Shown here one piece after another: positions 1-64,000 of a DNA stretch of 64,000 nt. Each line of letters starts with the position of its first letter. Position 1 is the first letter of the stretch. The stretch is taken from positions 1 to 64,000 of the forward strand of contig JBGTGT010000054.1 in the NCBI GenBank assembly GCA_041746575.1. The letters run 5' to 3'. A program made the translations under genes and the position numbers. The stretch is from Microcystaceae cyanobacterium (lineage in GTDB: Bacteria > Cyanobacteriota > Cyanobacteriia > Cyanobacteriales > Microcystaceae). The notes under the pieces were generated by a model that searched no databases, was not told where the DNA came from, and saw nothing but the letters and a program-made list of their open reading frames with translations.

Positions 1-122
1 TTTTTCGACTCATTGAAAGTTAATCATAGTTTATTCTGATTTATTTTAGGATAAAGCGAGTCCTTTCTTTCCCATCCGCCTCCAATCACTGGAAAACTGT
101 TCTTGACATCTACTTTATTCTC

Positions 123-284
123 TTAAGTTGTCACGAATGACTGTTCATTGGTTATTGCAACAAAACGAGTTTCTCATTGTTGTTCATCTTGTAATTCTGC
201 GAGAAATCGAGCCGCAATTGCGTCTTGTTGCTCAGGAGAGCGGTTTTCAATTTCAGCGATTAATTCTGGTAGTAATTCGGTCAT
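123..284 (-). pseudogene. Small cyanobacterial hypothetical (antitoxin-like) gene with an internal nonsense codon
   Basis: Manual translation from ATG 284: MTELLPELIAEIENRSPEQQDAIAARFLAELQDEQQ*ETRFVAITNEQ. The TGA at 174-176 sits where I recall Trp in similar small proteins (..DEQxWExRF..). Family recalled from memory. Confidence 0.55.
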
Positions 285-347
285 GTTTAATCAATAGAAT
301 TTTTAGTCTTTTTTGACAGCTTCAGCTTATACATACTCAACCCGTTC

Positions 348-376
348 CGGTTCACCCCTACAGGCGTGGGGAATAC
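348..376 (-). CRISPR. Solitary 29-nt type I-E-like CRISPR repeat (no array, no cas genes in window)
   Basis: Minus strand GTATTCCCCACGCCTGTAGGGGTGAACCG: 29 nt, CCCCAC/GTAGGGG hairpin with one mismatch, 3' GTGAACCG handle like type I-E repeats. No second copy at the expected ~61-nt spacing on either side. Confidence 0.7.
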
Positions 377-387
377 GTACTTCTTGA

Positions 388-420
388 TTTCCTGCTAAAA
401 AATAACTCTTGAGCAGGAAA
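388..420. repeat. Inverted repeat/hairpin between the solitary repeat and tRNA-Thr
   Basis: TTTCCTGCT (388-396) ... AGCAGGAAA (412-420). Confidence 0.4.
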
Positions 421-510
421 ACGTATCCTTTGTTAGTTATTTTGTATCTATTTTGGTTCATTTAAACTGTTTTAGACAAATAAGTCTGAATGTACATCTG
501 CAATAATAAA

Positions 511-583
511 AGCCTACCAAGGGACTTGAACCCTCGACCTACGCATTACGAGTGCGTTGCTCTACCAACTGAGCTAGGTAGGC
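511..583 (-). tRNA. trnT: tRNA-Thr(CGT)
   Basis: Reverse complement GCCTACCTAGCTCAGTTGGTAGAGCAACGCACTCGTAATGCGTAGGTCGAGGGTTCAAGTCCCTTGGTAGGCT forms a cloverleaf; anticodon loop CTCGTAA. Confidence 0.96.
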
Positions 584-668
584 ACGTTTTTAATCATAGT
601 CTTTATGATACCTTAAGATCAATCCCTCGTGAACGGCTCTTTTTTTATTAAGGCAAAAATTAACATTA

Positions 669-947
669 ATGACTAATAATCCTGAAAATCGTCCTTCTAA
701 TCATTCATCTCTCCCACCCGAGAAATATGCTCGCTTAAAAGCTGAAGCACAAGCCCCTTATAAAGGCTTACGCCTCTTTTTTTATATTGCTTTTGGGGCA
801 TCTGGCTTTATGGGTGCAGTGGTTTATTTAGCGAAGTTAGCCTCTGGACACATCGATAGGGCAACATTGCCAAATTTTGCCTTACAATTAGGAGTCGTTG
901 CTCTGATGGTGTGGTTATTTCGCTTAGAACAAACTCAAAAGAATTAG
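669..947 (+). CDS. DUF3493 family small membrane protein
   Basis: 92 aa; RLKAEAQAPYKGLRLFFYIAFGASG motif; two TM helices. Confidence 0.8.
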   Translation: MTNNPENRPSNHSSLPPEKYARLKAEAQAPYKGLRLFFYIAFGASGFMGAVVYLAKLASGHIDRATLPNFALQLGVVALMVWLFRLEQTQKN

Positions 948-976
948 AGAAAAAATAAACATTTTTTATTAGCATA

Positions 977-1765
977 ATGAATCAAATTATTGAATTAGAT
1001 ATTATTGATTTGGGGTGGGCTTTAGGATTAATTGGGATGGCGATCGCTTTGTCAAAATGGCAAGGATTAGCTTTAGAAGGACAGTTGATTTTAGCCACTG
1101 GAAGAGCCATTCTACAATTATTAGTAATTGGTTATATTATCGCTATTATTTTTGAGATTGATAACTCGATTGCTGTCTTGTTAATACTGGGAATTATGGT
1201 GACGATTGCCGCAATTGTTGCCCGAAATCGTATTGATAAAAAGTCAAAAAAACTACTACCTATTGTTTGGGGTTCAATTTTTATAAGTTGTTTATTAACG
1301 CTTAGTTATGTTCTCACTTTCTTGATTCAACCTCGCCCGTGGTATTCTCCTCAATATTTAATTCCTTTAACAGGAATGTTATTTGGCAATGCCATGAATG
1401 GTGCGTCTTTAGCAGGAGAAAGGTTATCGAGTTTGATTCGTCAAAATTACCGAGAGATCGAAACTTACTTAAGTCTAGGAGCGACGCCCAAACAAGCAAT
1501 TATTACTTATCAAAAAGAAGCGATTCGTATTAGTTTGATTCCGACTTTAAATCAAATGATGGTAGTAGGTATTGTCAGTTTACCCGGAATGTTTACGGGG
1601 CAAGTTTTGGCAGGAGCTGATCCTTTGAATGCGGCTTCTTATCAAATTCTAATTCTTTTTATGATTGTCGTCGTTAATTTGTTAACGGCTATTTTGGTCA
1701 CCGAAGGCGTTTATCGACGTTTTTTCAATCAGTATTTTCAATTAATCTTATCGATTGAATCCTAA
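977..1765 (+). CDS. UPF0014/FetB-type ABC transporter permease
   Basis: Hydrophobic; RAILQLLVIGY, PQYLIPLTGMLFGNAM, VGIVSLPGMFTGQVLAG motifs. Confidence 0.88.
   Translation: MNQIIELDIIDLGWALGLIGMAIALSKWQGLALEGQLILATGRAILQLLVIGYIIAIIFEIDNSIAVLLILGIMVTIAAIVARNRIDKKSKKLLPIVWGSIFISCLLTLSYVLTFLIQPRPWYSPQYLIPLTGMLFGNAMNGASLAGERLSSLIRQNYREIETYLSLGATPKQAIITYQKEAIRISLIPTLNQMMVVGIVSLPGMFTGQVLAGADPLNAASYQILILFMIVVVNLLTAILVTEGVYRRFFNQYFQLILSIES
1040..1047. repeat. HIP1 octamer GCGATCGC (one example; many copies across the window)
   Basis: Also at 2709, 5297, 16088, 23940, 28054 and many other sites; hallmark of cyanobacterial genomes. Confidence 0.9.
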
Positions 1766-1819
1766 AAAGGCATTCATAAGGAGTAAAATTGAATAATTAT
1801 TGCTCTATTTTACTAAGAT

Positions 1820-3103
1820 ATGAACCCAGAACAATTAATTGATTTGTCATTAAAATCGGGGGCATCCCATGCTGAAGTGTATCAATCTCGCGCCTTTTCC
1901 CGTCCTGTTTTTTTTGAAGCCAATCGCTTAAAACAACTGGAAAGTTCTCAAAGTGAAGGAGTCGCCTTAAGAATTTGGTATGATAATCGGCCAGGGTTAG
2001 CAGTTGCTTATGGAGAAGTGCCGCCAGAAACCTTAATTGAAAAAGCATTTGCCCTTTCTGCCCTAAACCCCCCAGAGATTCCCGAATTAAACTCATCTAG
2101 CCCCGTTATTTCATCGCAAAAGCAAGAAGGGGAAATCCTTCCGTTAGAAACGCTTATTGAGATGGGAAAAAGGGCGATTTGCCAACTGCGAGATGCCTAT
2201 CCAGATATCCTCTGTAGTGGGGAATTTGAATGTGAAATTGATACCACTTTTCTTATGAATTCGTTGGGATTATATGGCGAATATGCAGACATTTCTACTC
2301 ACTATTACCTAGGCGTTGAATGGATTCGGGGAGAGGATTTTTTGGGGGTTTATGATGGAGAATGTACCCAGCATCAACCTCAACCAGAGAAGATCGTTAA
2401 ACAGCTATTAAAACGATTAGAATGGGCGCAAACAAATAGCGATTCTCCAACGGGCAAAATTCCAATTTTATTCACAACAAAAGCCGCAAAATTACTGTGG
2501 CGAACAGTTGCTGATGCACTTAATAGTAAGCGAGTAATTGAAAACGCTTCTCCTTGGAGTAATCGCCAAGGTGAACCCGTTATTTCTTCCCAGATTACCC
2601 TTTTTCAAGACCCCAATGTAGTTCCTTATAACTGTCCTTTTGATGACGAAGGAACGGCTAGTCAATCCCTTTCTCTAATTACCAATGGGGTTTTAAAACA
2701 ATTTTATAGCGATCGCAAAACGGCTCGTCAATTAAATTTAGAAAGTAGCGGCAATGGTTTTCGGTCTGACCTTGGAACTTATCCAACCCCTAGTTTAATC
2801 AATTTGATGGTTAATCAAGGTCAAGGCGATTTAGAGGCTCTAATTTCGACGCTAGATGAAGGTTTAATTATAGATCAAATTTTGGGCGGAGGAGATGATA
2901 TTTCGGGCGATTTTTCAGTTAATATTGATTTAGGATATCGAGTAGAAAAGGGACAAATCACCGGACGAGTTAAAGATACTATGGTAGCGGGTAACGTTTA
3001 CGCTGCTCTCAAACAAGTTAGGCAATTAGGAGAAGATAACCGTTGGCAAGGTTCTTGTTACACCCCTTCTTTGATTGTAGAAGGATTGTCTGTAGTAGGT
3101 TAG
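1820..3103 (+). CDS. TldD/PmbA family protein
   Basis: PFDDEG motif; SGNGFR; SGDFS..LGY.VEKG.I.GRVKDTMVAGN C-terminus. Confidence 0.9.
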   Translation: MNPEQLIDLSLKSGASHAEVYQSRAFSRPVFFEANRLKQLESSQSEGVALRIWYDNRPGLAVAYGEVPPETLIEKAFALSALNPPEIPELNSSSPVISSQKQEGEILPLETLIEMGKRAICQLRDAYPDILCSGEFECEIDTTFLMNSLGLYGEYADISTHYYLGVEWIRGEDFLGVYDGECTQHQPQPEKIVKQLLKRLEWAQTNSDSPTGKIPILFTTKAAKLLWRTVADALNSKRVIENASPWSNRQGEPVISSQITLFQDPNVVPYNCPFDDEGTASQSLSLITNGVLKQFYSDRKTARQLNLESSGNGFRSDLGTYPTPSLINLMVNQGQGDLEALISTLDEGLIIDQILGGGDDISGDFSVNIDLGYRVEKGQITGRVKDTMVAGNVYAALKQVRQLGEDNRWQGSCYTPSLIVEGLSVVG

Positions 3104-3255
3104 TGGGTTAATCTAACGTGCCTTTAATCTTCATAATTAAGTTAGAAATAGGTTTCTCTTTCATCATGAGATACATCTTAAAATTATTCTTGATTCCCGA
3201 AAACAAAAGACGCTGTATTTCATTGACAAAAGGACTGCTTTATTGAAAGTAAAAA

Positions 3256-3804
3256 TTAGAGGCGAGGACGCAATTCAATCACTTTTTCTTTGATGGTAAC
3301 GTCATAATTTTGGTAGAAAGTTTGTCCCAGTAAGCCTAAACTCATCGGATGGGAAGGATTAATAGAAACGGGTAAGTTTCTGACTACAAATTTACCTGAA
3401 GCAGCACTATTAACCTGTCCAATACCAATAGGAACAACCCCTCCTGCCGTCTGAGAATAAGCCGTTTTTTGGGTTTTAACTCCAATCGATTCTGCCATAT
3501 CAGTGGTAATCATAATCCCACTTGCTCCCGTATCAAATAGCATTTCAAAAGTTTGTTTGCCGTTGAAGGTAATATCTACCGTTGGAATCCCACTGACGCG
3601 CCGTTTAATAGGGATTTGAACGACGTTTTTGTTGGAACTGGCAGAAGTAGAGGGGGAGGAATTTCCGTGGCATAATCCTCCTAAATCGATGCTTTGGCCA
3701 TTACTTCCCTGCATATAACAGTTTGACTGAGCATGAAGGGGAAAAAAGGGAGAAAAAAGTATCAATCCAGTCGTGCTTAAGAGTATGCAGAGAGGGAATT
3801 TCAT
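3256..3804 (-). CDS. Secreted retropepsin-like (clan AA) aspartic protease
   Basis: FDTGAS catalytic motif and GLLGQ; signal peptide from likely ATG 3804 (ORF open to 3837); Cys-pair N-terminal module CYMQ...IDLGGLC. Confidence 0.85.
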   Translation of the reverse strand: MKFPLCILLSTTGLILFSPFFPLHAQSNCYMQGSNGQSIDLGGLCHGNSSPSTSASSNKNVVQIPIKRRVSGIPTVDITFNGKQTFEMLFDTGASGIMITTDMAESIGVKTQKTAYSQTAGGVVPIGIGQVNSAASGKFVVRNLPVSINPSHPMSLGLLGQTFYQNYDVTIKEKVIELRPRL

Positions 3805-3924
3805 GATCTGAAAAACTCCATTGAGAGTAATTATCATTCAGTATTCCCATCAGAAAAAAAGAATTGACATTAATGCCCAAAATTCCGTAATTCTACGCAT
3901 CTAAAACGATTAAAGTAGATAAAA

Positions 3925-6900
3925 TTACTGAGAATGGATTTGTGTTAACTTAGCCTTTACCCAGTTCTCATCAAAAATCGTTCGATAAATTTGATTATGA
4001 ACAGTTAGATAATTATCTTGTTGACATATTAATCCTGATAGACATAGCTCTTGATCATCTAAATTATCAGAAAATTTCACCCTATCTTGACTTAATATTT
4101 TTTGATAACGTTGTAAAAGAGTAGCAGAATTTTGACTTTTAAGGATTCGATTTTGAATAGTGCGCAAATGCTCTGGCTGATCTTGTGCTTCCCAATTTAA
4201 AATAATATTTCGATAGATTAAATTTTTAATCCATGTTATTTCGTCATCTTCAGATTCTACGAAAGAAAGCTGACGAAGCAATTGAAAAACTTTTTGTGTT
4301 AAAAAAGGCTGTCCGTTGGTCCAAAGTAAAACTGTTTTTAAAACCATTTGAGGATGACGGACTTGTTCAGTTAAACCCTGTAATAAAGGCTGTGCCTCGT
4401 CTTCTTTGAATCCTTCTAATTGAATTTTTTGTCCAATATTAAAAGGTGTTGTCTTCAAATTTGATATTAAGTCCGAAGGTGTCGCTACCCCAAATAAAGC
4501 AAAGGTTAGACGCTTATAATTATGATTAATAAGACGCTGATTATAGCAGGAGCGAATTAAGGCAAAAAACTCATTAGTCGAAAATTTTAAACCTAAAACA
4601 CTATCAATTTCATCTATTAAAATAATTAATTTAGGTTTTTTATCTCCTTCTTGATAGCCAATATTGCCTAAAAGAATATCTTCAATAAATTGGCTCAGTT
4701 TTTGTACAGGGGAAATATCTATTTTTTGATTCCACCACGTTTGAAAATCGACTTTTTTTCTGAGTCCAAAATTGCGTAATAAATCAATGGCTAGTCCTTT
4801 GTACCACTGTTCAATACTGGCATTCTCTCCCCCTATACGAGTTAAGTCAATGGCGGCACAACAATATCCTTCTTGCTGGAAGTAGTGCATCATGCGTCCC
4901 ATTAAACTCGATTTTCCCATTTGACGAGGGTTCAAAATATAACAAAATTCTCCTTTTTTTAAAGCTTTATAAAGGTAACGATCGGCTGAACGAACGACAT
5001 AAGTCGGTGCGTCAATGGGAAGGCTTCCCCCCACTTGATAATCGAAATAAGAGGGATATTCAGCACTTTTTAATAAACTATTTTCAAACTGGAGTTTTGC
5101 CTGAGTTGCTTTGAGAACTTCTAAGGTTTGAGATAGTTCATAGGTGCGTTCTTTTACTCTCTGTTCTAGGGTAAGATTAGCTTCAGCTAATTGATTTTTA
5201 GCGCGTTGTAAAGCAGTATTCTTGCGTGTTAATTCTTGGGTAAATCGTAATCGTTCAATTTCAATTGATTTTCGTTGAGTGATATCTTGAAAAGCGGCGA
5301 TCGCATAAATAACATTGCCTCGCTCATCAAAAATAGGAGTTGCCCAAACTTCCAACGGAAGAATGCTATTATCTCGATGAATTTCTAAATCTTCTACCGT
5401 TATACTTTCCCCTTTTAATGCTCTTGCGATCGGTTGTTTTTCACTGGGATATAATTGATTTGTTCCCGAACAATAGGCTTGATAAACTTCAGGCAGTTGT
5501 TGAACCGAGATGCCTATTTTAATCTCTTGTCCAAGTAAATCTTGTGCCATTTGGTTAGCATAGTAAACTGTACTATTCGCATCTAAAACAAAAATACCGA
5601 CGGGAACGGCTTCTAAAAGTTGCGCTAATTTTTGTTCACTTTCTCGCAAAGCCATCTCTGCTTGTTGGCGTTCTTGGATTTCTTGTGTTAATTGAAAATT
5701 AAGCTGTTTCATGTTACGATAAAGTTGAGCATTTTTGATTGAAATTGCGGCTTGTGCTGATAGGATTTTCAAAACCTCAATATGATTTGACGTAAACGCT
5801 CCTACGATCAAATTATTTTCTAAGTACAGAATTCCCTCAAGTTCTCTTTGATTATGAAGGGGTAAGCAAAGAATGGATTTAGCTTGAGTGTGTTGAATAT
5901 ACGGATCTTGAGTAAAATTTCCTTGATGGGTTGCATGGTCTAAAACAACCGTTTCTTGCTTGCGTATAACATAGTTAACAATTGATGTTGATACGATATC
6001 ATTAAAATGTTGACAATTTTGATCATCCGTACAAGACAACACCGTAATTATATTATCTTGAATCGTCGCTTCTGCACCAATAATCCAGCGTTCGACTTGA
6101 CTCGAATCAGGTAATAGTAGAAAGCCTCTTTGTGCGCCAGCATTTTCAATAACGGTGGTCATTAAGCGATTTAATAAGTTATCCAAAACGATTTCTTCCG
6201 CTAAAGTTTGAGAGGCTTTAATTACAGTGATTACATCAAAAATATTTGTTTGCTTAGTGGTTGTTGAATCAATATTATTACGCTGAATTTCGCTTCCTTG
6301 ATGATTAAGGTATTCTAAAAAGAATGAAGAATATTGGTCTTGTAAATGTTCAACTTTACGCTTTGCACCCCACCGTTGATAATCATATAAAGCTTCTTTA
6401 AAATAGAGTTTTGCAATTTTTTTATTGCCTCTATTTAGCCAAAATTTTGCGGCTAGTTCGTTGGCTAATGCTTGATGATGAATAAATTCATTCTCTTGAG
6501 CTGCTTCAATTGCTTTATCGTAAAGATCAATGGCTTGAAGTTCTCTTTGATTAATACGAGCAATTTCTGCTGATATGAGTAAATATTGATGATAGTAGTT
6601 TTCAGAGCAGTTTTGTGACCAACGTTCAAATTTGTCTTGATAGGTCTGCAGAATTTTTTGATATTGCTTTTGTTTATTAATATCTGAATCTAAATATAAA
6701 GCTGTTAAAATAAGACTATGATAAAAGTAATATTCTGGATAAGTAATCGTTCCTTTCATAAATTCAATGGTTTTCTGATTTTCTTGTGCCATGGATAAAG
6801 CATCTTGATAATTATTGTAAATATAAAAAACTTGGGTTTTTAAGGTTTGATAAACACACACACCTGACAGAAACGAAGTATTTTGCCACATTGCCAAGGC

Positions 6901-9900
6901 GTCTAATTCATTAAACTTTTCATCACTTAAAGAAAATATTGTTTCTGTTTTGCCTTGTAAATTAAAAATAAAATATCGATAAAGTTCTTGTAATTTTGCG
7001 AAGACATGATTACGGGTTGTTTTTAAAAAGTCAGTGAATTGATTAGATTCCTGCAATATGCTCTCAAAATCATTTCCTGATGCCAATCGCTGTAAAATAA
7101 TATTCGAAGAACTATAACTGGCAAATACATCACCAATTTCTGCTCCTACTTGATAACTTTTTTTAAGAATAGCAATATTGGATTTTAAAGATTGTTTCCA
7201 TAATCCGACTAAATTCCCAAAAGTTGATAAAGTTTTACATACTAAATTTCGGTCGTTATATTTCTCTACTAATGCCAAAGAAAGCAAACCAAATTGATAA
7301 CCAAATTCATAATCATCTAACCGCCAAAACGCAACAAAACTCCAAGCGGTATAACCATAAGAGGACATAGCAGAATTGCCATATTGAATAGATAAATTAA
7401 CCATTTTTAGGGCAAATAATGCAAAAAAATCTTGATTTGTAAAATAAGCAGGACCAATCGCATTTAAAAGTAATTTCATACAAGCTACGATTGCGGGATT
7501 TTCTATTTCTGGTGCTCGAATCAATTCAGAGATATTAATTTCTTGAAGGCTAAGAGCGTATTTTTCTAATTCTTTGGTAAATTCATCTAAAATATCTTGC
7601 TGAGTATCTCTAGGAATATTAATATCAAATAATTTTAAACTTTCAATACACAAGTTAACGCATTTCTCAAATTTTCCTGTATTATCGTATAAAGCTAATC
7701 GTACACTTTGAATTTCCGCTTTTTCTAGATTTGACTTTGTCTTAGTTAGTAGAAAATCGAACATTTTTTCTGCTTCTTCAAAATCACCACAAAGGTAATA
7801 GCATTCTGAACATTCCTTATATAAATTAAAAGCAAGATGATAGTGAATTTGCCAACTTTTTTCTGAAAGAAACGCTGTTCCCTTTTTAAAATATTTTAAA
7901 GCTGTTAAGTAAGCGGTTGAACTTTTTGCTTTTTGGCCGGCTTGTAAGTTAAGTTTAGCTAATTCAAAACGCTCGTACTGTTCGACAATATGGGGAGAAC
8001 CTTCATTTAAGTGATTAACAATATCAAAAATTCTGTCTGCTAACTCTTGAGTGTTCACTTCGTTTTTTAGCAATCTACCAATCTTAAGATGAATTTTTTG
8101 TTTTTGAGTATCAGAAATCAAGGTATATGCTGATTGTTGTACCTTATCGTGTAAGAATTTATAATCAAATTTAAACTGTTTTGCTAAATTATTGATATTA
8201 TGAGAGCCGAGGGTTAAAGGAATTTTATAACTATCACTTAAAGGAATAATAAGTCCTTGCTGTAGACAAGGCCAAAGGTCAATTGCTGTTTGTGCTAAAG
8301 ATTTATTATAAATAACCGATAAAGTGTGCAAATCAAATGGGTTACCAAGACAGGAAGCAAGTTGTAATAATTCTTGTGCTGTGGAATTAAATTTTTGAAT
8401 TTTTTTGACCATCAAATCAATAACATTTTCAGTAATATCACACGTTTTAATGATTTGAACATCCCATTGCCAATCATTCACATTATCATCAAAATATATA
8501 AATTGGTCGTTATAAAGAGTCTGCAATAACTGGTTTAAAAAGAAAGGATTGCCATTGGTTTTTCTCCGGCACACTTCTGCTAACGGTTGAATATCTTCTT
8601 CTTGGCAATGAAGTGTATCTGTTAGTAAATGTCGCACATGAGAAATATCTAAAGAGTGAACGGAAATCGTCTCAATTATTGGGTTTCTCTGACGAATTGC
8701 GTCTAAGGTTAACATTAAAGGATGGGAAGAACTCACTTCGTTATCCCGATAAGCTCCAATTAATAATAAATACGATCTATTCTCTGCAGTCATTAATAGT
8801 TGAATTAAGTTTAAGGAAGCAGAATCGGCCCACTGTAAATCATCTAAAAATAAAACTAAAGGATGCTCAGGTTGAGTAAAGACTTTAATAAAATCTTGGA
8901 AGACTAAGTTAAAGCGATTTTGGGATTCACTAGCATTTAATTGCAGTACAGGGGGTTGCTCTCCAATAATTAATTTTAACTCTGGAATGACATCAATTAT
9001 AATCTGAGCATTGACCTTTAATGCGGTTAATAATTTATCTCTCCATTTTCCAATATTTTCAGAATTTTCCGTTAATATTTGGCTCATCAAATTCCGGAAT
9101 GCTTTAAGCGGTGCAGCATAAGGAATATCTCTTTGATATTGGTCAAATTTTCCGCTAATAAAAAATCCTCTGTTCTCAACAATGGGTTTGTGAATTTCAT
9201 AGACAATTGATGATTTACCAATACCTGAATACCCTGTAACTAATACCATTCGAGTTGCTCCTTGACTGACTTGAGCAAAAATGGTGATAAGGGTTGTTAC
9301 TTCCTTTTCTCGACCATAGAGCTTTTGGGGAATTTGTAATTGATGAGATAAGTCTTTTTGAGCAATGGGAAATAAAAGAATCTGACCCGTATTTGTTAGT
9401 TGGTTAAGACAAATTTCTATATCTTTTTGCAATCCTAATGCAGTTTGGTATCTTTCTTCTGCTGTTTTAGAAAGCAACTTGAGAATCATTTTAGCGATAA
9501 CTTCAGGAATTTGCGCATTATAGGACTTTGGTGAAATAGGCATTTTAGCAATATGACAATGAATGAGTTCCATCGGATCAGTTGTCTGAAAAGGAATAAC
9601 TCCTGTCAACATTTCATAAAACGTAATTCCCAAAGAATAAAGGTCTGTCCGATAATCAATTGAACGATTCATTCGCCCTGTTTGTTCAGGAGATATATAA
9701 GCCAATGTCCCTTCAAGTAAATTGATATGATGAGGATTTTGCCGTTCTTCTAATAAAGTGGAGACACCAAAGTCGGCAATTTTAACTATCTGATTGATAG
9801 GATTAATAATAATATTAGAAGGATTAATATCTTTATGAATAATTTTATGATGATGAATTTCTGCCAAAGCTTTTGTTAAGTCAATTGCAATTCTCAAAAA

Positions 9901-10215
9901 GGTTATTAAGTCTAATGTTTGATACGACAAAAAGTTCTTTAATGATTCTCCTCCAAAATCTTCAAGAATGAGTGCTAGTCCATTATTATACTTTTTTAAC
10001 CCAAGGGCTTTAACGACGCCTGATAAGCGCAATTGCTTCATGATTTTATATTCGTGGCGAAATCGAACGATGTCTTTGATATCGGGGTAATCTGCCTTTA
10101 AAATTTTTAAGATGACTAATCGTTGATCTTTTTCTCTCATTCCCCGAAAGGTGACTGTTTTGAGATCTTCTGCGATGGTTTCTCTGACTTGATAACCTTT
10201 AAGCGGATGGCTCAT
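3925..10215 (-). CDS. Giant Ser/Thr kinase - AAA ATPase - helical repeats - GAF - PAS - coiled coil - C-terminal AAA-35 ATPase
   Basis: Kinase [28 protein letters not shown]-loop GYSGIGKS and [13 protein letters not shown] ([22 protein letters not shown]); PAS ([21 protein letters not shown]); second P-loop YQVGGSLP...RQMGKSSL...IDEIDS. Likely ATG 10215 (ORF open to 10227). Confidence 0.9.
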
Positions 10216-10245
10216 AATATGTATCAATTAAGTATTAAAAAAATG

Positions 10246-12606
10246 TTAAAGATAAAAATCTCGTTCATGGGTAATTTTTTGCGTATATTCAACTCCAAAT
10301 TCATGTTTTAAAATCGCGCGAGTTGCTTGCATTCCTGAAATAACCGTCGGTTCAACGGCACCCGCATTAAAACCATTATCAATCCAATCTCCTGCTAAAT
10401 AAAGGCGATTAAATCCCGATTTATCCGTCTTGAGACGATACTTAATACTGCCGGGTAATGACATCACATAACGTTCAGTTGGAATAATATTAATACGCCA
10501 ATATTGTTCATAAAAGCGATTAACGCCTTCACTGCCATTACAATCTACTAATAAGTTCCAATCTAACCCTTGAGGATTAGCTGGCGTGGTTGCTTGCGGC
10601 CACAGATAACCCATATTATTTGATAAAAAATGGAGGGTATCTTGATGAATTTTATCTTGTTGTTGTTGAGGAAATTGATCATTTTCGGGTGGCGCAATAC
10701 CAGGGTCAGGAATTACCCCTGTAAAGTAAGCTAAGTTATAAGGAAAATCTTCACATTGCCAGTTTTCCCGCTCAATTAAATAAGTCATATCGGCATAGGT
10801 ATCTAGGGGTTCAACATAAGAGCCTAAAACGGGACTTTGACGTTGCCAACCGAGTTGAGATAAGGTTTCTTTTAACCATAATTGTCCCCCTTGAGTAGTG
10901 ACGGTTTTGACGTGTGTAATCATGTCTCGCCATGCTTGGCTTGCCGCCATTAATTCAGGACAAATATAAGGCAGTGCGGCAATTGAAATACCTAATACAA
11001 CAATATCAAAATCCTGTTCTGCTTTAAGGGTAATTTGTTCAACAGGTTGCCATGTCGTCCAAAAAGATTCAAGAGGATTGTTAAAAGGATTTTCAGCAGT
11101 TATTGTCCTTAATGTTTCTCCTTGCTCTAATTGTTCATAAAGCGGTTCAGATGGCCAGCTAAGAAGTCGTTTTACTTCAATTAATGGTTGATATTCAGCT
11201 TGATTTTTAACCGTTGCTTGGATATTAATTTTAATGGTTTCAATCGACTTTCTATCTTCTGATAGTCCTAAATTAGCGACATTATGAAAGAACTTAAACT
11301 TAACACCTCGACGTTTTAAAACCTCATACAATGGCGTAAGTACAACATCTCCCATCCCTGCTTGCATTTTCCACATAATAGCACCTTCGTATTCAAAAAG
11401 CATTTTACTAATAGCACGAAGAGCAACTCCTGCGGCAAGACGGGGTTTTTTGATATCACCATTTTCATAACCGTAAACGAGATCATAAATCATTCTGACG
11501 GGAGGGGATTGAATCGTCATTTCTAACGCACCGTGCCGTCTTAACCAATCGGCATAATCATAGTTATTCAAACTATCAAAGCATCCTTTTAAAAGAATGC
11601 CATCTGCTAATAACCCTCGAATATTAGACATGCCAAAATTGAGTAAAATCAGCCGTCGGCGAAGATAATCATTCTCTAATAATCGTTCATTGGCATAAAT
11701 CGGTTCCATTAAGGATCTCAAAGAAGATAAAATATTACCTAACAACTGGGAATACAACGTAATCACATCTTCTTGAACGTCTTCAATATCTCGAATTAAA
11801 AAAGAAATAATTCGCAAAGCGAGCGCAAACAAACCGCTTCCCGATGTCATGTTCGGCACTTCATTAACGGCAGTTTCTAAATCCTGTTGGCGACGTTCGT
11901 ACCATTCCCCCTCAACTAAACGAAAAGGCTTTTCAATGACCGATTGTAATAAAAGATAAGGAACAAACGGTAAAGCCGGCAGAACAGCAGGAAATAATTG
12001 CCACGTTTTTAATCGGGTAATTTTTAATAAAAAGCTTGTAAAAACATCATTTGATTGTTGTGGATTTTGAGATAACCAATCACCCGATTTTAAGGTAGGA
12101 GATTCATTCCAAACTTGATACATATAGCGTAAGGCCGTTTCGATATGTTCTAGAATAGAATGACTGGCTCCCCCTTCCCAAGGCACTAAGTTATTGGTCG
12201 GAAAGTTAGTATCCCAAGGTACCCAACGATTTTGATAAAATTCTTGTAACGAGACAAAACTGTGGGGTTTAAAGGCATCAGAAACCGATTGAAACGGACC
12301 ATTTCCGCCTAACTCTTCATAAGCTTGTTTTAGAATGCGAAAGGCATCTTCATAGAAGCCAAAAAAGATATGCAATCCGTGTTCTTCAATGCGATAATTG
12401 GGGATATCACGATTTTCTCCTTGAGAAGGTTTTACATTGCGGCCGCTTGCGCATTTTCCCCCTAAACGCCACCCCATTTGATAAACAGTAATCTCATAAA
12501 GAGCGTTCCAATTGGGTTGATTAGTGAGTTCCCAAACCGTTACTAAAGAACCTAATCCACCTCCTAAAACGGCAATTTTCTTTTTTTTGGGAAGCATATC
12601 TTTCAT
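10246..12606 (-). CDS. Large FAD/NAD(P)-binding oxidoreductase (COG3349 / carotene desaturase-like superfamily)
   Basis: Rossmann IAVLGGGLG; WRLGGK; EEHGLHIFFGFY; C-terminal LYLAGDW...AGAVE..ISG. RBS AGGAG at 12616-12620 precedes ATG 12606. Confidence 0.8.
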   Translation of the reverse strand: MKDMLPKKKKIAVLGGGLGSLVTVWELTNQPNWNALYEITVYQMGWRLGGKCASGRNVKPSQGENRDIPNYRIEEHGLHIFFGFYEDAFRILKQAYEELGGNGPFQSVSDAFKPHSFVSLQEFYQNRWVPWDTNFPTNNLVPWEGGASHSILEHIETALRYMYQVWNESPTLKSGDWLSQNPQQSNDVFTSFLLKITRLKTWQLFPAVLPALPFVPYLLLQSVIEKPFRLVEGEWYERRQQDLETAVNEVPNMTSGSGLFALALRIISFLIRDIEDVQEDVITLYSQLLGNILSSLRSLMEPIYANERLLENDYLRRRLILLNFGMSNIRGLLADGILLKGCFDSLNNYDYADWLRRHGALEMTIQSPPVRMIYDLVYGYENGDIKKPRLAAGVALRAISKMLFEYEGAIMWKMQAGMGDVVLTPLYEVLKRRGVKFKFFHNVANLGLSEDRKSIETIKINIQATVKNQAEYQPLIEVKRLLSWPSEPLYEQLEQGETLRTITAENPFNNPLESFWTTWQPVEQITLKAEQDFDIVVLGISIAALPYICPELMAASQAWRDMITHVKTVTTQGGQLWLKETLSQLGWQRQSPVLGSYVEPLDTYADMTYLIERENWQCEDFPYNLAYFTGVIPDPGIAPPENDQFPQQQQDKIHQDTLHFLSNNMGYLWPQATTPANPQGLDWNLLVDCNGSEGVNRFYEQYWRINIIPTERYVMSLPGSIKYRLKTDKSGFNRLYLAGDWIDNGFNAGAVEPTVISGMQATRAILKHEFGVEYTQKITHERDFYL

Positions 12607-12669
12607 AAAAAACAACTCCTAAATTTGCGACCAAAACAAAGTCAAGAAACAGATACGTAGTCAATCTTA

Positions 12670-13449
12670 TTAAGTTAAAGAGGGTAATTGCAAAACCCAA
12701 GAATTAATCATTTGAAACGCCCCTAATTCAACTTGATCAATTCCTTTAATTATATAATGGCTTCCTGCTTGTAAACCGGGAATAAATGGGTTAGCAATTT
12801 TTACTTCAGCCTGAATCGGACGAATCATTGCTTCCGCAAAATTCCAGATAAAATTCGCGTAAACATAAGGCCCCGCACCAAACAACGTTTTGAGAATTAA
12901 AGGTTGATTCATTAGGGATTTAATGGTTTCAAAATTATTAAAACTTGACGCAGATTGATACTGTCCTGTAACCTCAAAATCCAACTGCATTAAAGGATCT
13001 CGCCAAGGAAAAGAACTCACTTCATAGGTCGGAAAAAAAGGATTTCCTACATTAAAACAAGCCATTTCTTTCGTAAATCCCCAAAAAACATCACCTCCAA
13101 AAATAGCAAGAGGATTATCTAAATTTAATTGAGCAATATACAAAAAATCCTGTTCAACCAAGGCAGGTTTATTAATTTCAGCCAATTGAACAAAAGGGAT
13201 AGAAACAGAACTTTCTAAGTAAGAAACATCATGAAAAAGCAATTGAAATTGACTGAGACTTGCATGCTGATGTTGACCAAAACCGAATAAAATCGGATGG
13301 GTATCAGAGGGGGTAATTTGTTGTTTTCCTAATTTTAATTCAGGGGGTAACATGGCTCGAACCCTGTCAATAGACATCGGCCAAACCACCCAATAAGCTG
13401 AATAAATTCCTTTCAAGACTAACTCTTGCAAAAAAGGAAAATGACTCAT
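12670..13449 (-). CDS. Acetoacetate decarboxylase (ADC)-fold protein
   Basis: VRAMLPPEL, YLES, and GDVFWGFTK (compare ADC GxExWGxPK Schiff-base Lys); RBS GGGAG before ATG 13449. Confidence 0.7.
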   Translation of the reverse strand: MSHFPFLQELVLKGIYSAYWVVWPMSIDRVRAMLPPELKLGKQQITPSDTHPILFGFGQHQHASLSQFQLLFHDVSYLESSVSIPFVQLAEINKPALVEQDFLYIAQLNLDNPLAIFGGDVFWGFTKEMACFNVGNPFFPTYEVSSFPWRDPLMQLDFEVTGQYQSASSFNNFETIKSLMNQPLILKTLFGAGPYVYANFIWNFAEAMIRPIQAEVKIANPFIPGLQAGSHYIIKGIDQVELGAFQMINSWVLQLPSLT

Positions 13450-13471
13450 AATTTTCTCCCAAAAATCCTGA

Positions 13472-14836
13472 TTATTCCTGCGTTTTCTGAGGCTGTCTAG
13501 TAAAATACTGCCGATAGAGTTCACAGTTAACCACAACCCCCCTTTCTGACGGTTTAATCATGCCCAAACTTCTCAGTTTATGAGTCATAATGGCTTCTAG
13601 CTGTACCGGTTCGTTTGCCTGAATCACCGTCAGTAACGACTGAAATAATTCGGGTTGCTGATTTAATACTATCCAATGTCGCTGTAAATGATTAAAATAA
13701 ATTCCGCTAGGCGTCGAAGCTGTCTCTAGCAACTGCTCTAAGGACATTTCCCGACAACTTAGATGATACAAGGCAATGTGAATGAGGGCAGGATGTCCCC
13801 CCACCAAATTCATCAATTGTCTGGCTTCCCCTTCCTGATAGCCGCTAAGCCCGTAACGTTGAGCGAGTTGCTGAACTTGGATTAAGCTGAATTCATCTAG
13901 CTGAATCGGTAAGCCGACATTAAACGGGGATTGATTAATTTGTAGAGGAACGTAGATTTCCGTATTGTGGACGACAATTAGTCTCAATTTCTGCCATAAA
14001 GGTAATCTTTGTGCATCTTCATAGCAAGAACGTAACAAAGGCAAAAAATCTTGGGCAATCTCAGAATACTCAAAAATTTGATTCATTTCATCTAAGGCTA
14101 ACACCAAAGGGGTCTCAATCTTCGAGAGTAAATACTCCTCAAAATACAACGTCCAATTCATTTTGCCATCGAGTTCTTCATCCCAATAATCAGCCAATTT
14201 AGGGTCAAGATCAAGTTTTCTGGCAATATACTTGCACAAACGCCGTAAGAATTGATTGAGATCATTAAAGGTCGCTTTATCGATTTTATCCAAACTGACT
14301 AAAACCGTTTGATAGTCATGGCGACGGCAATCTTCTAACAAACGTAAGAGAAGGGAGGTTTTCCCCATCTGTTGCGGCGCTTTAATTCGCACTAGAGAAC
14401 CCGATTTACGCAATTCTTGCAAAATTCGAGCTTCAAGATCCGTTAATGTTACATAAAAAGGAGAATTTAACGGCATCGCCCCACTGGGATAAGCAGAAGT
14501 TGCCAGCGTCGCATTTTTTGAGATATAAGGCGAAGAAATAGGCAAAGATTCCGCTAGACTTGGTATGCCTGCACTTTGTTCATACCATTGAAGGGCAGTC
14601 CGACAATTTCTTTTGGTAACGTTGCGACCAATCAGCAAGGACAATTTGCGATACAACTCTGGAGCCACCACATTACTAATATATCCGACACTATATCCCC
14701 CTGCTTCAGCAATATTAACGTAGGTTTGCTGATGATAAATTCCTTTTAATACTAAAATTTCCGCCGTATTAACGGGATGCTCTCGAATTTTTAGTAAATT
14801 TAAGTTGATCGTTTCGATTAGCGCATCAAAATTCAT
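13472..14836 (-). CDS. N-terminal winged-HTH + AAA-35 (AAA-like) ATPase
   Basis: HTH-like EILVLKGIY..QTY..IAE..GYS.GYI.NVVAPELYRKLS..IGR.VTKRN; ATPase YPSG.MPL.SPFY, RIKAPQQMGKTSLL, LALDE, NQSPFNVG, GGHP; likely ATG 14836. Confidence 0.85.
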   Translation of the reverse strand: MNFDALIETINLNLLKIREHPVNTAEILVLKGIYHQQTYVNIAEAGGYSVGYISNVVAPELYRKLSLLIGRNVTKRNCRTALQWYEQSAGIPSLAESLPISSPYISKNATLATSAYPSGAMPLNSPFYVTLTDLEARILQELRKSGSLVRIKAPQQMGKTSLLLRLLEDCRRHDYQTVLVSLDKIDKATFNDLNQFLRRLCKYIARKLDLDPKLADYWDEELDGKMNWTLYFEEYLLSKIETPLVLALDEMNQIFEYSEIAQDFLPLLRSCYEDAQRLPLWQKLRLIVVHNTEIYVPLQINQSPFNVGLPIQLDEFSLIQVQQLAQRYGLSGYQEGEARQLMNLVGGHPALIHIALYHLSCREMSLEQLLETASTPSGIYFNHLQRHWIVLNQQPELFQSLLTVIQANEPVQLEAIMTHKLRSLGMIKPSERGVVVNCELYRQYFTRQPQKTQE

Positions 14837-14899
14837 AGACGAGTGAATTAGGAAGGAAATTTTAGCAAAATGACAAGGCAAGGTAACTTTCTTATTGTG

Positions 14900-14990
14900 A
14901 CCGAAAAAGGGGAGATCGATATGAGATTGTTATGAGATATACATGAAGTTTTTTGAATCTTATGAGATAAAGCTGAGATTTACCGAAAAA
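14900..14990. promoter_or_regulatory. Phased direct-repeat array (core TATGAGAT, ~11-bp period), candidate operator
   Basis: TATGAGAT at 14920, 14931 and 14961; variants GGAGAT 14911, CATGAAGT 14942, TTTGAATC 14952, GCTGAGAT 14972; flanked by ACCGAAAAA at 14900 and 14982. Confidence 0.55.
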
Positions 14991-15234
14991 TAAGTCCGTT
15001 ATTGCCCCATTGTTGCCTCAATATTCATGAGAAAAACCTTAATTATATAGATTGTTTCTGGCTTGTCGTACGATTATCCTAGAAAGTAACCATTACATCC
15101 TCTGGCTCAATTTTTTGAGGAAAAATTTACGCCCCTGCCTTCTCTTCCTAATCTTTCTAGACAAAAGGAATCTTGATATCTTCTCACTCGCCGCTTAAAG
15201 CAATAATGACTTTTAGACAAAAAGGAGCAAAAAA

Positions 15235-15654
15235 ATGGAACTTCGCTATTGTATTCTGCAAAAAAGATATCTGAAAGCCACCCCTCAGCAAGGATATCAA
15301 AAATTAGTGAATCGCTTATCCCTCATGCTCTTAGAATATCCCCCCATTGGCCGAAAATTCAAGCGAACTGCAAGACATCGTCGCTACATTGTCTGCTTAA
15401 CGCAACAAATTTTAGCAGATATTCTGCGCAATGACACTAAAATTCAAACTGAGATTCAATGGATCGAAAAATTTACTGATAATTCTTACTTAAGACAGGC
15501 TTTACTTTTTGCCGTATTAGAAGAATATTGTGGCCGAATGATTGAAGATCAACCTTTTTTATTACATCATTTGCGGACACTTTGCCCGTCTCTGCATTCG
15601 ACGGCTAAATGGACTTACGATGGGGACTTATTTACCATTCCTTGTGCCGCCTGA
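15235..15654 (+). CDS. Short protein resembling the N-terminal/central part of cyanobacterial HetZ-related protein 2
   Basis: RBS AGGAG; MELRYCILQKRYL..GYQKLVNRL and LRQALLFAVLEEYC...QPFL resemble remembered family motifs (YRYRILxQRYL; LRNALLFASxEEYC..NQPLL). Confidence 0.55.
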   Translation: MELRYCILQKRYLKATPQQGYQKLVNRLSLMLLEYPPIGRKFKRTARHRRYIVCLTQQILADILRNDTKIQTEIQWIEKFTDNSYLRQALLFAVLEEYCGRMIEDQPFLLHHLRTLCPSLHSTAKWTYDGDLFTIPCAA

Positions 15655-15801
15655 AGGGCGATTAGAAAATTTTGCTCTATTTTCTTGATTTTTAATTTAT
15701 TTTTGCCGACTGACAGACCCTTACTTTAAGCGTTTATCCCATCGACCCGCTTATAATAAAGAATAATTTAAAAAATTGCTGTTCTTTTGCTCCGTTCAAT
15801 A

Positions 15802-16428
15802 ATGCAAACTCACCCCTCACTCCCTGCCACCTTATCCCTACACCGTACCGCAACTATCAGCCGTACCACAAAAGAAACCGATGTAAACGTTAGTATAAGC
15901 TTAGACGGGCAAGGAAAGTGTCATTCTGATACAGGAATCCCTTTTCTTGACCACATGTTGCACCAAATCGCTTCCCATAGCTTAATTGATTTAGAAGTCA
16001 CCGCAACAGGCGATATTGAAATCGACGACCACCATACCAACGAAGATGTCGGCATTACCCTCGGACAAGCCTTAAACAAAGCAGTCAGCGATCGCCGTGG
16101 CATCCACCGTTTTGGTCATTTTATCGCTCCCCTAGACGAAGCCTTAGTGCAAGTTGCCCTCGACTTTTCGGGTCGTCCTCACCTCAGTTATGGCTTAAAT
16201 ATTCCCACCGACCGAGTCGGAACCTATGACACTCAGTTAGTACGAGAATTTTTTGTCGCTTTAGTCAATCATAGTCAAATTACCCTTCATATCCGCCAAT
16301 TAGACGGCATTAATTCCCATCATATCATCGAAGCCACTTTCAAAGCCGTTGCGCGGGCGATGCGGATGGCTCTAGAAATTGACCCCCGTCGCATGGATAG
16401 TATTCCCAGTTCTAAAGGGGTTTTATAA
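15802..16428 (+). CDS. hisB: Imidazoleglycerol-phosphate dehydratase
   Basis: [48 protein letters not shown]. Confidence 0.97.
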
Positions 16429-16506
16429 GAGGTCACCCGTTAAAATCATTGGCAAAGACAAAGCAAAGAGCAACCGTCTTAAATTTATTTAAACCCGTAA
16501 AATCGC

Positions 16507-17178
16507 ATGTCCTTAGAAGAATTACGTCAAAGAGTGCAAAAACTCGCCCAAGCCTCCCAAGAAAAAGGAGATGCAACAAGTTGGTTTGAGACACTCTATC
16601 AATCGGCACAAGGCGATACCACCCAGATTCCTTGGGCAAAACTAATTCCTCATCCCTGCCTGAAAAATTGGTTAAATTCTCGCCGTATTCAGTCCAATCA
16701 GACTGCATTAGTGATTGGTTGTGGTTTAGGGGATGATGCCGAAGCCTTAAGTCAAAAGGGGTATGCCGTCACGGCGTTTGATATTTCTCCTACTGCCATC
16801 GCTTGGTGTCGTCAGCGTTTCCCTGACTCAACGGTTGACTATCAAGTGGCCGATTTATTAGATTCAGCGAAAAATTGGGCAAAAAAGTTTGATTTTGTAT
16901 TTGAGTGTCGTACGATTCAAGCCCTACCCTTAACCTTGAGAGAAGATGTCATTAGAGCGATCGCCGCTTTAGTCTCTTCTCAAGGTATATTACTGCTAGT
17001 AACCCGTATTCGAGACACCGAAGATCCCCCATCTGGCCCTCCCTGGCCGTTATCAGAAAAGGAATTAAATCAATTTACAGCTTTAGGACTCGAAGAAAAA
17101 AGTCGTCAGCCCTACCTTGACCCCATTAACGGCATGATTCCTCAAGTTTGTCTTGAATATGAGACGTTAATTTCCTAA
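16507..17178 (+). CDS. Class I SAM-dependent methyltransferase (TPMT-like)
   Basis: LVIGCGLGDDA, AFDISPTAI, GPPWPLS. Confidence 0.88.
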   Translation: MSLEELRQRVQKLAQASQEKGDATSWFETLYQSAQGDTTQIPWAKLIPHPCLKNWLNSRRIQSNQTALVIGCGLGDDAEALSQKGYAVTAFDISPTAIAWCRQRFPDSTVDYQVADLLDSAKNWAKKFDFVFECRTIQALPLTLREDVIRAIAALVSSQGILLLVTRIRDTEDPPSGPPWPLSEKELNQFTALGLEEKSRQPYLDPINGMIPQVCLEYETLIS

Positions 17179-17251
17179 TTTTTAGAGAAACCGAATATCT
17201 TTAGAGATAGGGAAGTTCGTGAGGCTTTTTATCAAGCAAGACGTTCCCTTG

Positions 17252-17341
17252 GTTTTGAACCATAATCTTGCCACCTGCGTTTTGAACCATAACCTTACCA
17301 AAACGGCAAACTTATCGTTCAAGTTATAACAACTTATGGTT
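17252..17341. repeat. Direct and inverted TTGAACCATAA-core repeats next to the tRNA-Leu 3' end
   Basis: GTTTTGAACCATAATCTTGCCA (17252-17273) and GTTTTGAACCATAACCTTACCA (17279-17300); inverted TTATCGTTCAA (17312-17322) and TTATGGTT (17334-17341). Confidence 0.6.
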
Positions 17342-17358
17342 GTCGTCTCAAAGTTAAA

Positions 17359-17661
17359 TGGGGGCAGAGAGACTTGAACTCTCACGACCTTGCGGTCAAC
17401 GGATTTTCATTCTCTGTGTAACTTTCGTTACGGCATTAGCTTTGAGAATTGGACTCTCCCTTTACCCTCAGCATCATCTGTTAGGGTAGCTCCCGTCGAG
17501 TCTCTGCACCTTCCTCAAAATTTTGAGGCTTGGCTCAGGATTGCCTTATCTAACAAGCTAGACTTAGGTTTCCCTGAATTTGAGAGCTTACACTTAACCC
17601 GTTTCCTGATTAAGGCTCAATTTCCTTAAGTCCGTAGCGTCTACCATTCCGCCACGCCCCC
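17359..17661 (-). tRNA. trnL: tRNA-Leu(UAA), split by a group I intron (exon 1 17661-17628, exon 2 17407-17359)
   Basis: Exon 1 GGGGGCGTGGCGGAATGGTAGACGCTACGGACTT; exon 2 AAAATCCGTTGACCGCAAGGTCGTGAGAGTTCAAGTCTCTCTGCCCCCA; joined anticodon loop CTTAAAA. Confidence 0.96.
17408..17627 (-). ncRNA. Self-splicing group I intron (trnL type), 220 nt, no homing endonuclease ORF
   Basis: Conserved core elements AAATTCAGGGAAACC, AATCCTGAGC, GTGCAGAGACTCGA, GGGAGAGTCC; ends in GAATG; inserted between U34 and A35. Confidence 0.95.
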
Positions 17662-17828
17662 TTAAGTTGGTGTCAGCTTTTAACCGACAATTACTGATGA
17701 TAGCATACCTTATGGATCATTTAGCAAATGATTTTATGAGAAAAATTTCCGGTTCACGGAGTAAGTAAGTTAAAATGACCCTAGTTATCCTTAACGCTCA
17801 TCAGCTATCTTGACAAAAGTATTGTTTT

Positions 17829-18077
17829 ATGGATGTAATTCTTTCTAAAGTGACCGAAGAAACCCTATTAGCGGCGTTCCTTTACCTAGGGTTAAGTGTT
17901 TTATATCTTCTCATTATTCCCCTTTTCCTCTACTTCTATTTACAACGTCGCTGGTACGTCGCTAGTTCTATCGAACGGACGTTTATGTATTTTTTGGTGT
18001 TTCTCTTTTTTCCCGGACTATTACTTCTCAGTCCAATTCTCAATTTTCGTCCTAAAAGACGCACTTTAAACGCTTAA
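17829..18077 (+). CDS. ndhL: NAD(P)H-quinone oxidoreductase subunit L
   Basis: [42 protein letters not shown] signature. Confidence 0.95.
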
Positions 18078-18094
18078 TCATCATTTAAAGAAAT

Positions 18095-18409
18095 ATGCGC
18101 AGAATTGATGTTATTTTCATCGGTATTATCGTCTTAATCGTGGGAGGAGGCATTTATTTTTTATTGCAATTTTTGGGGGTTGATCAACTGTCGGCAGGAA
18201 TTTGGAGTCAAAGCATTCTCGTTTTAGGTTTAGTCGGATGGACATTAACCTATTTATTGCGAGTTTTTACCAAAAATATGACCTATCACCAACAAATCAA
18301 AGAATATGAGGAGGCAGTCATTCAAAAACGCCTAGAAGAAATGACACCAGAAGAGATTGCTCAATTACAAAAAGAAATTGAACAAGAAAAACAAAATTTT
18401 GAAGTTTAA
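18095..18409 (+). CDS. DUF3007 family protein
   Basis: MRRIDV.., AGIWSQ, YLLRVFTKNMTYHQQ..YEEAV.QKRLEEMTPEE; typical neighbour of ndhL. Confidence 0.88.
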   Translation: MRRIDVIFIGIIVLIVGGGIYFLLQFLGVDQLSAGIWSQSILVLGLVGWTLTYLLRVFTKNMTYHQQIKEYEEAVIQKRLEEMTPEEIAQLQKEIEQEKQNFEV

Positions 18410-18419
18410 AACAGATTTT

Positions 18420-18797
18420 CTACAATAATCCCTCTAATTGGCGACGAATGCGATCTAACTCATCGGAAGACATTTCTGAGCTTTTCTCTTCCCCATCGGA
18501 GGAAGACGCTTGATTCCAGTCTAATTCATCGGCATTTTGTTCCGGAGGAATGGTCAATTTTCCTTCTGAGATTATTTCCCAGTCATAATCTGCCTGACGA
18601 CAAAACGCTTCAATTTCATCGGAGTCAATCCGCTCAACGTTAGGAGAGGGAAAATCTTGTGCTTCTAAGAGTAAGGCATAACGAGTGGCATCCTCTTCTG
18701 ACTCAAACATTAAGATTTTATGGCGATCGCCAACTTGCAAGGTATGAATTCCCTCGTTATCAGTACCAGCGTTAAATAATAAGACGAATACACGCAT
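18420..18797 (-). CDS. DUF3110 family protein
   Basis: VFVLLFNAGTDNEGIH, MFESEEDATRYALLLEAQDF, ELDRIRRQLEGLL. Confidence 0.88.
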   Translation of the reverse strand: MRVFVLLFNAGTDNEGIHTLQVGDRHKILMFESEEDATRYALLLEAQDFPSPNVERIDSDEIEAFCRQADYDWEIISEGKLTIPPEQNADELDWNQASSSDGEEKSSEMSSDELDRIRRQLEGLL

Positions 18798-18830
18798 TTC
18801 CTTAGTTTTCTTTACACTCTTTAACAAAAA

Positions 18831-19268
18831 TCAATTGCCTGTTAACCATTTTTGACCGTTAAGGCGTTGGAGAACGTATAACACCATTAAGTCTAGAGTC
18901 ACTCTCTTTTCATCGATCATGAAGGACTCTAAGGTACTGGGGGGTTGTCCTTTCACGGTATAGGAAAAGGCTTTTTGCCCTTTGATATCTTCATCTATGA
19001 AATAAAGATTGAATTGCCGTTGTCCATTGTTCCATTGACCAATTACTTGAGAGTAGGAAGGACTTTGACTCATTCCGGTTATTTGAAGGGGAGCTTGAGT
19101 AAAATTCAGGTCAATATCGGAGATTCCTGCTTTATTAAGGGCTGTTTTCAAAGTCGGGACAAAGTGCTGTTCGATGAATTCGGGGAAGGGTTTTTCTTCT
19201 AAAGCAGGGGGTTTTTCTTTTTTGGCTGGTTTAGCCTCAGTTTTTGGGGTTTTTGTTTCTTCAGTCAT
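18831..19268 (-). CDS. DUF2996 family protein
   Basis: KKEKPPALEEKPF.EFI, LESFMIDEKRVTLDL, QRLNGQKWL. Confidence 0.85.
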   Translation of the reverse strand: MTEETKTPKTEAKPAKKEKPPALEEKPFPEFIEQHFVPTLKTALNKAGISDIDLNFTQAPLQITGMSQSPSYSQVIGQWNNGQRQFNLYFIDEDIKGQKAFSYTVKGQPPSTLESFMIDEKRVTLDLMVLYVLQRLNGQKWLTGN

Positions 19269-19463
19269 CTCGTTTTTTAGCAAGGGTAGTCGGACGATTT
19301 TCTTCTAAAATAGCATTATATCAACCAGCGTTAGACAGAACCAATATTTCACCCTATAATAAATCCCCTCAAAAAATGAAAGGCTAATTGAGAGGAGAAG
19401 AGGCAGGCAAAAATCCTGACTCAGCCGTTTAAAAGCACAAGATCGCCTCGCAAAACTGGATTT

Positions 19464-22400
19464 TTAAGCACTAAAATACTTAGCAACGGGATGATAAGCA
19501 ATAATCGCCGTGGTGGATTGTTCAGGATACAATTGCTCACTTTCATCCATAACCATTTTAATGCGATCGCAGCCTAATAATTCTAATTGTTGATATTGGT
19601 CTTGGATATTGGGACAAGCAGGGTAGCCAAAGCTGTAACGAGAACCTTGATAGTGTTGTTGTAAGATTTCTCGAATATTATCGGGTTCTTTATCTCCAAA
19701 GCCTAATTCTCGACGAATTTTGGCGTGTGTCCATTCCGCTAAGGCTTCAGCCGTTTGGACAGCGATCCCATGATAGTAAAGATAATTCGTGTAATCGTTC
19801 GTAGAAAAGAGCTTTTGAGCGTATTCGGTTGCAATTTCTCCCACAGTTACCGCTTGCATCGGGAAAACATCTATCAATCCTGTTTCTTTCGGCGCAAAAA
19901 AGTCTGCAATACAAAGACGACGGCCAGATTTTTGACGAGGAAATTCGACTTGCCAAATCGGTTGTGCCTTGTCGAGTAATTGATGCGCTGAGGTTATATC
20001 TTTGGGATCATATACGAATAAAGTATTAGCCTCAGACTGACAAGGAAAATAACCATAAATGACGGTGGGATGTAATAGATTATTCGTGACAACTTTCGCT
20101 TTCCATTCTTCAAGAATAGGATAGACTTTGGCTTGTAAAAATTGATTGTATTCTTCTCGTGATTGTTCTTTAGGCTTACGAAATTGCCATTGTCCAGCGA
20201 TTAACGCTTGTAAATCTAAGTACCAGAAAATTTCAGTTAAGTCAAATTCCTCTGGATTTAAGATCTTTGTTCCCCAGAAAGGAGGAGTAGGAGGTTGCAA
20301 GATTTCAATGGCTTCTGAACGTTTAGTATCAATCATTTGGGGTGCCTTGGAAATTCCTTTGCCGTTACCCTTAGCTTCTGCTTTTTCGGCCGCTTTGTCT
20401 GCTCTTTCTTCTTGAAATAAGTGATTATTTTCGTTAAAGTCTCCTAAAAAGCCTTGTGAATCATCCCAACTTTGAGACGATTTCGCGGGCATTAATTTAT
20501 CCATAAAATGTAAATCAGAAAAAGCGTCCTTGCCATAAACAACTTTTCCTTTATAAGTATTTTGACAATCTTCATAAACAAATTTAGGGGTTAACGCCGC
20601 ACCGCCTAAAATAACAGGTACAGTAATGCCTCGTTGATTAAATTCCTCTAAATTATCCTTCATAAAAGCGGTTGATTTAACCAATAAACCACTCATAGCG
20701 ATACAATCTGCTTTGTGTTCTTCGTACGCTTGAATGATATTTTCTATGGGTTGTTTAATCCCTAAATTGATCACTTTATAGCCATTATTAGACAAAATAA
20801 TATCCACTAAATTTTTACCAATATCGTGGACATCTCCCTTAACCGTCGCAATAATAAACTTTCCTTTACCGCTATCATTGTCTGTATCACTTTTTTCCAT
20901 GAAAGGTTCTAAATAAGCAACGGCGGCTTTCATCGTTTGGGCAGATTGTAACACAAAAGGTAATTGCATTTGTCCTGAGCCAAATAGCTCCCCAACCACT
21001 TTCATGCCATCGAGTAGAAAAGTGTTAATAACTTCAAGGGGAGGATATTGTTTCAATGCCTCAGCTAGTGCATCTTCTAAGCCGATTCTTTCCCCATCAA
21101 TGATATGCTGTTTTAATCGTTCTTCAATCGGTAAATTAGCCGTTTGAGAAATATCTTTTTTTGTGGTTTTTCCAGCAAATAATTCGGTTAATTGAGTTAA
21201 AGGATCATAGATACAAATATCACCCTCAAACTTCCGTAAATCGTAGATTAAATCTCGACAGATTTTTTGATGTTCTTTTTCAATTTTGGCAAGGGGTAAA
21301 ATCTTACTGGCACTGACAATTGCACAATCTAAACCCCCTTGCATCGCTTCATGTAAAAAAACTGAATTTAAAACTTGCCGTGCGGCGGGATTTAAGCCAA
21401 AAGAAATATTAGAAACGCCTAATAAAATATGACAGTGAGGTAATTCTTGACGAATGCGATGAATCGCTTCAATAGTGGCTTTTCCGTTTTCTCTATCCTC
21501 TTCTATTCCGGTAGAAATGGGTAACGCTAAAGGATCAAAAAATATTTCATAAGGGGAAATACCATATTCCAATATGGCATTATAAGCCCGTTTAGCGATT
21601 TCAAATTTCTTGTCAGCAGTGCGTCCCATTCCTTCTTCGTCAATCGTCCCAACGACCACCCCTGCGCCATATTGCTTGGCAATTTCAAGGACTTTATTAA
21701 ACCGTTCTTCGCCATCTTCATAGTTAGTTGAATTGAGAATACACTTTCCCCCTGCGACTTTTAAACCAGCTTCCATTTTTTGCCATTCGGTAGAATCTAG
21801 CATCAAAGGAAGGGTAATATTATTAACCAAACGGGAGGCTAATTCGTGCATATCTCGCACCCCATCTCGCCCTACATAATCGACGTTTACATCTAAAATA
21901 TGCGCGCCTTCTTTCACTTGAGATTTGGCTAAAGAGACTAAATTATCCCAATTTTCTTCGTTTAATAATTCCCGACATTTCTTTGAACCACTGGCATTCA
22001 AACGTTCCCCTACAATGAGGAAAGAATTATCTTGGATATAGGGTTGAGTGCTATAAATTGATGCCGCAGATGGTTCATAATGATATTGTCTTTCTTTCGG
22101 CGTTAACCCTTGCGATAATTCTGCTAACGCTTTGATATGATCTGGACGAGTGCCACAACAACCGCCAATAATTTGCACCCCTAAATCTTCAATAAAGTGC
22201 ATCAAAGCCATTTTTAATTCGACAGGTGTTAAGCGATAATAAGCTTGTCCTCCCACATTTTCGGGTAATCCTGCATTGGGAATACAAGAGACAATAAACG
22301 GAGAATTTTCGGATAAATATTTAATATGATCTTTCATCAAGTCAGGACCCGTTGCACAGTTCAGTCCTAAAATATCAATATTATAGGGTTCTAAAATCGC

Positions 22401-23039
22401 TAAAGCCGCGCTCATTTCTGTTCCAACTAACATCGTTCCCATTGCCTCCATGGTGACAGAAACCATAATAGGGAGGCGATTTTCTTTCTTTTTAAAAACT
22501 TCCTCAATGCCGTTTAATGCCGCTTTAATTTGTAAGACATCTTGACAGGTTTCGACAATGAATAAGTCCACGCCTCCATCATATAATCCTTCTGCTTGTT
22601 CAATGTAGGCGTTTTTGAGGGTATCAAAATCAATATGACCTAACGTGGGCAATTTGGTACCCGGACCCATTGAACCTGCCACAAATCGGGGCTTTTCTGA
22701 GGTAGAATAGTCTTGTACGACGCTTTTCGCTAATTCTGCGGCGTTTTTATTGAGATAATAAGCTTGATCAGCAAGATCGTATTCTGCTAAAACAAGGGAA
22801 GTTCCCCCAAAGGTATCGGTTTCAATGACATCTGCTCCTGCTTTTAAAAAGGCACGATGCACCTTTTTGACGGCTTCTGGCTTGGCGTGTACCAGATATT
22901 CGTTACATCCTTCATATTCTGCCCCTCCAAAGTCTTTTGCGGTCAAATTTTGGCTTTGTAGGGAGGTTCCCATTGCACCGTCAAAAACAAGGACAGGACG
23001 TTTGGGACTGTTCAGATAGTTGAGGAAGAAACTGTTCAT
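19464..23039 (-). CDS. metH: Cobalamin-dependent methionine synthase
   Basis: [30 protein letters not shown]12 motif [18 protein letters not shown]. Confidence 0.97.
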
Positions 23040-23273
23040 GGATAGTGCGGATTAGTCGGTGAGATTGATATTTATTATAAAGAAAATCTTGAGGTTAGCA
23101 AAGGGAAAATTGTTTGAAGTCATCTTTTTCCCTTTGAGGTTATTCTAATGCTTTTGTATACCAATTCATCATTTCAAATCTTTAATCAGGCTTATTACTC
23201 TTCATTTTAACACAGGAGTATTTAATCAGAAAGCGACTTTTTGTATTATTAATTTTTGAAATAGCGTAAGCGA

Positions 23274-23555
23274 TTAGCTCTCTTCATTAACTTGTTTAGC
23301 TATTCTTTGACATAACTGAAAAAACTCATAATCTCTGGCATACCATTCTTCAAGATTTTTGATAGCTTGATTATTTATATAGTTATCAAATTGCGCAGTA
23401 TTCTTATGAGCAGTTTTATGATCTGTCGTCACTTTAGTTTCTGCGGGCAAGATTAGCTTTTTCTTCAAAAGAGCAAAATTATTATTTAATTTTTCCTGAA
23501 AACCTATTAATAAAATAGCTGGAAATCTAACAAAAAAGCAGTTATATTTACCATT
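23274..23555 (-). pseudogene. C-terminal gene remnant, possibly sulfotransferase-like
   Basis: Frame open from 23555 with no ATG: ..ILLIGFQEKLNNNFALLKKKLILP...AHKN...AIKNLEEWYARDYEFF, resembling sulfotransferase-family C-termini (IGxxE, YxxDxxF). Confidence 0.4.
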
Positions 23556-23755
23556 TTAAAAGTCTTTTTAAGTGACAAAATAAAGATCTTTTTCTTAAAT
23601 GTAAGATTAAAGCTGGGTTAAAATAACGCTAATAAATCCTTAAAATATTCGCGTCTTAAAAAAGTATTAGATTTAAAGATAAATACTTCTAAATTATTTA
23701 TAATATCGAAGTCAATTTCTCTTCATTCAAAATCCTTATACTAAGGAAAAAATTT

Positions 23756-26296
23756 ATGCAAACATTACCCGATCCCAATGTTGCCCCTTATTGTACCCCA
23801 AATATAGAAGACGATCGCACCGGTATTGAGGTACAAACCCTACGACGGGCAATTTTAGACAATCTTTTGTATATTCAGGGAAAATATCCCGAAATTGCAA
23901 CCGAAAATGATTTTTATATGGCCTTAGCTTATACAGTACGCGATCGCTTATTGCAACGCTGGTTGAATTCGGTGCAAACCTACTATAAAGGGGAGGTAAA
24001 AAAGGTTTGTTATTTCTCAGCAGAGTTTTTAGTAGGTCCCCATTTAGGAAATAATTTGATTAATTTGGGTATTTTTGAGCAAGTTTACCAAGCGATCACT
24101 GATTCGGGCTTAAATCTTAAAACTTTGATTAATATAGAAGAAGAGCCCGGTTTAGGAAATGGTGGATTAGGAAGGTTAGCGGCGTGTTACTTAGATTCTC
24201 TATCCAGTTTAGAAATTCCTGCTATTGGTTACGGAATTCGCTATCAATTTGGTATTTTTGATCAAGAAATTAGAGACGGTTGGCAAGTCGAGATCACCGA
24301 TAAATGGTTAAAATACGGCAATCCTTGGGAAATGGCTCGGACAGAATCCACCGCTTTTGTCAATTTTGAGGGTTATACTGAGACCTACACCGATGATCAA
24401 GGGAATTATCGTGTGCGTTGGGTTCCCGGTTATGTCGTCAAAGCCACTCCTTATGATACTCCCATTTTGGGCTATAAAGTCAATACCGCCAACACATTAC
24501 GGTTATGGCATTCAGAAGCTTGTGAATCCTTCGATTTTCAACGCTTCAATGTAGGAGACTATTATGGTGCTGTTGAAAATAAAGTCCGTTCGGAAAACAT
24601 TAGTAAAGTGCTTTATCCTAATGATGAACCGATAAAAGGCAAAAAATTGCGTCTAGAACAGCAATATTTCTTTGTTTCTGCGTCTTTACAGGACATGATT
24701 TCCATTCACTTACTTGATAATCCTAATCTGGATAATTTCGCAAGAAAATGGGCAGTACAGCTCAATGATACTCATCCTTCAGTTGGCGTCGCTGAATTAA
24801 TGCGATTATTGGTAGATGTCCACCGTTATGACTGGGATCACGCGTGGGATATTACCCAAGCAACCTTTGCCTATACCAATCATACCTTATTGCCGGAAGC
24901 CCTAGAAAAATGGCCGCTCAGCATCTTTGGTGCAATATTACCTCGTTTATTAGAGATTATTTACGAAATTAATCGTCGATTTCTCAATCAAGTCCGTATG
25001 AAGTATCCGGGGGATGACAACAAACTATCCGTTCTCTCAATTATTGATGAAAGCGACAATAAATACGTTCGTATGGCAAATCTAGCGACAGTGGGAGCGC
25101 ACACCGTTAACGGTGTGGCCGAATTACACTCAGAATTGCTCAAGGAAACTATCTTACGGGATTTTTACCAAATGTTCCCTGAAAAATTTACAAATGTCAC
25201 CAATGGCGTTACCCCTCGTCGCTGGATGGTGTTGAGTAACCCCCCTTTAACCCAGTTAATCACCTCGAAAATTGGAGAAGATTGGATCAAAAACCTTGAT
25301 GAATTACGAAAAATAGAAAGTTTTGCAGAAGATGAAGGCTTTCGCTACGCATGGCGTGAAACAAAGCAGGGAATCAAGCAAGATTTAGCCGAGTATATCC
25401 AAGAAAAAGTGGGGGTTACTGTCAACCCTAGTGCCTTATTTGACATTCAAGTTAAACGCATCCATGAGTATAAGCGACAGCATCTTAACGTTTTGCACAT
25501 CATTACTTTATATAATCGCCTGAAAAATAATCCTAATCTAGATATTTCGCCCCGTGTCTGTATTTTTGGCGGAAAAGCAGCCCCCGGTTACTTTATGGCT
25601 AAGCGAATTATTAAATTCATTACGGCAGTAGGAGAAATGGTGAATAATGATCCCGACGTGGGCGATCGCTTGAAAGTGGTCTTTTTACCCGACTACAATG
25701 TTACCCTAGGGCAACGCGTGTATCCTGCCGCCGATTTATCCGAACAAATTTCCACAGCAGGCAAAGAAGCCTCTGGCACGGGTAATATGAAGTTTTCCTT
25801 AAATGGTGCCTTAACGATTGGTACACTCGATGGTGCCAATGTAGAGATTCTCGAATGTGTGGGGGATGAAAACTTCTTCCGCTTTGGGTTAACGACACCG
25901 GAGGTAATGGATTTAAAAGCATCAGGTTACAACCCTCGACATTATTATGACAGCAACCCCGAATTAAAAGCGGTTTTGGATTTAATTAGTAATGGTTTCT
26001 TTTCTCAGGGAGATACGGAATTATTTAAACCTGTTGTGGATAATTTGCTTTATGATGATCCCTATCTTCTTTTAGCTGATTACCAGTCTTATATTGACAC
26101 TCAAGATCGGGTGTCTCAAGCGTATAAAAATCAAGAACATTGGAGTCGAATGTCAATTTTAAATGTGGCACGGATGGGTAAGTTTTCAAGCGATCGCTCT
26201 ATTAGAGAATACTGCGATCGCATTTGGCAAGCAACGCCAGTTAAGGTTGAACATAAACTTTATCAGCCCGAAAATGCGCTGTTAACAGTGAAATAA
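23756..26296 (+). CDS. glgP: Glycogen/alpha-glucan phosphorylase
   Basis: GLGNGGLGRLAAC, QLNDTHP, KRIHEYKRQ, PLP-site EASGTGNMK. Confidence 0.97.
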   Translation: MQTLPDPNVAPYCTPNIEDDRTGIEVQTLRRAILDNLLYIQGKYPEIATENDFYMALAYTVRDRLLQRWLNSVQTYYKGEVKKVCYFSAEFLVGPHLGNNLINLGIFEQVYQAITDSGLNLKTLINIEEEPGLGNGGLGRLAACYLDSLSSLEIPAIGYGIRYQFGIFDQEIRDGWQVEITDKWLKYGNPWEMARTESTAFVNFEGYTETYTDDQGNYRVRWVPGYVVKATPYDTPILGYKVNTANTLRLWHSEACESFDFQRFNVGDYYGAVENKVRSENISKVLYPNDEPIKGKKLRLEQQYFFVSASLQDMISIHLLDNPNLDNFARKWAVQLNDTHPSVGVAELMRLLVDVHRYDWDHAWDITQATFAYTNHTLLPEALEKWPLSIFGAILPRLLEIIYEINRRFLNQVRMKYPGDDNKLSVLSIIDESDNKYVRMANLATVGAHTVNGVAELHSELLKETILRDFYQMFPEKFTNVTNGVTPRRWMVLSNPPLTQLITSKIGEDWIKNLDELRKIESFAEDEGFRYAWRETKQGIKQDLAEYIQEKVGVTVNPSALFDIQVKRIHEYKRQHLNVLHIITLYNRLKNNPNLDISPRVCIFGGKAAPGYFMAKRIIKFITAVGEMVNNDPDVGDRLKVVFLPDYNVTLGQRVYPAADLSEQISTAGKEASGTGNMKFSLNGALTIGTLDGANVEILECVGDENFFRFGLTTPEVMDLKASGYNPRHYYDSNPELKAVLDLISNGFFSQGDTELFKPVVDNLLYDDPYLLLADYQSYIDTQDRVSQAYKNQEHWSRMSILNVARMGKFSSDRSIREYCDRIWQATPVKVEHKLYQPENALLTVK

Positions 26297-26325
26297 CAAA
26301 AAAGCAATTTTACACCGTTAATTAA

Positions 26326-26355
26326 GGAAGGTTGTCTTGAAGATAGCCTTCTTTT
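26326..26355. terminator. Probable intrinsic terminator between convergent glgP and the PEP-CTERM gene
   Basis: GAAGGTTGTCT-TGA-AGATAGCCTTC stem with G-U pairs, followed by TTTT. Confidence 0.6.
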
Positions 26356-26367
26356 AAGATTTGGGTG

Positions 26368-27141
26368 TTAACGCTTGAGTCCAGATTGAGGAGTAGAAAT
26401 AATGATTAAAAATCCAACCAATAGTAACCCCAAAATGGAACGAGATTCAGGGACAATCGTAACATTTACGCTTAAGCTGAAAGTGTCAATTCCATGACCA
26501 AATGCGCCCAAATCATTCCCATTCGGCAACGCAATAATAAATTGCCCCAATAATTCTGTGGGGGTACTATTATTTAAAATCGTCGGTAAATAACTGGCTT
26601 GAAATACTTGAGTGCCATCATCAAACCAAGTTCCCACGGCAGAATTATAAATAACGGGTTGTCGAAAAGCAATGCCCTGATCCTTATCTGAGAAAAGATT
26701 TCCTAAATCTACTGCCCATTTATTAATCGGTTGAACCCCTAAGGTAAAGTCAGCAGGAATAAAACCTAAAGTAGAATTAGTTGTAACCTGAAGATTAAGA
26801 TTATAGTGGGAGGCATTGAGACGAGTTTGACTTGTTGTCGCCGTCAGTGAGGGTAAAAGGGGTGTTACCGGAGTAAGCGTAGCAGATGAGCCATTAAAAA
26901 TGAGAGTTGAGGGGTTGTGACTTATAGCCGCTCCTACGGGAGAAGCCACGAGAAAAACCAGTGAAAAGTCGTCCCCTGACCCTAAATCTAAGCTAGTTTG
27001 CGCTTTAACAGGAGAAAGCGTTGAGAAAAACCAGCCTAAATTGAGGGCAATAGTTGCTGAAATCAAGGACAAAGGTGTCCTATGGCGTCGTTTTAGAATT
27101 TGCATGGATTCGTTCTGTCTTTGAATGGGAAAAAGCTTCAA
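26368..27141 (-). CDS. Secreted PEP-CTERM-type (exosortase target) surface protein
   Basis: Signal peptide ending VKAQ; Ser/Thr-rich body; C-terminal VPESRSILGLLLVG + TM + KR. Confidence 0.7.
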   Translation of the reverse strand: MKLFPIQRQNESMQILKRRHRTPLSLISATIALNLGWFFSTLSPVKAQTSLDLGSGDDFSLVFLVASPVGAAISHNPSTLIFNGSSATLTPVTPLLPSLTATTSQTRLNASHYNLNLQVTTNSTLGFIPADFTLGVQPINKWAVDLGNLFSDKDQGIAFRQPVIYNSAVGTWFDDGTQVFQASYLPTILNNSTPTELLGQFIIALPNGNDLGAFGHGIDTFSLSVNVTIVPESRSILGLLLVGFLIIISTPQSGLKR

Positions 27142-27266
27142 TGTTTTAATTTTATAATTACAATCAAAATCAAAATTTCAAAAAATGTTAATTTTTTTCA
27201 ACGACTCAGAAGGTAAAATTAAAATCATACTCAATATATTAAATTGATTAGAGGAGATGTGCAACC

Positions 27267-28016
27267 TTGTACTCATCTATGGCAAATTTGCCTGCTTCAT
27301 ATAAAGGAATTGTTCTCTTTACCCCTGGTGGTGATTTGGTTTATTGTATAGATACGGATAAGAAAGCGCGATGGCATTCCCATTTATGTAATGTTTTTCA
27401 GCAAGTTTTAGGGTTACCCGAAACGCCTCATTTTTTAGTTCCGAGTTATACCGCCACGATTGATCGTTGGCTTGAGTCAACATCAGGAGAAATTAAAACC
27501 GTTGCTGAATGTTATCCTTTTGTTAAACGCTTTGAACCGCTATTAAATACTATCTTCAAAACAGAAAATTTAAGTTGGAAAACCCATCCTTGGCAAGAAG
27601 AATTTTGCAATCCGATTGTTTTGGAAACCTATCGGCCAATTTTTCCTCAATTATGGGAAAGTCATGAATTAATTATTCCTGTCGAATCTAGCCATTTTTT
27701 AACCACTTCTAGAACCAATACTTCTATGGCAGAATTGACAACTTCAAGTATCTGTCAAAGCTATATTTTACGATTATTTGTAACCGGCAAAAGTCCAGCA
27801 ACGAAGCGAATGTTAAAGCTAATTCATCAATTATTAGAAGAAGAGTTAGGTTCTCCTTATACCCTGAAAGTCATTGATATTGCTAAACATCCCGATTTAG
27901 CAGAGAGTCATCATATTTCAGCAACACCAACTTTAGTGAGGGTTTGGCCTCAACCCATGCGACGGATTGTAGGAGAACTAGAAAGTACCGATCATTTATT
28001 GTCTATTATTGTTTAA
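27267..28016 (+). CDS. Long KaiB-domain protein
   Basis: C-terminal YILRLFVTG...YTLKVIDI.KHP.LAE....ATPTLVRVWPQPMRRIVGEL; N-terminal KGIVLFTPGGDLVYCID domain. Confidence 0.88.
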   Translation: MYSSMANLPASYKGIVLFTPGGDLVYCIDTDKKARWHSHLCNVFQQVLGLPETPHFLVPSYTATIDRWLESTSGEIKTVAECYPFVKRFEPLLNTIFKTENLSWKTHPWQEEFCNPIVLETYRPIFPQLWESHELIIPVESSHFLTTSRTNTSMAELTTSSICQSYILRLFVTGKSPATKRMLKLIHQLLEEELGSPYTLKVIDIAKHPDLAESHHISATPTLVRVWPQPMRRIVGELESTDHLLSIIV

Positions 28017-28050
28017 ATTTGAAAAAAACGTATAAAACTCGAATAATTCG

Positions 28051-28596
28051 ATGGCGATCGCAAGTCTTTATTTGGCTCAGTATTGTTTTGATACACATTA
28101 TATTTTACCCAATTCACAGAAATATGTTTCTGTTTCTTATTGACAACATCTTCCCTTAGATAAACGACACACCCTTCAGCTAATTTATGCTCATAAAGTT
28201 ATCATTAATGGTGAGATCAAAAGTACAGGAACAAAGTGGAAGAGTTCGTTGACAACTAAACGGGGGCAACAATTAACAGATGCCAGTATTACTGATCCTG
28301 AATTTGTCAAAAAATTAGATAATAACTATCTTCCTAGCAATCCTTGTCTTGTTCCCGTTAGTTTTAGTATGCCCCATCGTCCCCTAAATTGGGAAGGTGA
28401 TGATCTCTATCGGAAATTGATTGCAAGCGTGATAGAGTTATCAAATACTGACTTAATTTTGGTGGCAATGAAGCGAATTAGTTGGACAATTGAGCAGGGG
28501 CAAAATTATTGACAACAAAAATATTTTAAGCAATCAGGCAAACAGTTAACTGATTATGAAATTCAAGAATTTTTATATTATTTAAAGTCTCAATAG
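28051..28596 (+). pseudogene. Interrupted gene remnant, dual-OB-fold-like C-terminal half, with two in-frame TGA codons
   Basis: One frame runs from ATG 28051 to TAG 28596, broken by TGA at 28141 and 28510; motifs SITDP, CLVPVSFSMP, KLIASVIEL, then KQLTDYEIQEFLYYL. Confidence 0.5.
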
Positions 28597-28623
28597 ATGA
28601 AGATCGCTATCTATTTTCATCTC

Positions 28624-30711
28624 CTAATTAATCTTAATCACCTCTTTAAATTCTAAATGCTGTTCAATCTCTTGAGGCGATAACCACACCGATCGCATTT
28701 TTCCCTGAGAATAAAGGGATAATTGATCGCCTTTATGAATCGAATTCGGTTGACTGGCATTGCCATAAATCGTTAATGCTTTCGCTTCAATAGTATCGGC
28801 AAATTCCACTGCCATCATAAAGCTATCTCCCCCTACCCCTTTAAACTGTTCATCTTTCGTTCGTCCGATTTCTATCACCTGAAAACTGCCTAATCGTCCT
28901 GAAGCACCGTTAGCGGCGACATCTTGCTTTCCTTCTCGCAAATGAACAACATCACCCCAAGAAACATCTAATTTGCCGTATAATAGCTTAATTTGGGCGG
29001 CAACTCCTTCTAAAACAGCTAAGGCTGTGTTAATATCCCTTAAACCGGTAGGGGTGTTCAGAGGATCATCGGGATTCCATGGTTTTGAGAAAATTCCAGA
29101 GGATTCAAGTGTTAATGCCCATAGGGTGAATAATAAAGTTCCTTTACTATCAGGATTAGCACTTCTATCCCATTTTTGCAATACTTCCGCCGCTTCAACC
29201 CCAATGGGATTCGCTAACGCCTTGGCAGTCGGCACTAAGATAGCCAAAATCCGGTCTGCCATTTCCAGATAAGAGGTGAATTTTTGTTCAACAATTGCAT
29301 CTAAGCTAAATTTTGGGCTATTTAACAGCATTTTCAATGATCGCTGAGTTCGTAAAATACTAGAAACAGATCCTAAGTTTGAGGGGGCAAAATAAGCAGG
29401 GTAATCTTTTGGGTTCAAAATGGGCGGAAAAGTACTAGTCCAAGGAGGATCATTCGTATTTTGTAACCATCCTGTTTGAGGGTTCACCAGACGGGGTAAA
29501 TCTTTATAAGGGTGATAATCTTGCCAAAGAGTTTTAGGTGTATTCCCTGACAAGATGTCTGATGTCGTCGCCTCATTTTCGGGTCTTTGTGGGATTAATC
29601 CATGGTAAATATAGGCAATATTGCCCGTTTTATCAGCATAAAGAATATTAAATAAAGGTATCTGTAATTTACTCAAGGCCGTTTCAAATTTTTCTAAATT
29701 ACTGGCGTTTGCCATCTCCCATAATTGTTTAATGCCTCCTGAGCGATCCAAACCCGTTACCCTCAAAGCATAGGCTTTATCCCCTTTCTCCTGAATAATA
29801 ACCCCCTGAATTGAAGATTTTATGGGCAAATCGACGGTAAAATACTGATTATTTCCCTGATTGACTTTTATTTTTGCAATTTTTTCATTAAATGCTTTAG
29901 TTTTCCCTTCCCATTGATAGCCTTTTTCCTGTAAGGTTAACTCGTAAATATCTACCCCATCGATAGGATTAACCGTAATTGTCCATCCCAAGTGATCATT
30001 AAAAGCGATCGCTAACACGGGGAAACCCACTAAGGTTGCGCCATATAACTGCAAATCAGGCGTTTTGAGGTGAACTTCAACCCAGCGGTATAAATCTAAC
30101 CAAGGGACATGGGGATTTGCTAATAATAATGTATTGTTTGTGGTCGATTTTGAAGGAGCGATCGCCCAAGCATTTGAGCCTTTGTCTGAAAGCGAGGTTT
30201 GCAGCGTATTCACCTGTTGCGGGTTTGTAACGAAGTGAAAATGAATCACATTCTGCCAATGGGCTAAAATATCAACCCCAGTAATCGGTAAAACCGCTTT
30301 TAAGGAGGGATCAACGGCTTGAGGGTGTTTTTTGAGGTAATCGTTAATTCCTTGAGCAAATAAAGCTAAATTTTGGCGCATTTCTGGATTTTGTTCAGTA
30401 TACCATTGTTTAGCTCGGTCTGGAATGCCCATCGTTCTGACATACTGATCAGAGGATAGATAGGAGACACCCCAGTATTCCGCCGCCCGTCCTCTCGATT
30501 GTCCGTATAATTTAAGCAGTAAATTGCCATGATTGTACGCTTGCGCCCATCCTAGGCTATAAAATAGCTGTTTTGGGTTTTTTGCGGTGATATGGGGAAC
30601 TCCCCATTGATCCCACCTTATTTCTGTAGTATCGAGACTCTGAATCGGAAGAACAAAGGTGATTAAGAGAAAGACAATGGACAAAAAAAGGGTTAAGAAT
30701 CGAGTTTTCAC
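28624..30711 (-). CDS. Penicillin acylase family Ntn-hydrolase (acylase), secreted
   Basis: IRWDQWGVPHI; nucleophile site GSNAWAIAPSKS; LLANPH; QNTND; signal peptide. Confidence 0.9.
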   Translation of the reverse strand: MKTRFLTLFLSIVFLLITFVLPIQSLDTTEIRWDQWGVPHITAKNPKQLFYSLGWAQAYNHGNLLLKLYGQSRGRAAEYWGVSYLSSDQYVRTMGIPDRAKQWYTEQNPEMRQNLALFAQGINDYLKKHPQAVDPSLKAVLPITGVDILAHWQNVIHFHFVTNPQQVNTLQTSLSDKGSNAWAIAPSKSTTNNTLLLANPHVPWLDLYRWVEVHLKTPDLQLYGATLVGFPVLAIAFNDHLGWTITVNPIDGVDIYELTLQEKGYQWEGKTKAFNEKIAKIKVNQGNNQYFTVDLPIKSSIQGVIIQEKGDKAYALRVTGLDRSGGIKQLWEMANASNLEKFETALSKLQIPLFNILYADKTGNIAYIYHGLIPQRPENEATTSDILSGNTPKTLWQDYHPYKDLPRLVNPQTGWLQNTNDPPWTSTFPPILNPKDYPAYFAPSNLGSVSSILRTQRSLKMLLNSPKFSLDAIVEQKFTSYLEMADRILAILVPTAKALANPIGVEAAEVLQKWDRSANPDSKGTLLFTLWALTLESSGIFSKPWNPDDPLNTPTGLRDINTALAVLEGVAAQIKLLYGKLDVSWGDVVHLREGKQDVAANGASGRLGSFQVIEIGRTKDEQFKGVGGDSFMMAVEFADTIEAKALTIYGNASQPNSIHKGDQLSLYSQGKMRSVWLSPQEIEQHLEFKEVIKIN

Positions 30712-30826
30712 AAAAATTGAGCGACTTAAAGCTAATAAAAGAACTTTCTAAGGTTATAACATAATATTTTAAATATCAGTTAGTTTAAATTGAATTTTGT
30801 GGCATTACTGATTAAAGTTAGAACGT

Positions 30827-31603
30827 TTAACTGTTTGCTTCAATTTCTGAAGTCTTCAGCAATTGAATTAATTTTTGATTTAACAATTCGTAGCCTTTTT
30901 GATTAAGATGAAGTAAGTCTCTAGCGTATTCTTTTTTTACTTTCCCACTCTCTTGTAGCAAGGTATAAGCATCTAAAACACTGACATTTTTTAGGGATGT
31001 TAAAGTATAAATAAACTGGTTGACAGACTGAATTCCTGCTTCAATTTCGGGTAAGCTGGCCCAAGTGACTAGCCATTGCTGAGGGAGCGGTTGATCAGCC
31101 AGAGGAAAGAGAGTCGTTACAATAACTTTTGCTGAAATTTTTTCTGCTTTTTGAATGATCTTCAAAACATTATTTTGACAATTTATCACAATATCTTGAT
31201 AAGGAATAGCGGGCAATGGCTTCATTCGTAAATCGTTAACCCCGAATTGGACAACGATAATATTCGGTTTCAAATAACTAATATGATCTTGAAATCTTAA
31301 ATAACTTTGCCCTGTCGTTTCTCCACCGATTCCCCGATTGATGAATTCAAATCCCCTTAAGGTTGGACTGAGCCATTGTTCACTACGAGAATCCCCAAAA
31401 AAGACGACTCTTATTTTATCTTTAGTCGTTTCTGCTGTTTTATCTAAGTCTGAAGTGGGATAATACTTTAAATTAACTGGATTCACGTTCAGATCATTAA
31501 TTTTCAAATAAGCAAAATTTAATTTTTTAAACAACCAAAAGTTAAAAACAAGAGAAATAATCAATAAAGCCAAAATTAGATATCGCCACAAAAATTTTAA
31601 CAT
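30827..31603 (-). CDS. SGNH/GDSL hydrolase with N-terminal membrane anchor
   Basis: VVFFGDS, NRGIGG, GVND, DLLHLN. Confidence 0.88.
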   Translation of the reverse strand: MLKFLWRYLILALLIISLVFNFWLFKKLNFAYLKINDLNVNPVNLKYYPTSDLDKTAETTKDKIRVVFFGDSRSEQWLSPTLRGFEFINRGIGGETTGQSYLRFQDHISYLKPNIIVVQFGVNDLRMKPLPAIPYQDIVINCQNNVLKIIQKAEKISAKVIVTTLFPLADQPLPQQWLVTWASLPEIEAGIQSVNQFIYTLTSLKNVSVLDAYTLLQESGKVKKEYARDLLHLNQKGYELLNQKLIQLLKTSEIEANS

Positions 31604-31876
31604 ATTGTTCTTTTTAAACTATTTAATCTTTAATTATAAATTTAGTTTTAAATAATAGAAAACTAACACAAACCCAGTAAAAATAAAACAACTATATTAC
31701 GTTTTGCCAATAATTGATTGAAAAAAAATCAGGAACAGAGATGAGTGATTGCTCATTGATTGAGATAAATATATCATAACAATAGGCATTAAAGTTGCGA
31801 TAAATTCAACTCAAAACGAGAATTTCTATGCTTTATTTTGTTATATTAACGGTTAGCGATTGATCGATTCACTGTT

Positions 31877-32770
31877 ATGATATCCCCATCTTCCTCTCAA
31901 TCTAAATCTACCCTATGGACAGTTATTCGCCTATTGCGCTGGGATAAGCCTGCTGGAAGGTTGATTTTGATGATTCCTGCCCTGTGGGGTGTTTTTTTAG
32001 CGGCAAAGGCTACGCCTCCCCTTCCCCTCGTGGGAGTTATTATTTTAGGCACATTGGCCACCAGTGCGGCAGGATGTGTTATTAATGACCTATGGGATCG
32101 TGACATTGACCCGCAAGTAGAAAGAACGCGTCAGCGTCCCCTTGCTTCTCGCACTTTATCGGTGAAAGTCGGCATTATTATTGCCTTAATAGCCTTCGTT
32201 TGTGCGTTAACCTTAGCCTTTTACCTTAATCCTTTCAGTAATCCCTTATGTTTTGCATTATGTGTGACTGCTGTTCCATTGATTATCGGTTATCCGCTAG
32301 CCAAGCGTTTTTTTGCCATTCCTCAGCTTTTTCTCTCCGTTGCTTGGGGATTTGCCGTTTTAATTAGTTGGACGGCTGTAACAGGGCAATTAACTGAAGC
32401 GGCTTGGGTATTATGGGGGGCAACCCTCTGCTGGACACTGGGATTTGATACGATTTATGCCATGTCAGATCGGGAAGATGATGCTAAATTAGGGATTAAT
32501 TCAAGTGCGTTATTTTTTGGTCAATATGCCCCTGAAGCAGTCGGGGTTTGTTTTGCCAGCACTATCGCTTTATTTGCGTATTTAGGTACGATTACCCCTT
32601 TTAATGGTTTATTTTGGGTGGCTTGGGCATTATCGGTTGTGCTTTGGGTATCTCAGTATATCAAACTGATGCAACCCAATTTATCCAGAGAAGTGTACGG
32701 TCAACTTTTTGGTCAAAATGTGATCATTGGGTTTATTTTATTAGCAGGAATAATTATCGGTTTGCAGTGA
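31877..32770 (+). CDS. ubiA: 4-hydroxybenzoate solanesyl/polyprenyltransferase (PlqA/UbiA)
   Basis: LLRWDKPAG, GCVINDLWDRDIDPQVERTRQRPLAS, DTIYAMSDREDD. Confidence 0.93.
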   Translation: MISPSSSQSKSTLWTVIRLLRWDKPAGRLILMIPALWGVFLAAKATPPLPLVGVIILGTLATSAAGCVINDLWDRDIDPQVERTRQRPLASRTLSVKVGIIIALIAFVCALTLAFYLNPFSNPLCFALCVTAVPLIIGYPLAKRFFAIPQLFLSVAWGFAVLISWTAVTGQLTEAAWVLWGATLCWTLGFDTIYAMSDREDDAKLGINSSALFFGQYAPEAVGVCFASTIALFAYLGTITPFNGLFWVAWALSVVLWVSQYIKLMQPNLSREVYGQLFGQNVIIGFILLAGIIIGLQ

Positions 32771-32885
32771 AGTACCCCACCGTGTAGATGGGGCGCACTT
32801 TCGCTCAAGGCGTTATTGTCTTGATACACTGTGTTTCAACTGTTTCTTTAGGCGTAGATTTGGACAATTCTTGATAAAACACTAA

Positions 32886-33986
32886 TCAGGTTGACGGTCT
32901 ACTAGAAATTACCGCTAAGACAGCCAAAAACCCATTAATCAGGTAAAATGTGCCAACAATTTGGGTTTCCGTCCACCCACTCAATTCTAAATGATGGTGT
33001 AGCGGTGCCATTTTGAATAACCGTTTCCCTTTGCCTTCCGCGTCTTTCGTCGCTTTGTAATAGCTGACTTGGGCAATCACCGAGAGAGATTCAAGGAAAA
33101 ATAAGCCGCTCACTAAAAATAAGCCCCATAATTGCCCACTGAGGACACCAACTGCCCCCAATGCTCCCCCCAGTGCTAAAGACCCTGTATCCCCCATAAA
33201 AACCCTTGCAGGGTTGCGATTATGCCCAATAAAACCAAAACAGCCCCCCGTCATACAAAGACAGAATAGGGCTAAATTCGGTGAGTTTGGAAAGACCAAT
33301 GCGGCCATTCCTAAGAAAGCAAGGGCGCAAGTGCCACCGGCTAAGCCATCTACACCATCCGTTAGGTTAGTGGCGTTACTCTCAGCAACAAGGATAAATC
33401 CGGCTAAAACCCAGTAAAATAAGCCCAATGGTATAATAATTTTCAAGGGGAAAGCAAGGGTGGTCAAATTAGGCGATTGATGCCAAAAGACCCAAATACA
33501 GAAGGCAACACCGATAAGAATCTGTAAAATTAACTTCATACGGGGTGAAATGCCCTTATTGGACTGTTGACGCAGAATCTGCCAGTCATCGTACCAACCA
33601 ATCCCCATATAAGCAAGCGTGACTAAGCAAATCGCCACCACATCAAGATTGCCCTTGGTAACCAGTAAAGCAGTGGCAACGGCCACAGGAATAAAGAAAA
33701 TTCCCCCCATGGTCGGTGTTCCGGCTTTTTTAAGGTGGGTTTGGGGGCCATCTTCTTGGATAACTTGACCCGCTTTAACCCGTTGTAACCAAGGAACTAT
33801 CATAACGCCTAAAAGGCCACTCACCCCACTGGTAACCGCCATCACAAGCAACCATTGAGTGAGGGAAGTTTCGGGGGTAATTTGGCTAAAAAAGAGCGTC
33901 AATAAGCCAATGAGTCCCCCTAACAGCCCAAATAACTGCTTTCCGGTCGGGGATTTTAGAGCATTTGGGGCAAATTTAGCGTCCAC
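32886..33986 (-). CDS. mraY: Phospho-N-acetylmuramoyl-pentapeptide transferase
   Basis: KAGTPTMGG, WYDDW, NATNLTDGVDGLA, VFMGDTGS, FKMAPLHHHLE; likely GTG start 33986. Confidence 0.96.
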   Translation of the reverse strand: MDAKFAPNALKSPTGKQLFGLLGGLIGLLTLFFSQITPETSLTQWLLVMAVTSGVSGLLGVMIVPWLQRVKAGQVIQEDGPQTHLKKAGTPTMGGIFFIPVAVATALLVTKGNLDVVAICLVTLAYMGIGWYDDWQILRQQSNKGISPRMKLILQILIGVAFCIWVFWHQSPNLTTLAFPLKIIIPLGLFYWVLAGFILVAESNATNLTDGVDGLAGGTCALAFLGMAALVFPNSPNLALFCLCMTGGCFGFIGHNRNPARVFMGDTGSLALGGALGAVGVLSGQLWGLFLVSGLFFLESLSVIAQVSYYKATKDAEGKGKRLFKMAPLHHHLELSGWTETQIVGTFYLINGFLAVLAVISSRPST

Positions 33987-34045
33987 GAGTTCCTCACACA
34001 ATTGTTTTGCAGATAAGACGTAGCAAGGCAACCTTTAGTTACCGA

Positions 34046-34291
34046 TTAACCCTCTTCTTCTAGGGTGAGATCATCATCATCATCATCACCATCACTATAT
34101 ATCGTATCGTCATTGTCAATAAAATCGGATAAATCCACATCTTCAGCGTTGGTCTCCTCCTTTTCAACTTTATCGCGGGGGATTAAGCGGTTGGTCTCAA
34201 TTAACCAATCAATTAGGGATGTACCTGTTTTGACGGGAATGACCGAGGCAGGTTCATAGCGCGCTTCTTGGGTAACGGAAGGATTGTACAT
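34046..34291 (-). CDS. DUF3134 family protein
   Basis: NPSV..EARYEPA.VIP...SLIDWL..TNRL.PRD with acidic tail; upstream of mraY. Confidence 0.8.
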   Translation of the reverse strand: MYNPSVTQEARYEPASVIPVKTGTSLIDWLIETNRLIPRDKVEKEETNAEDVDLSDFIDNDDTIYSDGDDDDDDLTLEEEG

Positions 34292-34365
34292 AACTTGAGG
34301 TTAAGGTTTGACGGATTAACTCGGATATTTTGAGTTTAGCATTCTCTCTTGTCATTGCCGAGTGC

Positions 34366-34953
34366 CTAATTTGAAACAATTTCGCTATTGAATTCATTCA
34401 CGATTCGTCGTCTTAGTTTAGTAGATTCGGAACGAGGCAATAAATCAAAGACTTCTCGCAAAACATCATCTGTATTTTCGTATTTTGATTGTCCTTGTTC
34501 ATTGAAGACCACTTTTCCCTTTTGATTGAGAATGACAGTTTGAGGAATGCCTTTTTGAGCATAATAGTATCCCACTTCATCTTTTTGATAGGAGGATTTG
34601 ACAGGGATAGAATCTATAGTTACAGGAATGATACTGGCAGCTTTGCCATAAAATTCTTGTAAACGAGAGACAACGGGCGCATATTGCTTACAATCGCTAC
34701 AATCATCTACATAATAAACAATTATAGCAGGTCTTTCTCGTTTTAAGGATTCCGCTAAATCAAGACGGGGTGGCACGAGAGACCCATTGCCTGCATAAAC
34801 GACAAAAATATTACCATCGAGTCTGTCGTCGTCAATAGCAGCAAAAGCAGGAAAATGAAAGCCAAATAAGCTATATAATAGGATAATCGTCACCAAGAAT
34901 CCGTTTAAAATCCACTTTATTCGATTTCCGCATGAATTTAATTGAGTGTTCAT
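34366..34953 (-). CDS. Thioredoxin-like thylakoid protein (photosystem I accumulation factor family)
   Basis: DDRLDGNIFVVYAGNGSLVPP, YYVDDCSDCKQYA, PQTVILNQKG. Confidence 0.8.
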   Translation of the reverse strand: MNTQLNSCGNRIKWILNGFLVTIILLYSLFGFHFPAFAAIDDDRLDGNIFVVYAGNGSLVPPRLDLAESLKRERPAIIVYYVDDCSDCKQYAPVVSRLQEFYGKAASIIPVTIDSIPVKSSYQKDEVGYYYAQKGIPQTVILNQKGKVVFNEQGQSKYENTDDVLREVFDLLPRSESTKLRRRIVNEFNSEIVSN

Positions 34954-35027
34954 AAATTATTAACCTAAGGTCAGATAACTCCGTTAAAATAAAGGGTCAG
35001 TGTGCATCGTGTCGGCCTTGCTGAATC

Positions 35028-35474
35028 ATGGATAATCAAACCCAGACTCAATCAACCACCAGACCATTGCCTGCCGAAATTCGGATCGCCAATAGTTATT
35101 ATGCTATCTTAGGGGTCTATCCGTCCGCATCACCCATTCAAATTCGTCAAGCTTACCGTCAGTTAAGCAAAAAGTACCATCCTGATACCACTTGTCTTTC
35201 TTCGGAAGTAGCAACCGTCAAATTTCAGAAACTGAATGAAGCGTATGGCGTTTTAAGCAATCCTGAGCGGCGATCGCTGTATGATCTTAAAATCGGTTAT
35301 TCTCGCTACAATGTCATTCAACCTCGTTTAGAAGATTCAGCCTATACCCATGATAGTGCGTATCTTGACCCCACCGATCGCCCTCTATCGGGTGGTGAAA
35401 TATTTGCGTTAATGTTATTGGGCGCAACGTTTGTGGGATGCTTATTATTAGCGATGATTTTAGCTTTTAGGTAG
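35028..35474 (+). CDS. J-domain (DnaJ class III) membrane protein
   Basis: YYAILG, AYRQLSKKYHPD, LNEAY.VLS; C-terminal TM. Confidence 0.9.
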   Translation: MDNQTQTQSTTRPLPAEIRIANSYYAILGVYPSASPIQIRQAYRQLSKKYHPDTTCLSSEVATVKFQKLNEAYGVLSNPERRSLYDLKIGYSRYNVIQPRLEDSAYTHDSAYLDPTDRPLSGGEIFALMLLGATFVGCLLLAMILAFR

Positions 35475-35610
35475 GAGAATCAAGAGAGTTCGCGAGTCAT
35501 TAATAAAGCATAATTAATCATCGTCTCAGGTTAGAAAAAGAAGCTTCCGATAAATAGTGAGAAATTATTTGGTAAAATGAGATTATTATTCATTTATTTT
35601 ATTAAATCCG

Positions 35611-35895
35611 ATGTTAACGGCAATGAAGTTTCCTTCTCCTGATACTCCCCTTTACAACCATTCCCTTCCGGCAATTGAAAAATGGTTATCTCAACTGGGG
35701 TGTCAACAAAACGCAGAAAATTTGAGCTGTTGGACCGTTCAACGAATCAATTGGCAAGCAGAAATTATTTTAGAAACTGAAGAAATCGTGGTATCTTATC
35801 TAAAAGCTGGGGCAGATGGTAGTGATATTTATCGGGCATTTAAATATTCTTTAAGTCGCAAAGATGTAGAGGATGCTATTTTTGCAGGCCCTTGA
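35611..35895 (+). CDS. DUF3143 family protein
   Basis: TPLYNHSLPAIEKWL, FKYSLSRKDVEDAIFAGP. Confidence 0.85.
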   Translation: MLTAMKFPSPDTPLYNHSLPAIEKWLSQLGCQQNAENLSCWTVQRINWQAEIILETEEIVVSYLKAGADGSDIYRAFKYSLSRKDVEDAIFAGP

Positions 35896-35915
35896 TTTTT
35901 GGAAGGTTTCCACTG

Positions 35916-36731
35916 ATGACTTACTGGTATGACGGTCAACTCATTGAAGAGGATAAAATTGTCTTAGAAATAACTCATCTAGGCTTAATTTATGGGGCAA
36001 ATACTTTTACAACCTTGCGAATTTATAACCAGCAATTAAACCATCCTTTAACCCATTGGTCAGCTCATCTCAATCGTTTAAAAAACAGTTTAAAAACCTT
36101 TGGCTGGTCTTTTAATCATTGGTCAAGATTACAAACAGAAGTCGAAATTTTAGGACAAACTTATCCAATACTTAGAATCGTCATTTTTCCAGATGAAAAA
36201 GAATGGATAACGGGACGATATTTAACCAATAATTTAAGTCAATTGCAACAACAAGGGGTTAGAGGATGGGTTGCCCAAGATAGACTGTTTGCGCGTTCAT
36301 TAGAAAGTCACAAAACGGGCAATTATCTAGGGGCATGGTTAGCTTTGCAGAAAGCACAGGAGTATGACGCAAGAGAAGGAATTTTAGTAGATTCTCATCA
36401 AAATTGGTTAGAAAGCTGCACTGGTAATTTATGGGGATGGAAAGCAGGAAAATGGTACACTCCTAACGTCAATTCGATTTTACCCGGCATTGTGCGATCG
36501 CATTTAATAACATGGTTAAATCAGAACAAGATTCCTGTCGTCGAAAATCAATGGACACCCAAATTTATCCAAGATTTAGACTCGATTGCTTATAGTAATT
36601 GTGGGGTTGAAGTCATCCCTTTTAGTCAAATTATTAATGGAGATAAAGTTCACTTATTTGATCCTTCTCACCCTCGTTTGCAAGATTTATTTTCTTATTT
36701 TCAAGTTTATCACTCAGAACAATTTTTATAA
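35916..36731 (+). CDS. Class IV aminotransferase / 4-amino-4-deoxychorismate lyase-like
   Basis: YGA..FTTLR, HL.RL, HKTGNY, E..TGNL, ILPGIVR. Confidence 0.85.
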   Translation: MTYWYDGQLIEEDKIVLEITHLGLIYGANTFTTLRIYNQQLNHPLTHWSAHLNRLKNSLKTFGWSFNHWSRLQTEVEILGQTYPILRIVIFPDEKEWITGRYLTNNLSQLQQQGVRGWVAQDRLFARSLESHKTGNYLGAWLALQKAQEYDAREGILVDSHQNWLESCTGNLWGWKAGKWYTPNVNSILPGIVRSHLITWLNQNKIPVVENQWTPKFIQDLDSIAYSNCGVEVIPFSQIINGDKVHLFDPSHPRLQDLFSYFQVYHSEQFL

Positions 36732-36756
36732 TCATTCAAACAAACTAGCAATATTC

Positions 36757-37527
36757 TTAACCTTTATACCACGCAGAGGCGGTTTCTGTTCCTTTATTGG
36801 TGGGTTGATGAAAAGTATAGCTTAGCCAAGTGATAGGACTTAAAGCAAGACACAAAGCCTCTCGTTTGAAGGGGGATAAATGGGAAAAAGCGACATCATG
36901 GCAAAGAACAGTTATCGGATTAATAAAAGTTGCAATTTTTTGGCAAGGCAAATCTATCAGCATTTTGAGTTCATCTAAAGTATAGCCCCGTCTAACATGA
37001 CCCCATTCTTGCATCATATCGGTATCTTCAGGACACCAATTTTTCATAAACTTATAGTAGGGAAAACGCCAGTTTTCATTAGGAGTACTCACTAAAATAA
37101 ATCCGTTGGGTTTCAATACCCTTTTTGCTTCAAAAATTGCTTTTTCATGGTCGGAAATATGTTCAAGAACATCAAACATGGTGATAGCATCAAAAGACTC
37201 ATTTTCAAAAGGTAATTGAGTAGCATCTCCACAGACAAATTTAATATTTTCCTGTTGATTGCACGGTGCATTTCCATAGTCTGGATTAAAGTCCAAATTA
37301 GTAATTTTTGCTTGAGGATAAAGCAGAGAAGTTAATCCACTTTTCCCACCTCCCACTTCTAAAATATTTTGAAAGGACTGAGCCGGAGAAATACGATAAA
37401 TGGCTCGCATTTTTTCTCGGTAAAAAAAGCCTTGTGTTAAAGGATGTGGGAAAGGATTATGGCTCAAAAATTGAGAAAGAGACGTTTTATAGATTGTCAT
37501 ATTATTTTGAGGCTTTAAATTTATCAT
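36757..37527 (-). CDS. Class I SAM-dependent methyltransferase (polysaccharide cluster)
   Basis: ILEVGGG, GDATQLPF..ESFD, FDVLEHI, RVLKPNG..VSTPN. Confidence 0.88.
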   Translation of the reverse strand: MINLKPQNNMTIYKTSLSQFLSHNPFPHPLTQGFFYREKMRAIYRISPAQSFQNILEVGGGKSGLTSLLYPQAKITNLDFNPDYGNAPCNQQENIKFVCGDATQLPFENESFDAITMFDVLEHISDHEKAIFEAKRVLKPNGFILVSTPNENWRFPYYKFMKNWCPEDTDMMQEWGHVRRGYTLDELKMLIDLPCQKIATFINPITVLCHDVAFSHLSPFKREALCLALSPITWLSYTFHQPTNKGTETASAWYKG

Positions 37528-37528
37528 A

Positions 37529-38773
37529 TTATTTTGTCTGACGATGACGTAAGTAAAAAAAGATTCCTGCTAAACATCCCATAACTTCAGAAACTAAGGT
37601 TTTTTGTTTTAGTCCAAATCCGTAAAACAATCCTGCCATTAAAACGTTGAAATAATGTTTCGGTAAATCATAAAAGAGTCGATAAAGATTGCCCCAATGG
37701 TGATAGCGATCATACTGAATTAACAAAGCAGTTACATGTCCCCTCATATAATGATACATCTGATGGTTCAAATCAGTCATGTCTCGACGATGATAGTGAA
37801 AAACGACTGCTGTAGGTTCATAAAGGCAAATTCCCCCTTCTGCAAGGATACGATACCACATTTCAGAATCTTCACTACAGCCTGATGCCCCTGCCCCCAA
37901 TCTTTCGTCAAAATTGCCCACTTTCTCTAATATTTGCCGACGAAACGCCATATTTGCTCCTGCACCCATGCGCCAAACAGGAACGCCAAAAGACTGATCA
38001 CGAGCAAAGAAAGCGTCATCAAAAAGTTTAGCTTGGTATTCTCCATGAATACTACTGTGATTCATTTCAAAAATGACTTGAGAATCCGTTTCGAGTTCAC
38101 CTGGCAAGATTAATCCCGTTACCGCCATAATATGAGGATTTCTAAAAGCAGATTGAAGGCTGATCATCCAGTTAGGATGAATCCTAACATCATCATCCGT
38201 AAAAGCAATCAGATCGCCCGTTGTGTGCTGAATCCCCGTATTTCTGGCCATACTTAAGCCAGGATGTGGCTCACAGATATAACGAATTTCTGGCATTTGA
38301 GCAACTAATTGGGCAGTTAATTGATTTTTAGGGGCATTATCTACGACCAGAACTTCATGAGGTGCAACAGCTAAGTTTTGCAAGGATTTAAGACAGTCTT
38401 CTAGCTGCTTAGGGCGATCGCGCGTACAAATAACGAGCGAAACAGTGGGTAAGGTTTTCTCAACATCATTTGAGGCTAAAGAGGGGTTTTGAAGGGTTTC
38501 TAAGGGGTTTTTAAGATCAATAAGAGACTGCCAAGTTGGTTCGGCGAATAACCGCGATTGAACGGTTGGTATGATGGATTGTGCCACCTGATAGGTTAAT
38601 TGACTTGAGGATAGCGGTAATTGATCCTTAGAAATCATAATATGACCTAAAGGAAGATCGTGCCACCAAAATACTAAATAAATACCTTGATAGGCACAAT
38701 CAGCAGAGAGGTTAGGGATGCCTTGACTCAGATCAAGGTGGAGAACTTGCCAAGGAGCAGTGATCATGGGCAA
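37529..38773 (-). CDS. GT2 glycosyltransferase with extra N-terminal module
   Basis: VICTRDR, VVDNAP, AFTDDD, GAGANMAFRR, SEDSE. Confidence 0.9.
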   Translation of the reverse strand: MPMITAPWQVLHLDLSQGIPNLSADCAYQGIYLVFWWHDLPLGHIMISKDQLPLSSSQLTYQVAQSIIPTVQSRLFAEPTWQSLIDLKNPLETLQNPSLASNDVEKTLPTVSLVICTRDRPKQLEDCLKSLQNLAVAPHEVLVVDNAPKNQLTAQLVAQMPEIRYICEPHPGLSMARNTGIQHTTGDLIAFTDDDVRIHPNWMISLQSAFRNPHIMAVTGLILPGELETDSQVIFEMNHSSIHGEYQAKLFDDAFFARDQSFGVPVWRMGAGANMAFRRQILEKVGNFDERLGAGASGCSEDSEMWYRILAEGGICLYEPTAVVFHYHRRDMTDLNHQMYHYMRGHVTALLIQYDRYHHWGNLYRLFYDLPKHYFNVLMAGLFYGFGLKQKTLVSEVMGCLAGIFFYLRHRQTK

Positions 38774-38788
38774 AATTTTTGATGTTGG

Positions 38789-40192
38789 TTAATTTTTTTG
38801 TAGATTAGAGAAAGGAACAATGCGATGTTCATAGAGCATTTGTATATGATTTGCGAGCTTTTCATCGTCCCACCAATGAACCAGAAAATCACGATGACGT
38901 TGAGCAATCTCTAACCCAGTTCTTCCCTCTACAATATCTTGTTCTATGGCATTCATTCCCCGATCATACCAATTACCAAACATCGTAAATCCCGTTATCA
39001 TATTGAATGGTAGTAGAAGTAACATTAAAATTAATAACCCTTGTTGAAATAACGCTTTTATGTGAGGATTTCCATAGAGTTCCCAAGCGAAAAAACAAGT
39101 ACAAAATAAGGGAACAGAAAATAAAGCATATCGTATCGGAAACCCTTCTGTTGGAACTGAACCCGCCCTACCATAACCAATCGCTAAGGCAAATACAAAA
39201 AGCATTCCCACCAGCCATAATACTACTAAGGCACGCTGTTTTTCATTGTCTTTGTTAATTAAAATTCCTTTGACAAGAATTACAAAACTCGGTAAGAGAT
39301 AGGCAAAAGCTGCAAAGACAAAGATAGACCAAAAGTTGGCCGCACTAGGGCCAAATCCATAAGCAAAAAACTTCGCAGTTGTCGCTAAAGTTGAGATGAT
39401 ACCGGGGTTCGGTGGATTCCAAGACGGACTTTCATAGCCGATAAAATAGACACCGACTAAAAGAAAAGAAACTAGGGCTGAAGCAATTAGAAAATAAGCT
39501 ATCCACGGGGACATGATGGCTAAGATTTCCTTCGTTTTCATCTGACGAATTCCACAGTAAATTAACCAAATAGCAAGAAAAGGTGTGTAAAGCAAGCCAT
39601 TCGCCCCACATAAAGGCAGCAAAATTAAACCGATTCCTGCCATTAAAGCCGTTATTGGCGTTTTTAGTAAAGGTTGATCAAGTAAAATGGGCAAAAAAAG
39701 ACAGACAATAACGGTCGGTAAAATTTGAGTCAATTGCCAATTCCAATATAAATTTGGCCAATGTCCTAAATGAAGAAAGGCAAGGGGAAAAAAAGCATCT
39801 ACATATTTAGTTTGTCCTTCTCGAAGAGAGCGAGCAACCCAGATTAAGATAAAAGATAAACCGCCGAGTATGAGAATATTAAATAACATTCCAACTCGAA
39901 AATTTCCTTTTGTTAGTGTCAATAATCCCAATAAAATTAAGCGAGGTAAAGGGATGCGATGTTCGTTATTTTGTGACCATAACCAGCCCCATAAATCTGG
40001 CTCATTTCCGGTTAAGGGAGCAACTAATACCCAATCTTCTGCTAAGGGAATATTTCGTCCATAAGCGACTAAACAAGTTAAAGCAATGAGCATCATGATC
40101 AACCAGACACCCCCAACAAATAAACTTGCCTTACTACCCCGAAAAGAAAAAGATTGATCAGGATTCTTTGTACCCGAAATTATTGATTTCAT
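38789..40192 (-). CDS. Multi-TM membrane protein, possible GT-C-fold (lipid-donor) glycosyltransferase
   Basis: ~11 hydrophobic segments; early acidic loop PLAEDW; QNNEHRIP; RY motif. Confidence 0.55.
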   Translation of the reverse strand: MKSIISGTKNPDQSFSFRGSKASLFVGGVWLIMMLIALTCLVAYGRNIPLAEDWVLVAPLTGNEPDLWGWLWSQNNEHRIPLPRLILLGLLTLTKGNFRVGMLFNILILGGLSFILIWVARSLREGQTKYVDAFFPLAFLHLGHWPNLYWNWQLTQILPTVIVCLFLPILLDQPLLKTPITALMAGIGLILLPLCGANGLLYTPFLAIWLIYCGIRQMKTKEILAIMSPWIAYFLIASALVSFLLVGVYFIGYESPSWNPPNPGIISTLATTAKFFAYGFGPSAANFWSIFVFAAFAYLLPSFVILVKGILINKDNEKQRALVVLWLVGMLFVFALAIGYGRAGSVPTEGFPIRYALFSVPLFCTCFFAWELYGNPHIKALFQQGLLILMLLLLPFNMITGFTMFGNWYDRGMNAIEQDIVEGRTGLEIAQRHRDFLVHWWDDEKLANHIQMLYEHRIVPFSNLQKN

Positions 40193-40238
40193 AAAAGGTT
40201 TTTCAACATTTCTGAGAGTTTTATATTTTGATGATTAT

Positions 40239-41747
40239 TTATAACTTATGTTCTTGAGAATGAGCCGGAGAAACCCCCCATTGATGTTGCAACCACAATC
40301 GCCACAAGACTTGCCAATATCCGCCCCCTACTTTAACTAATCGGAAGGAAGATACACCCATATCGGGTGTTCGATTAATCCAAGAAATGGGGACTTCTTG
40401 TACAGAGTAACCCATTAATAAAGGTTGTAATCCTGTCTCTGCATTAATCGCAAAACCGGGTTGGGTTAAGGTCAGATTTTCGACAACTTCCCGCTTCATC
40501 AATTTTAAATTATTGGTTAAATCCCGAAACCCTCGCCAAAATAAAATTTGAGCTAGAGTGTGAAACCCTCGATTAACAATAATTTTTGGTAGGGGATAAT
40601 TCAGCAATACACTATGACGAGAGAAGCGACTGCCAACAGCGACATCATAACCTTCAGCGATGGCATCAAATAAATCTCGAATTTCGGGTAAAAGATGCTG
40701 AAAATCGCAATCCATTGAAAGAATATAGTCGCCTGTAACCACCCGATAACCGTCTTGAATGGCTCTGCCAACTCCATTGGGGGGAGTCCGAAAAACGGGT
40801 TTAATGCGAGAATCCTCAGAAGCAAGCGTTTCAATGATTTGTCTTGTTCCATCTTTACTATTATCATCCACTAAAATAATTTCATGGATATAGTCATCAA
40901 AGAAATCCCGCAATTTATTAACTAAGGGAGCAATATTCATCTCTTCATTGTGACAGGGAACAACAACAGAGATTTTGCCTTTTAACTGTTCGTGTTCGCA
41001 CAAAGAAACAGCAGGTTTTTCTACGATTCTAGGCACTTTTTGACCATGAATTAAAATTGATCCTGCTAAGGTTTGAAGGGTTGTTGTATTTTCCAATATA
41101 ATCGACAAATTTCTTAACAGCCAAATCATTTGGCGATTCAGAGGCGCGTAAACAAAATCATTAAAAACAGCAAAAACCCGAATAAATCCAATTTCGGAAA
41201 TTAGCTCATAAAGTTCGGGTCGATTTAGTAAATATCGAGGATCTTTTCGACCAAAAAGATGATCAATAAATTGACGTAGTTTTAAAACTAAGTTCCAAGG
41301 ATTGGTTTCATAAAAAATAACTTGTCCTCCCGGTTTTAGTAAGTCATGAATATGTTGCAGTAGCCAAGCAGAATTACGCTTATCTAACAAATCCATGGCG
41401 ACAATAAAGTCAAACTGTCTGCCTGCTAAGTTACCGAGAATTGTATCAGAATAGAGAAACTCTACAGATTCAGGTAAACCGTCAGGTCGAAAATTATTAT
41501 GGTCAAAAGTGACGGCAGTAATAGGATTTTCGCCACGGGATGCACAATATAATTGATGCGTTAATAATCCTTGACCACAGCCTAACTCTAGGATACTTTG
41601 TCCGGGAACTAAATGAACTAAATGGCGAAACGTTTGCGCTCTCCATAAAAGGCGATCGTGACAAATGGGATCATTTTTTTGCCAGTAATTATCACGGTAT
41701 CTTTCTCGAATTCCTAGAGTTTTAATCGCTTCTGCTTGAGCATTCAT
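40239..41747 (-). CDS. Fusion of a SAM methyltransferase-like domain and a polyprenol-phosphate glycosyltransferase (DPM synthase-like GT2)
   Basis: N-terminal ILELGCGQG, LLKPGG; C-terminal SVVVPCHNEE, VDDNSKDGT, MDCDFQH, AVGSRF, EVPISW. Confidence 0.85.
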   Translation of the reverse strand: MNAQAEAIKTLGIRERYRDNYWQKNDPICHDRLLWRAQTFRHLVHLVPGQSILELGCGQGLLTHQLYCASRGENPITAVTFDHNNFRPDGLPESVEFLYSDTILGNLAGRQFDFIVAMDLLDKRNSAWLLQHIHDLLKPGGQVIFYETNPWNLVLKLRQFIDHLFGRKDPRYLLNRPELYELISEIGFIRVFAVFNDFVYAPLNRQMIWLLRNLSIILENTTTLQTLAGSILIHGQKVPRIVEKPAVSLCEHEQLKGKISVVVPCHNEEMNIAPLVNKLRDFFDDYIHEIILVDDNSKDGTRQIIETLASEDSRIKPVFRTPPNGVGRAIQDGYRVVTGDYILSMDCDFQHLLPEIRDLFDAIAEGYDVAVGSRFSRHSVLLNYPLPKIIVNRGFHTLAQILFWRGFRDLTNNLKLMKREVVENLTLTQPGFAINAETGLQPLLMGYSVQEVPISWINRTPDMGVSSFRLVKVGGGYWQVLWRLWLQHQWGVSPAHSQEHKL

Positions 41748-41802
41748 AGATAATCTCCTTGGGTAAAAATAAGAATAAAAATGATTAGGTTTTTTTCCAA
41801 AT

Positions 41803-43461
41803 TTATTTTTTTTCTATTAATAAAATGGCTTCTCCCCAAATATCTCCTAAATGAGTAACTTGATAATTAGGATTATTGAGCAGTCTTTTTTCGACCCATT
41901 GAGGACAGTGCATATCCTCCCAGTTTCGGGCTTTCTCTAAACCATATACGGGTAAAGGACAAGATTTTTCGTAGTCAGCATAATCGAGGATGAGAAAACG
42001 ATCAAATTTTTCTAAGAATTCATCACTGGTTAAAATTTGCTGAGAGAATAACTCAGGGTAAACCCGTCTATAAGCATCCATATGTTTATATTCCTGAGAA
42101 CCAAATTGCCCACTCGCAGGATCGAGAGATGCTTCTTCATCTAATATAAAATAATAACGCCTTCGGTTAGGAGAATAGTGTAGTCTTTCAAAAAATGGGT
42201 GCGAAGTTTGCATTACCATTGGTAGATTTTCATATCCATAAGTGTTGTCGTGAGTTCCCGGTAAGGCTTTACCTTGATAAAATTTGCCATAGACAATAGG
42301 GTTCAATAAAAAAAGAAAGCTTAATAAAATTAGAGGAAAAATGCTCAGTAGATAGCTCGGTCTTTTACTTTTAATTAAACTTGAATTAATTAAAATTGAT
42401 GAAATATGAGCGATTAAGATTGCCCAACTAAGAGTACTAGGAATCATATATCGATCCCAAAAAATAGGCTTAATCGTTCGAGAAATAACCCAAATAATAA
42501 TAGGAATAGCCAAAAAAGTATAAGCAAATATTAGTAAAGAAACCGTTTGACGCTTAGAAGATTGATCCTCTCTTTGATTTGCCTGTAAACTTTGCGAGTT
42601 TAGTAAACTTCGACAGAGTATCTGCCAACTAGCAATTAAAATAATAGCAATCAGGACAGAAACCTTAAAAAAATCTCCTGAAGAAAAACTAATGAAATCT
42701 AATAAATTTCTAACGGTTGGTACAGGTAACCAAGCACGAGGATTTCCGGCATCTGATTGGTTAAGAAAGGCAGGAATATAAAAGATAATAGATAACCAAC
42801 TAATTAGAATGGATAGATACACTTGAGTCCGAAAAATCTTGAAATATCTATCCCTCAACCAAAAAGAAAAGAGAATTCCTGCGCTATAAAATACCCCAAA
42901 CAAATGAGTGTGAATGATCGTAATATGGGTGAATGTATTTAAAATAGACTGAGTGCGAGAAATTTTACCCTCTTCATTTATTTGATTAAAAAGATAAAAT
43001 CCAACCGCACAAACCGCCATAAATAAACCGTACATTCTCGCTTCGGCATTTTGAGATAAGATTAAGTTTGAGGTACAAAATACGGCTAAAGTTCCTAGTG
43101 ATGTTGCCCAAAAATTATAACTTTGACGTAACGTTTGCCAAACTAGAATACAAGCAATTCCCATTCCTAAGGAAGAAAACATTCGGAGAGATAATTCACT
43201 TGAACCAAATATTTTATCCCAGACCCAACCTAAGCCAAAATAGAGAAAAGGAGTATTGTTAATTTTGTCACCAAATGCTTGTAAGAGATGGCTAAAAGAG
43301 GGATCAGACAGAAAATAATAAGAATATAATTCATCATTCCAAAAGTATTTCTTGCTAGAAACTATTGCACAAGATATGACAAGGGAGATGATAATTAATA
43401 CAGGAAGTAAATATTCCCCTTTATAAATTTTTTCAATTGACTCATCTGAGGATTTCTTCAT
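41803..43461 (-). CDS. GT-C-fold (PMT/ArnT-like) membrane glycosyltransferase
   Basis: WNDE, PFLYF, SLRMFS, EARMYG, THLFG; multi-TM. Confidence 0.75.
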   Translation of the reverse strand: MKKSSDESIEKIYKGEYLLPVLIIISLVISCAIVSSKKYFWNDELYSYYFLSDPSFSHLLQAFGDKINNTPFLYFGLGWVWDKIFGSSELSLRMFSSLGMGIACILVWQTLRQSYNFWATSLGTLAVFCTSNLILSQNAEARMYGLFMAVCAVGFYLFNQINEEGKISRTQSILNTFTHITIIHTHLFGVFYSAGILFSFWLRDRYFKIFRTQVYLSILISWLSIIFYIPAFLNQSDAGNPRAWLPVPTVRNLLDFISFSSGDFFKVSVLIAIILIASWQILCRSLLNSQSLQANQREDQSSKRQTVSLLIFAYTFLAIPIIIWVISRTIKPIFWDRYMIPSTLSWAILIAHISSILINSSLIKSKRPSYLLSIFPLILLSFLFLLNPIVYGKFYQGKALPGTHDNTYGYENLPMVMQTSHPFFERLHYSPNRRRYYFILDEEASLDPASGQFGSQEYKHMDAYRRVYPELFSQQILTSDEFLEKFDRFLILDYADYEKSCPLPVYGLEKARNWEDMHCPQWVEKRLLNNPNYQVTHLGDIWGEAILLIEKK

Positions 43462-43471
43462 TAGTCTATCC

Positions 43472-44536
43472 TTATAACCACCGTTTTACATTTTTACTAA
43501 AGATTTCTTGTAAAATATCTTTTATTGTATAAGTAAGTTGCCATTGTGGATAATGAGACTGAAATTTTTTCACATCACTAATCCACCAAATATGATCGCC
43601 AATTCGATTGTCTTCTACATAAGTCCAATCTAGCTTTTTATGGGCAATTTCTTCACAGTATTGAATAGCTTCGAGCATAGAACAGTTACTAAGCCGACTG
43701 CCACCAATATTGTAAACTTCAGCAATTCTGGGAGCTTGATAGAAATGGTAGAAAGCATTCACTAAATCATAGCTATGAATATTATCTCGAACTTGTTTTC
43801 CTTTATAACCATAAACAGAATAGGGTTGGTTCAGCATAGTGCATTTCATTAAATAAGATAAAAAACCATGAAGTTTTGCACCAGAATGACTCGGCCCAGT
43901 CAAACAGCCTCCTCTAAAAGAAGCCGTTTTCAGATTAAAATAACGTCCATATTCTTGCACTAAAATGTCCGCCGCAACTTTAGAAGCCCCAAACAAAGAG
44001 TGTTTGCTATTATCAATACTCATGGTTTCATCAATTCCCTGAGAATAGGGATGACTAGGATCAATTTCCCAGCGCAAGTCTTTTTCAATTAAGGGAAGAA
44101 AATTCGGCGTATCTCCGTACACTTTATTCGTAGAACAAAAGATAAAAACCGCATTTGGACAGTGTTGACGAGTATTTTCTAACAACACTAAAGTCCCATT
44201 GGCGTTAACCGTAAAATCCATATAGGGATCTTTGGCCGCCCAGTCGTGAGAGGGCTGTGCCGCCGTGTGTATAATAAGGCTAATATCCCCCCCATAGGTC
44301 TGAAAAATTGTCTGAATCGCTTCTTGATCCCGAATATCTATACTATGATGTAGGTAGTGATCGCCATAGGTTTCCACCAGCAATTGCCGATTCCATTCCG
44401 TTGAACCCTCGACACCAAAAAACACTTGACGAAGATTATTATCAATACCAACTACGGTAAAACCGCGATCGCAGAAAAAGCGAACGGATTCAGAGCCAAT
44501 TAATCCAGCAGAGCCTGTGACAAGAACAATAGACAT
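43472..44536 (-). CDS. NAD-dependent epimerase, CDP-paratose 2-epimerase (RfbE)-like
   Basis: [43 protein letters not shown]. Confidence 0.8.
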
Positions 44537-44547
44537 AATAAATTTAC

Positions 44548-45531
44548 CTAATAAAATGAGCGAACTTGAGCGCATCCTAGCAAAGCTTGACGTTCTTGGG
44601 GATTTAATCTAAAAAGTCGCCAAATCCCTAGCCACCATCCTTTGAGAAAACTGCCGTAAAGACGTACCTCCGTTAAAGGTTTCCGACGCTTCAAAGTGTA
44701 GAATGCCCAAATCAGTAGCTTAAAGCCATCACGTACCCCATATCTGATCGAAGTGATTAACCAAAGAGGATAAGATGCCGCCCATTGTAGAGAATCGCCC
44801 AAAAGTTTACTACTGCCTAAACCGACGTTCATTTTATGCAAATATGCCAAAGAAATGCGATGTTCGGGAATAATATGCTGTAAACGACAAGCAGGATTGT
44901 AATAAAGATCGAATTTGGAAGCCAATCTTAGCCCAATTTCGACATCTCCCCCAGAAACAAGCTTTTTACCGACTCTATCCGCTAAAAACTGTTTATCTAT
45001 CCATCCAACTTCCGCTAACGCCGACCTTCTTAAAACCATTCCTGCCCCCACAATACAGGGCAACTTTTGTACCTCATCACCGTGATTTTGTTCAGCATAG
45101 CAATACCCGAACTTGACAATCTCATCAAAGGGGGGAATCTGCCAATCTAAAATGACTTTTCCGCCAAATCCGCCACAGTTTGGATGGGATTGTGCAAAAA
45201 TAGCCGCTTGTTCTACCCAATCTGGCGCAAGCAGACAGTCATCATCGACAAACGCAATCCAATCTCCCGACGTATTTTTGACGCCACATAACCGCGCCGG
45301 CGTGAGTCCTTGAATCGGTTCTATGACCATTTTTAAGGGAAATTTTGCTAATTTAAGATAAGATTCGACAATTTCTACTGTTTCGTCTGTGCAGTTATTA
45401 TTAACCACCAAAACCCCCCATTTAACCTGAGGAGAAACTACCTGTTCGGCGATCGCACCTAAAATCCGATCCAGTAAAAGGGCATTATTGTAAGTACAAA
45501 TGACTAAATCTATGGATATTTTGTTCATCAT
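44548..45531 (-). CDS. GT2 glycosyltransferase
   Basis: [29 protein letters not shown]. Confidence 0.9.
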
Positions 45532-45537
45532 CTTTGA

Positions 45538-46797
45538 TTATGGCCGACTGCTCAATAAAGGTTTCGTTTCGCTCGCTACAGATTGAGCCTGTTGACGAAT
45601 TTTAGCTGTTCTTTGCTTTGAGCGTTCATATTCCCCCAATAAACCTTGAATACCTCCCCATATTTCCGCCAAAATCATCTGAGGGGGCAAGATTTCCTTA
45701 CCTGAGAGACTTTTTCCCAACTCAACCAACTGTTCTTTAAACCACCATTGTATTAAAGCGATCAGTTTACGACGTTGAGGGAGATCATTTTGATAGGATT
45801 TCACTACGAATGCCATAAAGCCTAAGCCCCAACTCCAATATTGACGGCGTAATTTTGCCATTTCTCGACGATGTTGGTGATAAATAAGATAACGAGGTTC
45901 ATAAACGAGAGGATACCCTGCCCGAATCACCCGATAGAAGATGTCTAAATCCCCTCCTCCCGGTAAAGGCGCACCCGTATCCAACGCCTCATCAAAGCCG
46001 CCTAATTCCAGCAATAACGCCCGTTTGAATGCCATATTACACCCTGCCCCAAATATACCTGCACCGCAGGGATAAAGCGGATTTTTGTCTAATAATTGTC
46101 CATAGCGGATTTTGTTAAATCCTCGTCCAAAACCACCTCGACGTTCAAATAATATCTGTGCTTCGGTTTCTAATTCGTAGGGTAGCACCATGCCTGTAAA
46201 CGCTCCAGCATCAGGGTTTTCTGCCCACGCTTCAACGAGTCCTAGTAACCATTGCCTATCTACCACGATATCGTCATCCAAAAAAGCAAGTATTTCTCCC
46301 TTTGCTTCATTCATTGCACGATTACGAGCAAAATCTAATCCTACTTTTAATTCTCGTACATAGCGCACGTTTGGGAAAGTCGCCACTAGGTTTTGTGTTT
46401 GATCATCACTAGGGGCATTATCTACGATTAAAATCTCAAAATCTCCTAAATTATCAGGCTTTTGTAAAGTTTGTAAAGATTTCAAACAACGTAGCACATT
46501 CTCAGGACGATCTTTGGTACACATCGCCACGGTTAAATTAGGAAATTGCGTCGTTTCAGACTGAGATATTAATTCTTCTTGGATTTTGGCATTTAATATT
46601 CCCTGCGCCATTTCCTGACTTAACAAACGCTGTAAGTCTTCGGAATCTACCCGTGAATTTGGAGACAATTCCGACATGATAAACCCAATCGGGCGATCAT
46701 AATAGCGAATCACTAATGCAATTCCTGTTTCTTCTGCTGAGGTTTGGATACTCGGTAAAGGTTCAGTGATTTCGAGTTGAATGATGGGGTAGGACAT
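45538..46797 (-). CDS. GT2 glycosyltransferase with extra N-terminal module (paralog-like to 37529-38773)
   Basis: CTKDR, VDNAP, AFLDDD, GAGCNMAFKR, GGGDLD. Confidence 0.9.
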   Translation of the reverse strand: MSYPIIQLEITEPLPSIQTSAEETGIALVIRYYDRPIGFIMSELSPNSRVDSEDLQRLLSQEMAQGILNAKIQEELISQSETTQFPNLTVAMCTKDRPENVLRCLKSLQTLQKPDNLGDFEILIVDNAPSDDQTQNLVATFPNVRYVRELKVGLDFARNRAMNEAKGEILAFLDDDIVVDRQWLLGLVEAWAENPDAGAFTGMVLPYELETEAQILFERRGGFGRGFNKIRYGQLLDKNPLYPCGAGIFGAGCNMAFKRALLLELGGFDEALDTGAPLPGGGDLDIFYRVIRAGYPLVYEPRYLIYHQHRREMAKLRRQYWSWGLGFMAFVVKSYQNDLPQRRKLIALIQWWFKEQLVELGKSLSGKEILPPQMILAEIWGGIQGLLGEYERSKQRTAKIRQQAQSVASETKPLLSSRP

Positions 46798-46811
46798 GGT
46801 TAAATCGTCAA

Positions 46812-48605
46812 TCAGAGGGAATTTTTTTGATATTGCAGACGGTAAAGTTGGGTAAATAAACCAGCATTTTCTAACAATTGGCTTAAATTTCCTGTTTCAA
46901 CCACTTTTCCTTGATCTAAGACAATAATTTGCTCCGCTTGTTCGATAGTAGAAAGACGATGAGCAATGATAATCACCGTGCGATCGCGTCCAAGGGTATC
47001 AAGGGCTTCTTGGATTAATTGCTCAGAAATCGTGTCTAGGGCGTTGGTCGCCTCATCTAAGATTAAAATATCGGGATCTCTGACAATTGCTCTAGCAAGG
47101 GCAATCCGTTGTCTTTGTCCCCCCGATAGTCTAACACCGCGATCGCCCACCGTGGTATCATATCCATGAGGTAATTGGCAAATAAACTCGTGAGCATGAG
47201 CTTGCTTAGCGGCGGCAATGACTTCTGCTTCTGTTGCGTCTAAACGACCATAGGCGATATTTTCTCGAATGGTAGTGCTGAAAATATGAATTTCTTGGGT
47301 AACAACGGCAATGCGATCGCGCCAAGACGTTAAGTCCAATTGTTCAATGGAATGGTAATCGATGTCGATTTCTCCGTGAGTCGCCTCATAAAAGCGACAA
47401 ATTAGCTGAATTAAGGTAGATTTTCCAGCCCCAGAAGTCCCTACTAAGGCGGTGGTTTTCCCTTTAGGAATATGGAGGGAAATATCTTGTAAAGCAGGTT
47501 TATCGTGAGGATGATAGCGAAAAATTACGGATTTAAAGGTAATTCCCTGTTCTAACCCCTTAAACAAAACAGAACCAGAAGCAATATAAGGTTTATCTGT
47601 TCGCGCCAAAAAAGCCATCACATCATCTACCGAACTACTTAAGGTGAGAAGGGTAACGCGACTACTATCAAGTTGTTGAATTTGCGGTTGCAATCGGTAG
47701 AGAATGAATAAAAAGGTTAATAAAGTCGGTAAGGCGGTGCGATCTTGAATCAGAGCAATCATTAAAATTCCTAAGACAAGAATAGCCGACAATACCTCAT
47801 AGATGGGATTAATAATACTGGCAATCAAATCAAGAGAGAAAAAGCGATCGCGAACCTTTTTTGAAGCCTCATTAAAGCGTTTTTGTTCATAGCTTTCCCT
47901 CGCAAAAGTACGAATCGTTTTCATGCCCGTAAACCCTTCATACATCCGCGTTCCCAATGAAGAATTGGCGATAACAGCTTGATAGCTGAGGCTACTCGTT
48001 TTTCGGGTTAGAAAACGAATGAGCAGGGAAATTAAGCCCAAAATTAGGGTTACGAGTAAGGTTAATTGCCAAGAGATGAGAAAAAGTAAAATAATGTAGA
48101 CAACAACAATACAAAGATTAACACTTAACTTCACTAAAATGGCTAAAGCATCATTGGTTCGCCACGTTTCTGTCGCTAAAGTATTAAGGAGTTTGCCGGA
48201 TTCTTGCCTATCCAAAAAGCTATAGCTAACATTTAGCAATTGGCTAAATATATCACACCGTAAGCGGTGGGTAATTCGAGAATTAAGCCAAGCAGAAAAA
48301 GCTAAATTACCATAAAATAAACAATTTTTTAAAATAATAAAACCTAGAATGACTAGCGGAATGTAGATAATTCTTTGCTTAACAGAAAGAGAACTAAATA
48401 GTTGATTAAGCCATTGAATTAAAGGAGTCTGATGGGTCGCTTGATTGCCTTGCGCTTCAAAACTTTGTAAAAAGGGAATCAGCAAACTAATGCCAATGCC
48501 TTCAGACAAAGAAGATAAAATGCCTAGGGTAAAAATGAGGGTAATTGACCGAGGATAATATTTGAGTAGAGGAAGTAACTTTTTAATGGATACCAGTTCT
48601 TGCAT
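46812..48605 (-). CDS. ABC exporter, fused TMD+NBD (HepA/MsbA-like)
   Basis: Walker A GTSGAGKS, LSGGQRQR, ILDEATNALD, IAHRLST. Confidence 0.92.
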   Translation of the reverse strand: MQELVSIKKLLPLLKYYPRSITLIFTLGILSSLSEGIGISLLIPFLQSFEAQGNQATHQTPLIQWLNQLFSSLSVKQRIIYIPLVILGFIILKNCLFYGNLAFSAWLNSRITHRLRCDIFSQLLNVSYSFLDRQESGKLLNTLATETWRTNDALAILVKLSVNLCIVVVYIILLFLISWQLTLLVTLILGLISLLIRFLTRKTSSLSYQAVIANSSLGTRMYEGFTGMKTIRTFARESYEQKRFNEASKKVRDRFFSLDLIASIINPIYEVLSAILVLGILMIALIQDRTALPTLLTFLFILYRLQPQIQQLDSSRVTLLTLSSSVDDVMAFLARTDKPYIASGSVLFKGLEQGITFKSVIFRYHPHDKPALQDISLHIPKGKTTALVGTSGAGKSTLIQLICRFYEATHGEIDIDYHSIEQLDLTSWRDRIAVVTQEIHIFSTTIRENIAYGRLDATEAEVIAAAKQAHAHEFICQLPHGYDTTVGDRGVRLSGGQRQRIALARAIVRDPDILILDEATNALDTISEQLIQEALDTLGRDRTVIIIAHRLSTIEQAEQIIVLDQGKVVETGNLSQLLENAGLFTQLYRLQYQKNSL

Positions 48606-48648
48606 TGTTTATATTCCTATCTTTGTTTACCTCATCTCTCCTGAAGTC

Positions 48649-49776
48649 CTAATTCTTACCTCTCTCCTCAATCAGTGACTTAAAAGAACGACGATTTAAC
48701 CATTCTAAACGAGCTTGTTCATAGCGTCTAGACGGTAGCCATTGTTGAAGTTTGATCAGCATCTCAATATCTTTTAAGGTGATTTTTTCTGGGGGAGAAG
48801 ACGGGTTCAAATGGGAGGGTTTAAACGGGGATAATTTTTTCATAGGCATCCTCAAAGATTGAACAAAATAGAACAGGATTAATACATATAAATCATGACG
48901 AATTAGCACCATGATTGGATCTAATCGTAAAGCTTGAGCTAACCATTTTAACGCTTCTTGGTATTGATCATTTTCATTACTTTTGTGAGCTAAATAAATA
49001 TAAAAGTTACTAAGAGACCATTGATAAATAAAAGGAGGAATGTTGGGATGTCTTTTCTGTACCTTTTCGAGAACTAATTGCAGAGATTTAGCCATTGCGG
49101 AATAGTCTTTGGACATACTATTGGATAATTGACGATAACCTACTAAAAATTCAGGAATGACTCGAAATTGATAAACCTCCGCCAAGCGAAGATACAAGTC
49201 CCAATCTTCACATCCTTGAGCCTTTTGACTCCTCAACTTTTCACTATAGTAACCCATTTTTTCAAAGCACTGACGGCGAATCACCGTTGCACTCGCATTG
49301 CCAATAAAATTGCGGTAGAGTAACTTCAAATAAATATCACCTTCATAATAATCGACATGAAATCCACGCATTAACTGGTCTTCTTCATCAATATCAATCG
49401 ACCAAGCATAAACAATCCCCACTGAAAGGTCTGATTCACCAAAAATCGCCACGACTTTTTCGAGATATTGAGGATACCAAATATCATCTGCATCCACGGG
49501 AGCAATCAAGTCTCCTTTGGCTTGTTTAATTCCTAAATTCCGCGCGGCGGCAACCCCTGAATTTTTCTGTTGAAAAAACCTGATTCTAGAATCGTTTTCC
49601 ATCCACTCTTGTACCAATGTTTCTGTCCTATCCTGTGAACCATCATCAATGATTAAAACCTCTAAATTACGATAGGTTTGATTGAGAACAGAGTTTAGAG
49701 TCCGTTCGATGAATTTTTCCGCATTATAGGCAGGAATAATCACAGAGACTAAAGGGGTTTCACTCTGATTTATCAT
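48649..49776 (-). CDS. GT2 glycosyltransferase
   Basis: VSVIIPAYN, IDDGSQD, VDADD, EDWD. Confidence 0.92.
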   Translation of the reverse strand: MINQSETPLVSVIIPAYNAEKFIERTLNSVLNQTYRNLEVLIIDDGSQDRTETLVQEWMENDSRIRFFQQKNSGVAAARNLGIKQAKGDLIAPVDADDIWYPQYLEKVVAIFGESDLSVGIVYAWSIDIDEEDQLMRGFHVDYYEGDIYLKLLYRNFIGNASATVIRRQCFEKMGYYSEKLRSQKAQGCEDWDLYLRLAEVYQFRVIPEFLVGYRQLSNSMSKDYSAMAKSLQLVLEKVQKRHPNIPPFIYQWSLSNFYIYLAHKSNENDQYQEALKWLAQALRLDPIMVLIRHDLYVLILFYFVQSLRMPMKKLSPFKPSHLNPSSPPEKITLKDIEMLIKLQQWLPSRRYEQARLEWLNRRSFKSLIEERGKN

Positions 49777-51082
49777 CGTTTTTTGATCCTTCTAAAAATG
49801 TTCTCAATTGTTGCCCGACGGCTTCTAAGGAAAAAGCTGTTTCTACCCGACGGCGAGCATTATAACCCCACTGACGGCGTATCAGTGGATTTTCAAGTAA
49901 ATAAACAATTGCTTGAGCCAAAGCGGCTGAATTTTCCTTAGGAACAATGATTCCCCCAGAGATTTCTCCTCCCTCTAAAATATCCGCCATACCCGGAACA
50001 TCGGTGGCGACAATGGGTAATCCACTAGCCATGGCTTCTAGAGGAGCAACGGGAAACCCTTCATGACGGGAAGGCAAACAGTAAATATCTGCCGCCGAGA
50101 GATAATTAGCCATTTGGGTACGATTTAGGATAAATTGGTCAATCCAGATAATATTTGTTAATTGCCTGTCTGCGATCGCTAAGCGTAACCATTCTGCATC
50201 GTTCCCAGTTCCGATCAATAATAATTGACAATTGAAGCGAATTTGACTGATTTCTTGCCAAGCGTCCAACAAAATATCCAATCCCTTGCGCTCACGCTCT
50301 ATGCGTCCATGATACACCACAACCTCTGCATCGGGGACAATCCCTAAGTCTAAGCGTGTCTGATGGCGATTCCCGTCTTTCCAGTCATTAAGCTCTAAAG
50401 GGTTAAATATTTGGGCAATTTTGCTATCAGGAATCTTGTAACGGGTTCTGACGCGCTCAATCTCTATTTGAGATGCAATGATTAATCCATCGCAATGACG
50501 CAACGTTAGAGGACGAATCCAGCGTTCAATTTCCCAAATCTGAAAATCTCCTCCTTGAAAGCTCGCGAAAACAGGAATTTTGAGTAATTTTCCCAATAAA
50601 ATACAGGTATCAAAGCGAGGATATTCGTATTCTTGACAGATAATCCCTTGACAGCCTTCTTGCTTGAGTTTTTGATCCAGTAAATTTAAAGGAGTGGCTA
50701 AATAAGGTGATAATTGCCTTAAAATTGCAAAAAAAGAATAATTCAGCCTAAATACTTTTTTAAATGTCTCTTTTACTGAAGAACCGTAAGGGTTAACCAT
50801 ACAAACTTGAAGATATCTATAGTATTGACTGACAGGTAAGAGCCAAATAATTGCCCCTGTCGGTGGATGAATGCGGCGCATGGGTTCGGTAATCTGAGCA
50901 GAGATACCGATTAAAACCGTCTGGATGCCAACTTTTTTTAGGGCTTCAACATAGCCAAATAACCATCCTCCTGTCATTTCTGTGCAAAAGGTTTCAAGGG
51001 AAATATTAATACTGTCTAAATAATCTTCAATGACGTTTCCCCAAGGTAAAAGAGCAATCGTTTGATAAGAACTTTTTTTCAT
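49760..51082 (-). CDS. GT4 glycosyltransferase
   Basis: GRI...KG, PSRHEGFPVAPLEAMASGLP. Confidence 0.9.
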   Translation of the reverse strand: MKKSSYQTIALLPWGNVIEDYLDSINISLETFCTEMTGGWLFGYVEALKKVGIQTVLIGISAQITEPMRRIHPPTGAIIWLLPVSQYYRYLQVCMVNPYGSSVKETFKKVFRLNYSFFAILRQLSPYLATPLNLLDQKLKQEGCQGIICQEYEYPRFDTCILLGKLLKIPVFASFQGGDFQIWEIERWIRPLTLRHCDGLIIASQIEIERVRTRYKIPDSKIAQIFNPLELNDWKDGNRHQTRLDLGIVPDAEVVVYHGRIERERKGLDILLDAWQEISQIRFNCQLLLIGTGNDAEWLRLAIADRQLTNIIWIDQFILNRTQMANYLSAADIYCLPSRHEGFPVAPLEAMASGLPIVATDVPGMADILEGGEISGGIIVPKENSAALAQAIVYLLENPLIRRQWGYNARRRVETAFSLEAVGQQLRTFLEGSKNDDKSE

Positions 51083-51090
51083 AAAATGGG

Positions 51091-52851
51091 TTATGATTTC
51101 ACTTTTTTAAAAATATAAGCGTGCATAGGACTATTAGAAGGAAAAGGCCGATAATGAAATAATAAATTCTCTTGTTGTTGCCACTCTGACAATAAAGTTT
51201 GTTGAATTTCCTCCTCTGGCAAGATAATAATTAAATCTTCAAGGTTAGGGGATTTGATTTGAAAACAGTTATGGTTAGAATTCCACGAGACACACTTATT
51301 ATTTTCAGCAAATTCAAGAGGACTGGTTAAGCGATAACTAAGTGAGTCGTTGATTTGACGATTTTTATATTTAAGAAAGCAAGAGAAATAATAAAGAACA
51401 TACTGTTTGTTCGTATAGGGAAAATAAAGATTGACTTCATCGCTATCTCGTTGCTGAGAGTAATTCTGTAGAAACTGAACAATTTGTACCCTAGCGTTGA
51501 TAAAATTGAATCTCTCAGTAATAATCTTAGGAGTCTCATAAATATTTTGAATAACTAGAATTGTACCCAGCGCAAAGAGCAATAGTTTTCCCCAAGATTT
51601 TTGCAATATAGGAGAGAAAACATGAATAATGTACAGAATAGCAATCAAATCAATAGGTGCTAAAAAATAATTGTTGATTAAGCCGATTTTTACATAGAAA
51701 AGAAAATATCCAATCGAACCAATCGCTAAAGAATCCCAAAAAATATCTCCCTTTTTTCTCCAGTAAAATAAATAAATAAATCGGCTGATCGTTAAAATCA
51801 AAAATAAACTTAATAAGGGATTTGATTCCACAAAGTATAAAAAGGCTGTTTGATAGTCTATTGAACGACTGGTGGCATAACTTATACTTCGATGAGGAAG
51901 ATTAATTAAGATATAGAATAAGACGAAAATAAAGCAAAGAATTAAAATAAAAAATTCAATTTTATGCACCTTAATAAAGTCTGATAAATTTTGTTTAATT
52001 AAATCCCGTTCTCGCCTAGCAAAGAATAACAATCTAATCAGAGCAAAAATGCTTAATAAAATAAAAACAGGTTCTTTATAATAGAGGGCAAAATGAGTCG
52101 CAATTAAAACTATGCCGAAAGCAAAAGTATAGCCTGACTGCGGAGGTGCAGTCATCGCAGGCACCGCCTTTTCAAGGCGGTGTACCGATGACTTTAAATA
52201 GCTTTTAAAGGCTAAAATGAAAATAATGAGCCAAACAATCAAGTTACGTTCCGGAATTGTCAGACTGAAGAACGAATAAGCAGTACTAGGCGTTGTCAAA
52301 ATGAGAAAAATAACGCTTAACTGTAACCAAATTGAGAACTCTTTTAAAAGAAAAAATAATAGGATAACAACAATTAAACACTGCAATATTGGTAAAGCAA
52401 AATATAACGGTGGCGATTGACTAATGATTGTTAATAAGTTCCATTCTTGATGCCCCAATGGGAAAAAACGACCTTGATCTGGCCAAATGGGTGGACCATA
52501 AAATTTTCCATTTAAGATATAATCAGTAAATATATCATTATCATAATTAGCAAAATCTTGTTTATAAAAAATCAAGAAACAATAAACAACAAGAAAAATA
52601 AAAAAAGCAATACTTCCTAAAAACTGAGAAAAAGACCAAGAAGATAAAGCAGAAAAATGAAGCGTTCTATGAATGCTCTTATCAGAAATTTTAGAGGATT
52701 TCAATTCAGGTAAACTCGCCTTAAAAAAAATCAAGGTAATGCTCATTAAAATCAGGAGCCATATCGCTGGGAAATAGGCTCGTAAAAGGGATGAAAGCGT
52801 GTCTAGCATCTTTATATTTATATTAATTTCAAATTTTATATCATTACTCAA
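51091..52851 (-). CDS. Multi-TM membrane protein (GT-C/polymerase-like), AT-rich, carrying an in-frame palindromic insertion
   Basis: Many TM segments; YDND, GRFFPLGHQE, YYKEP motifs; start may be 52809. Confidence 0.6.
   Translation of the reverse strand: MSNDIKFEININIKMLDTLSSLLRAYFPAIWLLILMSITLIFFKASLPELKSSKISDKSIHRTLHFSALSSWSFSQFLGSIAFFIFLVVYCFLIFYKQDFANYDNDIFTDYILNGKFYGPPIWPDQGRFFPLGHQEWNLLTIISQSPPLYFALPILQCLIVVILLFFLLKEFSIWLQLSVIFLILTTPSTAYSFFSLTIPERNLIVWLIIFILAFKSYLKSSVHRLEKAVPAMTAPPQSGYTFAFGIVLIATHFALYYKEPVFILLSIFALIRLLFFARRERDLIKQNLSDFIKVHKIEFFILILCFIFVLFYILINLPHRSISYATSRSIDYQTAFLYFVESNPLLSLFLILTISRFIYLFYWRKKGDIFWDSLAIGSIGYFLFYVKIGLINNYFLAPIDLIAILYIIHVFSPILQKSWGKLLLFALGTILVIQNIYETPKIITERFNFINARVQIVQFLQNYSQQRDSDEVNLYFPYTNKQYVLYYFSCFLKYKNRQINDSLSYRLTSPLEFAENNKCVSWNSNHNCFQIKSPNLEDLIIILPEEEIQQTLLSEWQQQENLLFHYRPFPSNSPMHAYIFKKVKS
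52135..52193. repeat. GC-rich nested palindromic (REP/MITE-like) element inside a CDS
   Basis: TGACTGC/GCAGTCA (52135-52154); AGTCATCG/CGATGACT (52150-52193); inner CACCGCCTT-TTC-AAGGCGGTG (52162-52182). Confidence 0.75.
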
Positions 52852-52882
52852 AAATCATGAGAGACTTAGATAATCATCTTTA

Positions 52883-53905
52883 TCAATCATAAAGAACATT
52901 GGTCTTCACTTTACCATGACGCTTTAAGTGCCATTGCCACGCATGGGTCATAATGGTTTTTAAATCAGGATATTGGGGTTGCCATCCTAATAGTTGACGA
53001 GCCTTTTCACTACTACTAACTAAAATAGCGGGATCTCCTACCCTGCGATCGCAGATTTCGACGTTGATTTCTTTTCCTGTAATTTCTCTAGCGATATCAA
53101 TGACTTGCTGTACAGAAAAGCCTTGACCATTACCCAGATTCAAAATTTGACTATCACCCCCATTGAGTAAGTATTTTAATCCTAATAAATGGGCGTGTGC
53201 TAAATCTACCACATGAATATAGTCTCTCACACACGTTCCATCTGGGGTTGGATAGTCACTGCCAAAAATCGAAATAGATGATTGTTTGCCTAAGGCAGTA
53301 TAAAGGACTGAGGGAATTAAATGGGGTTCAGGATCATGATCTTCCCCTAATTCTCCGTCAGGATCAGCCCCCGCCGCATTAAAAAAGCGAAAACAAACAT
53401 ATTTCAAGCCATAAGCTCGACTGAAATCCGCTAAGAGTTGTTCCACCATCTTTTTGCTGGCACCATAGGGATTAATCGGAACTTGTGGATGAGCTTCGTC
53501 AATGGATAGGGTATGCGGAATCCCATAAGTCGCGCAAGTAGAAGAAAAGACCAAATGATCAATACCCATCTGCATCATTGCCTCTAGAAGGGTTAATGTT
53601 CCGGCTACATTGTTACGGTAGTATTTAGCTGGGTTGTTGATGGATTCTCCTACATAGGCATCGGCGGCAAAGTGAATTACGGCATCGATAGCATAATCGC
53701 TTAAAATCTGTTTTACCAAAGCGCAATCGCTGATATCCCCTTGAATAAAGGGAACGTTCAATACATTTTTTACGATATCTTCATGACCGTTACTCAGGTT
53801 ATCTAGAATGACCACGTTATAGCCAAAGCTAGCAAGTTCTTTAACTGTATGAGAGCCAATATAACCGGCTCCCCCCGTCACTAAAATTTTCGGTGAGATT
53901 AACAT
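52883..53905 (-). CDS. galE: UDP-glucose 4-epimerase
   Basis: TGGAGYIGSH, HFAA..YVGES, YGASK, FFNAAGA, DGTCVRDYIHV. Confidence 0.94.
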   Translation of the reverse strand: MLISPKILVTGGAGYIGSHTVKELASFGYNVVILDNLSNGHEDIVKNVLNVPFIQGDISDCALVKQILSDYAIDAVIHFAADAYVGESINNPAKYYRNNVAGTLTLLEAMMQMGIDHLVFSSTCATYGIPHTLSIDEAHPQVPINPYGASKKMVEQLLADFSRAYGLKYVCFRFFNAAGADPDGELGEDHDPEPHLIPSVLYTALGKQSSISIFGSDYPTPDGTCVRDYIHVVDLAHAHLLGLKYLLNGGDSQILNLGNGQGFSVQQVIDIAREITGKEINVEICDRRVGDPAILVSSSEKARQLLGWQPQYPDLKTIMTHAWQWHLKRHGKVKTNVLYD

Positions 53906-53966
53906 TAAATTGCGATTATATTTAAGATAAACATTGAAAATAAGGTCAGGAAAGGGAGAATTTTTT

Positions 53967-54845
53967 CTAATGATTACTTGTGCGATATTTTTCTACAAAA
54001 AAGCCAGAAGCATTGGCGATTTGAGATAATAAAAAGAGAAAAGCTACAGAAATTTGAGAAGTGTCATTCACTTTTATGAAAGGATATTGTAATAATTTAA
54101 AATAAAAACTTAACGGCTCAATTTTAACCTCTTGCTGATTTCTTTGCGCACGATTTTGATGAAAATAAAAAGCTCCTCGTCCATAATTAAAATGCTGTCG
54201 GTAAAACGTTTTAAGAGTTAAATGATGAGAATGATACACAATCGCATCTTTTTGATATCGTAGGGGATATCCAAAATGTTTCCAGCGATCACAAAATTCC
54301 CGATCTTCTCCTGCTGCGAGGGTAAAGGTGGTCGCAAATTGCCCAACTTTTTGAAATAAGTCTTTGGCAACGGCAAAATTGTTGGAGGTAAAAAACTGAG
54401 CCGAATCAGCGTTGTAATAATCGTAGAGATAATCAATCAGTAACTGACTAGCGGCGGAATAAGGATTATCCGATAGGGCGTTGATGGTTCTTCCGCCTAA
54501 AAGCGCATTGGGCGTCTGAGAAAACCCTTTTTCAAGGGCTGAGAGCCAATTTTGAGCAACCCGACAATCATCATCGGTAAAGGCTAAATATTGCCCTCTC
54601 GCTGAATTTGCGCCTGTATTACGGGCGGTGGCAGGGCCAGCATTGACTTGCCGAATTAAGGTCAGATTAAGAGAGTGACGATAATCATTAACGAGAGAAT
54701 CTAGGGGATCTTTACTGCCATCATCTACAACAATAATTTCAAAGTTATGCCCTTGATAATTAAGATTTTTGAGAGAATCTAAGCAGTTTGTCAAACGTTC
54801 AGGGCGATTATAAGTGGGAATAATGATCGAAAAAAATACGGTCAT
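53967..54845 (-). CDS. GT2 glycosyltransferase
   Basis: SIIIPTYNR, VDDGS, AFTDDD, GEDRE. Confidence 0.9.
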   Translation of the reverse strand: MTVFFSIIIPTYNRPERLTNCLDSLKNLNYQGHNFEIIVVDDGSKDPLDSLVNDYRHSLNLTLIRQVNAGPATARNTGANSARGQYLAFTDDDCRVAQNWLSALEKGFSQTPNALLGGRTINALSDNPYSAASQLLIDYLYDYYNADSAQFFTSNNFAVAKDLFQKVGQFATTFTLAAGEDREFCDRWKHFGYPLRYQKDAIVYHSHHLTLKTFYRQHFNYGRGAFYFHQNRAQRNQQEVKIEPLSFYFKLLQYPFIKVNDTSQISVAFLFLLSQIANASGFFVEKYRTSNH

Positions 54846-54931
54846 GATTAGGAAGTAGGAATTAACTTTTTCGTCTTCTCACTGGTTAAACTTTAGCTCA
54901 CCTTTAATCTAAATTGACAGGAACCTAATTT

Positions 54932-56395
54932 TTAGGCTTTTTCGGGAGAGGATTTGGCTAAAGTAAGACGAAGGAATTCTTGTAATTGTTGGAAAAGTTC
55001 GGGAGCAAATAGACGAATGGAGAGTCCATAAACCCCAATCCCTCCTAAACTACAAATTAAAATTGTAAGATAGGGCTGGATACTTTGGGGCAACCAGCCT
55101 TTGAGAATAGCCATAGAAAGCATCATTAGGATGGCACTGCCTAAAGGGGCAAGAAATTGCCGTAAATAGGTCAAAATAGGGGTATGAATGAGCAGACTGA
55201 CCATCCATTGTCCGACAGGAAACATTAGATAGCCTCGAATCACATAAGCAAAAGCAACGGCGATAATACCCCAACGAACCGCGATCGCAAAGGCAATTAT
55301 GTTTAAAATCGCGTTAATTAAGCTAAAATTTAACCGCCAATGGGGTTTATCCATCGCCAAAAGAACAGAGCTTTTGAAGAAAGAAACAGAACGTCTTATG
55401 CCCTCAAACGCTAATATCTGCAAAACTGGCACAGAAGGAAGCCATTTTTCGCCAAAAATAACAGAAATCGCTTCGGGTGCAAGGATGACGACACCTAAAA
55501 ACGTGGGAAAAGCAATCAAACTGGTGAACTGCGTTGCTCGATAAAAAACGCGCCTAAACTGTGCTAAATCATCTTGCAAGCGGGAAAAAATGGGCAAAGC
55601 AACTTGATTACTGGTACTGACTAATAGTTGCGTCATAATGGTCAAAATTTTGTACGCAAGACTATAGTAACCAAGGGCGGTTGCGTCTATATAGTAACCG
55701 ATGAGTAGGTCGTCGCCCCGCGTGCTACAGAAGCTGAGAAAATTAAACCCTAATGTGGTAATACCAAAATGCCATAAATCCTTAAAATGGGTCAAAGACA
55801 CTTGAAAACTCGGTCTCCAGTCGCTTAATCTCCATAAGACAATTACGGCAACCAGTTCGTAGGTAATTTGCTGACTGACTAAACTCCAAACCCCAAATCC
55901 TGCCAACGCCATGCCAATCCCGACAATACCACTGATCATAACGCCAATTAAAGAACGGAGGGCGATCGCTTTAAAGGCAAATTGTCGTTCTAAAACGGCT
56001 TGCTGTACGGTGCTAAAAGAAGCGATAATAAACAGAACCGAAAAACCTCGTAATATCGGTGCAAGATTGGGTTCTTTAAAGAAATTTCCGATCCAATTGG
56101 CTGAAAACAAAGTAATACTGCAAAGAATTAAGCCAAAGCCTAAATTGAGCCAAAATGTCGTGTCCAAATGGGCTTTATCTAGCTGTTTTCGTTGAATTAA
56201 TGCTTTAGCAAAGCCTTCGCTGAGGAAAATTTGCATAAAAGCCAAAAAAACATTGGCTAATGCCACTAAGCCAAAATCTTTAGGACTCAATAGGCGCGCT
56301 AAGACGAAAAAGACAAGTAAAGATCCTGCCTGACTCCCCCAATTTTGAATGGCTGACCATACTATCGCTTTTAAAGCTTTTTGCTTAATATTCAT
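54932..56395 (-). CDS. wzx: Wzx-type (MOP/PST) polysaccharide flippase
   Basis: LARLLSPKDFG, ALIQRK, GVWSLV, LGYYSLAY, VIFGEKW; ~12 TM. Confidence 0.9.
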   Translation of the reverse strand: MNIKQKALKAIVWSAIQNWGSQAGSLLVFFVLARLLSPKDFGLVALANVFLAFMQIFLSEGFAKALIQRKQLDKAHLDTTFWLNLGFGLILCSITLFSANWIGNFFKEPNLAPILRGFSVLFIIASFSTVQQAVLERQFAFKAIALRSLIGVMISGIVGIGMALAGFGVWSLVSQQITYELVAVIVLWRLSDWRPSFQVSLTHFKDLWHFGITTLGFNFLSFCSTRGDDLLIGYYIDATALGYYSLAYKILTIMTQLLVSTSNQVALPIFSRLQDDLAQFRRVFYRATQFTSLIAFPTFLGVVILAPEAISVIFGEKWLPSVPVLQILAFEGIRRSVSFFKSSVLLAMDKPHWRLNFSLINAILNIIAFAIAVRWGIIAVAFAYVIRGYLMFPVGQWMVSLLIHTPILTYLRQFLAPLGSAILMMLSMAILKGWLPQSIQPYLTILICSLGGIGVYGLSIRLFAPELFQQLQEFLRLTLAKSSPEKA

Positions 56396-56431
56396 AAAAA
56401 ATACGAAATAATCAACCTGCTATCTTAGCGT

Positions 56432-57160
56432 TTATCGATTCAGTTTCTGGGCTAAAGAAATGAACCATTTTTGACGATAAGATTGAGGAGCGAGAACAAA
56501 TGAATATTCTTGATGACTAGGATTACGCAATTCTAAGGAAATATCAGCGGCAGAAATCATCTTGAAACTTTTTTCGAGTTGCTCAGCTAGGCTAGGATAA
56601 CCCAATTTTTGAGCCATCTTAATGATTGTATCTTGATTGCGAAGATCGTAGTCCTGTTGTTTAGACTGATTGCAATAAACGATTCCTTGATCTAAATATT
56701 CCTCTAATTCATTCGCTAAACGAATAAGTAATACATTTTTGCCTATATTATTCATTGTATCAATCTGCTCATAAATATGATTAAGCTGAGCTTTTTTCCA
56801 AGAAAGTTGAGCATACTTAGCAATATATTCTTCCGTTTTTTCTCCGACTATTCGTCTGACTTGTTTGCGCTTTGAATCAGAAATTCCGTATTTTTTAAAT
56901 GAGCCAAAATCGCCTTGTTGATAGGTAGCATGAAGAAGTCCCGCCGTAATGATTTCAGATGATACTTGGAGCCATGTCAAAATGCTGGCTGTTCCAATTA
57001 AATGGGCGATAAATGTTTTACCAGAACCTCGAAAGCGACCTGTAAATAAGGAAATTGCTAATGTATAGCCTTGAGATACCCGTTGCATCTCATCTTGACG
57101 GTAACCTTTTTGTTGTAATTGATTAAACAGTTGAATATTAGTTTGTGAAAATAAGTGCAT
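56432..57160 (-). CDS. DUF6817-like protein with degenerate HD (SpoT/Mesh1-like) motifs
   Basis: QTNIQLFNQL; RGSGKTFIAHL; AGLLHATY; IRLANELEE. Confidence 0.6.
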   Translation of the reverse strand: MHLFSQTNIQLFNQLQQKGYRQDEMQRVSQGYTLAISLFTGRFRGSGKTFIAHLIGTASILTWLQVSSEIITAGLLHATYQQGDFGSFKKYGISDSKRKQVRRIVGEKTEEYIAKYAQLSWKKAQLNHIYEQIDTMNNIGKNVLLIRLANELEEYLDQGIVYCNQSKQQDYDLRNQDTIIKMAQKLGYPSLAEQLEKSFKMISAADISLELRNPSHQEYSFVLAPQSYRQKWFISLAQKLNR

Positions 57161-57162
57161 GA

Positions 57163-58407
57163 CTATTGACCTTGTTTAAGTTCTTCGTGTTTTTCTCGCC
57201 ACGCTTCCCTGATTAGAAAAATCAACATAAATAACCAAGCGAGGGATTGAAATGTCACAAATAGCGATGACCAAGGAGGAGACGCTTCAAGTATATTGCT
57301 AGGAACGAATGCTAAGATAAATAACAGAACTAATAGCCAATTTCCCCCTTTAATCCCTTGTCGTTGGTGATTTTTAATAATTTGATAAATTGCAATTGTG
57401 GGCAATAGCATGATAATATCGTCATATTGGCGATGATATGTCCAAACCCGAGCAATAATGCCAGTGACTCCTAACAAAAGCCATAAATTGACCCGACGAT
57501 GGTAATAAATCCAAACTCCCAACCCGATTAAAAATAGCAGGGTTATCGGTGTAGTTAGAGAAAAAGATAACTTGATAGAATTACCAGAAGCCGTTGTCAA
57601 CTGATTAATCTGATTAATCATGGTTTGTTGATTGGCATATCCGCCCTCACTTGCCCCCCATTCCGCCCCGCTTCTTGCTCTTTCAAACCAAGTTAATAAT
57701 AAGCTAAGAGGATGAGTCGGTTGAAATGAACTGGCAACGAGGGTTAGCATTCCATACAATAAACTCACTAAAATGAAGGGGCGAAATCTTTGATTGGGAT
57801 AGGCAAATAAAAGAATCCAAGCAAACGGAATCGAGAGATTGGGTTTAATCATGCCCCAAGTTACCATTCCTGTTGCCAATAAATCTTTCCCCCATCCCCG
57901 TTGTTTTTGGCGAAAGATTAACAAGCCTCCCACAAGTAAAGGAATCAGGGCAATACCTAATTGAGCATTACCAATCGTGGCTCTTGTGGCATAAAATAAG
58001 GGCAATAAGGCGACTAATGCCTTCTCTGACTGGGTTTCGGCTTTACTCTCTCTAACGGTCAAATAAATAAGTCCAACTAAGGCAACAACCGTAAAAATCG
58101 TCCAAAGCACTCTAGCAGAGGGAAAATCTAACCAACCCGTGAAGGGATATAACATTAAGTAACTGGCAGGAGGATACACTGCACTTTCAATCGTGTGGTA
58201 AACATCAACCCCAGAAAACCAAGGTTTGACGGCTTTCGCAAAAACCCCCAAATCAACCGCACCCGATTCACCTTGAACCCAGAGAAGGCGATAGAATTCT
58301 TTGCTTAAACGATTAATAACAGAAATAGCCAAAAAGCCCCAAACAACCCAAAGAAAGTGTTTTTGGTGACGCTGCCATTGATTTTCAGGGTCTTGCTTTG
58401 TTAACAT
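57163..58407 (-). CDS. GT87/DUF2029 GT-C membrane glycosyltransferase
   Basis: VDL, VYPPAS, GNAQ, IKP, YHRQYD; multi-TM. Confidence 0.75.
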   Translation of the reverse strand: MLTKQDPENQWQRHQKHFLWVVWGFLAISVINRLSKEFYRLLWVQGESGAVDLGVFAKAVKPWFSGVDVYHTIESAVYPPASYLMLYPFTGWLDFPSARVLWTIFTVVALVGLIYLTVRESKAETQSEKALVALLPLFYATRATIGNAQLGIALIPLLVGGLLIFRQKQRGWGKDLLATGMVTWGMIKPNLSIPFAWILLFAYPNQRFRPFILVSLLYGMLTLVASSFQPTHPLSLLLTWFERARSGAEWGASEGGYANQQTMINQINQLTTASGNSIKLSFSLTTPITLLFLIGLGVWIYYHRRVNLWLLLGVTGIIARVWTYHRQYDDIIMLLPTIAIYQIIKNHQRQGIKGGNWLLVLLFILAFVPSNILEASPPWSSLFVTFQSLAWLFMLIFLIREAWREKHEELKQGQ

Positions 58408-58425
58408 AACGTAAAATAGGTGATA

Positions 58426-59529
58426 TTATCTCGGATTGATATTCTCAAATACTTTAACCATACTTGTCCAAGCGAGTTTAGGATTCAAATCTTGATCTAA
58501 GGGTAAAGGTCGCACCGCTAAACCATCCCGACGGGGACGATGTTTTGATAACCAAGTATAGCGATCGCTCAATCCCCACGTCAAAACGGCAATTACCTCG
58601 GATTCATCTAAGACGGTACTGAGATACATTTCATAGATATCAGCCACCCGACGATCTCTTTTTGAATAATCAGCCGGTAATCCCTGATCAGATACATCGA
58701 GTTCTGTTATCAGGATTTTTAAGCCCAAGCTAGCAACATCTGACAAAAATTGACGTAATTTTACAGAATTAAAGCGAGTTTCAGCCCCCACTAAATGGGC
58801 TTGAAGTCCTAAACCATGAATGGGTGTTCCTTTGGCTTTGAGGCGTTCTAGTAGCTTCAAAACAGCATTTCGTCTAGCTTCTTGGTTGGGAGTCTCATAA
58901 GCTAAGTCATAGTCGTTATAAATTAGCAAGGCATTGGGATCTGCTTCTGAGGCTACTTGAAAGGCAAATTCGATATAATCTTCCCCCAACCATTCTAGCC
59001 AAGGACTTTTGCGCAATCCCCAAGGATGACCATCAGCGATATCAATGGCTTCATTGACCACGTCCCAAGAGTGAATTAACCCTTTATAATGTCCGACAAC
59101 GGTAGCAATGTGATTTCTTAAGACTGACTCAGCATTTTGACTATTAACGGTTTCTTTAACCCAATCCGGTAAAAACTTATACCAGACAAGTGTATGACCA
59201 CGCATTTTTAACTGATGACGGGTTGCCCATTCTGCCAACCCATCCCCTTTCCTAAAATCGTATTGATGAGGTTGAGGATGAATTTTGTACCATTTTAGAT
59301 TATTTTCTGGTGTTAAAATGGCGCATTCTTCAATAAAGCGTCGTTGATATTCTCTATCTTGAGAAAGCTTGTTATAAGCTCCCGCAGAACCATAAATCAA
59401 CCCTTTTGCCGAAGCAGAGGCTTGTAAGGTATAGGGCTGAGACACTGCTTGTCCCATTGCTGTGGTGGCTAGGGTGACTCCTCCTAGATAAATTGCTTTT
59501 CTTCGGGTTATTTGGCGAATTTTTGCCAT
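58426..59529 (-). CDS. GH10 glycoside hydrolase (xylanase-like) with Tat-like signal
   Basis: TRRKAI; PENNLKW; RGHTLVW; WDVVNE (acid/base); GLQAH; ITELD (nucleophile). Confidence 0.92.
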   Translation of the reverse strand: MAKIRQITRRKAIYLGGVTLATTAMGQAVSQPYTLQASASAKGLIYGSAGAYNKLSQDREYQRRFIEECAILTPENNLKWYKIHPQPHQYDFRKGDGLAEWATRHQLKMRGHTLVWYKFLPDWVKETVNSQNAESVLRNHIATVVGHYKGLIHSWDVVNEAIDIADGHPWGLRKSPWLEWLGEDYIEFAFQVASEADPNALLIYNDYDLAYETPNQEARRNAVLKLLERLKAKGTPIHGLGLQAHLVGAETRFNSVKLRQFLSDVASLGLKILITELDVSDQGLPADYSKRDRRVADIYEMYLSTVLDESEVIAVLTWGLSDRYTWLSKHRPRRDGLAVRPLPLDQDLNPKLAWTSMVKVFENINPR

Positions 59530-59536
59530 AAAAAAG

Positions 59537-60565
59537 TTAATTTTGAGGACTTGTCTGAGGTTGAGTCGCTTTTATCTGTTGTTGCTGTTGAAGATGACGA
59601 TTCGTGAGATAACGATTAAAAATATGCTCCATTTTAGCGATCGCTCTTGCCAATAGACCACTGCCGAATCCGAATGTTAAGCGATGAGCGAGGGGGTAAA
59701 TAATCGTGCCGTAGCGTCTCCAGCCCATTTTTTTGTATTTATTCTGAAAATATCCATCTTCTGCCAAATTCCACTTGTCCTGAATCCGCTTTAAACTCGC
59801 CAATTGCCACGCATTGCTCCAGCGCAACATATAAAAGTGTAAATCGGTCCATTCTAAAGGGGGTCCCGGCACATAAGTTACAATCGAGGCAGGTTCAAAA
59901 TAGACTTTTTCGCCAGCATTTCGGACGATCATGCAAAAGTCTAAGTGTTCTTTGGTGTTCATAATGGCTTCATCTAAATATCCCACTTTCTCAAAGATGG
60001 AACGACGCACTAAAACACAATGAAATTCAGCTAGTTCGGTTTCTGCGCGACTGATTTCACGATAAATTTCTTGGACTTTTTTGCCTTGTTTATACATTTT
60101 TTCTTTGAGTCTTCGACGGCCTAATTGATCTACCCAAATATGGGATTCTCCGCCAGCAAAATGCACAATTTCATGCAAAGGTTTTTCTTGACACATTAAG
60201 GGGCCGACAACCGCCGCTTCGCTTTCTTCTGCACAAGCCACAAGAGATTTTAACCAACCTTTAGTGACAATAACGTCGTTATCCATAAACACTAAATAGG
60301 GGGTTTTGACGTGGCTTAGACCCAAATTCCGCGCTTGATTCGGGGTTAAATAATAGTCAGTTCGTAAAAGTTGAAAGTTTTTTGCCTGCGCTTGCTGTTG
60401 TAAATACTGGTGAACTTTATTAGGGGAATTCCCATCCACATAAATTAAATTGAAAGGGATGGTTGTATGTTCATAAATACTTTCTAGAGATTCTTGAGTA
60501 CAGCTAAAGCGTTCACGGGGAACAACAACTAGAGTAACTCGGGGTTCTGATTGTAGATTTTTCAT
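59537..60565 (-). CDS. GT2 glycosyltransferase
   Basis: VVVPRERF, VDGNSP, ARNLG, FMDND, EHLDF. Confidence 0.85.
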   Translation of the reverse strand: MKNLQSEPRVTLVVVPRERFSCTQESLESIYEHTTIPFNLIYVDGNSPNKVHQYLQQQAQAKNFQLLRTDYYLTPNQARNLGLSHVKTPYLVFMDNDVIVTKGWLKSLVACAEESEAAVVGPLMCQEKPLHEIVHFAGGESHIWVDQLGRRRLKEKMYKQGKKVQEIYREISRAETELAEFHCVLVRRSIFEKVGYLDEAIMNTKEHLDFCMIVRNAGEKVYFEPASIVTYVPGPPLEWTDLHFYMLRWSNAWQLASLKRIQDKWNLAEDGYFQNKYKKMGWRRYGTIIYPLAHRLTFGFGSGLLARAIAKMEHIFNRYLTNRHLQQQQQIKATQPQTSPQN

Positions 60566-60605
60566 TGTCTTCTAAGATGATAAAGTAACAGAATTAAAAC
60601 TTAAG

Positions 60606-61850
60606 TTAGGGGAACTTTTTTCCCAATTTAATGACTTGTTCATAAAGAATCACTAATTTATCATTAAGTTTGTCTAAATCATAATTTTTTTCTACGTAAT
60701 CACGACCTGCTTTGCCCATTTTACTCCATTTTTCAGGATGCTGAATTAAGCAGTCCAATTTATTGGCTAAAGCTTCTATATCTCGCTCGGGAACAAGATA
60801 GCCGGATACACCATCTTGCACTAATTCGGGGATACCACCGTGGTAGGTACTGATCACTGGTAATCCCATCGCCATAGCCTCTTTTAAGACATTAATGGGT
60901 GCGTCTTGATTGCCATCTTTTGCGGTGACGCTCGGTGCAATGAAAAGATGAGATTGCTCTAAAATTTCTTTAATTTCTGTCTCGTTTTTCCAGCCGACTA
61001 ATTTAATAATATTTTGCATTCCTAAGGCTTGAATCAGTCGCTCAAAATCGTATCTGAGTTCCCCATCTCCAATAATGCGATATTCTAAATGAGGGGTGAT
61101 TTGGGCTTGTTTTGCCACCGCGCGAATACTATATTCAATCCCTTTTTTTTCTACTAAGCGTCCTGTTGTAACAATCCGAATCGTTTCGTCTTGTTTAAGA
61201 AAACGAGGTTGAAAAGTAAATTGTTGACAATCTATCCCAGAAAAATGGACTTTAATTAATTCTGCTGGACATCCCAGCGCAATAGCTTTCTGCCGAAAAA
61301 ATTCGCAATTAGCTAAGAAAAAGTCCCCTGTTTTAAACAATTTACCATAAATATCTCTCCCTTTTTTGGCAACAAATGTGCTGATATCATAGCCTCTAAA
61401 AATCGTGATCAATTTAGCTTGAGGAGCGTTCATCACTTGAAAAGCCATCGCTCGAAAACTAAGATGACCAAATTGACAATGAATAATATCATAGTTTTTA
61501 TTAAAATTGGGAATTAAACTATACAGCAACCAAAGAAAGAAAGACTGTTTACCGTATTGAAAGATATTTAAGGATTTTGCCGTTTTAAGCGGATCTTGAA
61601 GACCAAATTTTAAAATTAGATAAATTCCTTTAAAGATTCTCAGGAATAATGCGTCTGGAATAGCAGGAAGATAATAAGTTCTATCTAGTAACTGGTAAGT
61701 GTTGACGGCAGAATGAACATGAGTGGTATTGCCTTTTTTTTCGGCATAAATATCAACTTCATGACCCCGTTCAATGAGTCCCGTAATTTGATTTAGAATA
61801 AAAGTTTCTGATAAAATAGGGAATTCCCCAACAATAAAGGCAATTTTCAT
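60606..61850 (-). CDS. GT4 glycosyltransferase, WcaL-like
   Basis: FP.LSETFILNQI, GRLVEKKG, PSVTAKDGNQD, EAMAMGLP, HGGIPE. Confidence 0.9.
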   Translation of the reverse strand: MKIAFIVGEFPILSETFILNQITGLIERGHEVDIYAEKKGNTTHVHSAVNTYQLLDRTYYLPAIPDALFLRIFKGIYLILKFGLQDPLKTAKSLNIFQYGKQSFFLWLLYSLIPNFNKNYDIIHCQFGHLSFRAMAFQVMNAPQAKLITIFRGYDISTFVAKKGRDIYGKLFKTGDFFLANCEFFRQKAIALGCPAELIKVHFSGIDCQQFTFQPRFLKQDETIRIVTTGRLVEKKGIEYSIRAVAKQAQITPHLEYRIIGDGELRYDFERLIQALGMQNIIKLVGWKNETEIKEILEQSHLFIAPSVTAKDGNQDAPINVLKEAMAMGLPVISTYHGGIPELVQDGVSGYLVPERDIEALANKLDCLIQHPEKWSKMGKAGRDYVEKNYDLDKLNDKLVILYEQVIKLGKKFP

Positions 61851-61980
61851 GAGCGGTTACGATGGGTAATAGAGTGATTAAGAAGCGACGTCCTTCGTTG
61901 GTAAACCCTTACCTTAATATCCTACTTAAATTAAGCATAAAAGCGTTAAGCCGGTTACAGACAGGATGGCTATTTTACGA

Positions 61981-62898
61981 CTATTCCCTTAAGGCAGTAC
62001 CTCCCAATTGTAAACGGAGTTTTTCCCAAGCTGAGAGATGACGCACTCCCCAGAAAATCAAAAAAACCATCATTTTTTCATAAATTCCTGACAATCGTTG
62101 ATCTGAAAAAGTTCGCCGCGCAAAATTCAAAGGAGGCGTTAAATCTTGAGCCAAACTGGAGAGAAGCTTTATCAAAAATTGTTCTTGAGATTGGGCATTC
62201 TTTTTCATTAAATCATAATGTCCTCCTGCATAGCGTCTCGTTTTTCGATAAAGGTCTAGAAAAGAAGAGCGAGCCGGGTGATAAATTTTAACGTCCTCTG
62301 CGTAAATCAGTTGATACCCTTTGGCATAAACGCGGTTTCCCCAATCGACATCCCCCCCAGATTTAAGGGCGATATTAAACAAACCTACCTTTTCAAAAAT
62401 ATGTTTCCATGTAAAAACATTAGCGGTTGCGCCATAGTGATTTTCTTCGACAAATTGTTGCTGAGGAAGTGCCATTATTTTTTCATAAATTTCGACAGGG
62501 TTTAGGGGGCTAGCATGACGAAAGAAAATTTCAATTTTGCCTGCTACTAAGCCACCACTTGGATGACTAAGTAACGCTTGAACCCCATTTTCTAACCAGT
62601 TAGCTGTCGGGAGACAATCCGCATCCGTAAAAGCGATTATTTCACCTTTAGCGATGGATAACCCTTGATTTCGCGCGGCATAAGATCCTTGCTTGGCTTC
62701 ATAGGTATAGTAAGCATGGAAAAATTGAGACACCACGCTTTCGATAGCTTGCCCTTCATCCGACCCATTATCAACTACAATTACCTCATAATTGCCCGTT
62801 GCATAGGATTGTGCTTCTAAGGCTTCTAGACATTTTTCGAGTCTTTTGGCGTCGTTATAAACGGGAATAATCACCGAAACGAAAGGACAAACACTCAT
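61981..62898 (-). CDS. GT2 glycosyltransferase
   Basis: SVIIPVYN, VDNGS, GSYAARN, AFTDAD, SGGD. Confidence 0.9.
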   Translation of the reverse strand: MSVCPFVSVIIPVYNDAKRLEKCLEALEAQSYATGNYEVIVVDNGSDEGQAIESVVSQFFHAYYTYEAKQGSYAARNQGLSIAKGEIIAFTDADCLPTANWLENGVQALLSHPSGGLVAGKIEIFFRHASPLNPVEIYEKIMALPQQQFVEENHYGATANVFTWKHIFEKVGLFNIALKSGGDVDWGNRVYAKGYQLIYAEDVKIYHPARSSFLDLYRKTRRYAGGHYDLMKKNAQSQEQFLIKLLSSLAQDLTPPLNFARRTFSDQRLSGIYEKMMVFLIFWGVRHLSAWEKLRLQLGGTALRE

Positions 62899-62997
62899 CG
62901 CAATTAATTTAAGATTTGAGGATGGGGTGAATTGCCCTAATCCAGCGTTTCCCGTGGACTGGACAAGAGGGAAAGGGCAATGTCAGGCAATATTCGA

Positions 62998-64000
62998 TTA
63001 GGCCGCAATTTTGGGGTTAACAGGCTCAACCCCAGAAGAAGTCGCGGCTTTCGCTTGTTCTTTTGTCACAAAGTCCTCATGATAAGAGCGTTCGGTGTTC
63101 ACTTTCCACAGATTATGGTTTGCTCCCATAATATTTTCAGCGGCTAATAAAGCCGATAACATGGAATGATCTTGGTTGTTATAGCGGTGCATCCCGTTGC
63201 GTCCGACGGTTTGCAAATTATCAAAGGTATCGACATAGTCTTGTAAAACCTTTAAATGCCGCTTATATTCGCCGTCATACACGGGATAGGCTTTTTTCTG
63301 CCGAATGACTGTTCCATCTTCCACTTTGCGGATATCATCTACTAAGCCTAAGTTGACAATTTCCTCACTCGCCAGCCGAATTAAGTCAGCATTGTCCATT
63401 TCCCATAAGTCATCCCCTTGGCTACAGAAATACTCCATACCTAAGCAACTTTTACGAGTATCAGGTACCATTTTCGGACTCCAGTTTTTGAAGTTCTGAA
63501 TCCGTCCGACTTTGAATTCGGGGCTGTGAATGTAAATCCAGTTGTCGGGGAAAAGGTGTTCTTGATTAACCACGATTGGCACAATTAGGAAATCTCGGAA
63601 TTTCAAGCTACGAGCCGCTTTCAAGACATGATCTGGAGGTAGCGGGTCTAAACGGTGCATTAACGCCGGAATCGGCATGGTATTAATAAATTGATCTCCC
63701 GTCACCTCAAAGGTTTCATCACCTTTTTTGGCAATAATGCGGGTAATTCGTTGGCCTTCCCGCTCTACCTTAATCACTTCCGTATCTAGCAACACAGGAG
63801 AGCCTTGAGCATCGAGTTTCTCTTGACACCGTTCCCACATCATCCCCGGCCCTAGAATAGGATAATCAAATTCTTTAATCAGGGTTTTGGTGTTATTACT
63901 GCCAAATAAAGCATTAATGACCGCCTGTTTGAGAGATAACCCTTTAATCCGTTGTGCCGCCCAATCTGCTCGAATTTGCGTACAAGGAATGCCCCAGACT
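62998..64000 (-). CDS. FAD-dependent oxidoreductase (HemY/UDP-galactopyranose mutase-like); 5' end lies beyond the window
   Basis: Frame open to the window edge (VWGIPC..IRADWAAQRI..YP.LGPG); FPDNWIY, GRIQNFKNW, AYPVY, GRNGMHRYNNQDHSM. Confidence 0.8.
   Translation of the reverse strand, partial: VWGIPCTQIRADWAAQRIKGLSLKQAVINALFGSNNTKTLIKEFDYPILGPGMMWERCQEKLDAQGSPVLLDTEVIKVEREGQRITRIIAKKGDETFEVTGDQFINTMPIPALMHRLDPLPPDHVLKAARSLKFRDFLIVPIVVNQEHLFPDNWIYIHSPEFKVGRIQNFKNWSPKMVPDTRKSCLGMEYFCSQGDDLWEMDNADLIRLASEEIVNLGLVDDIRKVEDGTVIRQKKAYPVYDGEYKRHLKVLQDYVDTFDNLQTVGRNGMHRYNNQDHSMLSALLAAENIMGANHNLWKVNTERSYHEDFVTKEQAKAATSSGVEPVNPKIAA

Follow-up and report, generated by a model that had tools for sequence, protein, structure and literature searches.

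Large ATP-binding LuxR (LAL) and AfsR/SARP regulators combine a NOD-type NTPase with a helical-repeat sensor and a head that binds DNA (of LuxR type in LAL), and they are often cluster-situated. Giant kinase sensors are known from cyanobacteria as 'dual protein kinases' (cbSTKIII; HstK/Alr2258, Pkn40/Pkn41), and the parts of their description used here make no mention of an AAA_16/TPR block or of an enzyme neighbourhood, 'AAA' occurring in them 0 times (Zhang et al. 2007, PMC2176072). The mycobacterial PknK, as the consulted sections of PMC4601284 present it, is a soluble Ser/Thr kinase with a STAND module that regulates a neighbouring oxidoreductase operon via a DNA-binding protein, namely the VirS-controlled mymA operon, a monooxygenase operon. 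Furthermore, two neighbouring STAND genes with a conserved arginine, for which the authors proposed a hetero-multimer, have been described as nSTAND2, a family said in the portion of the source cited here to be closer to mitoribosomal S29/DAP3 (Kaur, Iyer, Burroughs, Aravind 2021, PMC8195603).

Here we describe a cyanobacterial locus that looks like an undescribed relay controlling or sensing a small metabolite, because its giant sensor carries an ATPase end in the slot that holds a histidine kinase in its relatives, a DNA-binding neighbour carries the sister module, and the genes of two little-known enzymes lie between them. We refer to the whole 64,000-nucleotide stretch of DNA analysed as the window.

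The locus consists of four co-oriented genes, all on the minus strand, in the order type-A protein, ADC-like protein, FAD-dependent oxidoreductase (FAD-ox) and giant sensor. The original prediction of co-oriented genes with short gaps was borne out by the coordinates, the gaps being 22 bp, 54-63 bp and 18-30 bp as set by the chosen start codon. Gene 1 (13472-14881, open to a TTG at 14881, with a probable ATG at 14836) encodes the type-A protein of 454 aa from the ATG, gene 2 (12670-13449) the ADC-like protein of 259 aa, gene 3 (10246-12606/12615) FAD-ox of 786-789 aa, and gene 4 (3925-10227) the giant sensor of 2100 aa. No intrinsic-terminator-like site was found in the three intergenic gaps of this set (0), and promoter-like sites in the region were not above chance (54 vs 44.7 expected, sd 7.9). 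The G+C content of the giant gene (0.31-0.33) is below that of its surroundings. The four genes carry the domain content expected, with corrections for the HTH head and the oxidoreductase.

The type-A protein has a helical HTH head (aa 1-88), which a disordered linker (90-111) connects to an AAA_35 STAND-like NTPase (about 113-454), the latter matching Pfam AAA_35 (PF14516) in gene 1 with 445.4 bits (aa 131-461), above the curated cut-off of 27 bits. A winged helix had been expected for the head. Instead, its AlphaFold model (pLDDT 85.4 for the whole protein, 81-90 for the head) has five helices and no wing, and the N-terminal profile has its best match in the response regulators 4zmr/4hye, at their NarL/LuxR-type HTH (E 0.015-0.018). 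The head gave 0 Pfam matches at E up to 10, and an atlas lead pointed to HTH_VMAP-M9 (score 0.86). As modelled, the head resembles a LuxR/GerE-like helical HTH rather than a winged helix. Fold matches of the type-A model (VIA-align) include 2qen (Z 21.3 over 310 aligned residues, rmsd 4.0), 2fna (Z 20.7), NLR resistosomes (Z about 17), MalT (8bob, 15.8) and CED-4 (15.5). Avs and mitoribosomal small-subunit chains (Z 12.9), which we take to be S29/DAP3, are also among the fold matches of the AAA_35 module.

The giant sensor contains, from its N-terminus and all on the minus strand, a Ser/Thr kinase (Pfam Pkinase, 124.9 bits; aa 25-262, 9442-10155), an AAA_16 STAND NTPase (aa 302-490, 8758-9324) followed by TPR (TPR_CHK1, aa 1121-1303), a GAF (61.1 bits; aa 1348-1497, 5737-6186), a PAS (about aa 1533-1653, 5269-5631) and a type-B AAA_35 (125.1 bits, cut-off 27; aa 1734-2086, 3970-5028). 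The kinase motifs, including SPE, and the AAA_16 motifs GIGKS and LFLDD can be read straight from the sequence, and those of the kinase look catalytically intact. By contrast with the histidine kinases of its relatives, neither gene 1 nor gene 4 encodes a HisKA, HATPase_c or REC domain according to Pfam and NCBIfam.

The two AAA_35 modules belong, as predicted, to two distinct subtypes, which fall into separate score classes in the window's own genome (425-476 bits for type A vs 103-129 bits for type B). The motifs quoted for them were found, AYPSGAMPLNSPFY...KAPQQMGKT in gene 1 and ...RQMGKS in gene 4. Type-A sequences keep the GK of Walker A (16/16), R269 (16/16) and the D of Walker B (14/16), and in the type-B domain RQxGKS, DE and R192 are invariant (27/27 sequences). 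With Walker A, Walker B, a conserved Arg and STAND fold matches, the A and B modules are both STAND/NOD-type P-loop NTPases, a class in which these motifs precede a helical and a winged-helix domain and whose fold is that of solved STAND or ORC/Cdc6 ATPases.

Of the two enzymes between these genes, the first had been called an ADC-fold protein. Its conserved motif supports the call, whereas its score against Pfam ADC (PF06314, acetoacetate decarboxylase), 24.1 bits, lies below the cut-off of 29.8. The motif, GGDVFWGFTKE with Lys127, occupies the site of the GRE..GFPK(K) motif of the ADC family, a region that ADC-like proteins have in common with structures of the acetoacetate decarboxylase superfamily (3bgt; Sbi00515 4zbo), and K127 is invariant in alignment A1 (9/9 sequences). 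The lysine of the GRE..GFPK motif is presumably the Schiff-base lysine. Close homologues, at 50% identity or more, number only 9 among 5.8 billion proteins, and a precomputed PF06314 label is attached to homologues P0001-P0008. Of 9 scanned ADC-like proteins that neighbour other FAD-ox genes, 5 score 30.3-35.3 bits. A weak hhalign match to these neighbours (A2 clade; probability 42%, E 2.7e-4) pairs K127 with PK, and the A2 profile pairs the same motif, again weakly (E 0.065), with GGRELWGFPKK of ADC structure 3bgt. The sub-threshold Pfam match and the conserved motif suggest that the protein represents a short divergent clade with the ADC fold.

The assignment of gene 3 to the FAD oxidoreductases held and could be refined, the closest solved fold of this FAD enzyme (786 aa) being that of phytoene desaturase. 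FAD-ox has an N-terminal GxGxxG Rossmann motif and an amine-oxidase/phytoene-desaturase-type core (NAD_binding_8 and the C-terminal end of Amino_oxidase in Pfam), interrupted by an insertion (about aa 150-340) of about 200 residues that is helical and modelled in part with low confidence. Its model (pLDDT 85.7, pTM 0.87) has as its best Foldseek match rice phytoene desaturase 5mog (E 7e-15, TM 0.76 on target), followed by LSD1, L-amino-acid oxidase and NicA2 (about 1e-11). Although 5mog is the closest core fold, it shares 12% identity with FAD-ox and the insertion sets the two apart. Furthermore, FAD-ox scores 18-36 bits against NCBIfam HpnE, zeta-carotene desaturase and phytoene desaturase, far below their cut-offs of 283-622. 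As judged from the model, the resemblance to phytoene desaturase is one of fold only.

Upstream of the type-A gene, the repeat array that had been predicted was found at 14920-14980 (plus strand), with three exact TATGAGAT copies (14920, 14931 and 14961; spacing 11 and 30) and degenerate copies besides. The type-A gene and a short HetZ-related ORF (15235-15654, plus strand, 139 aa) are transcribed divergently, and this candidate operator lies between them. Taken singly, the TATGAGAT 8-mer shows no enrichment in the window (4 copies vs 2.9 expected). Across the 4.2-Mb genome, however, two copies fall within 25 bp of each other at two sites only, one being this array and the other lying upstream of a type-A paralogue on contig C66 (L005, 7296-7344), and a control with the pattern reversed yields 0 such sites. 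On C66, the type-A gene is likewise divergent from a short HetZ-related paralogue, the two HetZ-related ORFs being 47% identical, and divergent type-A/short HetZ-related pairs were observed at 3/8 further same-family loci (L133, L134, L135). Because the HTH heads of the two array-bearing type-A genes differ, the array may be the binding site of another protein, such as the HetZ-related one. The HetZ-related gene of the original prediction was recovered as a short form, since its NCBIfam HetZ_rel_2 match (85 bits, cut-off 400) covers 50-161 of 367 only.

On balance, we consider that the locus as a whole is best explained as a cluster-situated, phosphotransfer-free transmitter/receiver unit with an enzyme cassette. 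What computation shows is the gene anatomy, the conserved linkages, the output interchange, the intact NTPase motifs of both modules and a complex model that holds up against its controls; that A and B bind, which way the signal runs, what the ligand and the DNA target are and which chemistry the enzymes perform is inferred. The giant would be a PknK/HstK-type sensor, built of a Ser/Thr kinase, an AAA_16-TPR STAND block, GAF and PAS, whose output is a type-B AAA_35 NTPase instead of a histidine kinase. Activation, probably through a metabolite connected with the two adjacent enzymes, would let its type-B module, the proposed transmitter, dock head-to-tail onto the type-A AAA_35 in the small HTH protein, which we propose as receiver and output. 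The A surface around the invariant R269 would pack on the nucleotide site of B, and the assembly would switch the LuxR-like head and thereby transcription at target promoters, those of the cluster itself being the likeliest. The ADC-like protein and the phytoene-desaturase-like flavoprotein look like one enzyme unit, because they are fused in many bacteria. This unit probably acts on a hydrophobic, possibly isoprenoid-derived substrate, which would be either the sensed ligand or the regulated product.

The four-gene neighbourhood was also searched elsewhere. All four gene types are present in L058, where type-A is divergent and FAD-ox shows about 50% identity. In L011, the order A, ADC, FAD-ox and kinase-AAA_16 is retained at about 60% protein identity, with A upstream of the enzymes, up to a contig end before the C-terminus of the giant; L012 keeps ADC, FAD-ox and the start of the kinase, also at about 60%. 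The possibility that the enzyme pair never occurs with AAA_35 elsewhere therefore fails, because of L058 with its four types and L011 with A-type and enzymes. Of 80 FAD-ox loci from many phyla, 64 have an ADC-like protein, as a neighbour in 35 and as a fusion partner in 29, and an AAA_16-TPR STAND protein lies at most 3 kb away in 36, 29 of those with a kinase domain. We observed that the predicted nesting of the enzymes with an AAA_35 pair holds as co-occurrence, but that their main partner is the kinase-STAND(-GAF) core, found beside them at 12/14 cyanobacterial and 36/80 cross-phylum loci. The enzymes are thus tied mainly to the kinase-STAND core of the sensor, whatever its output, and not to the AAA_35 pair as such. 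Because this association is independent of output, the enzymes are uninformative on the AAA_35 step. What is new here is the ADC/FAD-ox cassette itself and its cross-phylum link to STAND proteins.

The cassette slot beside the giant is interchangeable. Other cassettes are nested likewise, with the order A, RPE65, giant in L036 and A, YcaO trio, giant in L040, and further slot contents beside such giants are YcaO+amidohydrolase, YcaO+TfuA and radical SAM-SPASM, with SQS_PSY at some ADC/FAD-ox loci. This variety of unrelated chemistries would fit a feed-forward arrangement for a secondary-metabolite cassette, in which the giant senses an external or physiological cue unrelated to the product and, via the B-A pair and/or its kinase, turns on the ADC/FAD-ox metabolite in the manner of LAL/SARP-type cluster-situated regulators. 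The kinase and GAF parts of such giants are 45-55% identical to those of the window, and their AAA_16-TPR parts 34-41%, which fits a common cue better than product sensing. A partial match of the giant to the NCBIfam TOMM system kinase/cyclase fusion model (TIGR03903; 139.3 bits over the AAA_16 region only, below the cut-off of 705.75) points the same way. However, the AAA_16-TPR block is the most divergent part (34-41% vs 48-52% for the kinase), as cassette-specific ligand recognition predicts, and we consider a feed-forward role unlikely.

The recurrence of A/B AAA_35 neighbours in cyanobacteria, part of the original prediction, was confirmed. The window's own genome contains 13 AAA_35 matches, 6 of type A, with HTH heads, REC+Trans_reg_C or GGDEF as outputs, and 7 of type B, attached to WD40 (x4), CHASE2 or kinase-GAF-PAS (x2) sensors. 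Four of the 6 type-A genes lie near a type-B gene, and the three pairs at other loci are adjacent there. For comparison with other genomes, 20 B-output giants were picked from the top of the match list and flanks of limited length were fetched. A type-A gene was present in the flanks of 12/20 of these top-of-list picks vs 0/12 other-output giants (Fisher p = 6e-4, from related genomes that are not independent). No type-A gene was found in the fetched flanks of 7 of the 20 picks, nor in those of L004, the second B-output giant of the window's genome, where a REC-GerE regulator lies directly upstream in its place. Furthermore, B and A are fused in L032 (751 aa) and in L035 (904 aa, with a cyclase domain in between). 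In 14 adjacent pairs, the A domains and the B domains diverge in a correlated manner (Mantel r 0.84, reached by 0/5000 permutations), a correlation that is confounded by species kinship and reflects co-inheritance, not contact.

The C-terminal output of the giant varies among HisKA/HATPase, SpoIIE and AAA_35. A giant is adjacent at 12 of the 14 cyanobacterial FAD-ox loci and has a B domain in 0 of those 12; Pfam analysis of 8 of them revealed HisKA+HATPase_c in 6, SpoIIE in 1 and a contig-end cut in 1. In the 80-locus census, both the B output and a type-A gene occur in L058 only. The sensor of a Leptospira counterpart (L110) ends in SpoIIE, and those of proteobacterial counterparts (L074, L092) end in HisKA-HATPase-REC-REC-Hpt, followed by a REC-GGDEF gene.

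We modelled the pair formed by A 116-454 and B 1715-2100 in three runs, with 3 controls. The predicted complex of the two AAA_35 domains passed its controls, with a median ipSAE of 0.62 over the three runs vs 0.00 for the best control; the benchmark for the ipSAE mark is that 116/157 solved complexes reach it vs 2/215 mismatched pairs. The runs share at least 61% of contacts, with a partner pLDDT of at least 81. In the model, B's P-loop and its Walker B region would contact residues 219-234, 259-277 and 302-310 of A. Because AAA+/STAND oligomers are abundant among solved structures, this pass may represent generic head-to-tail packing of paralogues. The predicted non-phosphorelay switch by hetero-oligomerisation is partly supported, by the A/B recurrence, the fusions, the presence of B in the HisKA/SpoIIE slot, the occurrence of A only with B-output giants and the control-passing model.

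A distinctly less likely arrangement follows from the precedent of M. tuberculosis PknK, which phosphorylates VirS and thereby controls the neighbouring mymA operon (PMC4601284, as far as the sections used here report). The giant, with its apparently intact kinase motifs, would phosphorylate the HTH protein and/or the enzymes, and each AAA_35 would homo-oligomerise with no A-B heteromer. Such homo-oligomers are plausible because both modules keep their nucleotide-binding motifs and the invariant Arg. However, this would leave unexplained why the A partner is restricted to B-output giants in the comparison above, why B and A are fused in some proteins, and why, in the window's genome, A pairs with type-B proteins that carry WD40 or CHASE2 and lack a kinase.

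We judge it quite improbable that the locus serves defence, as an NLR-like paired-STAND device that detects an invader and uses the enzymes as effectors or as makers of a molecule that is toxic or serves as a signal. In fold, AAA_35 is STAND/NLR-like, with Avs, resistosomes and CED-4 among its matches, and the HTH head resembles, as an atlas lead, a domain named after vWA-MoxR conflict systems. A two-gene paired-STAND conflict system, nSTAND2, is on record in the cited part of PMC8195603, and the AAA_35 giant family is expanded in filamentous cyanobacteria. Conversely, nuclease, TIR, protease and pore effector domains are all absent from the four genes in Pfam. PADLOC-DB matches to the giant (PD-T4-6, mad6 and MkoA; aa 1-295) cover its generic kinase domain only, and genes 1-3 gave 0 matches. 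Orthologous sensors have regulatory outputs (HisKA, REC-GGDEF or PP2C), type-A outputs are DNA-binding heads or GGDEF, and both NTPases are intact vs one eroded in nSTAND2.

A reading of the enzymes as passengers, inserted into an ordinary A/B pair to which they are unrelated, is very improbable: their absence from all 20 same-family genomes sampled (0/20, vs B-output giants in 20/20) and the low G+C of the giant gene would fit a recently acquired segment, but the order is kept in L011 and L012 at the identity given above and FAD-ox recurs beside kinase-STAND giants and other STAND proteins at the cyanobacterial and cross-phylum frequencies already noted.

Our preferred reading, a transmitter/receiver unit free of phosphotransfer, may extend further. 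Tentatively, and with some doubt, we suggest that B/A AAA_35 modules could form a general pair of this kind, looped here with a widespread two-part ADC/desaturase-like enzyme whose product would be a possibly isoprenoid-derived intracellular signal read by PknK/HstK-type kinase-STAND sensors in many bacterial phyla. If true, this would be a parallel to the histidine kinase/response regulator pair, in which a sensor STAND recruits or activates its cognate output STAND by nucleotide-dependent hetero-oligomerisation.

How the locus relates to described systems can be stated part by part. The giant shares with cbSTKIII proteins an N-terminal Ser/Thr kinase, at least one GAF and the character of a giant soluble sensor, but carries PAS and type-B AAA_35 in place of the C-terminal histidine kinase that defines that class in the sections of PMC2176072 used here. 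The FAD-ox-adjacent giants of Nostoc and Anabaena are themselves of the cbSTKIII type with HisKA and HATPase_c, and are 48-56% identical to the window's giant in the kinase and 38-49% in the AAA_16-TPR block. PknK is likened to the giant by domain families; according to the same sections of PMC4601284, it differs in having no GAF, PAS or AAA_35 output and in being linked to VirS by phosphorylation.

As in nSTAND2, two neighbouring genes encode STAND proteins, since A and B are both AAA_35, adjacent at three other loci of the same genome and here split by two enzyme genes. In nSTAND2, however, as the cited part of PMC8195603 describes it, one partner has eroded NTP-binding motifs and the pair resides in a mobile conflict operon with GT4 or HEPN effectors. 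In the window, both partners are intact, their outputs are regulatory and the enzymes are nested between the two genes; Pfam detected no GT4 or HEPN domain in the four genes. The Pfam listing has nSTAND1/3/6 matches, all of them sub-threshold, and no match to nSTAND2.

MalT resembles the A/B pair in joining a NOD-type NTPase to a LuxR-type DNA-binding head and a helical-repeat sensor, and is among the fold matches of type A. Unlike MalT, LAL and AfsR, which are single chains, the locus places sensor and DNA-binding head on two polypeptides, each with a NOD of a distinct subfamily, and the chain of its sensor additionally contains AAA_16, a second STAND module, as well as a kinase. Finally, the locus resembles a two-component system in pairing a C-terminal transmitter slot of the sensor with a separately encoded output, the slot being filled in proteobacteria by HisKA-HATPase-REC-Hpt ahead of a REC-GGDEF gene. 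In contrast, with HisKA, HATPase_c and REC absent from the window's two proteins, coupling would proceed not by phosphotransfer but by nucleotide-dependent hetero-oligomerisation.

The window stems from the genome of an uncultured hot-spring cyanobacterium. The four genes all lie on the minus strand, with gaps of 22, 54-63 and 18-30 bp depending on the start codons chosen, in keeping with the original prediction of a co-oriented set with short gaps; the AAA_35 peptide motifs quoted there are likewise present in the sequence. Gene 1 (ORF 13472-14881, most plausible ATG at 14836) encodes a protein with a Pfam AAA_35 module scoring 445 bits. It is followed by a gene for an ADC-like protein (ORF 12670-13536, most plausible ATG at 13449), whose Pfam ADC score of 24.1 bits falls below the 29.8 cut-off, and by a gene for a FAD-dependent oxidoreductase, hereafter FAD-ox (ORF 10246-12615, most plausible ATG at 12606), matching NAD_binding_8 and the end of Amino_oxidase. 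The fourth gene (3925-10227) encodes a giant protein with Pkinase, AAA_16, TPR_CHK1, GAF, PAS and AAA_35 domains, the last scoring 125 bits. The three intergenic gaps contained no terminator-like site in scans that were themselves not above chance, and promoter-like and terminator-like counts across the region did not exceed chance either. The sequencing runs listed as containing the region were four DNA runs from a single study, with no RNA run among them. G+C content is 0.31-0.33 over positions 4000-10000, within the giant gene, versus 0.36-0.45 around it, and 20 genomes of the same family yielded neither enzyme; both observations are compatible with the cluster having been acquired as a unit. 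Immediately downstream of the giant, a gene at 3256-3837 (minus strand) codes for a protein of 193 aa that is hydrophobic at its N-terminus and contains a retropepsin-like aspartyl protease domain (Asp_protease_2, 74 bits).

The two AAA_35 modules represent distinct subtypes, as had been proposed. Genome-wide (4.2 Mb, 134 contigs), 13 AAA_35 matches fell into two score classes, six at 425-476 bits (type A, as in gene 1) and seven at 103-129 bits (type B, as in the giant). Type-A modules carry outputs, namely N-terminal heads of about 115 aa in four proteins, REC plus Trans_reg_C in one and GGDEF in one, and type-B modules carry sensors: WD40 propellers in four, CHASE2 in one and kinase-AAA_16-GAF-PAS in two. 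The Walker A GK and an invariant arginine are kept in every sequence compared, types A and B alike, as is an [ST]PFN[VI]G motif common to both; Walker B reads DE in 27 of 27 type-B sequences, and its D is found in 14 of 16 type-A sequences. The Walker A lysines are K159 in the type-A protein of the window and K1772 in the giant. The expectation that the subtypes occur as neighbouring genes also held, in three further loci of the same genome (L001, L002 and L003) and around giants elsewhere.

In the AlphaFold model of the type-A protein (pLDDT 85.4), aa 3-88 form a head of five helices and aa 90-111 a disordered linker; the NTPase part is NOD-like and has subdomains of helical and winged-helix type. 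A VIA-align search of 48,161 chains, with which Foldseek agreed, matched this model to the archaeal ATPases 2qen (Z 21.3) and 2fna (Z 20.7), plant NLR resistosomes (Z about 17), MalT (15.8), CED-4 (15.5), ORC/Cdc6 (about 15) and mitoribosomal small-subunit chains (12.9). Pfam scans of the N-terminal heads gave noise-level matches only, at E values up to 10. A profile of 14 heads best matched the NarL/LuxR-type HTH of the response regulators 4zmr and 4hye (E 0.015-0.018), and a protein atlas placed the head near HTH_VMAP-M9 clusters (score 0.86, a lead only). From model and profile, we read the head of gene 1 as a LuxR/GerE-like HTH. A winged helix, as originally predicted for this DNA-binding head, is disfavoured by the five helices of the model and the NarL/LuxR-type profile match.

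We found the enzyme pair together with AAA_35 genes elsewhere. The metagenome contig L011 carries a C-terminal fragment of a type-A gene followed by ADC-like (61% identity), FAD-ox (69%) and kinase-AAA_16 (62-67%) genes, and ends inside the last, so that the output module of the giant is not covered. Another metagenome contig (L012), which begins 160 bp before the ADC-like gene, shows ADC-like, FAD-ox and kinase-AAA_16 genes in the window order. All four gene types occur in a cyanobacterial MAG (L058): its type-A gene is divergent, its ADC-like gene belongs to the clade other than that of the window, its FAD-ox is 50% identical, and its giant of 1923 aa, which ends in AAA_35, is accompanied by a HAMP-AAA_35 gene.

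A FAD-ox homologue is present in 14 of 400 other cyanobacterial genomes. At 12 of these 14 loci, FAD-ox adjoins a kinase-AAA_16-TPR-GAF protein of 1523-1855 aa, with an ADC-like gene upstream; the other two consist of a 2.6-kb contig and a locus where no giant was seen. None of the 12 loci contained a match to type-A or type-B AAA_35. Pfam analysis of eight of their giants revealed HisKA and HATPase_c in six and SpoIIE in one, the eighth being cut by a contig end. Nostoc or Anabaena strains carry loci with ADC-like, FAD-ox and HisKA-giant genes, of the type of L047-L057. Furthermore, FAD-ox loci number at least 583 in a census of one genome per species. The best 80 of them come from many phyla: 35 have the ADC-like gene next to FAD-ox, 29 have the two fused, one has it farther off and in 15 it was undetected; 36 have, within 3 kb, an AAA_16-TPR protein no shorter than 700 aa, which in 29 of these includes a kinase domain. 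These counts are not independent, as some are the cyanobacterial loci already counted and several are close relatives. Examples include an ADC-FAD-ox fusion in Deefgea (L074) with a giant ending in HisKA-HATPase-REC-REC-Hpt followed by REC-GGDEF, the same arrangement with separate enzymes in an Osedax symbiont (L092), a SpoIIE output in Leptospira (L110) and SAM-cyclase-AAA_16 in Arenicellales (L070). The proposal that the enzymes are conserved with the AAA_35 pair is rejected, as their partner is the kinase-STAND core (12 of 14 cyanobacterial loci, 36 of 80 across phyla); the enzymes belong to the conserved neighbourhood of this sensor core. At one locus (L024, 8704-15788), the giant next to FAD-ox looks split into a 160-aa kinase N-terminal fragment, about 1.6 kb with a 286-aa ORF, and the remainder, probably by an insertion.

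The clade of the window ADC-like protein is very small, with nine proteins of at least 50% identity among 5.8 billion. In 401 cyanobacterial genomes it was found only in its own, apart from one fragment with stop codons (E 5.7e-4). A scan of genome contigs with the clade alignment gave 54 pattern matches with no relative among them, and a PDB sequence search with it gave no meaningful match. Next to other FAD-ox genes, the ADC-like proteins make up a single family with the motif SGREVYGFPK; in ADC, the lysine of this GRE..GFPK-type motif forms the Schiff base. The family motif aligns with GGRELWGFPKK of the ADC structure 3bgt (E 0.065) and with GGDVFWGFTKE of the window protein, which includes Lys127 (hhalign probability 42%), both alignments being weak though mutually consistent. 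The FAD-ox family is large (more than 4,400 matches) and includes proteins of about 1,050-1,100 aa with both PF06314 (ADC) and PF13450. The FAD-ox model (pLDDT 85.7, pTM 0.87) is closest in fold to rice phytoene desaturase 5mog (E 7e-15, TM 0.76 on target), followed at about 1e-11 by LSD1, L-amino-acid oxidases and nicotine oxidoreductase.

We also observed SQS_PSY genes in three of the 12 cyanobacterial loci; across the fetched loci, L022-L024, L061 and L063 combine them with the ADC/FAD-ox pair, and L065 with a truncated FAD-ox. Genes for RPE65-family (carotenoid-cleavage-type) oxygenases lie directly upstream of AAA_35-output giants in L035 (10323-12491) and L036 (5343-7175). Together, the RPE65 and SQS_PSY genes hint at isoprenoid chemistry. 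In two Acidobacteriaceae MAG loci (L120 and L125), three to four ORFs each match FAD-ox on one strand, adjoining a kinase gene. These are possibly tandem paralogues, as are four matches in L076; some in L120 and L125 are short ORFs (315 and 406 aa), which could represent fragments or frames that overlap in high-GC DNA, and the same may hold for those of L076.

The last 400 residues of the giant matched 123 of 401 genomes at E 1e-45 or better, the best matches being C-termini of ORFs of about 1,850-2,114 aa. From the top of this match list, hence non-randomly, 20 loci with a type-B-output giant were examined. A type-A gene lay within the fetched flanks of 12 of these giants versus none of 12 giants with other outputs (Fisher p 6e-4, overstated by relatedness). 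It was directly downstream in six (L028, L029, L030, L032, L033 and L034), convergent in L041 and L042, divergent in L039, and upstream with a nested cassette in L036 (RPE65) and L040 (YcaO, amidohydrolase and an unknown gene); in L035 it forms part of a fused protein. Seven giants had no type-A gene in their fetched flanks, and L027 is cut by a contig end. Two proteins fuse both modules (L032, 14593-16848; L035, 12537-15251), the latter with an adenylate/guanylate cyclase domain between types B and A. The cassette upstream was ThiF-YcaO with Amidohydro_2 at ten loci, nine of them with an additional unknown gene, and YcaO plus TfuA (one), radical SAM-SPASM (one) or RPE65 (two) at others; L042 has the Amidohydro_2 gene only, L044 has its YcaO homologue downstream of the giant, and no recognised cassette was found upstream in L038, L039, L041 and L046. 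The window genome itself has a second AAA_35-output giant (contig C101; L004, 3584-10411; 2056 aa) with no type-A neighbour; genes for a REC-GerE response regulator and a DUF1400 alpha/beta hydrolase come before it. Two orphan type-A genes lie elsewhere (L005 and L006).

Over 14 adjacent pairs, the divergence of the A and B domains is strongly correlated (Mantel r 0.84, reached by 0 of 5000 permutations), which shows co-inheritance, not contact. Contact between the two domains was addressed by modelling aa 116-454 of A together with aa 1715-2100 of the giant (B), each as an alignment. The predicted complex, anticipated in the original prediction, passed its controls, with ipSAE of 0.62, 0.62 and 0.68 versus 0.00 for the best of three controls; 116 of 157 solved complexes attain the mark for such models, as do 2 of 215 mismatched pairs. 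Runs shared at least 61% of contacts, with partner pLDDT of at least 81. The score may be driven by the predictor's memory of solved AAA+/STAND oligomers. In the modelled A-B complex, residues 219-234, 259-277 (including the invariant R269) and 302-310 of A face B on the side of its P-loop and of Walker B, a predicted head-to-tail contact of the AAA+ type.

Upstream of gene 1 (14837-15654), a candidate operator array of TATGAGAT repeats separates the type-A gene from a divergent short HetZ-related ORF. Genome-wide (4.2 Mb), paired copies occur only here and upstream of an orphan type-A gene on contig C66 (0 for a reversed-pattern control), where the trio recurs (L005, 7189-8128) with four exact copies and one degenerate. 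Short HetZ-related ORFs, 47% identical, flank both array-bearing regions. The array orientation relative to the genes is opposite at the two loci, and the type-A heads differ, one being LuxR-like and one Cro/Xre-like, so the TATGAGAT binder may not be the type-A protein. Outside this genome, TATGAGAT clustering was found in no examined locus, and direct repeats upstream of type-A genes in L036, L039, L058 and L133-L135 share no motif. Heptamer tandem repeats upstream of the L036 type-A gene (3849-3897 and 3054-3102; ATTCATA and ATCAGTT types) seem to be short tandem repeats of the usual cyanobacterial kind and not operators. Divergent pairs of type-A and short HetZ-related genes were found in three of eight further same-family loci (L133-L135, three other genera). 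The HetZ-related ORF is probably no decayed pseudogene, since short forms recur in this genome and in relatives.

Overall, these comparisons partly support and sharpen the earlier interpretation: the A/B pair appears to behave like a transmitter and receiver that have taken the place of HK/RR in one branch of a sensor family that is modular and linked to cassettes, and the enzymes are tied to the sensor core, not to the AAA_35 pair. Signalling by A/B hetero-oligomerisation, if true, would be a third modular wiring scheme in bacteria besides phosphorelays and one-component regulators, built from the NOD switch known from animal and plant immunity, and abundant in cyanobacteria (type B in 123 of 401 genomes). 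That orthologous sensors naturally exchange HisKA/HATPase, SpoIIE and AAA_35 offers a clean means of testing it. Furthermore, the ADC-fold/FAD-oxidoreductase unit, for which the analysis brought up no functional description, is a clearly delimited orphan enzyme worth characterising, and may give rise to a new class of signal or of metabolite derived from pigments.

Among the papers listed, our literature search found no description of AAA_35 pairs or of giants tied to YcaO cassettes; PF14516 returned no paper, and AAA_35 only unrelated matches among those listed. The nearest described paired-STAND idea is nSTAND2, two defining features of which (PMC8195603) are absent here. The giant is of the same type as the HstK/cbSTKIII dual kinases, without the histidine kinase these carry (PMC2176072). 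PknK (PMC4601284) resembles the giant in joining a kinase to a STAND module, and controls a neighbouring oxidoreductase operon.
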